In this document: in pieces, positions 1 through 33,578 of the stretch | Position numbering within the stretch: the stretch's first letter is position 1 | How the letters are laid out: each line of letters opens with the position of its first letter | IMG/VR virus record: IMGVR_UViG_3300020045_013871 | Coordinates: 1-33,578 of that record | Origin: a virus | Lineage: Duplodnaviria; Caudoviricetes | Strand: one strand, 5' to 3' | DNA length: 33,578 nucleotides | Notes under the pieces: model-generated | The model's database searches: none | What the model saw: only the letters and a program-made list of their open reading frames with translations | Told to the model about the DNA's origin: nothing | Program-made: the position numbers and the translations under genes

Positions 1-83
1 GCATACTAACCCGCTGGAAAACTGATGGTAGACAGCCGGTGGTCAAAAAGACTAACGGAAGGGTGGTTCACAAAATCGTATGA
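1..83 (+). CDS. C-terminal fragment of a DnaD-domain replication initiator (5' partial)
   Basis: Frame from 3 reads (G)ILTRWKTDGRQPVVKKTNGRVVHKIV*, matching the DnaD-type YxxGILxxW motif; its TGA (81-83) overlaps the helicase ATG (ATGA). Confidence 0.6.
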   Translation, partial: ILTRWKTDGRQPVVKKTNGRVVHKIV

Positions 84-430
84 ATGACAACCTCTTTCTT
101 CACCCACCGGCTGAGAGTACCACCCGCTACGTTCAATGGTATGAAAAGCTGCTTAACACCCCTGGCATTGATTATGGTTGTGTAATGGATAAGCGGGTTA
201 TCCCCTTGCATCGGGGTGACGTTATGGCAGTCCTGGCCCGGCCCGGTCACGGCAAATCCTCTTTTATGGCGTACATGGCAAAAAGGGAAGCCAACAAGAT
301 CATTGATCGAAAAACCGAAAAGGATGAATGTGTAATCTATGTTTCCTGGGAACAACCAATTGAGGAACTGGAAGCATTTTTTCAAAGCGGTGCGAATTAC
401 AATTCAACTGATTTGGCCTGGGGCCGGGTA
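80..430 (+). pseudogene. DnaB-like replicative helicase, N-terminal part only (truncated at junction; ORF runs on to 511)
   Basis: Walker A ARPGHGKS and H1a-like VIYVSWEQ; helicase-like sequence stops at DLAWGRV, after which the ORF reads the antisense strand of the 397-654 gene. Confidence 0.75.
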
Positions 431-654
431 AGATACCCATTCTCTTGTAATTCATCCAAAATGCGTTCTATTTTATCGCTTCCTGCCGAACCCTTGTTGA
501 TTAAGTCCTGATTACGGCATTCCCATTCATCCGGCTTAGTGAGAAGATAATATAAAACCCCCCTTGCTTCCCAGGATAAATTTGCATCATTAGCTGGTAC
601 GTTGCTAATGTGGGTATAATTCGTGTTCTTTCTAATCCTGATTATGCCGCTCAT
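397..654 (-). pseudogene. Phage replication initiator, N-terminal wHTH only (truncated at ~424)
   Basis: NYTHISN...LSWEARGVLYYLLTKPDEW...ILDELQENGYLTR is typical of phage replisome-organiser N-termini; the ORF ends abruptly 8 codons later. Confidence 0.75.
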
Positions 655-658
655 TATC

Positions 659-1171
659 TTACCCTTTACTTTTGTAACTTAATGAATCCTGATACTTTAT
701 CACTTCAACAATATCATTATTAAATTTTTCTCTGAGCATCTTCCATTCTTCTTCCATAATGGAATCTGAGAAAAATTTAATAACTGGTTCTTTATCAGAT
801 ATTTCCGGGTCTGGTTCTAAATAATTTACGGATTCCATCAATATCGAAATGAATCCCGAACTATAATTTATTGATGTATCCTTCATATCAACTAAACCAA
901 ACTTTTCGATTGTTTCAATAATACGAAGCAAATCGTTTTTTATTGTAGATAATATATGTTTTCTAAATTGATGAGGAGTTCTAGCTTTTTTCTTTAAGTT
1001 ACATTTCCGGCAAGCCATAAATAAGTTATAAATATGGTCACTGCCTCCTTGGGCTTTTGGCACTACGTGTTCAATATGCCAACTCTCGTCAAAATCAATA
1101 TGTAATCCACAATAGGCACAATGCCCCTGTGTTTTAGTGTAAACTTTGTATCTACTTATTTCAGTTGCCAT
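659..1171 (-). CDS. HNH endonuclease with C-terminal extension
   Basis: CAYCG...IEHVVPKAQGGSDHIYNLFMACRKCNLKK; markedly AT-rich. Confidence 0.92.
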   Translation of the reverse strand: MATEISRYKVYTKTQGHCAYCGLHIDFDESWHIEHVVPKAQGGSDHIYNLFMACRKCNLKKKARTPHQFRKHILSTIKNDLLRIIETIEKFGLVDMKDTSINYSSGFISILMESVNYLEPDPEISDKEPVIKFFSDSIMEEEWKMLREKFNNDIVEVIKYQDSLSYKSKG

Positions 1172-1201
1172 AATAAAAATCCTGCTTTCGTGGGGTTATT
1201 G
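1172..1201. repeat. 30-bp direct repeat, copy 1 (directly upstream of HNH start codon)
   Basis: aataaaaatcctgctttcgtggggttattg; 29/30 identical to 2794-2823. Confidence 0.9.
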
Positions 1202-1335
1202 GTTTTGGCCTCACTAGCCTCGAACAGTAGATAAAGAAGGCTAACGAACCAACACCCCCACCAAAGCAGGATGCTTTCTACTGTTCAAGATTCGCCCCGG
1301 CCAAAGGGCTAGTATGCTTTTTGCATACGATTTAG
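1172..1335 (-). ncRNA. Putative structured 5' leader / antisense-type regulatory RNA of the HNH gene
   Basis: Inverted repeats 1179-1204/1247-1272 (23/26), 1222-1231/1277-1286 (10/10), 1213-1219/1307-1313 and 1204-1210/1299-1305. Confidence 0.55.
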
Positions 1336-1343
1336 TTAGCTCC

Positions 1344-1372
1344 ATTATAACACCGTTTCCCCAGAATTGCAA
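1344..1372 (-). promoter_or_regulatory. Sigma70-type promoter for the HNH cassette
   Basis: TTGCAA-17 bp-TATAAT on the minus strand. Confidence 0.75.
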
Positions 1373-1376
1373 GCCT

Positions 1377-2297
1377 TCATATCCTTTTTCCTTGTCCAAT
1401 AAACCGTAACAAATGTTCCGGCGTTCCGTTATACCTAACAAAAAAATCATCCGGCTTGGTCGGTATTTGGCATACTCGCCCTTGAATATTGTACCCGCGC
1501 AATGATGTAGCTATCCGCTGCGCCTGGTCAAGCGCCCCAGGGTCAAGGCAAATATAAACGTTCTTGCCGGTGAAATGTTTGGCCCAATCTTCAACCCAAC
1601 TGTTAGCGCCCGGAATCCCCACGGTTGTAAAGCCTATTTGTTCAAGCACCATTGTTTTGATCTCTCCCTCGACAATCAGAACCTCGTTTGAGCGAAGATA
1701 CCCAAACTCTATTTCATCGGAAGTCTTGAGGGTGTCCAGGTTGAACAATTGATTTTTAAGGCCAGCAAACTCCGGGCGGTATTTACCGTGGCCGTTGGGA
1801 AATTTTAGCCGGTGTCTCAAATTGATTAGTTTGGAATTACAAAAGTAGGGAATTGTAAAGCTGGGACTGCTTGGGTCGGTCGGGCACTGCGGGCAATAAC
1901 CGAGGTGACAACGGTCAACGGTTGCCTTAGTTAGTCCCTGAGTAGAAAAATAGTCAAGCGCTTTGTCAACCTGGCTATGATACCAATCTACCCGATTAGC
2001 CATTAACTGTAAGCGGTCAATAGCTGATAGCTGTTCCTCGTATTCTTTGCGCCGGCGTTCCTCTTTGGCCCGGTTCCAGGCTTCACGCTGTTCCGGCGTG
2101 ATAAAGGATTTATTGACTTCCAGAACAAAGCCTTTGAACCCGCAGCGCCGACAAAAGAAGTTACCTTTGTCCGGCCAAAAAAGAAATCTATCTTCACCCG
2201 CATTGCACTGCGGGCATGCCGCAGACCATTCTTTAGCCGTCTTTTTGCGGTAGTTGGGCAGAGATTCAATATCCAGTCGAGATAGTTGGTTTGTCAT
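1377..2297 (-). CDS. DNA primase (Zn finger + TOPRIM)
   Basis: CPQC...DRF...FFCRRCG zinc finger; VLIVEGEIK, GIPGA, ICLDPG and KPDD TOPRIM motifs. Confidence 0.9.
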   Translation of the reverse strand: MTNQLSRLDIESLPNYRKKTAKEWSAACPQCNAGEDRFLFWPDKGNFFCRRCGFKGFVLEVNKSFITPEQREAWNRAKEERRRKEYEEQLSAIDRLQLMANRVDWYHSQVDKALDYFSTQGLTKATVDRCHLGYCPQCPTDPSSPSFTIPYFCNSKLINLRHRLKFPNGHGKYRPEFAGLKNQLFNLDTLKTSDEIEFGYLRSNEVLIVEGEIKTMVLEQIGFTTVGIPGANSWVEDWAKHFTGKNVYICLDPGALDQAQRIATSLRGYNIQGRVCQIPTKPDDFFVRYNGTPEHLLRFIGQGKRI

Positions 2298-2306
2298 CGG
2301 TGACTC

Positions 2307-2792
2307 CTAGAATTTGGCTGATAGGGCTACATTGATACCTAAATTTATATCGTCAAAGTTGTCGTCGAACACTTCACCCTCGGCGGGTGCTCCGTAGAAG
2401 CGATTCTCTTTAGTGTAATATTCGTGGTAATTAGAGAGGATAAAATCATACTCACATAATCCGGGGGTACTGCACCAACAATCGAGTACCAGGGCTGAGT
2501 ATGGTTGTCTTGCCGGTGGGCCAACTAACATCAAACCAGGCTTTTGGGTAAACGTTACCAGGGCCTTTAATTTCGTTAGTTCGGTATCCGTAAACTCAAA
2601 CGGCTTAACTTCAGCCCACATTTTGACGCGCGGCAAGTAAAAATCTGGTAGATACCAGCCAGCGTTATCCAAATCAAAGCCTTCAAATTCATAGTAAAAT
2701 TCAAAACCCATTTGAGTAAAATAAACGGCCCAGCGTGCTTCTAATCGGCTTCGATAGGTGATATGGTTGTAAGTGGTTGGAATTGCTTTCAT
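2307..2792 (-). CDS. PD-(D/E)XK-family nuclease-like phage protein
   Basis: YRSRLEARWAVYF...YEFEGF...YLPDFYLP...WAEVKP. Confidence 0.75.
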   Translation of the reverse strand: MKAIPTTYNHITYRSRLEARWAVYFTQMGFEFYYEFEGFDLDNAGWYLPDFYLPRVKMWAEVKPFEFTDTELTKLKALVTFTQKPGLMLVGPPARQPYSALVLDCWCSTPGLCEYDFILSNYHEYYTKENRFYGAPAEGEVFDDNFDDINLGINVALSAKF

Positions 2793-3184
2793 AAATAAAA
2801 ATCCTGTTTTCGTGGGGTTATTGCGGGGTTATCCACCGCTTCCGGCTCAAAACCTTCGGTGCAGAGTTCCAGGTCAGACTTAACGAATATTGTATTCCTG
2901 ACCAAATACACCGGCCATTGGGTATTCAATTTGTCGCTTTGCTCAATGGCGATTTTTCCACAATCGCCAGCCGCCTTTATTCTGCGGTCTAACGACTCAG
3001 CCAGGTCTGCTCCTGCAACTAACATTTGGGCCATAGTCCTGGCGTCATCCGTACTTGGATTAGATAGCGCTGCCCACCGGATGCACGCTGGGGCTGTGCC
3101 GTATTTGGTAACGGTTACACTGCCGCCAGCTAATCTGATAATCACCGCGTCACTTCTTTTTTCAATCCTTACCCAGGTTTGCAT
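2789..3184 (-). CDS. Hypothetical protein
   Basis: ORF 2789-3229; likely start ATG 3184 after AAAGGAG; stop overlaps the next start. Confidence 0.65.
   Translation of the reverse strand: MQTWVRIEKRSDAVIIRLAGGSVTVTKYGTAPACIRWAALSNPSTDDARTMAQMLVAGADLAESLDRRIKAAGDCGKIAIEQSDKLNTQWPVYLVRNTIFVKSDLELCTEGFEPEAVDNPAITPRKQDFYL
2794..2823. repeat. 30-bp direct repeat, copy 2 (directly upstream of the 2307-2792 nuclease start codon)
   Basis: aataaaaatcctgttttcgtggggttattg. Confidence 0.9.
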
Positions 3185-3225
3185 AGTTGCTCCTTTGCGT
3201 GGAAATAAAATAACGTCTAGTAAAT

Positions 3226-3771
3226 TCATCGGTTTCGTATTGCCTTTTTAAGAACTTTCTCTAATCCGTTTAACGATTTTTCTTTTTGTATCAATAATTG
3301 ATCTAACCTAATTTTGTGTATCTTTTTTTTGCCCTTAGATAAATTGAATATTCTTTTTTCAATTGTGGCTAGCGCCTCTAATCTTATTTTGATTCTATCA
3401 TTTACAGATTTTTTATTTAGACTAGAGAAATATTCTCCAAGCTTTTGAATAACCATATCTGCATCTAATTGATTATCAATCTCAAATAACTTAATATTTA
3501 ATTTAGCACATTGAGAGCGTTTGAATTTATCCCTGTCTAGTGCCGTTAGATAACCATTGTAGTTATTGTGAAAATAGGGAACATAATTGTAATGTTGTAG
3601 TCCTTGTATCTCAATAGCTACTTGTATATCCGGCAGATAAAAGTCTAATTCCAATCGCTCACCATTATCAGTTATAAGCCAGTCCGGTCGTATATTTTCA
3701 TCTATGTTAAATTGGCTAAAATGGACTGATAATCGTTTACCAAAATATCTTTGTAATCTGGAAGTTGACAT
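3226..3771 (-). CDS. PD-(D/E)XK / Vsr-DUF559-like endonuclease
   Basis: RPDWL...RLELDFYLPDIQVAIEIQGLQHY...DKFKRSQC; strongly AT-rich. Confidence 0.8.
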   Translation of the reverse strand: MSTSRLQRYFGKRLSVHFSQFNIDENIRPDWLITDNGERLELDFYLPDIQVAIEIQGLQHYNYVPYFHNNYNGYLTALDRDKFKRSQCAKLNIKLFEIDNQLDADMVIQKLGEYFSSLNKKSVNDRIKIRLEALATIEKRIFNLSKGKKKIHKIRLDQLLIQKEKSLNGLEKVLKKAIRNR

Positions 3772-4010
3772 TAAGAAAACCTTTTAGGAAACAAAAAGAG
3801 CACTTTCTTAGCAAGTCGGCCCCGGATGCAAAAGAGATTTGTTTCCGAAGGCTCGCCTGGCAGTCGGCCTTCAGTGAAGGCCGACTTGCTAAGAAAGTGC
3901 TCTTAATTGATAAATTAAATGGTAAGGTTTTCATACCCTCTTGCATCCGTTTACCGCTTAGTCTCCCCGGCGCTGCCAACGCCTCAACTAGCGATTACTT
4001 AATATGTTGT
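3772..4010 (-). ncRNA. Putative structured 5' leader of the 3226-3771 nuclease gene
   Basis: Perfect 26-bp inverted repeat 3796-3821/3879-3904, plus 3823-3831/3941-3949, 3776-3783/3924-3931, 3787-3795/3838-3846 and hairpin 3863-3885. Confidence 0.55.
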
Positions 4011-4016
4011 ATTAAG

Positions 4017-4046
4017 ATTATATCATAGGTAGTCATTTGTTGTCAA
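4017..4046 (-). promoter_or_regulatory. Sigma70-type promoter
   Basis: TTGACA-18 bp-TATAAT on the minus strand. Confidence 0.75.
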
Positions 4047-4094
4047 TATCCAATCCACACCCACTATACCACATCCGCCGCCCGGCGTCAAGCG

Positions 4095-4135
4095 TTCGGC
4101 TGAGCTCACGCCGAAGCCCTGAGCTTGTCGAAGGG
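4095..4135. repeat. Tandem REP-like palindromic elements
   Basis: ttcggc-tgagctca-c-gccgaa followed by gccctgagcttgtcgaaggg, resembling the CCCTTCGACAAGCTCAGGG class of bacterial extragenic palindromes (recalled, not searched). Confidence 0.55.
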
Positions 4136-4152
4136 TCAACCCTTCCAGGCAA

Positions 4153-4497
4153 TCATAGTGTTTTCCGACGCGGCTTTTTAGGTATGGGCAGCTCCCAATC
4201 GTCGATTATCTTTTGCCAATTGAGTTCCGCCGGTTTTGCGTCAGCAAACCCGGCTTGCATAACATCGCCAAATTGTTTTTGTACACGCGCGTCCGCCAAC
4301 ATCCCAATGCCGCTCATTTCGATTCCCGCCATTAAAATGCGGTTGCTTTTGATAAAAACTGCGGCTGCACAATTGCCGCATAGTCCAGATTGCAAAGCCT
4401 CCGCCTTTGTAGCGAAGGCCATCAGCCGCGCCTTTGGGTTAGGGGGCGGCCCAACTTTACAGGGTTTACCGCATCTGGTACATTCAACTATTTCCAT
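4153..4497 (-). CDS. Hypothetical protein with CxxC pairs (putative Zn-binding)
   Basis: CTRC and CGNC; AAGGAG RBS. Confidence 0.75.
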   Translation of the reverse strand: MEIVECTRCGKPCKVGPPPNPKARLMAFATKAEALQSGLCGNCAAAVFIKSNRILMAGIEMSGIGMLADARVQKQFGDVMQAGFADAKPAELNWQKIIDDWELPIPKKPRRKTL

Positions 4498-4513
4498 ATC
4501 CGTCTCCTTTTAA

Positions 4514-4591
4514 TTACTTAATCAGCTTGTCCGTCATAAACCAGGCTAGTACCACCGCCAGCGCTACCAGGGCGAAAAATAGCCACCACAT
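4514..4591 (-). CDS. 25-aa hydrophobic peptide
   Basis: MWWLFFALVALAVVLAWFMTDKLIK*; ATG overlaps the upstream TGA and the ORF fills the gap in the operon. Confidence 0.55.
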   Translation of the reverse strand: MWWLFFALVALAVVLAWFMTDKLIK

Positions 4592-4938
4592 CAGCTAGAT
4601 TTCTTTTCATTCAGTAACTCGATTATTACATCAGCGTGGCACGACTCGTCCAACCTGCACCAGCAGGCTAAATAGTCTTTATCTCTCAATGGCGTGAGAT
4701 CAAGGTTCTTAATTGCCCAAACTCGGAAAAAAGCGATAGCTAATTCACGGGTAATTTTAGCGCCAGCGGCAAGAGAGAAAATACTATGACCAGCTTGCTT
4801 CACAATCCAATATGGCACATCGTCAACATCAGCGCCGATTTTGAACGGATTACCCCACCGCCCCGGCCGGGCAACGGAAATGGCATTTTCTGGTAAGCGC
4901 CAACCTCTGGTACGTTTTAGTTGTATTCGTTTTGTCAT
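4591..4938 (-). CDS. DUF4326-domain protein
   Basis: RIQLKRTRGWRLP...RPGRWGNPF...LACWC...CHADV. Confidence 0.85.
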   Translation of the reverse strand: MTKRIQLKRTRGWRLPENAISVARPGRWGNPFKIGADVDDVPYWIVKQAGHSIFSLAAGAKITRELAIAFFRVWAIKNLDLTPLRDKDYLACWCRLDESCHADVIIELLNEKKSS

Positions 4939-5138
4939 CAGCGGGTCTCCTGCGCCTTTTGCGCCAGTTCGTCACGGCGCTGGGCTTCGGTGATTATCGC
5001 CTCATGCCACCTGGCCCGGCGGCGGTATTCAGGATTACCCCTGAAATTGCCGTCGCCCACCAAGGCCGCTAATTTTATACTGTTATCCTCAAACTCTAAA
5101 AGCAATTCCAGAAATGTCATTTCCTCAATCGGTTTCAT
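4938..5138 (-). CDS. Hypothetical protein
   Basis: Translationally coupled (TGATG overlaps) in the leftward operon. Confidence 0.7.
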   Translation of the reverse strand: MKPIEEMTFLELLLEFEDNSIKLAALVGDGNFRGNPEYRRRARWHEAIITEAQRRDELAQKAQETR

Positions 5139-5548
5139 CAGTACCCCACCTCCTCGGCTGCCCTGGTCTCCGCGTACCAGCGCAATTGTTCAATCGCTTT
5201 TTCCAGTAGTGATTTGCCTTGATACGGAAATCCTATGGCATCCTGCCATTCGTTTAGCGCGGCAATCAGCGCCGCCGTGTTATGCGGGGCAACGGGCTGC
5301 GGCTTAACGGTGGCCCGCTCCGGCCATAGTCGCGGTATTGGTTTTTCTACTAATCTCGGCTCACGTGGATGCCAGATTGGGATTGCACCGGGCAAATGAT
5401 GGATTGGGTCGGTCTCCTCGTGTGCGCTATGGTCGCGGCGCAGGAGTTCGTTTACTACCATTGCCACCAGGTCAGAATCGCCGGCGTCAAACGCCTGGTT
5501 TGCCAGCTTTTGCAGATTGTCCGGGGTCATTGTTTTGAGTAAGTCCAT
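5138..5548 (-). CDS. Hypothetical protein
   Basis: Coupled ORF with AAGGAG RBS. Confidence 0.7.
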   Translation of the reverse strand: MDLLKTMTPDNLQKLANQAFDAGDSDLVAMVVNELLRRDHSAHEETDPIHHLPGAIPIWHPREPRLVEKPIPRLWPERATVKPQPVAPHNTAALIAALNEWQDAIGFPYQGKSLLEKAIEQLRWYAETRAAEEVGY

Positions 5549-5952
5549 TAGATTGTCTCCTTTTTTAAATTAAAACGAAAAGCCTTATTATAAATTGAGC
5601 CTATCGAGCGTCCCGGCAATAGCAGTGATAATTCCTGGGCTGAAGAAGAGGGATAATTATCAATTAAAATTCTTTTTTCATCGTCTGTCCAGGCATTTAC
5701 TTTTACAAACGGTTGTAATTTTGATTTTGATTGAGTATCCCATTCTGCCCAGGCTTCTAAATTATTTAGTTCGCGTTTCCATAATGCCGCCGTTGCTGTT
5801 GACAGTGAAACTCTCCATTTCTGGCAATAATCAACCACCAATTGATAATCTGTCAACGGCAACCGGAATGCCGCCACAATGGTTATCGGTTTACCTGATA
5901 CTGTGTTCAAGTTTTGTCTCCTTATTTTCTCTCTACTGTCACTAATTGCCAC
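5548..5952 (-). CDS. Putative DNA-binding protein with C-terminal Myb/SANT-like HTH
   Basis: WTDDEKRILIDNY...QELSLLLPGRSIGSIYNKA. Confidence 0.65.
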   Translation of the reverse strand: MAISDSREKIRRQNLNTVSGKPITIVAAFRLPLTDYQLVVDYCQKWRVSLSTATAALWKRELNNLEAWAEWDTQSKSKLQPFVKVNAWTDDEKRILIDNYPSSSAQELSLLLPGRSIGSIYNKAFRFNLKKETI

Positions 5953-6269
5953 GCTCCCCCGTTCACCCGTACCACCGTGTACCCCGCTACCACGCCCCGG
6001 CCCGCTTCGGTCAATACCAGCGCCCGCGCCTGGCCCGGTGCGCTATTGACGACCAGGCCGGCAAGTTGTAACCAGTCCAGCCGGTCGGCTACATAGCTGC
6101 TGGAACGGCCCAGCGCCGCCATCATCTCCCGGCGGCTGGCGTGGACGTCAACCAGGCAAAGCAGGAATAACTCCGGCTGGGTTAAATTTAACCACCTGGC
6201 ATCGGCATCGGCTATGTAGGCGGCAAACCACGCTTGATTTTCGAGCCATTCGGCGGTTAGGTCTACCAT
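5922..6269 (-). CDS. LexA-like winged-helix DNA-binding protein (no peptidase domain)
   Basis: LTQPE...SRREMMAALGRSSSYVADRLDWLQLAGLV...PGQARALVL matches the LexA N-terminal domain pattern. Confidence 0.65.
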   Translation of the reverse strand: MVDLTAEWLENQAWFAAYIADADARWLNLTQPELFLLCLVDVHASRREMMAALGRSSSYVADRLDWLQLAGLVVNSAPGQARALVLTEAGRGVVAGYTVVRVNGGAWQLVTVERK

Positions 6270-6281
6270 AACGAATCCTCC

Positions 6282-7088
6282 CTAACTATGATACTGCGCG
6301 ATATAACGCGGATTGTAATACCCAGCAGGTAGATACTCTTGCAAATCTTTTTTGATATAATGTTTGACGCCCAACCGGTTGACCAGTTCTACGATTCGCA
6401 ACGTGTAGTCCTGCCAATCGGTTGTATAGGTCATCGGTAAATAGTTGGCCCGGCCAACTTTGTACAGGTCAACAAATTTATGAGTCTCCCGGATAATCTG
6501 CAAACTACTGTCAGTATCAAGTGTGGGTTCCAGGCTGACCCACGTAAAAATACCGGCGTTGTGGAATTTTTCAAGGGTGGCAATCCGGTCGCCCGGCAAT
6601 GCCGCGCCGCGCTCCCACTTGAGGCTGAAGGCGTCATCCAGGCTGGTCAGGGTCGAAGCAAACGAATCACGGCCAGGCCGGAACATATCCAGATCACGCA
6701 ATGCCCGACTGCCACCTTTGGTCAAGGTACTAAAAGCCAAGCCGTGAATTTTGAGCACTTGCAGCACTTGGCGGGTGAGGCTGTTGTCACCGGGGTGAAA
6801 CGGGTCGGTAGTGAAAGACAACATTACCTGTTCAGTAGACCCCAACGCTTGATACTTCCTGGCGTCTTTAGTGAGCAATTCCAGATAGTTAGGCCGGGGA
6901 AATGCGCCAGCGTCAAACTCCGGGCGGGTGATTTTAAGAACGCGGGGCACATAGCAGTAGACGCATTTGTGCCCGCAGCCCCGGTAAGGGTTAGCCGCCA
7001 GCGGCGCATACTCGCCAGCTTGCCCGGCTGGGGCATAAATATAGCTGCATCCTTTGACACTGCGGCCATCAGAATTAAATATTACCAT
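6282..7088 (-). CDS. Radical SAM protein (spore photoproduct lyase-like)
   Basis: NPYRGCGHKCVYCY (CxxxCxxC), FTTDPF, LTKG and WVSLEP motifs. Confidence 0.85.
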   Translation of the reverse strand: MVIFNSDGRSVKGCSYIYAPAGQAGEYAPLAANPYRGCGHKCVYCYVPRVLKITRPEFDAGAFPRPNYLELLTKDARKYQALGSTEQVMLSFTTDPFHPGDNSLTRQVLQVLKIHGLAFSTLTKGGSRALRDLDMFRPGRDSFASTLTSLDDAFSLKWERGAALPGDRIATLEKFHNAGIFTWVSLEPTLDTDSSLQIIRETHKFVDLYKVGRANYLPMTYTTDWQDYTLRIVELVNRLGVKHYIKKDLQEYLPAGYYNPRYIAQYHS

Positions 7089-7321
7089 AACGAATCCTCT
7101 CTAACTATGCGCCCCTCTCGATACAGATGAGGCTCTTGCATTGCCTCATACTCAATCCAGTTCATAGCCGGGACGCTGTTAATACGTGGCGGCGGTTGCG
7201 CTTGTTGTGCCTTGCGGAGTTTGTGACACTCATGACAAATCGTTTTCCCAATGTGGCATAGCTCACCGCACTGCCGGCACTTGAGCCGCTGGCGGTTCGG
7301 GTTGGTGTTTTTGCGGCCCAT
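7082..7321 (-). CDS. Small Zn-finger protein
   Basis: CRQC...CHEC; coupled to neighbours. Confidence 0.65.
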   Translation of the reverse strand: MGRKNTNPNRQRLKCRQCGELCHIGKTICHECHKLRKAQQAQPPPRINSVPAMNWIEYEAMQEPHLYREGRIVREDSLW

Positions 7322-7638
7322 CAGATTACCAGCCCCATTCGCACCCCGGCCCGCCGTAACGCTTCCAGCACATCCACCGGCACTTTACCGCTCCGTTCAA
7401 GCCGGAATTCCATATCCTTGTACCGCTGTCGCAGCTCAAACGTCACCGGCGTCCGGCGTCTGATCTCGCCCAGATAGGTTTCCGTACCGTCAGCCGCGAC
7501 CCGGTTGCGCCACTGGTGGCCGCAGGCTTTGCATAGCCGATGGTTTACCGCGCCGTGGGCGGCGTAGTGTTTGGACTGCTTGATGATCGTAGCCGCGCCG
7601 CACTGTCGGCACGGGCAAGGCATTTTAGAGGGTCTCAT
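7321..7638 (-). CDS. Zn-ribbon protein
   Basis: CRQCG...HRLCKACGHQW; likely start ATG 7638 after GGAG. Confidence 0.65.
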   Translation of the reverse strand: MRPSKMPCPCRQCGAATIIKQSKHYAAHGAVNHRLCKACGHQWRNRVAADGTETYLGEIRRRTPVTFELRQRYKDMEFRLERSGKVPVDVLEALRRAGVRMGLVI

Positions 7639-7819
7639 TTTCTTGCTCCACAATAATGGTAATGGTAATATCGCGTACAATTTTTATTTGATCGCTCAGG
7701 TCATCCCCTATTTTTTCCCACCAATCACCACCGGCTAGCCCTTGAATATCGTAAATAGCATCCAGGGATAATTTTCGACCGACTTTGAATTTGTAGATTT
7801 TCTTAGATTGCGCCTTCAT
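7625..7819 (-). CDS. Hypothetical protein
   Basis: ORF within the operon; GGAGG precedes ATG 7819. Confidence 0.6.
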   Translation of the reverse strand: MKAQSKKIYKFKVGRKLSLDAIYDIQGLAGGDWWEKIGDDLSDQIKIVRDITITIIVEQENETL

Positions 7820-8093
7820 CTGCCTCCAATAATTTAATCGCTTCATCTACGCTGTTGATAATCGCCACCTGCCCACGCCAAGCCTGATGCCAATTTACCT
7901 CATCGGGCGTTAGCTTGCGCTTGCTAGGGATTTTGGATCCGTCTTTAATCTCAGCTAGCAGATTGACGCCCCGGTATCCTATCAGGATATCTGGGCAGCC
8001 CCGGCCCACCGTGTGCAGGTGTTGCACGGTTGCGCCTAGTTGCCGCAAGGCCCCAACGATAGCAACCTGATTAGCGTCAGTCCGCTTGGGCAT
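7803..8093 (-). CDS. VRR-NUC-like nuclease / putative Holliday junction resolvase
   Basis: DANQ..IV.ALR..GA...GCPDILIGY...EIKDG...KLTPDE..W...W. Confidence 0.8.
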   Translation of the reverse strand: MPKRTDANQVAIVGALRQLGATVQHLHTVGRGCPDILIGYRGVNLLAEIKDGSKIPSKRKLTPDEVNWHQAWRGQVAIINSVDEAIKLLEADEGAI

Positions 8094-8274
8094 TGTGTTC
8101 CAGCTTAAATCCCAACGTAGCCAGTCCAGACCCCGGTATGCGGTATTCAGTCCCGAACCGTCCCGGAAATGCCACCGCTGCCAGTCGGCCCGCCTTAATC
8201 CAACGCCTGATAGTGCGCGGGTGTAAATGCAGTTTGTCAGCTACTTCTTTTATCGTAAAATGTTCTTCGAGCAT
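8077..8274 (-). CDS. Excisionase/MerR-like HTH DNA-binding protein (first gene of the leftward operon)
   Basis: FTIKEVADKLHLHPRTIRRWIKAGRL...YRIP; GAGGT RBS before ATG 8274. Confidence 0.85.
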   Translation of the reverse strand: MLEEHFTIKEVADKLHLHPRTIRRWIKAGRLAAVAFPGRFGTEYRIPGSGLATLGFKLEHNAQAD

Positions 8275-8292
8275 ATCATTTACCTCATTATT

Positions 8293-8321
8293 ATTGTAAT
8301 CCATATAGGCTCTATTGTCAA
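8293..8321 (-). promoter_or_regulatory. Leftward sigma70 promoter; -35 lies inside palindrome TCTATTG-T-CAATAGA (8311-8325)
   Basis: TTGACA-17-TACAAT. Confidence 0.8.
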
Positions 8322-8375
8322 TAGACACAATAGCACTATATGGCACATCGTAGGGTTATCGTAGGGCAAGACCCC

Positions 8376-8404
8376 TTGACAGTATAGTACATTTATGATA
8401 AACT
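8376..8404 (+). promoter_or_regulatory. Rightward sigma70 promoter
   Basis: TTGACA-17-TAAACT with TG upstream of -10; ATCGTAGGG direct repeat at 8347-8355/8358-8366. Confidence 0.75.
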
Positions 8405-8516
8405 TAGGTATAGTAAAAATTAGTTAGCCTCTATCACCGAGGCAGGCCGCCCGCCCGAAGGGTGATACCGTACCAGACCGGGCGGCGGCACTAGCAGAAC
8501 GTAAGGAGCAAAAAAA

Positions 8517-8723
8517 ATGTTACACTATTCCAGCAAAGATAAAATGCACGAAATTGAAATGAAATACAATCCTGACCACGATATTGGGTCAGACCCGGTA
8601 CAGGTGGATTGGGTTAAGTATTATCTGTTAGACATCATTCGTGACCAGCAATTCCAAATTGAGGAGTTAGAGGCCAAAGTCAAAGAGATTGACGGGCGGC
8701 TTCTGGCTAATTTACCGACCTAG
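8517..8723 (+). CDS. Hypothetical protein (C-terminal coiled coil)
   Basis: TAAGGAG RBS; first ORF after the rightward promoter. Confidence 0.75.
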   Translation: MLHYSSKDKMHEIEMKYNPDHDIGSDPVQVDWVKYYLLDIIRDQQFQIEELEAKVKEIDGRLLANLPT

Positions 8724-8744
8724 TTTGAGCGTAAGGAGACTAAA

Positions 8745-9104
8745 ATGGATGTAAAATCACGGCTGAAAAATCTTATGCAATTTGGCTACACCCTCGAACA
8801 GGCAATAGCCGAAGTAGTCCCTGGCGCTGACGTCACCCTTTGGCGCAAACTGTTAGCGCAACCAGACAAACCCCCCAAGAAGAAGGCCGCCAAGCGCACT
8901 ACAAGCCGCTCAGGGCCGCGCAAGGCAAAATTCTACAGCACAGCCCGTATTGCGGGCCTGGGGCTTGTAGAGACCCTTAAGCGGGTCAATGAGAAACCCG
9001 TGGAAGCCGGCAATAGCTGGGGCGGCGCGCCTATACCGTTTGACGGGGTTGCGCCAGAAGTGGAAAATTGGGCCGATGATTATGGACTAGAGGCGATAGC
9101 ATAA
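8745..9104 (+). CDS. Hypothetical protein
   Basis: TAAGGAG RBS; basic central segment. Confidence 0.75.
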   Translation: MDVKSRLKNLMQFGYTLEQAIAEVVPGADVTLWRKLLAQPDKPPKKKAAKRTTSRSGPRKAKFYSTARIAGLGLVETLKRVNEKPVEAGNSWGGAPIPFDGVAPEVENWADDYGLEAIA

Positions 9105-9187
9105 ATCCAATCCGCTGCCCCGCTCGTGACAAAATCGGGTTATCCCCTTGACGACGGGGCGGCGGCCATTATGAAAGTTAGGAAATT

Positions 9188-9757
9188 ATGAAGATAAATT
9201 TTTTAGACGGCAGCACAAAAGATTTTACCAATTTGCGCGGGGCCAACCTGAGCGGGGCCGACCTGGGCTGGGCCAACCTGAGCGGGGCCAACCTGAGCGG
9301 GGCCAACCTGAGCGGGGCTAACCTGCACGGGGCCAACCTGAACGGGGCCGACCTGAGCGGGGCCGACCTGAGCGGGGCTAACCTGTGCGGGGCCATCCTG
9401 CGCGGGGCTGACCTGCGCGAGGCCATCCTGAGCTGGGCCGACCTGAGCTGGGCCAACCTGCGCGAGGCTAACCTGTGCAGGGCCGACCTGAGCTGGGCCA
9501 ACCTGCGCGAGGCCAACCTGTGCGGGGCCATCCTGAGCGGCGTCCGTGGCCTCGTGCGGATTTCCTGGACTGGATACGAAATGATAATCCAGGCTAAGAC
9601 AACCACCATCGGTTGCCATACCCTGCCAAATACCGAGTGGCTGGCAATGGATACTGAGACCGCCGTAACGATGGGTATCAAATGGGAACACTTTGAGTTG
9701 TACCACGCCTTTTTTGCGGCGGCAATCAAGGCACTAAAAAAGACGCCCGCCCGGTGA
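9188..9757 (+). CDS. Pentapeptide repeat protein
   Basis: About 20 A(N/D)Lxx repeats encoded by 15-bp DNA repeats; C-terminal IGC...W domain. Confidence 0.92.
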
Positions 9758-9875
9758 CAAACACCGAATATGAATTGCTGGATGAAATCCCGGCAAAAAT
9801 AGCAGTTGATGTTGAGAATTGAGGCACTAGAGACCAAAGTGGCTGATACCAGACCATTATGAAAGTGAGGAAAAT

Positions 9876-10112
9876 ATGAAGATAAAATTTTTAGATGGTA
9901 CGGAAAAAGAATTTACCAATTTGCGCGGGGCTAACCTGCGCTGGGCCAACCTGCGCGAGGCTGACCTGAGCGAGGTTGACCTGAGCGAGGCCAACCTGAG
10001 CTGGGCCAACCTGCGCGAGGCCAACCTGAGCTGGGCCAACCTGCGCGAGGCCAAAATTATACAAACCCAAATTTCGGTTGTAATTGCCGGCTTGGGCTTA
10101 GAAATAGTGTAA
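9876..10112 (+). CDS. Short pentapeptide repeat protein (paralog of 9188-9757)
   Basis: [21 protein letters not shown] vs [21 protein letters not shown]; about 8 repeats. Confidence 0.85.
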
Positions 10113-10186
10113 ACGCCCGTTCCGGTGACTGAAACCCCGTGAAAAACCAGGGGCAGGCCGGGCGGGCGTCTATTAAGAAGAAAAAA

Positions 10187-10429
10187 ATGAGGATACAATC
10201 TATATTAGCACGAAAAGTAATCAAGGTCAAGAGGCAGTGTGTCCAGTGCCAACTAGCCCAGGGTGGGCAGGGCGGCACGCACTGCGGGAACTGCGGCTGT
10301 TGCAGGGGGCACGCCGCGCCGGCCTGCCCCCGGCCTTTAACGGGGGTCAAGCCGCTGACGGTGGCACAAGCCGCCATTCAGGTTTGTGAGACAAACAGCC
10401 GGGCCGGGCGACTGGTCAGGGGGTGGTAA
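10187..10429 (+). CDS. Cys-rich hypothetical protein
   Basis: CVQC...CGNCGCC...C; stop abuts the next ATG. Confidence 0.6.
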   Translation: MRIQSILARKVIKVKRQCVQCQLAQGGQGGTHCGNCGCCRGHAAPACPRPLTGVKPLTVAQAAIQVCETNSRAGRLVRGW

Positions 10430-10600
10430 ATGGTCAAGCAGGAATGGGTGCGTTTCTACCGCGATTTATTGGCTGCCGGTGTTCACAAAGGCGAGGCGGC
10501 CAGTCAAATGGGCTACGAGTATGAGTTGACCACGTACCAGATTAGGCAGGTCAAAGCGGAGTACAAACGGTGGGAATTAGCAAGCAAGGGAGAAAAATAA
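10430..10600 (+). CDS. Hypothetical 56-aa protein
   Basis: MVKQEWVRFYRDLLAAG...ASKGEK*; abuts the upstream stop and overlaps the next start. Confidence 0.6.
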   Translation: MVKQEWVRFYRDLLAAGVHKGEAASQMGYEYELTTYQIRQVKAEYKRWELASKGEK

Positions 10601-11670
10601 TGTCTCAATATAAAAATATGGCGTCAGAGATGGGATTGATTGTCACGCAACCGGCCCCAATTCAGCAAGTAGATAAGTCTGAAATAACTGATATGGTCAA
10701 TCGCATTAAAACGATTGTGCCCGGCGGCGATGCTATGACCGTTGCTCAAATTACAGTCATCGCCCAGGAGAGTATCCTGTACCGGACAGTGCCGGGCCGA
10801 GACGTTCACTATTTTTTGAGCCGTGGCAATTTACAGCGTGTCTATGATTACAAGTATCTGAAAAATTTTGCCAACTTCAAAGAGCAACTTTTGAGCGGAG
10901 AACAGTCTGCCACTATCGAGGAACAATTCAGGCCTCTAACAGAACAGGAAAAAATTACCCACGGCATTGAGCCAGATTGTATAGCTGCTCTCTGCACAAT
11001 CAAAACACCCCGCGAACGCCGGGCTTTTGCCGCTGAAGTAAAACAATATTTGGAGATGGGTTTTGATAACGATTTGGCTATTAAATTAGCCAAAGAAACC
11101 TATGGAGAAATTGGAACTTCGGCGGTTGGTGTGATAGACCCCAATGAACTGGACAGGAACGGAAAAAAGAGCGAACCTCCAACGGGGTGGTCATTTATGC
11201 AATTGGCAGAAAAATTAGCCTTCAAAAATGCTATTAACCGCAAATACGGAATCCCCGCGGCTGACGAAATGCAAGCCTTGGCCTATTCGATGGCCCAGCG
11301 AGCTGTGCCTAACGATTGGAAAAATGTAGACCCATTAGTGGCGCGTGATACCCAAGCCAAATTAGCCAATTTAACGGCGGTGGCCCGCGAGGTCAAAGAG
11401 CGAGACGGTTCCATTTCTCCTGATGCACGAAAGGAGGAAATGACCAGAAATGTGATATTGATGCGCGGCAAAGAAGAAAATGGAATCGGATTATCTGAGG
11501 CTGAAGTCTTTGCTGATGAGGTCATCAGAGCTATACCATTTTTTGTGAATCAAGCCCACGTATTTGCTACCCTGCTGCAATTAAATTTGCAATTTAGCCA
11601 GGAAAACAGAGACAATTGCTTTAATCAATTGTCGATCTTTGCCAACCAAGAGACGGATAAGTTGGCCTAA
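10600..11670 (+). CDS. RecT/Red-beta-like single-strand annealing protein
   Basis: N-terminal pattern ...PGRDVHYF...YDYK and C-terminal W..MQLAEKLAFKNAINRKYG resemble the RecT MAxKxAxxxAxRKxF motif; GGAG RBS before ATG 10600. Confidence 0.6.
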   Translation: MSQYKNMASEMGLIVTQPAPIQQVDKSEITDMVNRIKTIVPGGDAMTVAQITVIAQESILYRTVPGRDVHYFLSRGNLQRVYDYKYLKNFANFKEQLLSGEQSATIEEQFRPLTEQEKITHGIEPDCIAALCTIKTPRERRAFAAEVKQYLEMGFDNDLAIKLAKETYGEIGTSAVGVIDPNELDRNGKKSEPPTGWSFMQLAEKLAFKNAINRKYGIPAADEMQALAYSMAQRAVPNDWKNVDPLVARDTQAKLANLTAVAREVKERDGSISPDARKEEMTRNVILMRGKEENGIGLSEAEVFADEVIRAIPFFVNQAHVFATLLQLNLQFSQENRDNCFNQLSIFANQETDKLA

Positions 11671-11899
11671 TTCACACCCCCGGCGGCTGGCTCAGGTTGG
11701 CCGCCGGGCATAAGGAGACAAATGTACTACGTTACCTCACAAAAACCGTATACAAGTTTACCATCAACACGCAAGCGGGGATACCCCGCAGTACACGCCG
11801 TCGATAATGGTACTACCCTATGTGGCATAAAAAATTTAAATGGGTGACAACGGAGGGGCGGAACCTCCCCGGCAGGCACGAGTTCATTAACGATAGGCA

Positions 11900-11927
11900 A
11901 GCGCCCGTAAAAGCCGGGGCAAGGAGA
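11900..11927 (+). repeat. 28-bp start-associated direct repeat, copy 1
   Basis: agcgcccgtaaaagccggggcaaggaga; identical at 12081-12108. Confidence 0.9.
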
Positions 11928-11932
11928 AAAGA

Positions 11933-12073
11933 ATGGCGAAAGATATTAAGCGATTTACTAATTTCGACGAGGCTTTTGCTTACTGCCGAGAGGCCGGCTC
12001 ACCGGTAATTGTATGGGTAAATCAGACTAAATATAAATTGTTTCCATCCGGGAAAGCATTAAAGGTATCATAG
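11933..12073 (+). CDS. Hypothetical 46-aa protein
   Basis: MAKDIKRFTNFDEAFAYCREAG...KVS*; AAGGAG RBS; lies between the two repeat copies. Confidence 0.65.
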   Translation: MAKDIKRFTNFDEAFAYCREAGSPVIVWVNQTKYKLFPSGKALKVS

Positions 12074-12080
12074 GCAAGCC

Positions 12081-12108
12081 AGCGCCCGTAAAAGCCGGGG
12101 CAAGGAGA
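12081..12108 (+). repeat. 28-bp start-associated direct repeat, copy 2
   Basis: Identical to 11900-11927. Confidence 0.9.
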
Positions 12109-12114
12109 GAAATA

Positions 12115-12396
12115 ATGGCACAATGGAAAGACGTTTCTGGAAAGGGTTTTAACGCCTGGGAAATCCGCCTCGGTATCTGGCGGTTGAGCGTGGTCTACAA
12201 CCACCGGGACTATCCTGGGAAGTACATTTACTACATCCCCGGCGTGGTCGGTGACACCCTGATGCACAATGTACCTGATGACAAACAAGCCAAAATGTTA
12301 GCGTTATCTCAGGTTGAAACTTTGGCTAGTCAGATTCTTGAAAGTACAACCGAAGCGTTGGAAGACGTTTACCAATCTGTAGGCAGTGAACAATAA
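12115..12396 (+). CDS. Hypothetical protein
   Basis: AAGGAG RBS; followed by a terminator. Confidence 0.75.
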   Translation: MAQWKDVSGKGFNAWEIRLGIWRLSVVYNHRDYPGKYIYYIPGVVGDTLMHNVPDDKQAKMLALSQVETLASQILESTTEALEDVYQSVGSEQ

Positions 12397-12414
12397 GCAG
12401 CAAGCCGAAACCCC

Positions 12415-12444
12415 AAGCGCCCCTAACCGGGCGCTTTTTTATTT
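12415..12444 (+). terminator. Rho-independent terminator
   Basis: aagcgccc-ctaacc-gggcgctt followed by a T-tract. Confidence 0.85.
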
Positions 12445-12504
12445 CCGTTTACCCCCCATTTCTGAAATAAGAATATCCATATTTGCAAAAGTGTAAATAT
12501 GCGC

Positions 12505-12533
12505 TTGACACCGGCCCGGAACAGTGGTACAAT
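12505..12533 (+). promoter_or_regulatory. Sigma70 promoter of the membrane-protein module
   Basis: TTGACA-17-TACAAT with extended TG. Confidence 0.8.
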
Positions 12534-12571
12534 CGGTATATTAAAATTTTGATATAAGTGAGGTATCACGA

Positions 12572-13252
12572 ATGGCTAAAATCCGGGAAGTAGAAATCTT
12601 ACAGGCGGCAGCGGTGGCTGTGGCTGCGCCGCGTTATATGGGCGCTTTTGCCTCAGCTATGGGGCTGATATTGCTAGAGCATTGGCCCTGGTTTGCTGAT
12701 GTCGAGATTATCACCGGGGCGGCTATGGCACTGCTTGAGGGGTGGGCCATAGCGTTCATTTTTCGTAATTGGCGGCGGCTGCGGGTGGGCAGCTCACATT
12801 GGCGGGTGCTGTTAGTTTTGCAAATCGCCTTACTGGTTTTGCTACCGGCAACAGCTACACCCTATTTGGTATCATCTCAATTTAACTTACCGGCCCACCA
12901 GATTTTGACACCCTGGCTAGTCTGGTTATGGTCGTTTGCAGTGGCAGCCATTGCGCCGCTTGTTGTGGCCGCCGTGGGCTATGCTGATGTAGGTGAGCCT
13001 ATCAAAGTATCACGTGAGCCTAAAGAGGCTCAAACCAATGAGCCTATGGTGTCACGTGAGCCGGTCATAACTCAAGCGCGTGATACCGATGAGCCAAACG
13101 GATATACACTGGTATCACGCAAAAATCAAGTGTTGACCCTGTTGAACCAGGGTTTGACCCAGGCAATGATAGCCGATGAGCTAAAGGTGTCATTGGCGAC
13201 GGTCAAGCGAGATGTCAAAAGTCTCAATGGTTCAGTGAGGTCAAATGGCTGA
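12572..13252 (+). CDS. Multi-pass membrane protein with C-terminal HTH (Spd/DUF2637-like architecture)
   Basis: About 4 hydrophobic segments, a repetitive linker, then LTQAMIADELKVSLATVKRD HTH. Confidence 0.7.
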   Translation: MAKIREVEILQAAAVAVAAPRYMGAFASAMGLILLEHWPWFADVEIITGAAMALLEGWAIAFIFRNWRRLRVGSSHWRVLLVLQIALLVLLPATATPYLVSSQFNLPAHQILTPWLVWLWSFAVAAIAPLVVAAVGYADVGEPIKVSREPKEAQTNEPMVSREPVITQARDTDEPNGYTLVSRKNQVLTLLNQGLTQAMIADELKVSLATVKRDVKSLNGSVRSNG

Positions 13253-13463
13253 CCCGCGCTTTGTAGCAGTGTACATCCCCGACACCGAGCCAGAGCTGCA
13301 AGCCCTGGTCAAGGGATGGCGAGAGACCAATGTGAATGTGTCCAGGGAATTTGTTCTGGCGCTGAAGGAGAAACACATTAACCCGCAAATCGGTCTAAGC
13401 GCGGAGGGCCTTAAACGGGTAAAAATGCTCATTGAGATTTTAGAGGGGAGGCGGGTAATATGA
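13245..13463 (+). CDS. Hypothetical protein
   Basis: GAGG RBS; overlaps neighbours. Confidence 0.65.
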   Translation: MADPRFVAVYIPDTEPELQALVKGWRETNVNVSREFVLALKEKHINPQIGLSAEGLKRVKMLIEILEGRRVI

Positions 13464-13570
13464 AGCTTGAAACAATCTGGTACGGCTGCCTATTCTGGCC
13501 GGTGGCAATCCTGGCAACTATCGCCGGGCTGATTGCCGCGTACTATGCGCCGGGGTGGACGCCGTGGTAA
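13460..13570 (+). CDS. 36-aa single-TM peptide
   Basis: MKLETIWYGCLFWPVAILATIAGLIAAYYAPGWTPW*; ATGA overlap and GGAGG RBS. Confidence 0.55.
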   Translation: MKLETIWYGCLFWPVAILATIAGLIAAYYAPGWTPW

Positions 13571-13839
13571 GCCTGAGCCACACCCAACGGACTATCATTT
13601 ACCGGCCAACGATCCAGGTAACAGTGACCATCAATGCAGACGGCATCCTGGCGGCTATGGTTCGCATTTTCTACCTGGCAGGGTTGGGCAGGCTGCGGGT
13701 TTGGACCGTCTGGCGGCTTCGCTGGGTGGCTGCGGCTGGCCGGGTGGTCTATTTGTATTGTTGTATTGTGGCGATACAACGATACAATAGGGAGAAATCG
13801 GGTTTTTATTGGTTATGGTACTGGTTTGGAGCATGGTAG
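13555..13839 (+). CDS. Hypothetical hydrophobic/aromatic protein
   Basis: Fills the operon between the peptide and 13809-14612; start uncertain. Confidence 0.45.
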   Translation: MDAVVSLSHTQRTIIYRPTIQVTVTINADGILAAMVRIFYLAGLGRLRVWTVWRLRWVAAAGRVVYLYCCIVAIQRYNREKSGFYWLWYWFGAW

Positions 13840-14612
13840 GGGATATGGCACTCTTTGGCAAGCGCAAACAACTAAACACAACCGCCGCTCTCAGCCTCCC
13901 CCCGGCGGGTGATACCGTGGTACATAACCATTCTACGCCGTGGGTTGGAATTATCGTGGTGGCGTTTTTCTGCCTGGTCATCTCGTTTCCTGTTCTATGG
14001 TGGATGCTAGTTTTCCTGGCAGACAAAGCAGGCTACAAAGACCCGGAGGCCGCCGTTGCTTGGTGGCTGCTGTTTGCCCCAATGATCGCTGCCCTGGTCG
14101 CCATTGCGCGGCTGGCGTTTCTCGATATTGCCCTGGCTGCGTGGGACAAGTGGCTGGCGTTCCGGTTGGAAGTCGAGCAGGAAGTAAGCCGCCGTGAACA
14201 CGACAAGTTGTTGACCGCCAGTACCTCGATCGCCTCCGGGCGAATGAGTGACCCGGATTATGATTTTGCGCGGGTGGTGCTGGCGGTTATGACCCGCGCT
14301 TATGATCAGTTAGCCAAGCAGGGCGGCGCTCGGTTCCGGGGACAGTCCCGCCCCTGGTCACAATCACAAAGCCTCAGTACCGCCGAGGAGATAAAGGCCA
14401 AAATCAGCGGTGACAAAGCGCTAGAGGTTGGCCGGTGGTTGGAGCGGCACGGCGTTATTACCCAGGCCGAACGAGGCCAGATTGTGACCCGTAAGTACCC
14501 GGACATTGCCAGCGTAAAGCGGGTGATAGATAGCGAGTATGACAAGCCGATTCGTCTCAATAATCCACCGATAATTGCCGGGGCGGACAATTGGAGCATT
14601 ATCGAACCTTAA
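13809..14612 (+). CDS. Membrane protein with two TM helices and a soluble C-terminal domain
   Basis: Two long hydrophobic segments; likely start ATG 13845. Confidence 0.7.
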   Translation: MVMVLVWSMVGDMALFGKRKQLNTTAALSLPPAGDTVVHNHSTPWVGIIVVAFFCLVISFPVLWWMLVFLADKAGYKDPEAAVAWWLLFAPMIAALVAIARLAFLDIALAAWDKWLAFRLEVEQEVSRREHDKLLTASTSIASGRMSDPDYDFARVVLAVMTRAYDQLAKQGGARFRGQSRPWSQSQSLSTAEEIKAKISGDKALEVGRWLERHGVITQAERGQIVTRKYPDIASVKRVIDSEYDKPIRLNNPPIIAGADNWSIIEP

Positions 14613-14639
14613 AATTTACACAACTTGTTAGTTTACCTA

Positions 14640-14668
14640 TTGACAGATTGCTAGTGGTATGTTATAAT
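14640..14668 (+). promoter_or_regulatory. Consensus sigma70 promoter
   Basis: TTGACA-17-TATAAT with extended TG. Confidence 0.88.
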
Positions 14669-14711
14669 GTAGTCAAGATTAAATAATAAATTAGTTAAGG
14701 AGAAATGAAAA

Positions 14712-14915
14712 ATGGAAATCCAAAAAGAAAAAGCTTTTCAATTGGGTAAAACCTATAGTGAGAATGATTATGATCCGCAGGATGCAGATGATGAAATCAA
14801 GGCCTTAGTTCTTGAGGCCATCCCTAACGGGGTTTCACCCGAAGTTTTTGAGGATATTCAGCGCGAAATAATTATGGCTTTTGATGAAGGATATTTTTCA
14901 AGGATTTACCAATGA
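14712..14915 (+). CDS. Small acidic hypothetical protein
   Basis: TAAGGAG RBS; D/E-rich. Confidence 0.75.
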   Translation: MEIQKEKAFQLGKTYSENDYDPQDADDEIKALVLEAIPNGVSPEVFEDIQREIIMAFDEGYFSRIYQ

Positions 14916-14979
14916 CCGAACAACTTCACTCCCCCCCCGGCCCGCCCGGAGCCGTAATCCGGGCAGAAAGGATTTTACA

Positions 14980-15192
14980 ATGAGACGACTAACCGAAGTA
15001 GAAAACAAGGCCCGCCAAAAAGCGTGGCTAAATTTAGATTTACCTCTATCCCAGGGGAGTATTTTTGAAGCCGGGTTCATCGCTGGCCTTGAATACCAAC
15101 AAGCTCAAATTAAAGCCTATCAGGATTATATTGCTGGCCGTATCACGGCAAAAGAACTAGATTTAGCAATACTAGCGGAGGCGACACAATGA
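14980..15192 (+). CDS. Hypothetical protein
   Basis: AAAGGA RBS before ATG 14980, in frame with ORF 14881-15192. Confidence 0.7.
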   Translation: MRRLTEVENKARQKAWLNLDLPLSQGSIFEAGFIAGLEYQQAQIKAYQDYIAGRITAKELDLAILAEATQ

Positions 15193-15458
15193 CCGAACAA
15201 CTTTACTCCCCCGCACAAGCCGCCGCGCTCATCATCAACGGCCAAACCGGCCAACCCGGTATCAGCCTTAGCCGGGTAAATACCCTCTGCCGCGAGGGTC
15301 GGCTGGGCCGGCGGGTGGGCTACAATTGGGTGATTAGCCAAGAGGAAATTGAGGCGTTCAATACCGCCCCCAAGCCTACACAATGGGACGGGCGACGGAA
15401 GCGCCAGGAGGTGGAACTTCTGGAGGAGGAGGCGAAAGTGCCGTGGGTAGATGAATAG
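15189..15458 (+). CDS. Excisionase-like HTH protein
   Basis: YSPAQAAA...ISLSRVNTLCREGRLG..VG..WVI..EEI. Confidence 0.8.
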   Translation: MTEQLYSPAQAAALIINGQTGQPGISLSRVNTLCREGRLGRRVGYNWVISQEEIEAFNTAPKPTQWDGRRKRQEVELLEEEAKVPWVDE

Positions 15459-15466
15459 GCCCAAAC

Positions 15467-15497
15467 AAAAGACCCCTAGCGAATAGGGGCCTTTTTT
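15467..15497. terminator. Bidirectional terminator between convergent modules
   Basis: aaaagaccccta-gcgaa-taggggcctttttt. Confidence 0.75.
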
Positions 15498-15807
15498 ATT
15501 CCTGAGCTATCAAATCCGCGAATGTCTCAAACACGGACACCCCCAGGGTAAAACGAATCTCCATCCTATACCGTGTCCCCGCCGTCAACCCACTAATCGG
15601 TTTAAGCGTGATTACATCCCCAGTTGCCGTAGTGGATCCGCTTGGCGCAACCGTTGACGTGACATCTGCCCCGGCGTCGTTTTTAACCGTTAGCACCGGC
15701 GCGGTTGGACTGCTCCCCCAGGGCGTGGTCGTCAGGGTGTAGGTAATTGTCTCGTCAGCGCCCTGGTAAATCGGGCTCTCTATTATTTTCCTGGTTGTGT
15801 TATTCAT
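15496..15807 (-). CDS. Small beta-sandwich tail-fibre-associated protein
   Basis: QGADETITYTLTTTPW...SGLTAGTRYRMEIRF; last gene of the tail module. Confidence 0.65.
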   Translation of the reverse strand: MNNTTRKIIESPIYQGADETITYTLTTTPWGSSPTAPVLTVKNDAGADVTSTVAPSGSTTATGDVITLKPISGLTAGTRYRMEIRFTLGVSVFETFADLIAQE

Positions 15808-17969
15808 TCTCTATCCCTCACTGTTAAATTTTGTGACCGGCTTTGCAGCGTAACCCCTGTCGACCGGCTGCGTAATGTCAGTCCCAACCCACGCGCCTGC
15901 AACGTCAAACTAACCACCTGAACAATCGCCAGTGTCACCGATTCGCTAACCGTGATAGTATCAGCGGTGGTAACATCAGAGGTCAGCGTGTCAGTGAATA
16001 TGGCCGCCTCAACATATTCGCTAACCGTTACCGTATCCGCTGCGCTGCCATAAAGAGCCGGGTTGTCTGCCGTTATACTCTCACTAACGGTTATAGACTG
16101 CGCCTGGTCTATTGCCAGGTCAACTAATGCAATCGCCAGCGCCTCGCTAACAGTTAGCGTATCCGAGGCCGTAATATCCAGCCCGCCAACGCTGGCAATC
16201 GCAACCGTTAGCGCCTCACTAATCGTGATTGTCTCTGAGGCGATTATACTGATGGTAATCTGTTGCCCGGTTGCCTCAGAGAGCGTTACCGTCTCCGTCT
16301 GGCTAACCAGTGCCTCTAACAGTTGGCTAGTCGTCTCTGAGAGCGTCACCGTGTCCGAGGCGCTTGTATCCAGTCCGATTTCAAGCGTTACCGATTCGGT
16401 AATTGTAACCGAGTCGGTCATACTAATGACGACCCCACCGGCCACTACAACATTAACGGTTATGCTCTCAGAGAGCGTAATCGTCTCAACCGCACTAACG
16501 TTTATTGGTACTTGGAGAGTAACCGCCTCGGATACGGTGACGCTTTCTGAGGTACTAACCAGTGCATCTAATAGCTGCCCGGTTGCCTCTGAGAGTGTAA
16601 CCGTCTCCGATTGGCTAATCAACGCCTCAAGCAGTTGGCTAGTCGCTTCTGAGAGTGTAACCGTCTCGCCAGTGCTAACGGTGCGGGTAATATCAAGCGC
16701 CGCCGATTCGCTAACTGTTACGGAATCGGTGACGCTGATGTCAATACTCCCAACCGCCCCAACGGATACCGCCAGCGCCTCGCTAATCGTGATTGTCTCT
16801 GAGGTGCTAACGGCTATTGATATTTGGAGAGTAACCGTCTCCGAGAGCGTCACCGTCTCCGCTTGGCTAACCAGTGCCTCTAACAGTTGGCTAGTTACCT
16901 CTGAGAGCGTGACCGTGTCCGATTGGGCAATCAGCGCCTCAAGCAGTTGGCTAGTTGTCTCTGAGAGCGTCACCGTGTCGCTAACGCTAATCAAGCTTGT
17001 TAAAACCTGATTCGTTGATTCGCTCAGTGTTACTATTTCCGAGGCGATAACCTGAGAATTATCAAGGGCAGTGACAATAATCTCTGAGATTGTTACCAGT
17101 TCTAAAGCGACAATAGTTATGACAACTTCTGGGGTGGCACTCTCGGAAAGTGCCACGGTTTCAGACTGGTTAATAGTGTGGACTAATGTTTGCCCCGTAG
17201 TCTCGGATAGCGTAACAGTATCGGATTTGCTAACCAGTATCTCAAGGAGTCGCCCCGTAGTCTCGGATAGCGTAACGGTATCGGATTTACTAACCGAAAT
17301 ATCCCCGGTCGCTTCAACCTTAACTTCGCTTGCCATACCGCCCCAGGATTCACTTGTGGCCCAAGACGCGCTCGCGGTCGTCTCGAATGCATCGCCCCGA
17401 TACTGAGAAATAAGGCTTCGCAAGTGGCCCGCATTGCTAAGGTTGTCTAAAATTGTCCAGTTGGTTTGGCCCGTGTTGGTTTCGTTGCGGGGGTGCATAA
17501 AGGCCGAGATAGGCCGGTTGTCTGCCTGAGCAGGTGACGCCAATGTTACCGAGCCGGAAGTGCCTGTGCCGGTATTGGTCACTGGTGTTACAAAGGCGGC
17601 TGCAATACCACCTGATAAATCCAATCCCGTGATCTGGAAAAATTCAGCCGTGCAACCCAACTCGGTATTAGCCCCATAGTCGATTGTGGTTACGTCAGTG
17701 GTTGCCCCTGACGCCAAAGCTGCAAAAAGAGATAACCCATCCGGGCCGGAGCCAATTGACAAAGTTGACCCAATTTGCACCCAGGTGAGCGAATTGCCGG
17801 ATATTGTTGGAGTGTCCGGCCCAGCCCCAGTGCGTCGATTGGTTATAAAAACACAAATCGCGCCCTCGGTGGGGGGCGTCCAGGAACTATTGGTATACGC
17901 TGTCCGGTTGACCGAATCGTTAATGTCCGGGTTGGCCGATGCTCCCAAATTTGCAAATGCTATTGCCAT
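15804..17969 (-). CDS. Ser/Thr-rich repeat structural protein (fibre/scaffold) with ~220-aa N-terminal beta domain
   Basis: About 22 ~20-aa repeats, consensus (I/V)SxS(D/E)T(V/I)T(L/V/I)SE; C-terminal 9-aa LTLxxR repeats. Confidence 0.8.
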   Translation of the reverse strand: MAIAFANLGASANPDINDSVNRTAYTNSSWTPPTEGAICVFITNRRTGAGPDTPTISGNSLTWVQIGSTLSIGSGPDGLSLFAALASGATTDVTTIDYGANTELGCTAEFFQITGLDLSGGIAAAFVTPVTNTGTGTSGSVTLASPAQADNRPISAFMHPRNETNTGQTNWTILDNLSNAGHLRSLISQYRGDAFETTASASWATSESWGGMASEVKVEATGDISVSKSDTVTLSETTGRLLEILVSKSDTVTLSETTGQTLVHTINQSETVALSESATPEVVITIVALELVTISEIIVTALDNSQVIASEIVTLSESTNQVLTSLISVSDTVTLSETTSQLLEALIAQSDTVTLSEVTSQLLEALVSQAETVTLSETVTLQISIAVSTSETITISEALAVSVGAVGSIDISVTDSVTVSESAALDITRTVSTGETVTLSEATSQLLEALISQSETVTLSEATGQLLDALVSTSESVTVSEAVTLQVPINVSAVETITLSESITVNVVVAGGVVISMTDSVTITESVTLEIGLDTSASDTVTLSETTSQLLEALVSQTETVTLSEATGQQITISIIASETITISEALTVAIASVGGLDITASDTLTVSEALAIALVDLAIDQAQSITVSESITADNPALYGSAADTVTVSEYVEAAIFTDTLTSDVTTADTITVSESVTLAIVQVVSLTLQARGLGLTLRSRSTGVTLQSRSQNLTVRDRE

Positions 17970-19567
17970 TATCTGAGCTTTCTTTCCAGTTGGGCCAGGT
18001 ACATTTGGATATTATCAACCGGCATATCAGGGCTGATGTTGATTGTCCGGCTTTCGGCGTCATAGCTGGTATAGTGGATAAAAAATATCTCACCCGTTTT
18101 AATAAACTTGACCCGCTGCCCAGCCCTAACCCGGCTAACCGGCAACATCCCACCATCCTTTTTTCGTATCTCCCCGACCACCTGAAATGTGGCCCGCGTC
18201 AACCGGTCTTTGTGATATTCAATAAACCGGCTGCCAACATAATCAGCCACCGTTACCGCTGCATCATCTAATTTGAGGTAATAGTCCCGCTGGTATTCGT
18301 CATCTATTGAGGCCATGTCTTTTAGCGCGGCATTGTCTGTCCCTGTCCTATACATCAGCACCCCCCGTTCATCGGTGTAGCGCACGGTCACGCTATTATA
18401 TAATCCGTCGCTTGTCTTTTCATAGGTCAGCCCCTTGAGCGAGTATTCGCCCGGATTAAGCTCATACTCCCAATCGCTAACGCTTTTGGCCTCAAACACA
18501 AAGCGCGGTTTGCCGTCAGCCGTGCCGGTTCTGTCCCACACCGAAGCGCCCCAGGTATTAAGCGCGGTATCCCCATAAGCAGCTATAGCCTCAATCACTT
18601 TGGCGGCATAGGTTGGTTCCTCCACCGCGTAGGGGTCTAGCACCTGGCCGGGGTCTCCCAGGTCAGTAAAGTCGGTTGAAATGTTTGCCCCTTTTTGGTT
18701 GACCAGTAATACCACGTCCTCTACTAGCTGCCCCTGAGTATAGGTAGGCGCGGCTATGGCCCGATGCCCGGCTTCATAATTGGTTTCAACCCGCAGATTG
18801 GAAATGTGAGCATAGTCGTTATTATCGTATAGATCATCATTCCAAATCAAAGCCCTGAACTCTAAAAATGAGGTTGCTCCATATGCAATAGTAACTATTT
18901 GGTTAATCCCACTACGTGGGGCGCTTTGGGACACCTGATACCATTCAACGCCGGGGGTGGGGGGGTGGTCTACCCCCGGCGGGTTTTGGCCGTTAATTAG
19001 TTCCAGGAAAAAATTCTCGCCAGACCGAATAAGCCAATCAAATGATACCCGCCTGATTGTACCGGTTGGCGTCTCATAGCGCTCCCGATAGGTTTCATAT
19101 CTGACGCGGTAAATATCACGAGTGCCTAGCAAAATTTGGATAATGTTATCCCGCTTGGTATTAACAAACGAGGTTTGAGTAATATCAGTAGTCAACCCTT
19201 GCGGCCAGTGCAGGTTGTCAATCCCCTTGATGTCTATCCACCGTTTACGTAAATCTCTTTCCTCAAACAAGGCCCACCACCCGACGCACTGGACATTTAC
19301 ATATTCGTCAGCGCCAGCTTGGGTGATCGGCATGCTCTCAATCCGGCCCTGGTAGACTATTGTCCCATCATCCCAGATAATCACACCGTAGCTATTCTTG
19401 ACGACCCACCCGGCGAACACGTCCATTCGGCGTACCCTAAATGAGGCCGTGCCAAACCCTTTGGGCCAATAGGTTTCCCAGGATATGCCGGTAGCGTACT
19501 CTATCGCCCCTTCCGGGTCATACACCTGGTTACCGCTTGTATCGTAAATCGTTATGTACTCTGTCAT
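17969..19567 (-). CDS. Tail tip / baseplate hub-like protein
   Basis: Position after the Dit-like gene; YQGRIE...VQCVGW N-terminus and VRAGQRV...IHYTSYD C-terminus typical of hub proteins. Confidence 0.65.
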   Translation of the reverse strand: MTEYITIYDTSGNQVYDPEGAIEYATGISWETYWPKGFGTASFRVRRMDVFAGWVVKNSYGVIIWDDGTIVYQGRIESMPITQAGADEYVNVQCVGWWALFEERDLRKRWIDIKGIDNLHWPQGLTTDITQTSFVNTKRDNIIQILLGTRDIYRVRYETYRERYETPTGTIRRVSFDWLIRSGENFFLELINGQNPPGVDHPPTPGVEWYQVSQSAPRSGINQIVTIAYGATSFLEFRALIWNDDLYDNNDYAHISNLRVETNYEAGHRAIAAPTYTQGQLVEDVVLLVNQKGANISTDFTDLGDPGQVLDPYAVEEPTYAAKVIEAIAAYGDTALNTWGASVWDRTGTADGKPRFVFEAKSVSDWEYELNPGEYSLKGLTYEKTSDGLYNSVTVRYTDERGVLMYRTGTDNAALKDMASIDDEYQRDYYLKLDDAAVTVADYVGSRFIEYHKDRLTRATFQVVGEIRKKDGGMLPVSRVRAGQRVKFIKTGEIFFIHYTSYDAESRTINISPDMPVDNIQMYLAQLERKLR

Positions 19568-21885
19568 CAGCTAACCATTCCGCCGGGCAGTAGATAGCGC
19601 GGCGTTACGTAGGTTTTTATCTGCATAGTCGAGCTTTGCACGTATGTTAAGCCGCTGTCATACATTGCCAAAAAGAATAGATAATTATATTGGCCCGGCG
19701 TAAGCTGGATGTCCCCGTTTTTAATCAGGTGATACCGCTCACTTAGTGTGCTTGTGTCAAAAACATAAGCGGCGCTATCAACTATCGCCGGTTGAGTGGC
19801 GTTAATCAGCCAGGCCCCGGTAGCACTTTGACTGATTTGCATTGGCTCAGGAATTAACCAGAGATACAGCAAGCCAAACCCGTAACTAGTACCGGTTGTC
19901 TCAAGACCGTAAGCAAACGAAGTGACCGGCGTTTGATGACGACTGATAAACAGATCACCACAATCCATAATGGCATAATTGGCATTGGCCCCAACGGTGA
20001 TATAAGCGCCATAAACTTTGCCCGCCGCCGTGTTGCTCAGATTGTAAAACGGCCTGAGCTTGACCCCGCTAGAGGTGACAATAGAGGCAACTACTTTGTA
20101 TCGCCCCGGCAAAACATCGGTGACAATAAATGTACCCGGCGAAAATGTTTGAGTACCGGCATAGATCGTATTGACCAGACCATAGTAATAATAGAAATTG
20201 TAATCAGCCGGGGCAAACGTGGCTTGAGACGGTCTGATGCCAACGTAAACTATTTTGTCAGCGCCGATCTGTGACCCTAAATCTAGCGGATTAAACCTGA
20301 TTGTCAGTTTGCTCGGCACGTCCCCGGCGATGCCGCCAAGCACCAGGTAATTGAGAATTGTACCAGCGCCATTATCATAATTATCAACAATGTTGTCACC
20401 ATCGGGTGACAGGCTGTAGGGAGGTGGGCCCACTTTGCCGCCCCTGTTTTTAATCTGGTACTCCGCCGCATAGAGTGACCCCGCTTGCGTGGCCGTGATC
20501 GCCTCGTCAAATATCCGCCAGCCGTCGAGTATCACGTCAACCCCGTCTATTGTCCCGGTTGCCGGACAACCCAGGGCGATTGTACCGCCATCGGTCATAG
20601 TGGCCGCCGCGGTTACGCTGGCTATCTGCGAGCCGTTGGCATAGAGGCGCAAAGTGGTGCTGTCCTGAACCAAAATCACACTGACATTAGCACCATTGGC
20701 AATGCTAAAGCTGCTGCTGTTGGTCGTATAGGTTGTACCACTTACGATTTTGGTAATCGTAAAGCGGGTATTGGAGGCATCATAGATAATCCTAATCCTG
20801 TTGGATGCGTTGGCGTAGTAGTCGAAGATATCTTTATTCCCACTGGCCCAGGTTGCGTTGAGGCTAAACCAACCCGTTACCGCGAATTGGCCGGTTAGCC
20901 CGCTTGAGGTATAAGCCGGGTAGTGCAGTTTAGAAGATGAGCCGGAGGCGACTAGCACCCCCTTAGCGTGATCGCTCACCGCCCCGGCTGCGGTTGCTAC
21001 CTGTTGAGGTAGCCCCTCCGGGTAAGCGCTGCAAGTGAGATTGAGAATAGCCTTTTCGATATTGCCGCTGGCTAGCATCCCTGATTTGTGCAGGCCGCCC
21101 GGCCATTGGGGAGCGTTACCGCTAAAAACCTCATAATAGTGGGATAGCTGCCCGAATGTCGGTGTTGGTAGGGATGACAGGTTATCAGCCCAACGATACT
21201 CAAGCCAAACCCGCTCCCCAATGCCTCGAACATTGTACAAATTGGCCTCAAGCAGGAATTGGTTTATTTGCCGCTGTAACTCAAACAGGCCCATCATAGA
21301 GCCGCTAACCAGGTCATAGTTTACCGTTAGTTTGGAATTGCCCCGGCTTTCGGCAAACTTTTTCTCCCCCTCAAACCTGATACTCTCGCCGCTCCATAGT
21401 TCAATCTGCGGGCTTGAGTTGGGAGTAAAGCCTTCACTGGATAAATAGATATGACCGTCTGCCCTATAAGCCAGGTCAAAAGTCCGGCTTGGGTTGCGCT
21501 TATCGTTACCGTAAATTAATCTTAACACGTGTCCTGCCTCTACTCCAATAGCCAGGAGTGAGACGGTTACATTAACCGAATCCCGTAATGTCGCCCTGGC
21601 CAGCCAAATAAATAGCGCTGAAATTATTCCTATTATCGAATCCGTAACCGTATCAACGGCGGCAGGTCTGGCAGTTGTAGGCACTGATACGGTGACAATC
21701 TCAGAGATTGCCCAGGCTAATCTTAATGATAACGCAATGCCGGGTGCGGATACGGTCACAATCTCAGAGGCGGTGGCGCTGATTATAGCCGCCAATACCG
21801 GCGTGGGTAGTGACTCAATCCTGGTTACAGATAGCGGTTGTTGTAATTGTCTCATCGTTAGTTGAGCCATTTGATGATATGCCAA
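19567..21885 (-). CDS. Distal-tail-like protein with internal LamG domain (start uncertain)
   Basis: LamG motif LRLYANGSQIA...LGC...LDGWRIFDEAIT; GDVP and C-terminal VTPRYL; N-terminal SEIVTVS repeats. Confidence 0.65.
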   Translation of the reverse strand: MAYHQMAQLTMRQLQQPLSVTRIESLPTPVLAAIISATASEIVTVSAPGIALSLRLAWAISEIVTVSVPTTARPAAVDTVTDSIIGIISALFIWLARATLRDSVNVTVSLLAIGVEAGHVLRLIYGNDKRNPSRTFDLAYRADGHIYLSSEGFTPNSSPQIELWSGESIRFEGEKKFAESRGNSKLTVNYDLVSGSMMGLFELQRQINQFLLEANLYNVRGIGERVWLEYRWADNLSSLPTPTFGQLSHYYEVFSGNAPQWPGGLHKSGMLASGNIEKAILNLTCSAYPEGLPQQVATAAGAVSDHAKGVLVASGSSSKLHYPAYTSSGLTGQFAVTGWFSLNATWASGNKDIFDYYANASNRIRIIYDASNTRFTITKIVSGTTYTTNSSSFSIANGANVSVILVQDSTTLRLYANGSQIASVTAAATMTDGGTIALGCPATGTIDGVDVILDGWRIFDEAITATQAGSLYAAEYQIKNRGGKVGPPPYSLSPDGDNIVDNYDNGAGTILNYLVLGGIAGDVPSKLTIRFNPLDLGSQIGADKIVYVGIRPSQATFAPADYNFYYYYGLVNTIYAGTQTFSPGTFIVTDVLPGRYKVVASIVTSSGVKLRPFYNLSNTAAGKVYGAYITVGANANYAIMDCGDLFISRHQTPVTSFAYGLETTGTSYGFGLLYLWLIPEPMQISQSATGAWLINATQPAIVDSAAYVFDTSTLSERYHLIKNGDIQLTPGQYNYLFFLAMYDSGLTYVQSSTMQIKTYVTPRYLLPGGMVS

Positions 21886-24277
21886 AATTTATCATTCTGG
21901 CGGTTGTGTAGTCCAGCCTGTAGCCGCGCTTGTTTGAGGTTGGCCCCCATTTGGATAACAGATAACCCAGGTTAGCCGAGCTTTCCGGGGTTATTTTGGC
22001 GACAAGCGTCACCGCACTTCCGGCCAAATCGAGGCCGGTTTGGGCAGCATCGGTGATCGTCAGGTACTGGCTGGACGCAAACTCAAAATCTGCGCCGTTA
22101 GCGACTTTGACCACGGTGTTAATATCGGTCAAATCGTTATTATTGGCCGTGGTGTCTAGCCTGGTCGCCCCGGTTGCCTCGGTCAGTTTCCAGTACCCGG
22201 CTAACCGGCTGTCATCCTCATACACCATCGGCAAATCAGGAAGGCTGTCACTGACCGGGCCAATCTCGCTGCCGTTGTTATTGGCTGCCAGAGAGTGCAG
22301 CCAGAATGTACCAAATTCCTCATCACTATCACCGGCCCCGGCAGGGGTAGTAATAGCGCCCCAACCCATTTCATCGGTGGTGCGGGTGTCATTGTCCAGG
22401 CCGGACAATGAGCCTTGACTAACACCATTGATCCAGAGTTGGAACGTGCCGTTATTGGCCCCGGCGGATGAGGCCGCCGTCAATTGGAACTCTATGCGCT
22501 GGGGTGCGCGGGTAATAGCAAACCCGCTTGAGCTGCCGATATAGGTTTGTGTCCCGCCGTCAGTATCAGTCGAGGCCACAATGTAAAACGAGCCGCCGGT
22601 ATAGCGCAATTCAATCCTGGTGTGCGGCGACCCTGACCGCCTCAAATTAGCAATGGTCAGATTGGTGCTGTTAGCCATCTGGAACAGATATGGTTCCAGG
22701 TAAAAGCGGTGTCTGATCGTAGCGGTGTTAGTTATCGTCTTGCGGATGTAGTGGGCAGTTGTGTCCTGTACCTTGACCGCTACCCCAAAGCCATAAGTCA
22801 ACTCTCTGATCGGGTATAGGTTAATCTCACCGTCTGCGTCGACAAACGTAGTGAACATACCCGGCAAATAACCGCGCAATCCTGGCAACTCACCGAATAG
22901 ATTTTGATTGGTTGGTTGGGTGGGTCTGGCTTCATAAGCGCCCATCGCGTGGGTAATTGGCCGGGGTAATTGGGCCAAATCACGAGACAAGGCCATATTC
23001 TGCCCGGCGTTAAGGAATGATGAGCTTGCACCTGGTACATACTCAGTATCGAATGCGGGGGTCGCTGAGGTTACGGTGTCATTGTTCCAGGCTGTTGGCG
23101 GGCCGGACGATACGCTAGGGTAGGTATTATGTTGCCAGTTGGCTTCACCGGTTATGGCGGTGGTGCTGCGGCTGTAAACGCCCCGATAAAAGATGTTGTT
23201 GCGGACGCGGGTATAACTGACGTCTGAGGATTGATTGACGTATAAATCGCCCGACCCACCGCAGATAATCGAGTTATTCTCAGCCACTACTCCATTGGTA
23301 AATGAAAAACTAATGCCAATAGCCGGGCCGCCGTTAGCGGTAGTGGGGTCGATAACCATATTGGAAATGAACCTGATATTTTCATTTCTAACCGAACCGC
23401 CCCCCTGCCCGCAAGATAATCCAACCCCGGAATCCCAAACTATGTTGTCAATAAAATCAATGTTTTGCGCCTCGACGTGACAACCAATAGCGCCGCCGTT
23501 ACCAGTACCGCCGCTGTCCTGATTGGCAACGGTTGCATAGATACCATAACAACGGTTTCGGAAGACCAGCATCCCCCCAACCGACGCTTTTATGTCAACG
23601 CCGCTCTCGCCAACGTTGGTTAAAAAATCGTGCCAGTCACGTGACCCATAAGGCCGTGGCACAAACATAACGTTGTCATAAATATTGACATCGCTAACTG
23701 AGGTAATGCCGCTATCGCATTGATACCCGTCCGCGCCCATATCCAGGATATAATTTTTATAGATGCTGGCCGTGTCCATTCGGGTAGCGCAATAAAACCC
23801 GTGCGCCCCCGCCCCCCCGCTAATCCGTGTCCGGCAATCGTAAATGATATTACGGCGTCCAATGAAGTTAGTCACATTGCGGGCGTGGATAGCATGACTG
23901 GCGCAGTGCTTGACTACCATATCCTGAATAGTCACACCATCAACTATAGTCGTGGAACTCCCAACGCGGATACCAATTGTTGGACTGTTGGCAACAATGA
24001 AATTTTGGATTGTCCAGCCGTTAGCCATTATCCGAAATTCGGTCGTTGGGAGATCGACCGTCGCAGGGTTGTAAATATCCGTGCTGGTTATGGTGATCGT
24101 CCGGGCGCGGGTAATGTTAACATCCTGGTTAAATGTTGTCCCGGCGACAAGCAGAATCCTGTCACCGTTAGCGGCTGCGGAGGTGTTACAGGCGTAGTCT
24201 ATAGTCTGCCATGGCGCGCCCGCCGTGCCAGCGTTAGCATTATTTCCGGTTGTCGGGTTTACGTAATAATCTACCAC
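21815..24277 (-). CDS. Tail fibre/spike: right-handed beta-helix (pectate-lyase-like) plus lectin-like domains; last LamG appears incomplete
   Basis: YYVNPTTGNNANAGTAGAPWQTI start, Asn-ladder repeats, MGAYE, FQLWING, LAGYWKL; GAGGT RBS before GTG. Confidence 0.8.
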   Translation of the reverse strand: MVDYYVNPTTGNNANAGTAGAPWQTIDYACNTSAAANGDRILLVAGTTFNQDVNITRARTITITSTDIYNPATVDLPTTEFRIMANGWTIQNFIVANSPTIGIRVGSSTTIVDGVTIQDMVVKHCASHAIHARNVTNFIGRRNIIYDCRTRISGGAGAHGFYCATRMDTASIYKNYILDMGADGYQCDSGITSVSDVNIYDNVMFVPRPYGSRDWHDFLTNVGESGVDIKASVGGMLVFRNRCYGIYATVANQDSGGTGNGGAIGCHVEAQNIDFIDNIVWDSGVGLSCGQGGGSVRNENIRFISNMVIDPTTANGGPAIGISFSFTNGVVAENNSIICGGSGDLYVNQSSDVSYTRVRNNIFYRGVYSRSTTAITGEANWQHNTYPSVSSGPPTAWNNDTVTSATPAFDTEYVPGASSSFLNAGQNMALSRDLAQLPRPITHAMGAYEARPTQPTNQNLFGELPGLRGYLPGMFTTFVDADGEINLYPIRELTYGFGVAVKVQDTTAHYIRKTITNTATIRHRFYLEPYLFQMANSTNLTIANLRRSGSPHTRIELRYTGGSFYIVASTDTDGGTQTYIGSSSGFAITRAPQRIEFQLTAASSAGANNGTFQLWINGVSQGSLSGLDNDTRTTDEMGWGAITTPAGAGDSDEEFGTFWLHSLAANNNGSEIGPVSDSLPDLPMVYEDDSRLAGYWKLTEATGATRLDTTANNNDLTDINTVVKVANGADFEFASSQYLTITDAAQTGLDLAGSAVTLVAKITPESSANLGYLLSKWGPTSNKRGYRLDYTTARMINFGISSNGSTNDETITTTAICNQD

Positions 24278-24294
24278 GTTACCTCAAAGCAAAT

Positions 24295-24331
24295 AAAAAA
24301 GCCGGTATAATCTGTAGGATTACCCGGCTTT
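24295..24331 (-). terminator. Intrinsic terminator/attenuator upstream of the fibre gene
   Basis: aaagccgggtaatc-ctaca-gattataccggc followed by TTTTTT on the minus strand. Confidence 0.7.
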
Positions 24332-24388
24332 GTGTCACCCGTCTAGGCGTGTTGGCTATGATGATGTTGCCATACCGGGTTATCTTTC

Positions 24389-24769
24389 CTAGCTAAACGT
24401 CAGTGCAATGTCAACCACCCAGGTTTGCCCGGCTGATTTAGTCCCTTGTGCCGATACCACCCTGAGTAGATTGTCCGCCGCATCGCTGTTGCCACTTGCG
24501 ACGGTAAACTCGTTCCAGTCATAGTTGCCCGTCCCGGTTCCAAACGAGGCCCGGAAAGTGACCGTCTGCCCACTGATAATCGGGTAAGTGGCGGACATAG
24601 CGACATAAGCTTTATTGGATGACGCCTGCAAGCCAGTCTGTGAGGCGGCGAATCCGGTTGTACTATCGCCAACTCCAATATAGGCGTTAGCGTTACTGAA
24701 CGCCGTCTCCGCTCCCCCGGTCAACAGGTTTAGGAGCGAGGTGATTCCTTCGTTTAACAGGTCTGCCAT
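24389..24769 (-). CDS. Small tail-collar/fibre-type structural protein
   Basis: LLNEG...YIGVGDSTT...ASQTGL...TFRASF...WNEF...GTKS...LTFS. Confidence 0.75.
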   Translation of the reverse strand: MADLLNEGITSLLNLLTGGAETAFSNANAYIGVGDSTTGFAASQTGLQASSNKAYVAMSATYPIISGQTVTFRASFGTGTGNYDWNEFTVASGNSDAADNLLRVVSAQGTKSAGQTWVVDIALTFS

Positions 24770-24884
24770 TAGGTTTCCTCAATTCGATGAGTTGAACTTC
24801 CTCAGTTGTTTCAAAAGGTTGTTCTTCTCCGTCGTTATATTTTCGTATGGTAATCGTTACCGTGGCCTTGCCGGTGGTAATCAT
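24693..24884 (-). CDS. Hypothetical protein, possibly the split N-terminal part of 24389-24769
   Basis: Coupled to the DALR gene (TAATG); TITIRKY...PFE segment. Confidence 0.45.
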   Translation of the reverse strand: MITTGKATVTITIRKYNDGEEQPFETTEEVQLIELRKPNGRPVKRRNHLAPKPVDRGSGDGVQ

Positions 24885-25210
24885 TAGTAACCCCTTAACT
24901 TACTCAGATCAGCATAGCCCCTAGTTAACCCTTTGATGCCTTGCAACAAGGCCAGCCGGTTAGTCCTGGTTTTCTTATCCTTGACCATTACCTTCGTCTT
25001 GTCAAAAAACCGGTCTATGGGCCGTTCCAGGCTCCTTAGCGCGTCGATAACCGCTTCAGGGTTATCGGCTATCATCTCTACTGCCTGTTGGTAGGCCCGG
25101 TATAATTCCAACTCGCCGGGCCGCCGTAACAGCGCCGGGTTAATCGAGTAGTCGCCATCTGATTTGCTAACCAATCTCGCACATCTGGAATAAGCTTTGA
25201 GCCAGGTCAT
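24884..25210 (-). CDS. Stand-alone DALR anticodon-binding domain derived from the glycyl-tRNA synthetase beta subunit
   Basis: AYSRCARL...INPALL...ELELY...PIDRFFD..KVM..D...RTNRLALL...ADLSKL.GY matches the GlyRS C-terminal pattern FFDxVxVMxxDxxxRxNRLALL. Confidence 0.85.
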   Translation of the reverse strand: MTWLKAYSRCARLVSKSDGDYSINPALLRRPGELELYRAYQQAVEMIADNPEAVIDALRSLERPIDRFFDKTKVMVKDKKTRTNRLALLQGIKGLTRGYADLSKLRGY

Positions 25211-27318
25211 AATTCACTAGCACCCCCTACCCGGCGCTGGGCTGCATTTGGTACGGAGGTCGCGGGGGGTGGGTTCATTGAACCAATTGAGCCGCCGGCG
25301 TTCTGTGCGTTCTGGTTTACCCGTTCTATCAAGCCGGCCATAATGGTGAAGCGCTGATTCAGAATATCTATGGACGGTAATGCCGCATCAAAAGCGCCTT
25401 TGATTTTAACCCCGGCTGTTTCAGTCGTACCGGCCAGGGTTGTGACGTGCGTTTCTGTTTCAGCGGTCGCCATTCCAACATCACCAGCGGCCACCTGCAC
25501 CATCCCCACCGCCGCCGTGACACCCTCCGCGCCTAGTTCCTCTTTGACCTGCTGAATCAATTGCTCTTTGATTTGCTGCTGCTGTAGTTGTTGCCTTACC
25601 TGGTTTTTAATCAGCTCAACATCCCACAGTTGTGGAACTAACCCCTGTTGGAATTGGGTTAGCGCTGCCGTGGCTGCCGCTTGGAGTTGCCCACCGTCGC
25701 CCGACGTAATCGCGTTGGCTATAGGCTGCCAAAAAGTCTGGCCCTGAAATTGGCTTTGTAGTTGGGTTAGCCACTCTGAGCCAAACCCGCCAGTGGCGAC
25801 GGTTGCCAACCGCCGCGCCCATTCGTCAGCGTGCTGCGCTCCGCCGGCGGCGTCTGGACTCCATACCTCATTTAGCGACGGTTGTAATTTACTCTCGATA
25901 ATGCCGGCAATGTCGTCCGCTGCTTTGGTAAAACTCTGGGTCATTGCCCGACCCGCGGCGGTTGCGGCCTTGATCTGTTCTTGCTCGGTCTCTTTGGCCT
26001 GGTCGCGAGTAAATTGTTCTGATAGTTCAACGGTCTTGGTGCGACCCAGGGCCATTTGCCGGTAGGCGTCCGACTGGCGGTTGGTTTCAGGGTTAAAAGC
26101 GTACGCAGACGCCGCAGCGGCCGCGTCCGCTTGCGCTTGCGCTAGTTCTGCGGTTTTTTGAATGGCCCCAACAGATGCCATACTCATCGCATTAAGCGAG
26201 CTTACCCATTCGCCCGATGTTACAACAGCATCAGCCATTGTATTTTTTAGATTGTCGAATTCCTGTTCAGTTAAGTCCAGTTCGCCAGCCAGAAAGACAT
26301 TAGATTGAGCCACCTTATCTATGGCCGCCTGATACTCGGCATGCGTATCGACATTTGATAAAAGCGCTTGCTGGAATGCCCCTTGGTCTTGGGCGGCGGC
26401 ATCAGTAGCCGCTTCTAATTCGTCATAACTCTGAGAAGTTAAAATTGTCTGGGCCGCACTTGCCGCCATTGCTGATTCGTGCGCTTGAATAGCCGGTATT
26501 TGCTCACCTAAAACAACCTGCCAGGCTTTGGCCCCCTCGGTTAATTTGTTTAGGCCAGCGGTATAAATCTCTGTTGCCCCAGTCGCCTGATTCAGGCTAT
26601 TTAGCAGGCTGCCAACCGAGGCCATAAAATTACCCTGAGCGGCGGCGGCAGTTGCGGCGGCTACGCTCTGTTCTGAAAGAGCGTTTTTATATTTATTTGA
26701 CTGTTCAATAAGGATTTGTTTAAGGGCCAGTGATTTTGCTTCTTCGCTTGATAGGTTGGTTGTCGCCTCTATTTCATCTTGCTTGGCCTTAACCATCTGA
26801 GCCGTTAGCCCAAAGTTATTAAACAGTACCGGCGAACCACTAGACAACAACCGCACAAACAATTCTTGACTTGCCCCGGCGCTGGCGAAAACATTACTAA
26901 GTACAGTGCCCGCCGCCGCAAGGTCGGCTGCCTCTTGTGCGTTTTTAGCCAGTCCAGCGCCAAACAAAACCGATTGAGCTGCGGCCAGGCTTTGATCAGT
27001 TGCCATCCCCTTTGTGGCTTCCCGTCCTAATTCAAGCGCCTCGTTGTAGTCAGCTATCCCCGTGGCCGATACTTTTAGCGCATTGATTGCGTCCTCTTGC
27101 ATCCGCCCGGCTTCGCTGGCGGCAGACGAGAAATCTATCAGCGCTTTGGTACTCAGGCCCAGGCCAAGTAAACCCAGGGCATTATTGAGGCTGCCAATAG
27201 ATATAGCCGACCCCTTGCCTTTTTTCTCAAGGGCTTCCAAGTCGCGTTCTATATCCTTGATGCCGCGTCCCTGGGCGGTTGCCTTTATGATTAGTTCGAG
27301 TTCTTGCCTTGTTGCCAT
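25207..27318 (-). CDS. Tail tape measure protein
   Basis: 703 aa, Ala/Gln-rich and helical; ELELIIKA N-terminus; follows the tail tube gene. Confidence 0.85.
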   Translation of the reverse strand: MATRQELELIIKATAQGRGIKDIERDLEALEKKGKGSAISIGSLNNALGLLGLGLSTKALIDFSSAASEAGRMQEDAINALKVSATGIADYNEALELGREATKGMATDQSLAAAQSVLFGAGLAKNAQEAADLAAAGTVLSNVFASAGASQELFVRLLSSGSPVLFNNFGLTAQMVKAKQDEIEATTNLSSEEAKSLALKQILIEQSNKYKNALSEQSVAAATAAAAQGNFMASVGSLLNSLNQATGATEIYTAGLNKLTEGAKAWQVVLGEQIPAIQAHESAMAASAAQTILTSQSYDELEAATDAAAQDQGAFQQALLSNVDTHAEYQAAIDKVAQSNVFLAGELDLTEQEFDNLKNTMADAVVTSGEWVSSLNAMSMASVGAIQKTAELAQAQADAAAAASAYAFNPETNRQSDAYRQMALGRTKTVELSEQFTRDQAKETEQEQIKAATAAGRAMTQSFTKAADDIAGIIESKLQPSLNEVWSPDAAGGAQHADEWARRLATVATGGFGSEWLTQLQSQFQGQTFWQPIANAITSGDGGQLQAAATAALTQFQQGLVPQLWDVELIKNQVRQQLQQQQIKEQLIQQVKEELGAEGVTAAVGMVQVAAGDVGMATAETETHVTTLAGTTETAGVKIKGAFDAALPSIDILNQRFTIMAGLIERVNQNAQNAGGSIGSMNPPPATSVPNAAQRRVGGASEL

Positions 27319-28317
27319 TTATGGAAGTGCCGTCAACTCATTAACTACGATAAACCGACCCGCCGTGGCCGCCGTCGCATTGTACCGGCCCAGGAGCGTG
27401 GCCTTGATGATGTCGTTGCCGTCCTGGTCGCCGATCTTATCAAACTTCTGCCAACGCCCAACCAGGTCAATGATAAAGCGCTTGGTGCTGTAGGTTGTGC
27501 CAGGCGTTCCAAGAGCAGAGCCGGTGAAGTCAATCCGTACCGCCCGCGCGGTCTGGTTACGCCAGGCCGTCTTTTCTGCGACCGCTGAAGCGTCGTGCTC
27601 AAAGGTGATGTCCAGCGTCACTTCCATTCCCTGCCGTTTTACGAATGAAAAATAGAGCTGCCCATCCCCGGTAAATACCGGCGTTAAGCCAGTCGTTACC
27701 TTCAAGTCCATTTCAAGGAACGTGTTAGTAAGTTGAGCCGTAGCCGGGTAGGTGCTGGTCGCGTTGACGTACAACCTCCCCCGGCTAAATAGGATGTCCT
27801 CAATCGTGGGGATTGAAATAGCGCCGGTGTAACTGGTATTTGTTACCTGCCGCCCCCGCCAGGTCGCGCTCATCATCAGGGCCTCACCGGCTTTGCCCTT
27901 GATGCCGAACTCAGTACAAATGGCGTATTCCATTTCTTCGGCCTGGTTGTCGTCCCCGGCTTCAATGGTATACGTTTTCCAATCGCCCTGTGTAGCCGTG
28001 GGGATGGTGTAGGTATAGATGTAGTCCGAGCCGGTTCCGTCTTGCGCCGGGGTCTGGCTATCTATACCGCTTTCCAGGATATAGGGGATTTGTTCAAAGG
28101 TAGCTTCTATATCGTTAAACTGGATTTCACCGGCCAGCTTGGGGATATAGTTGCGGTCTAGCGGGTTGGCTAAACCTACGTCTTCTTCCGGGAAAACAAC
28201 TTCCCGTGTATCTTCCATTGTACCCAGGCCGCGCCATAAAGCCGTGGCTGCTACCGCTGTGCCCGCCACGGTTTCCAGGCCCATTTGAATTTTACGAAGT
28301 GCTTTAATACCTGCCAT
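27319..28317 (-). CDS. Major tail tube protein
   Basis: QMGLETVAGT N-terminus, YTIEAG, C-terminal VVNELTALP; position after the terminator gene. Confidence 0.85.
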   Translation of the reverse strand: MAGIKALRKIQMGLETVAGTAVAATALWRGLGTMEDTREVVFPEEDVGLANPLDRNYIPKLAGEIQFNDIEATFEQIPYILESGIDSQTPAQDGTGSDYIYTYTIPTATQGDWKTYTIEAGDDNQAEEMEYAICTEFGIKGKAGEALMMSATWRGRQVTNTSYTGAISIPTIEDILFSRGRLYVNATSTYPATAQLTNTFLEMDLKVTTGLTPVFTGDGQLYFSFVKRQGMEVTLDITFEHDASAVAEKTAWRNQTARAVRIDFTGSALGTPGTTYSTKRFIIDLVGRWQKFDKIGDQDGNDIIKATLLGRYNATAATAGRFIVVNELTALP

Positions 28318-28326
28318 AGTGATCTC

Positions 28327-28773
28327 CTACATTTTTACGTATTTAGTGCCGTCCCAGCCTGATCGAATCTTGACCGGGATTTGGACCGTCCAACCTAGCA
28401 GTACCAGGCCGGGGTAATATTCAATGTCGCCAAAACGGGCAGTGATACTCTCGCTGACCGTGTCAACCGTCCCGGCAAGCCGGGCGTTGGTGTCAGCCAG
28501 AAGCTTATCTTTGATTAGCTCACCGTAACCCATTACGCTTTGAATGTCCTGCGGCAGCGATTTGCGCGGCACGTAGACCCCCACCTGAATAGTGTGCAGC
28601 CCGCGCACTTGACCGCCGCTCTCTTTGTTCCAGGTCGCTTCCGTTACCTGCCCGATGAGTACCGGGTACATTTTTGGGTCTTCCGGCGGGTAGTTAGGCG
28701 CATTACGCAAACCGGGAATGTCCCGCAGAATTGAGAGTACCGCTTGCACCGCCGCGTCTATTTCGCCAGCCAT
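28327..28773 (-). CDS. Tail terminator/completion protein
   Basis: Size, position and L.GTV motif. Confidence 0.7.
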   Translation of the reverse strand: MAGEIDAAVQAVLSILRDIPGLRNAPNYPPEDPKMYPVLIGQVTEATWNKESGGQVRGLHTIQVGVYVPRKSLPQDIQSVMGYGELIKDKLLADTNARLAGTVDTVSESITARFGDIEYYPGLVLLGWTVQIPVKIRSGWDGTKYVKM

Positions 28774-29012
28774 CAGCCTAGCCGCTCCGATGATTTGATT
28801 TCTTCTTTAACCGATATACCCAGGGTTGGGGGCCTGCCCTCGTTTTGTGGGGGAGGCGTTATCATCGCCTCAAGTACCTTGATGGCCTCTTTGATCGGCT
28901 TGCGCTGTTCCATCAAATCAGCTACCCCAAACATACTGGTACTAAGCTGGATTGATTCAAGTTTGCGCTGTAACTCCATTATCGCGATTGCCAGGGCTTG
29001 ATCGTTTGTCAT
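28773..29012 (-). CDS. Hypothetical protein
   Basis: Coupled on both sides; C-terminal ISVKEEIKSSE. Confidence 0.6.
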   Translation of the reverse strand: MTNDQALAIAIMELQRKLESIQLSTSMFGVADLMEQRKPIKEAIKVLEAMITPPPQNEGRPPTLGISVKEEIKSSERLG

Positions 29013-29794
29013 GGGTAGCTGCTCCCATCCGGGTTAATGTGCCGGCAAAAAATAGAGGTGTCAACCAAAAAAGGATACTCTTTGTCAGCAAACTCCGTCC
29101 AGCCGGTTTTTTTGAAATAGTCCTCTTTCATCACCCTGGTACACCAGGCCAGGTCGCTTGTCCCCTGCGTGGTGTTGTACTGGCCGCTTTCCGGGTCGTA
29201 CCATAATGTGGCCGGGGTATTAAATACTCGCCTGGTCACAGTGCCTCTTAGGTTGTACTCCGGGCTGTCATCCCACATCGCCTTGATGAGCGAGTAGTGG
29301 ATTAAGAGGCAGCCGGTGGGCACTCCATCCGCCCAAACCTTGTCGCCCATCTGGAAATCAACGTGGACGCTTGTTCCCCGGCCCCGAAAAATTAACGGTT
29401 CGCTTGGCTGCGCCCGGCTAAAATAAAGGCCGCTAACAACCGGCGTCTTTTCGTCGCGCATATACTGATTAAATTTGATAAAGGCGTCCGGTGGTAAAAT
29501 AACATCGTGCTCCAAAAGTAACAGCCATTCAAAATCCTTGTCAATCATCTCTTTGATTATCAGGTTTTGCGCGTCTGCTACCTGATACCGAAGTGGGATA
29601 TACGAGTTAAAATATTCGAGCATCTGCACTTGTGACCAGTTCATTGGGATAATTTGGCCGTACCGAGCCTGCACCCACTCTATTCTTACTAGCCCCGTTG
29701 TAGCTGTGCCAATCAAAAGCCGGTTGACATAACCGGGGTCGCCTGAGTCCTTCACGATTGTGCGGTAGGCCCGCACCGGCGTGGTTTTACTCAT
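29009..29794 (-). CDS. GT-A fold (family 2-like) glycosyltransferase
   Basis: ADAQNLII...WLLLLEHDVILPPD...VVSGLYF...TGCLLI...SDLAWC...VDTSIFCRH. Confidence 0.8.
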   Translation of the reverse strand: MSKTTPVRAYRTIVKDSGDPGYVNRLLIGTATTGLVRIEWVQARYGQIIPMNWSQVQMLEYFNSYIPLRYQVADAQNLIIKEMIDKDFEWLLLLEHDVILPPDAFIKFNQYMRDEKTPVVSGLYFSRAQPSEPLIFRGRGTSVHVDFQMGDKVWADGVPTGCLLIHYSLIKAMWDDSPEYNLRGTVTRRVFNTPATLWYDPESGQYNTTQGTSDLAWCTRVMKEDYFKKTGWTEFADKEYPFLVDTSIFCRHINPDGSSYP

Positions 29795-30305
29795 AATAGG
29801 ATTTGTCCTCTCTCCGTTTCTGTAAAAGCACTTCCATATTTCCGGCGCAATCCCAGGACAGATGGATTATTTTCCAGGGTTTGGGCCGGTAGATTTTGTA
29901 CAAATACCCCTGTGTGTTTGGCTCCAGCGGGTCAAAGTAAGCCCACGTTACCTCGTTGCAAAAATTGATATGGGTCGGGTCTTGGTACATCCCCGGTGAC
30001 GTGGCGTATGGCATAGACAGGGCCAGTTGCCCCTCGACTTTTAGCACCCGCCAGGCTTCATTCATCCAATTGATAAAGCCAAACCGGGCCGGGTTGACGT
30101 GTTCCACCACGTGTGAGGCCATCGCCCGGATAACGCAATCGTCCGGTAAAGGCCAGGGAAAGACTTCAAAATCGTGAACTATGTCAACCGTGGGTAAGTC
30201 CCTGACATCCATCCCCACAAAATTGGGTTGCTTGTTGTAACCGCACCCAATGTCTAACTGAATCCCGTTATTTTGTTGTAAAAGTTCCGTTATGGGTTGT
30301 CGCAT
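29787..30305 (-). CDS. Class I SAM-dependent methyltransferase
   Basis: LDIGCG...GMD...DIVHD..ASHVVEH...EAWRVLK..G...DPTH. Confidence 0.88.
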   Translation of the reverse strand: MRQPITELLQQNNGIQLDIGCGYNKQPNFVGMDVRDLPTVDIVHDFEVFPWPLPDDCVIRAMASHVVEHVNPARFGFINWMNEAWRVLKVEGQLALSMPYATSPGMYQDPTHINFCNEVTWAYFDPLEPNTQGYLYKIYRPKPWKIIHLSWDCAGNMEVLLQKRREDKSYYE

Positions 30306-30507
30306 CTACGCATCCTTTCAAGTGCGTTCTATACGGTCTGCCCCGGATGGTCTGGGCTTCGATGTACCCAGCCTCCACCGGTATTAACACTTTGATTAAA
30401 GCTAACCCCTCGGTTGAGCCGGGATAATAGGCCAGGCATATCGGAGTAATGTCTACCCCGTTATGAGTAACCCTTATCCCTGGTTCAACCGGCGTTAGAA
30501 ACAACAT
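30268..30507 (-). CDS. Hypothetical protein
   Basis: Coupled (TAATG) to the upstream gene. Confidence 0.55.
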   Translation of the reverse strand: MLFLTPVEPGIRVTHNGVDITPICLAYYPGSTEGLALIKVLIPVEAGYIEAQTIRGRPYRTHLKGCVDATTHNGTFTTK

Positions 30508-30986
30508 TAGGCAAACGTTATGTCATAGGTAACGTTGACGTTCTGGTTTGTGGCACAGGATGACGAGGTGTAGGTGTTGCCGGCAAACAGCGTCCCGCCC
30601 GATGAGGTAGCAAATAGGCCAATGTTGCTCAGGTTTTGGGTGTTGGTTACAAAGCTGGCCGTGCTGTTAAAGGTGGCCGTGAACCGAACTGTCTTTGACG
30701 TGCTTGACGTTGCCGCAGTGACCGCCGCCCGGACAACCACCTCACCGTTAAGGGTTGTTGCCGCTGCGCCCGGCACAGTGCCCGACCCTAACGCCGCGTG
30801 GGTGATTTGGCTTGAGCCGGAAATAGCACCAAGCAACTTTGCCAGCATATTATTAAAGCCGTCATTTGTCACTTGGTTTTCGTTCCAGCCGGAATCACCG
30901 GCCAAAGTCCCATCCGGGTTTACGATGTGTAAGCGGTAAAAGCCGCGTACCCCCATTTTATCTATTGCTTGCATGTTACGCTCCAT
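30507..30986 (-). CDS. Tail-collar/fibre-type structural protein (distant paralog of 24389-24769)
   Basis: NQVTNDG...HAALGSG...TTLNGE...FTATF...NIGLF...GGTLFA...VTYDITF. Confidence 0.7.
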   Translation of the reverse strand: MERNMQAIDKMGVRGFYRLHIVNPDGTLAGDSGWNENQVTNDGFNNMLAKLLGAISGSSQITHAALGSGTVPGAAATTLNGEVVVRAAVTAATSSTSKTVRFTATFNSTASFVTNTQNLSNIGLFATSSGGTLFAGNTYTSSSCATNQNVNVTYDITFA

Positions 30987-31374
30987 TCCAGGGACTATCT
31001 ATTTTTTTGGTAATTGATTTGGTTAATTCAGGTATATCTTTCTCGACAATTGGCCGGGCTTGCCACCATCGCCCCGCGTGCATCCAGGCTTGCTTTTCGC
31101 CTACTACCCAGGGCGCATACCCGGCGTTGTTGCTGATCTTGACCGCCGCAGAACCGATAACCGAGGATGACCAGGAGCGACCAAGTTTGCCCGTCCGCTT
31201 GTAGCGCTGTTGGGGTCGGGGCGGTGGGTAGGCCGTGTTTTGTAATCTATCGGCCTCATCTTTGCCCCACTCTTTAAGCTCAGGCGTTATGATATTAGCA
31301 TCCATTGCAATGAGTTTAGCCAGCTTTGCCCGAACTCTCGCCAGCCCTTTGATCTTAATTTCGATGGTTGCCAT
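30976..31374 (-). CDS. HK97 gp10-like head-tail/tail completion protein
   Basis: IKIKGL...YKRTGKLGRSW...NNAGYAPWV. Confidence 0.8.
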   Translation of the reverse strand: MATIEIKIKGLARVRAKLAKLIAMDANIITPELKEWGKDEADRLQNTAYPPPRPQQRYKRTGKLGRSWSSSVIGSAAVKISNNAGYAPWVVGEKQAWMHAGRWWQARPIVEKDIPELTKSITKKIDSPWNGA

Positions 31375-32048
31375 TAGTAGACTAGCCTCGTTGGGACTGC
31401 GTCAAGCATCAGCATAAACTCGCCATCTTTTTTAAGCGAGGCCACTACCGCCAGCGTCCCTAAATCCGCATTGCCGGACACCCCGTAGACCAGGTCGCGC
31501 CGGCCCCATAACCGCATACTACCCAACAAACAAGCCTCAGAGATCTCCTTTGGCACGGTTGTGCCGTAACCAAAGGAGCCAACTATTTCAACCGCCCCGT
31601 CATAACTCGGAAACAGATTTACTCCATATGGGCTTTTGATAATCTCAAGATAGGGATTGCCAGACACACCGCCGTTAAACGGGAACAGCCGGTAATCAGT
31701 TGTAGCCCAGGTTGTCTCATAGACCATATCGCCGTCATCATCGGTTTTCAGACTGGTCAGGCTGATAAGGTCGTCTATTTTAACCCGGTGCTGATTGTCA
31801 GCCGTGTAGTACCTGGTCGCCGTGGTCATATAAAACACCCGGTTTTTGATGCGGTCAATCGCCCGGCTAACTCCCTCAATCACGCTCTCAAGTGCCGCCT
31901 CGTCTGCATCTTCACTTTGGGCGTCAAAATTGGAGCTAAACAAACGCGCCTTGAGTTTGTCAACTGTGGTATAGCCGTTAGTAATGCCCATTATCTGCGT
32001 CCCAGGCGTTTCGGAGATTGTGACAATATCAGAAACGCTAACCGTCAT
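31374..32048 (-). CDS. Head-tail connector (gp6-like)
   Basis: GYTTVDKLKARL...IEGVSRAIDR..NRVF...GSFGY..VPKEISEAC. Confidence 0.82.
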   Translation of the reverse strand: MTVSVSDIVTISETPGTQIMGITNGYTTVDKLKARLFSSNFDAQSEDADEAALESVIEGVSRAIDRIKNRVFYMTTATRYYTADNQHRVKIDDLISLTSLKTDDDGDMVYETTWATTDYRLFPFNGGVSGNPYLEIIKSPYGVNLFPSYDGAVEIVGSFGYGTTVPKEISEACLLGSMRLWGRRDLVYGVSGNADLGTLAVVASLKKDGEFMLMLDAVPTRLVY

Positions 32049-32251
32049 TTGTCAGATTTCTTTGTGACTTTGGCTACTGCCACTGCCGCTCGTGTCTCAC
32101 CGACCTTGACCGCATACCCGCGTTCTATCAGTTGGTCAGCCGCGTCCTCGCTTACATCATCCGGCACTGCTTTTTCCTCATCCGGCCAAAAATCGGCGTT
32201 ATTGTTAAGGAATCCGCAGTAGTGTCGTACCATTTTTATCTTCATAATCAC
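32045..32251 (-). CDS. Small capsid-cluster hypothetical protein
   Basis: MKIKM...ADQLIERGYAV, common in small ORFs between capsid and connector. Confidence 0.7.
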   Translation of the reverse strand: MIMKIKMVRHYCGFLNNNADFWPDEEKAVPDDVSEDAADQLIERGYAVKVGETRAAVAVAKVTKKSDK

Positions 32252-32742
32252 TCGCTTCTGTAATAGATGTCAACCGTTACGGCCGGCGTTGCGGCGGTGG
32301 TCTGGGCCAGCGTTACCGTAAATTGATCGGCTGCCGGGTAGGGCATAACTACCGGCCTCGTGCCGTCATATGTGCGGGCCGTGCCGCCGTTATCGGTTAG
32401 TATCACGCTAGGATAATAGGTAGCATCGGTAACGCTATCGCTTTTGGTAACTACCAGAGCGGCCACCGACTCGTTAGTTTGGCCGATGGTAATATCCGTA
32501 GTGGTAGTTAGCGTGCCGTAGTCAACATCTATCCTGAGCACCTGCCCATTGATAACCGCTTGGGTGGTGTTACTACCACTGGCAGACCCTTCTACGCCAG
32601 TGGTAGTAACAGTTACCCGCTCTCGTTTAATGATCGTGGCTTGGGGTGAGGCGCTAACCCTCTCTAGAGGGTAAACCGGTAAAGTCGAGATAGCCAGAGC
32701 GAGAGCGATAACGACCAGGGCAAACAGCACAGCGGCTTTCAT
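32248..32742 (-). CDS. Thr-rich beta protein with N-terminal signal-peptide-like segment
   Basis: MKAAVLFALVVIALALA; beta-strand-rich remainder. Confidence 0.75.
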   Translation of the reverse strand: MKAAVLFALVVIALALAISTLPVYPLERVSASPQATIIKRERVTVTTTGVEGSASGSNTTQAVINGQVLRIDVDYGTLTTTTDITIGQTNESVAALVVTKSDSVTDATYYPSVILTDNGGTARTYDGTRPVVMPYPAADQFTVTLAQTTAATPAVTVDIYYRSE

Positions 32743-33248
32743 TAGGGATTAGTCCCGCACACCTGATAGTTGACTACCGCGCCGGCGGCATTGGCCGCCG
32801 GCGTTGCCGCCGCATTTCTGACCGTGATCGTAACTATTCCACTGCCGGTAATCGCTCCACATGTAGCCGAATCGCCGGTAACAGATTGTAGATTACAACC
32901 AGCCCAAGTTGGCGTGGTAATTGCCGTTACGGTGGAGGTGTATGACACGGTATCGGTGATCGTGGCGCTTGAGCGCAAGCAGGTTTGATTAGGCGTTGGG
33001 TTGCCAAGCACCTTACCGTAGACTGAGCCGGACGTCGCTACAACCTTAAACGAGGGGGTCAGCGTCGCATTAGGCTGCCCCGGATAAACCAGGATATTGC
33101 TACCCCAGGACTCCACACAGGCCGTTGCCTCAAACCGGCAAATGATAGCCGTCGCGCTTTGAGAGAGTACCGGGCCAAAGGCCGCCAGAATAAACACAGC
33201 GGCGATAAGCCCGGTAGTTATGAGAGTTAATTTAGTTTGTTTGGTCAT
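32742..33248 (-). CDS. Thr/Cys-containing beta protein with N-terminal signal-peptide-like segment
   Basis: MTKQTKLTLITTGLIAAVFILAAFG...SATA; 6 Cys; GGAG RBS. Confidence 0.75.
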   Translation of the reverse strand: MTKQTKLTLITTGLIAAVFILAAFGPVLSQSATAIICRFEATACVESWGSNILVYPGQPNATLTPSFKVVATSGSVYGKVLGNPTPNQTCLRSSATITDTVSYTSTVTAITTPTWAGCNLQSVTGDSATCGAITGSGIVTITVRNAAATPAANAAGAVVNYQVCGTNP

Positions 33249-33261
33249 TTTATTTACTCCA

Positions 33262-33283
33262 TAAAGGGGGAGAAGGCTCCCCC
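33262..33283 (-). terminator. Hairpin/weak terminator after the capsid gene
   Basis: gggggag-cctt-ctccccc-ttta. Confidence 0.5.
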
Positions 33284-33315
33284 CATACTAGATTCAGTCT
33301 ATATTCAGACTAGAT

Positions 33316-33578
33316 TTAGCCGACGATGGTCATATCGTAGCCGTAAGCGGCTGCGGTTGTTCCGTTTGGCATAAAGGCCAGCCGGAAACTGGCTACAATG
33401 TGCTGAGTGTCGGAGGCGATCTCTACCAGGCCCCGGCTGGGGACTTCAATAGTGATACGCCGCCCAAACCCAACTAACCAGCGGTCAGGCCGTACCAGGA
33501 GAAACGCGCCTTTGGTGTTGCTGCCGCCGGTGTTGTTGATATAACCGCTGCTGTCAGTCTTGGCGAAGCGGTCACTTA
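33316..33578 (-). CDS. Major capsid protein, C-terminal part (5' partial)
   Basis: Translated by hand: SDRFAKTDSSGYINNTGGSNTKGAFLLVRPDRWLVGFGRRITIE...HIVASFRLAF...AAAYGYDMTIVG*; HK97-like C-terminus upstream of the connector. Confidence 0.75.
   Translation of the reverse strand, partial: SDRFAKTDSSGYINNTGGSNTKGAFLLVRPDRWLVGFGRRITIEVPSRGLVEIASDTQHIVASFRLAFMPNGTTAAAYGYDMTIVG

Follow-up and report, generated by a model that had tools for sequence, protein, structure and literature searches.

The DNA analysed here (hereafter the window) is a whole virus record of 33,578 bases and is itself a fragment. All parts of the finding lie on the minus strand, inside the replication module, in the following order: a primase gene (2297 to 1377), a promoter-like site (1372-1344), a leader of approximately 165 nt, an HNH endonuclease gene (1171 to 659), and an initiator-like gene (from 654). 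A preliminary description had listed TTGCAA-17-TATAAT, a leader and an AT-rich HNH gene, and all of these are indeed present. The features are:

1377-2297, minus strand: primase gene, whose end precedes the -35 box by 4 nt
1344-1372, minus strand: sigma-70-type promoter-like site with TTGCAA (1372-1367), a 17-nt spacer and TG-extended TATAAT (1349-1344); predicted start near 1337
1312-1328, minus strand: small 5' hairpin of 6 bp, outside the conserved core
1294-1309, minus strand: a1 hairpin of 5 bp; its loop and the adjacent U (1299-1305) are the a1 address box
1277-1289, minus strand: b1 address box, 13 nt, complementary to b'
1247-1272, minus strand: 5' arm of a long closing, terminator-like stem; the 26-nt element of the preliminary description
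1211-1247, minus strand: inner hairpin (1237-1247 with 1211-1221), displaying b' in its loop
1219-1231, minus strand: b', the complement of b1; most of it lies in the inner loop, and 3 nt are shared with the inner stem
1205-1211, minus strand: a', the complement of a1, lying unpaired as a bulge that separates the inner hairpin from the 3' arm
1179-1204, minus strand: 3' arm of the closing stem, containing the Shine-Dalgarno-like AGGA (1180-1183) of the HNH gene
1172-1179, minus strand: U-run behind the stem, intrinsic-terminator-like, short and broken in the window
659-1171, minus strand: HNH endonuclease gene, 170 aa, with an N-terminal HNH domain and two CxxC pairs
424-654, minus strand: N-terminus of a replication-initiator-like gene, starting 4 nt behind the HNH stop codon and matching PHROG initiator families

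The HNH protein exceeds the Pfam cut-offs for HNH, HNH_4, and HNH_5, and its gene has a GC content of 31.6% compared to 50.6% for the window. No close relative was found, as the protein search returned only the protein itself among 24 candidates, and single-protein searches with the HNH protein or the primase yielded no viral loci. The initiator-like N-terminus shares 82% identity over 77 aa with a protein in the same place in a related locus (L004). The gene is cut near 424-431 by an inversion in the window contig. A DnaB fragment on the plus strand (80-430; 47% to the DnaB of L004 over 118 aa) adjoins the cut gene and, since it lies on the other strand at the break, the contig end is likely inverted or chimeric.

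Elsewhere in the window, the early region holds a radical SAM gene (6282-7088), and a stand-alone DALR anticodon-binding domain protein (24884-25210; PF05746, E 2e-8) is encoded amid structural genes. A 199-nt, 83%-like copy of the start of a pentapeptide-repeat gene (9188-9757; region 9166-10052) lies at 9854-10052. The regions 10135-10345 and 11897-12111 contain two unexplained repeats, one inverted (35 nt, 80%) and one direct (34 nt, 94%).

Taken by itself, the promoter-like match is within what chance would give (12 sites in 1-4000 compared to 8.7 +/- 3.2 in shuffled DNA). A similar site was found 85-122 nt before the stem in six of the seven members of the close set described below, and the seventh shows one by eye. 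A scan for sigma-70-type promoters revealed neither a second one inside the leader (1172-1343) nor a facing one near it.

The predicted folding of the leader beats chance, with z -5.2 for 1160-1340 and z -7.1 for 1172-1275. The complementarity between 1247-1272 and 1179-1204 is as previously described (23 Watson-Crick pairs, one G-U, two mismatches). The crossing stem that competes with it is also real and is longer than had been proposed, as b1 and b' (1277-1289 with 1219-1231) form 13 bp, of which 12 are Watson-Crick and one is G-U, vs 1222-1231/1277-1286. In addition, a1 can pair with a' (1299-1305 with 1205-1211). The preliminary description had regarded the 26-nt element as antisense to the region of the ribosome-binding site. 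The annotated order in P1 is a1, b1, C4, a2, b2, and the parts in the window map onto the first half of it; the 26-nt repeat is therefore the closing stem of the RNA, and the antisense-like parts are b' in the inner loop and a' in the bulge. The a1:a' pairing, the inner hairpin, the U-run and two further elements described below (2794-2823 and 3772-4046) had been missed.

Collection of related leaders

In order to find related leaders, 38 of the 120 listed primase relatives were aligned and 87 loci were fetched; these adjoin replication genes by construction. Using nhmmer, we found the leader, with different letters, in L004, L007, L048, and L027. A pattern scan added two members, L088 and L095. 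Three of its 19 matches were real, one of them being the L004 contig, and the other 16 were discarded because the long stem was absent. The close set therefore has seven members (the window, L004, L007, L048, L027, L088, and L095). It should be noted that the long stem was a selection criterion for this set, and the T-run was a search condition for the two members found by pattern.

A scan for shape only (long stem, wide loop, T-run) gave 38 matches in 700,023 bases. After removal of 11 duplicates, two mirror-strand matches and three matches judged by eye not to be leaders, a wider set of 22 distinct leaders was obtained. When five whole records were scanned in the same way, nine matches were found vs one in shuffled DNA. 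A covariance model was positive in 5 of 21 viral records, four of which were training members, and ranked further leaders in the fetched loci. A stricter stem pattern recovered only four members, all already known. Exact-sequence DNA patterns found nothing in viral, metagenome, and genome collections, one of these patterns being a weak test, as the window's own spacing lay at the upper limit of its gap range (30-60). A blastn search against 50,697 phage records returned only a 23-nt chance match.

The Rfam scan of the window gave no match at gathering score to C4, c4-2, HEARO or any other family; C4, c4-a1b1, and c4-2 were absent at E<=10 in 1000-4300 and had no match in 12 related loci. As positive controls, P1 and P4 sequences matched C4, c4-a1b1, and isrK. 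The c4-2 motif is described in the supplement of PMC5737381. A literature search, mostly without subscription papers or the original P1/P4 work, found no title or abstract in which the leader is described. The leader could be among the 10,006 candidate viral RNAs of PMC10690425.

Conserved pairings

Covariation across the homologous leaders, which had been suggested as a check, was found and is strong for the closing stem. In the seven close homologs, 93.5% of the stem cells are paired and 11 of 24 pairs have changed on both sides. In the a1 hairpin, 97% of the cells are paired, and three of five pairs have changed on both sides. The score of these two elements was reached by none of 500 shuffles and slid controls paired at 43-53%, a control that related sequences as such can beat and that is based on few members. 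Among 168 stem cells we counted 18 G-U and 2 A-C, which favours an RNA transcribed from the minus strand.

The b1:b' pairing and the inner hairpin were not used to select members and thus provide a stronger test than the stem. Each b1 paired best with its own partner in all seven members (mean -19.9 vs -10.0 kcal/mol), a result reached by 1 of 5040 permutations. The inner hairpin gave the same outcome (own partner best in 7/7; 1 of 5040 permutations). In L007, a1 and a' show a matching change. A contig from sequencing run X5 (single contig, depth 3.9) carries double changes at 1278/1230, 1280/1228, and 1281/1227, all in b1:b', as well as matched insertions behind 1285 and 1222; no change is listed for its long stem and a1 hairpin. 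In the wider set, for 16 of 22 leaders no interior paired as well with the upstream 75 nt as the leader's own; with the 75 nt downstream as control, this was the case in 0 of 22. Some leaders of the wider set have a' and b' in reversed order. In all seven close homologs, the stem is followed by four or more U.

The address thus varies on a scaffold that stays, as the X5 contig shows. Its rapid change may be no more than compensatory drift of a neutral kind.

One further stem had been proposed to flank the crossing pairing. Its two sides (1213-1219 and 1307-1313) are complementary at seven of seven positions in the window, and the pairing is not conserved among the homologs. We rejected it as a feature of the family, as the own partner was best in only three of seven members and 2563 of 5040 permutations were as good. 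Only 51% of the cells were paired, a value obtained with an alignment that is out of register there; the permutation test is free of that fault.

A second leader, an orphan arm and exchangeable genes

Two further elements on the minus strand are related to the leader:

3772-4046, minus strand: second leader of related design, with a promoter-like site, a TTGGCAG loop, a 13-nt b1, a perfect 26-bp stem and a U-run
2794-2823, minus strand: orphan copy (29/30) of the 3' arm together with the U-run, preceding a nuclease-like gene (2792 to 2307)

The stem of the second leader is formed by 3796-3821 and 3879-3904, its a' and b' are in the swapped order, and its address differs from that of the first leader. 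It precedes an AT-rich nuclease-like gene (3771 to 3226). A short extra stem may cover the ribosome site of this gene. A similar gene in L004 (6410-7150) is also preceded by a leader, which differs in its letters. Four of the five whole records scanned contain a pair of leaders 2-3 kb apart that differ in address.

The orphan arm sits in the end of an ORF (3229 to 2789), with a short tandem duplication before it. We considered 2794-2823 as a target in trans and rejected it, as the sequence complementary to it is tied up in the stem and, in a related contig, the homolog of that gene has a leader before it. In this contig, from run X3, the homolog of the gene at 2792 to 2307 is joined to leader positions 1192-1213, so the orphan arm is likely a leader relic. 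It suggests gene swapping by recombination within leader arms. Another contig from run X3 carries the promoter and leader (1163-1369; 9 differences, 3 gaps) with different DNA on both sides.

The first gene behind the leader varies. In the close set it encodes an HNH protein in four members, including both members found independently of the primase, a primase in one, and small ORFs in two. The start codon lies 7-10 nt behind the stem in the four HNH-bearing members and 24-59 nt behind it in the other three, in which the purine-rich site is outside the stem, yet stem and U-run are kept. Indeed, the predicted fold sequesters the Shine-Dalgarno site in four of the seven members. The idea that the leader masks the ribosome-binding site thus fits the HNH-bearing members and not the other three; as the U-run stands behind the stem in all seven, termination is indicated as the shared output.

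The HNH proteins behind the leaders are unrelated, with lengths of 117-273 aa and domains at varying positions. The comparison of loci indicates that the leader is a module with exchangeable cargo, in which HNH is a passenger and not a partner. In a comparison with homing cassettes, 14 primase loci were read by eye, and 12 lacked such a leader within 420 nt behind the primase. By eye, L025 has an HNH-like ORF directly behind the primase (1142-1480), without a leader, which resembles the C-terminal part of the L004 HNH protein. A variant leader with a 13-nt address lies directly before a Phage_rep_O initiator in L113 (1520-1670; G016), far from the primase locus.

Proposed mechanism and alternative explanations

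Considering layout and covariation together, the leader appears to be a real, covarying and uncatalogued RNA switch with a C4/CI-like layout, which falls outside the C4 family as modelled. It has two sets of pairings, both kept with changed letters: the long stem, the inner hairpin and the a1 hairpin (set 1), and b1:b' with a1:a' (set 2). In predicted folds of the growing transcript, b1:b' is present from 116 nt and is joined by a1:a' at 132-148 nt (-49.5 kcal/mol); the long stem is predicted from 156 nt, reaching -63.9 kcal/mol at 164 nt. In the predicted final fold, set 1 is more stable by 13-32 kcal/mol across the seven members. Set 2 dominates the predicted nascent fold in five of the seven (18-25 expected pairs vs 5 and 3 in L048 and L088), and a1:a' is part of it in only four.

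We propose that this conserved RNA switches between two states as a minimal attenuator of the C4 type, flipped to 'stop' by its own released copies, and we put the probability of this reading at about 0.5. According to the folding predictions, set 2 would form first in the nascent RNA and enclose the 5' arm of the stem. It could then act as an antiterminator, allowing the polymerase to pass the U-run. Once the 3' arm has emerged, set 1 would form, leading to termination and burying the ribosome site. By analogy to C4 and CI, the terminated and perhaps trimmed RNAs would present b' as part of a loop and a' as a bulge, and would bind a1 and b1 of new transcripts before these pair in cis, so that termination is forced. 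The outcome would be negative feedback with a sequence-specific address, limiting output to an early burst of the HNH protein and the product of the initiator-like gene.

No tyrosine integrase, serine recombinase or ParA (PF00589, PF07508, PF13614) was found in the five related records, four of which are near complete, which leaves a role in lysogenic immunity without support. HTH_3 matches occur in four of these five records, above the cut-off in one.

The two folds would be equally expected of an attenuator acting in cis only, a strong rival that we regard as possible though somewhat doubtful. Here, the choice between the folds would be made by the kinetics of folding, by pausing, or by a protein of phage or host; the leak would be fixed or timed, and no RNA would act in trans. 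Every conserved pairing is possible within one molecule, no second exact b1 site was found in the five records, and the lysogeny genes searched for there were not found either. Control in cis alone fails to explain why a1, b', and a' lie in loops and a bulge as in C4, and why the address changes on a constant scaffold and even differs between the two leaders of one genome. The sign of the feedback could also be reversed, which we consider unlikely. The terminated RNA carries both halves, so pairing in trans could activate instead, as IsrK does: the a1/b1 half, which is predicted to remain unpaired in the short RNA, would bind b' and a' of new transcripts, block the stem and turn the genes on as the short RNA builds up, working as a timer. 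IsrK, a homolog of P4 seqA, is described as activating its own long transcript in trans (PMC4825925). In the window's leader, a1 and b1 would be exposed about 50 nt before b', and b' would be captured in cis at once, which would leave a shorter time window for activation.

The preliminary description came closest to control of translation only, in which transcription runs on and a toxic nuclease is kept in check by the stem covering its ribosome site. The Shine-Dalgarno-like site within the 3' arm and the short distance to the start codon in all four HNH-bearing members agree with it, and such hairpins are known for I-TevI, segB, and mobE (PMC2988022). It is nevertheless improbable as the whole explanation, given the three members that keep stem and U-run with the site outside and the lack of a second sigma-70-type promoter inside the leader. 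It seems very unlikely that the leader guides the HNH protein or serves it as a scaffold, an idea also raised at the outset, or that it is a small RNA with targets in other genes or phages. Four of the seven close members do precede an HNH gene, including both that were found without the primase query, and the 3' arm has a copy before another nuclease-like gene. However, the leader stands before unrelated HNH genes or other genes altogether, which speaks against an HNH guide; its neighbours change freely, and a 95%-like leader occurs with others on both sides. Moreover, in every case the variable loop matches the box upstream of it in the same leader, the second 3' arm looks like a relic, and Rfam gave no match.

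Significance

C4 and CI are classic cases of phage immunity run by small RNAs. A paper on RNA motifs lists them for Proteobacteria and their phages (PMC2864571). We tentatively suggest that address-coded RNA attenuators are a widespread and uncatalogued class to which the leader belongs. In this stripped-down version of C4/CI, one hairpin would be both regulator and terminator and would serve self/non-self recognition. If this were true, each leader would be shut off by its own released RNA and ignore other addresses, in phages without sign of integration, and the nuclease or replication module would fire only in cells without a matching RNA. Co-infecting phages could then tell self from non-self without a protein, and addresses would diversify faster than the scaffold. 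A compact, terminator-merged version, present twice per genome with different addresses before nucleases and replication genes, would mean that the design is broader than known and not bound to lysogeny. Without an effect in trans, the leader would be a real but more ordinary cis attenuator. With its approximately 165 nt, its sigma-70-type promoter-like site and natural non-matching variants, it makes termination, the sign of the feedback and address specificity directly testable. It could also supply orthogonal RNA switches.

Comparison with known systems

Guide RNAs of the HEARO/omega type are recognized by a model match together with strict linkage to one RuvC-HNH protein family. Here, no Rfam match, only HNH Pfam families on the protein, and varied downstream genes were found.

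In the plasmid attenuators of pT181 and pIP501, an antisense RNA from the opposite strand shifts an antiterminator to a terminator before a replication gene. Binding of an RNA to the leader would likewise replace an antiterminator by a terminator, again before a replication gene; unlike in the plasmids, the leader's complement lies downstream on the same strand.

Termination in P4 is Rho-dependent, whereas the U-run of the leader resembles an intrinsic terminator. P4 CI and Gifsy-1 IsrK (RF01394) share with our proposal an RNA that derives from the leader and pairs with sites in its own transcript, thereby controlling premature termination before replication functions (PMC4825925, PMC3632133). 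CI pairs with seqA and seqC to bring about termination (PMC4825925), whereas the leader has no seqC-like downstream site. The leader also differs from IsrK and CI in that it has no match to the IsrK model and no lysogeny genes were found in its relatives (five records).

Like the hairpins of T4-type homing endonucleases (I-TevI, segB, Aeh1 mobE), the leader has a stable stem that buries the Shine-Dalgarno site of a phage nuclease. According to PMC2988022, a late promoter inside those hairpins frees the site, whereas the promoter-like site of the leader lies upstream of everything. The leader further adds conserved crossing pairs and a U-run.

The closest likeness is to C4 of P1/P7 (RF01695) with c4-a1b1 (RF03163), and it was this kinship that the preliminary description had seen; order of parts and covariation bear it out, and membership in Rfam C4 or c4-2 does not hold. 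Unlike in the C4 model, which has two inner hairpins and a stem of 17 bp, the window leader and its close homologs have one inner hairpin and stems of 24-26 bp. The leader has a U-run and the ribosome site directly at the base of the stem, and no a2/b2 was found downstream (downstream control, 0 of 22). The stems begin with AUCC or CUCC and not with the GGW reported as the RNase P site in PMC5320573, and the leader would gate nucleases and replication genes, whereas C4 gates icd-ant. The same source attributes the difference in specificity between P1 and P7 to 4 nt, and together with PMC12197685 it assigns this specificity to the C4 loops. In the P1 sequence compared here, a1 lies in a hairpin loop, b' in the inner loop of C4, and a' in the junction before the closing strand. 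The leader has the same layout, with a1 in a hairpin loop, then b1, then a long-stemmed RNA with b' in its loop and a' in the junction. Even the letters of its a-site resemble the Rfam consensus (UUUGGC in the loop, GCCAA in the junction) and, like C4, it carries variable addresses.

What the first reader, a model, noticed from the sequence alone, without database searches (positions are those of the whole stretch)
24884..25210. Captured glycyl-tRNA synthetase anticodon-binding (DALR) domain as a stand-alone gene in the tail operon
Seen: a 108-aa ORF coupled to the tape measure gene (ATGA) and to the next gene (TAATG), with the GlyRS-beta C-terminal signature. Positions I recall as acidic or neutral in host enzymes are basic here (FFDKTKVMVKDKKTR, LRGY). 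Known: this region of bacterial GlyRS contacts the tRNA-Gly anticodon arm. Inference: a repurposed RNA-binding protein that may shield tRNA-Gly from anticodon nucleases, act as a decoy, or modulate late translation. The ADLSKLxG(F/Y) ending resembles Chloroflexota enzymes, hinting at the host.
Basis: partly seen in the sequence, partly recalled or inferred. Interest (0 to 1): 0.72.

Follow-up and report, generated by a model that had tools for sequence, protein, structure and literature searches.

The report
Phage stand-alone tRNA-Gly anticodon reader
A phage gene among the tail genes encodes only the last 108 residues of a bacterial glycyl-tRNA synthetase (the part that reads the tRNA anticodon), keeps most anticodon-contact residues and has a more positively charged binding loop than any cellular relative examined, so it likely binds tRNA on its own and would possibly shield it from tRNA-cutting defences, but no second copy was found.

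Summary
Confirmed, on the minus strand. 25210-24884 encodes a 108-aa GlyRS-beta anticodon-binding bundle (Pfam DALR_1 E 2e-8; fold match to GlyRS), overlapping both neighbouring genes. It keeps R9, R12, F69, V74 and M75, the anticodon contacts of solved complexes. The contact loop carries +6 charge; 239 cellular homologs reach at most +1, and K73 occurs in 0 of 239. Neutral simulations rarely give this (P at most 0.0035). Codon usage is phage-like and DNA identity to hosts is about 50%, which argues against a chimera.

Against: it is a singleton. No viral homolog was found in IMG/VR, INPHARED or 94 related tail loci. The donor may be unsampled, and the contig looks rearranged (no tail chaperones, an inverted piece). 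Nearest relatives are Chloroflexota-type fused enzymes (at most 50% identity).

Best reading: a late-expressed tRNA anticodon-loop binder, possibly a nuclease shield; binding and purpose are untested. Eight literature searches found no such phage protein. This scan earlier noted stand-alone IleRS and LysRS anticodon modules in other phages (unchecked notes).

The parts
24884..25210 (-). 108-aa stand-alone core of the GlyRS-beta anticodon-binding domain (P0001)
   Evidence: Pfam DALR_1, NCBIfam glyS 576-684, AlphaFold model pLDDT 84, all-helical, Foldseek TM 0.75-0.85 to GlyRS chains
25175..25186 (-). Codons R9 to R12: R9 equals E. coli R585 / rice R965 (C36 contact); R12 equals rice R968 (A38 contact)
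   Evidence: Alignments read against contact lists in PMC10164559 and PMC9908026; R9 in 224 of 225 homologs
24956..25024 (-). Residues 63-85, the anticodon-pocket loop: F69, V74, M75 kept; K71, K73, K77, K79, K80; net +6
   Evidence: K73 replaces the residue that stacks on base 34 in the rice enzyme (F1033)
25221..25228 (-). Purine-rich Shine-Dalgarno-like site 10 nt before the ATG, inside the end of the 703-aa gene
   Evidence: Read from the sequence; function inferred
24891..24897 (-). Shine-Dalgarno-like site for the next ORF, lying in codons L105-R106-G107
   Evidence: Read from the sequence; function inferred
25207..27318 (-). 703-aa probable tape measure protein, starting directly after the probable tail tube gene with no chaperone genes between
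   Evidence: Position; Atlas look-alikes; no family-library hit at the usual cut-offs
24693..24884 (-). 63-aa ORF coupled to the DALR stop; possibly the detached N-terminal piece of the 126-aa gene
   Evidence: BLASTP to the intact PhiF1 homolog not significant
24389..24769 (-). 126-aa phage protein (phrog_23653, profile positions 42-168 of 168)
   Evidence: 6 phage records in INPHARED

Best explanation
The gene is a phage copy of the C-terminal helical bundle of a bacterial glycyl-tRNA synthetase, placed in the tail operon with overlaps to both neighbours; its product likely binds tRNA anticodon loops on its own late in infection and would most plausibly cap them against anticodon-cutting defence nucleases. 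Shown: domain identity, clean gene boundaries, retained contact residues, a lysine-rich contact loop. Inferred step 1: co-translation with the tail genes (from the overlaps and SD-like sites). Inferred step 2: R9 and the F69/T72/V74/M75 backbone pocket still read C35-C36, as in tRNA-Gly. Inferred step 3: the added lysines grip the phosphate backbone and make up for the lost acceptor and elbow contacts, while K73 changes the contact at base 34 and may widen specificity. Inferred step 4 (weakest): fast-exchanging binding covers the loop where anticodon nucleases cut, sustaining late translation. My odds: selected RNA binder about 0.55; shielding as its purpose about 0.25.
For: The ORF starts at about E. 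coli residue 577, next to the cut used to delete this part experimentally (residues 1-575; PMC8464048), so the captured piece is the whole core bundle; the model folds at pLDDT 84. Of 9 mapped contact positions, 5 are identical to the rice enzyme (R9, R12, F69, V74, M75), 3 are conservative or seen in other enzymes (L13, Y108; T72 as in L. plantarum) and 1 is unique (K73). 28 of 33 conserved columns are kept, while identity to the nearest homolog is 48% against at least 54% for every one of 74 host sequences. Neutral simulations from 31 host genes give P(keep at least 28) at most 0.009 and P(loop at least +6) at most 0.003; scan-corrected P for the loop shift is 0.002. With 223 donors and a GC-to-AT bias, the joint event was 0 of 4000 in all 12 settings. 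The charge outside the loop (+2) is within the host range, so the shift is local. Codon usage fits the phage (log-likelihood -1.19 against -1.37 for the host table). Defence nucleases cut in this loop, including tRNA-Gly(UCC) (retron IX preprint; DARNA preprint).
Against: No second copy: 1 member on 1 contig; none in INPHARED, IMG/VR scans or 94 related tail loci. Conservation alone does not prove selection in the phage: with 20 or fewer neutral changes from an unsampled donor, P(keep at least 18 of 21) is 0.4-0.7, and the terminal branch is ordinary (0.44 against a median of 0.32). Whole-protein charge is not significant in the neutral simulation (P 0.03-0.07). R15, basic in 218 of 233 homologs, is lost. 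Even full-length E. coli GlyRS forms only a small complex peak with tRNA, and loses it without the elbow-binding domain, so an isolated domain may bind poorly. A cap on the anticodon would also compete with charging and decoding, and covering one tRNA family would not stop promiscuous nucleases. The window holds no tRNA genes or Rfam RNAs and shows signs of rearrangement.
Confidence: 0.35

Rival explanations
1. Passenger: the 3' end of a glyQS gene from an unsampled host was picked up during a rearrangement of the tail region, stayed open and serves no selected function.
For: Singleton. It sits at the edge of a block that 48 of 49 relatives lack: their tape measure is followed within 150 nt by the next large ORF. 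The same block holds a possibly split gene and an inverted piece. Ordinary branch length. Retention of conserved columns is compatible with a recent capture.
Against: Start at the domain boundary, overlaps on both sides and SD-like sites; phage-like codons and about 50% DNA identity to the 7 nearest host genes; a loop charge and K73 seen in none of 239 cellular sequences and rarely made by drift.
Confidence: 0.25
2. Translation brake: the protein binds tRNA-Gly and competes with the host GlyRS and the ribosome, acting as a toxin, a timing device or an exclusion factor.
For: It uses the same surface that the synthetase needs; synthetase binding melts the anticodon loop (PMC10164559). Higher affinity from added lysines fits an inhibitor as well as a shield.
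Against: It is coupled to structural genes that need glycine (8.2% Gly in 17 phage genes scored), and no promoter-like site stands just upstream that would allow separate expression.
Confidence: 0.12
3. Generic basic nucleic-acid or tail-assembly protein: the bundle was repurposed as a virion or assembly factor, perhaps standing in for the missing tail assembly chaperones.
For: Location beside the tape measure gene. The window has no room for and no HMM hit to the chaperone pair, whereas 68 of 69 relatives leave at least 361 nt there and 55 of 69 hit the HMMs. pI 9.8.
Against: Surface RNA-contact residues (R9, R12, terminal GY) are kept, which a chaperone would not need. Relative L014 also lacks the chaperones and has no DALR gene. 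The window is an incomplete genome, so chaperones may lie outside it.
Confidence: 0.13
4. Decoy: it mimics the GlyRS surface to soak up a host sensor or toxin that recognises the synthetase.
For: Fold and most conserved surface are intact.
Against: A mimic should keep the host's surface charge, yet the loop has moved from about -2 to +6. I know of no defence that senses GlyRS (own knowledge; none appeared in the listings).
Confidence: 0.08
5. Assembly chimera: a host read was joined into the viral contig.
For: Single contig, no reads available to check; an inverted piece lies 3 kb away.
Against: A chimera would look like a host gene and would not supply a start codon, SD-like site and overlaps on both sides; codon usage and charge are unlike sampled hosts.
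Confidence: 0.05

Closest known systems
Anticodon-binding domain of bacterial alpha2beta2 / fused (alpha-beta)2 GlyRS (T. daxensis 7LU4, rice plastid 7XJY/7XOF, E. coli 7YSE; Pfam DALR_1)
   Same: Fold (TM 0.75-0.85), R9/R12/F69/V74/M75 contacts, C-terminal D-L-S-x-L-x-G-aromatic ending of the fused type
   Different: No catalytic, HD, B1-B3 domains and none of the first two ABD helices (E. coli 541-575); phage-encoded; loop +6; K73 and S15 unseen in cellular homologs
Phage tRNAs that evade PARIS and retron tRNA nucleases (PMC11464382, PMC11555353; search listing and start of abstract only)
   Same: Proposed purpose: keep translation going against anticodon nucleases
   Different: Those supply replacement RNAs; this would be a protein covering host tRNA. 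No tRNA gene in this window
Free-standing synthetase-derived domains in cells, such as ProXp-ala trans-editing domains (PMC10164551, listing only) and Trbp111 (recalled)
   Same: A synthetase module encoded alone and acting on tRNA
   Different: Different folds; editing or elbow binding rather than anticodon reading; cellular; conserved families rather than a singleton
Stand-alone IleRS zinc finger and LysRS-I helix cage in phages
   Same: Phage gene made of an anticodon-reading module only
   Different: Reported as large families near tRNA or RNA-repair genes; this one is unrelated in sequence origin, alone, and in a tail operon

Membership tests
DALR_1 / GlyRS-beta anticodon-binding domain | Score above the Pfam gathering threshold | tested here: met
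   34.8 bits against 22.3
DALR_1 / GlyRS-beta anticodon-binding domain | All-alpha bundle matching GlyRS better than ArgRS | tested here: met
   Foldseek ranks 1-10 GlyRS-type chains, TM 0.75-0.85; ArgRS 0.57-0.65; NCBIfam glyS 1e-19 against ArgRS 0.074
DALR_1 / GlyRS-beta anticodon-binding domain | C36-reading Arg and the F-x-x-V-x-V-M pocket for C35 | tested here: met
   R9, F69, V74, M75 kept; V72T also in L. plantarum
DALR_1 / GlyRS-beta anticodon-binding domain | Hydrophobic residue stacking on base 34 | tested here: not met
   K73; L, M or F in 238 of 239 homologs
DALR_1 / GlyRS-beta anticodon-binding domain | Binds the tRNA-Gly anticodon loop | not testable with these tools
   Needs a binding assay
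Glycyl-tRNA synthetase (enzyme) | Catalytic alpha domain and beta-subunit body | tested here: not met
   108 aa only, in-frame stops upstream; no other GlyRS family hit among 44 window ORFs scanned; 70 bits against a glyS cut-off of 300
Conserved phage gene family | Homologs in other phage genomes | tested here: not met
   None
Tail assembly chaperone (G/GT type) | Position between tube and tape measure; similarity to relatives' chaperones | tested here: not met
   Lies downstream of the tape measure; no hit to two chaperone HMMs built from 36 and 25 relatives
Anti-defence protein against tRNA nucleases | Protects tRNA or rescues plating | not testable with these tools
   Needs cleavage-protection and plating assays

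The most novel reading that the evidence does not exclude
Phages counter tRNA-cutting immunity with protein caps cut out of host synthetases: this GlyRS bundle, made basic and loosened at base 34, covers anticodon loops during late expression, a counter-defence distinct from phage-encoded tRNAs and reinvented from different synthetases.
Probability: 0.2. Interest if true: 0.85.

Novelty: new variant of a known kind. Interest (0 to 1): 0.5.

Why it matters
Many recently described defences stop phages by cutting tRNA anticodon loops, and the counter-measure described in the papers I saw is a phage tRNA. A protein cap taken from the host's own synthetase would be a second strategy. The protein is also a natural experiment on whether the GlyRS anticodon domain can bind tRNA alone: it is small, has a defined host-like control, and differs by a few lysines, so one binding assay settles the main question. 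If it does not bind, the finding is a curious orphan capture.

Tried and rejected
Stand-alone homologs: the two IMG/VR hits are 20-codon matches that fell to E 0.06 and missed the domain HMM; rejected. Scans of viral contigs with an alignment (79 candidate stretches) and with P0214 (12 stretches) confirmed none. Short database homologs: 19 were looked up. Fourteen are on contigs under 6 kb or have no contig length. P0238 and P0227 cluster with longer members, so they are fragments. P0065/P0214 (54 and 16 kb contigs) and P0244 (65 kb) have acidic host-type loops, and P0065 and P0214 differ in their first residues as frameshifted pieces would; their DNA context could not be read, so real stand-alone copies are not excluded. 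In 301 genomes of the class of G001 the six shortest frames examined end at contig edges; 113 matches were not listed. Close phage relatives: none by tape measure or the 657-aa downstream gene; the best tube relatives are 59% identical. Fusion to the tape measure by frameshift: two in-frame stops upstream and no slippery heptamer; rejected. Separate promoter or terminator: scan counts at chance level. Flanking repeats: nothing beyond short chance pairs. Sequencing runs: none was listed. Fold search against viral structures gave no result. A careful tree did not finish; a quick tree of 80 of 204 de-duplicated rows was used. No complex prediction was run: the tool does not take RNA. The ESM Atlas gave only DALR clusters, bacterial or mostly bacterial.

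Full report
Observation. The ORF reads on the minus strand from 25210 to 24884 and gives 108 residues. Its start overlaps the stop of a 703-aa gene by 4 nt, its stop overlaps the start of a 63-aa ORF by 1 nt, an SD-like purine run lies 10 nt upstream, and two in-frame stops lie just before the ATG. Such overlaps are the rule in this operon, so the gene is built like its neighbours. It scores above the Pfam DALR_1 cut-off, matches positions 576-684 of the glyS model, and its best solved relative is 7LU4, which PMC10464925 identifies as Thermanaerothrix daxensis GlyRS (passages read). The AlphaFold model (7-row alignment, pLDDT 84) is all-helical and matches GlyRS chains at TM 0.75-0.85, ahead of ArgRS.

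Context. The window is a whole virus record of 33,578 bases that breaks off in a probable helicase and a probable capsid gene, so it is incomplete. Neck, adaptor, primase and nuclease genes hit PHROGs. 'Tail tube', 'tape measure' and 'distal tail' are my labels from position; the tape measure label has Atlas look-alikes only. I collected 94 loci (91 after removing three repeats of the same contig; many are still near-duplicates) by the tube protein. None has a DALR hit. In 48 of 49 loci where the tape measure end is visible, the next large ORF starts within 150 nt; in 68 of 69 where its start is visible, at least 361 nt separate it from the tube, and 55 of 69 hit chaperone HMMs. The window has a gap of 0 and no chaperone hit. 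The DALR gene therefore opens a block of about 3.6 kb that relatives lack. That block also holds a possibly split gene and ends in an inverted repeat-protein fragment. The contig is unusual, and no reads were listed to check it.

Relatives. The protein is a cluster of one. Longer homologs are all GlyRS, 57 of 890 candidates, best 49%, many of them fused enzymes of about 1000 aa with Anaerolineae or Chloroflexota names where named. In the class of G001 (titled Ardenticatenales; class Anaerolineae by my recall) 261 of 301 genomes match, best 50%. The search of 1.84 billion representatives gave 1474 hits, best 50%. No phage copy was found in INPHARED, in three IMG/VR scans or in five whole relative records. 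A few short host-type pieces on long contigs could not be placed. A quick tree of 80 rows and 110 columns puts the protein at the base of the GF-ending group with SH-aLRT 83 and an ordinary branch. A Chloroflexota-type donor is likely but not shown; the host evidence from the tube is 3 of 7 titled contigs and 15 of 401 genomes of that phylum, with no control phylum.

Contact residues. From passages of PMC10164559 and PMC9908026, mapped through the alignments: R9 is the C36-reading Arg; F69, T72, V74 and M75 are the backbone pocket for C35; R12 and Y108 correspond to the A38 contacts; L13 to a stacking residue; K73 to the Phe that stacks on base 34 in the rice enzyme. All but K73 are identical, conservative or seen in another enzyme. 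The start falls at about E. coli residue 577, beside the 575 cut that removes this part (PMC8464048, passages). Supplements of these papers were not read; their alignments might show further natural variants at position 73.

Charge. Net charge is +8 against -12 to +2 in 74 GF-ending homologs and a maximum of +3 in 223; pI is 9.8 against a host median of 4.9 and maximum of 9.3. The shift is local: residues 63-85 carry +6 against at most +1 in 239 homologs, and the rest of the protein is within the host range. The window 63-85 was chosen after seeing the data; a scan over all 23-residue windows gives P 0.002. One conserved basic residue, R15, is lost.

Selection. dN/dS cannot be computed from one copy. 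The protein keeps 28 of 33 conserved columns (hosts keep 27-33) at 48% identity to its nearest homolog, lower than any host's nearest neighbour (minimum 54%). Neutral mutation of 31 host genes to that distance keeps at least 28 columns in at most 0.9% of runs and gives the loop charge in at most 0.3%. This assumes the donor is as well sampled as other hosts. With a wider panel and few changes, the conservation test loses its force (P 0.4-0.7 at 20 changes or fewer), but the loop charge stays at P at most 0.0035 and the joint event was never seen in 12 settings of 4000 runs. Codon usage is nearer the phage than the host table, and DNA identity to seven nearest host genes is 47-53%. I read this as moderate evidence for a gene shaped by selection in the phage, resting mostly on the loop.

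Mechanism. Most likely the protein is made with the tail proteins and binds tRNA anticodon loops, reading C35-C36 through the retained pocket and holding on through the new lysines. The purpose is open. Shielding is my first choice because late translation is what anticodon nucleases stop, and they cut in this loop (retron IX, including tRNA-Gly(UCC), passages of bioRxiv 10.64898/2026.07.14.737667; DARNA, passages of 10.64898/2026.02.22.705581). Against it: both nucleases are promiscuous, a cap would compete with charging and decoding, and the intact E. coli enzyme binds tRNA weakly in gel filtration. Rivals are a functionless passenger (0.25), a generic or assembly protein (0.13), a translation brake (0.12), a decoy (0.08) and a chimera (0.05).

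Novelty. It is a member of the GlyRS anticodon-domain family by sequence and fold, with one contact position changed; it is not a synthetase and not a member of any phage family tested. Eight paper searches (listings only, except the six papers read in passages) showed no phage-encoded stand-alone GlyRS anticodon domain; the library lacks most subscription journals. Earlier notes of this scan report stand-alone IleRS and LysRS-I anticodon modules in other phages and a displaced GlyRS tail in a bacterium; I did not check them and they are not support.

Verdict. A real, cleanly bounded capture with a striking local remodelling, but a singleton in an odd contig with no functional data. Interest 0.5; new variant of a known kind.

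Noticed in passing
window 27318-27319 (tube stop / tape measure start): No tail assembly chaperone genes between the probable tube and tape measure genes, and none elsewhere in the window by two HMMs; 68 of 69 relatives leave at least 361 nt there. Relative L014 leaves 148 nt and also has no hit.
   Followed up: partly
window about 21545-21850: The plus strand reads as a piece of the repeat found in the 721-aa minus-strand gene (tblastx E 8e-6, opposite orientation). It seems to cut off the LamG-like end of the 820-aa ORF and to replace the start of the probable distal tail gene: an inversion, natural or from assembly.
   Followed up: partly
window 24389-24884: The 63-aa and 126-aa ORFs overlap by 77 nt and may be two halves of one phrog_23653 gene; the intact PhiF1 ORF44 has a similar-looking N-terminus by eye, but BLASTP is not significant.
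   Followed up: partly
L014:10297-10494: The closest relative for the distal tail gene also has a small ORF (65 aa, with a CxxC motif) right after its tape measure gene; no DALR similarity.
   Followed up: no
proteins P0065, P0214, P0244: Short GlyRS anticodon-domain proteins on 54, 16 and 65 kb contigs with host-type acidic loops; probably frameshifted host genes, context unread.
   Followed up: partly
window 29009-30305: A methyltransferase-like gene (phrog_6636) and a weakly glycosyltransferase-like gene sit between the neck and tail terminator genes, as in several relatives: possible virion modification module.
   Followed up: no
window 9188-10112: Two pentapeptide-repeat ORFs on the plus strand, 83% identical over 199 nt, a local duplication.
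   Followed up: no
window 6282-7088: Radical SAM gene of the PA0069 / Rv2578c neighbourhood, below family cut-offs.
   Followed up: no
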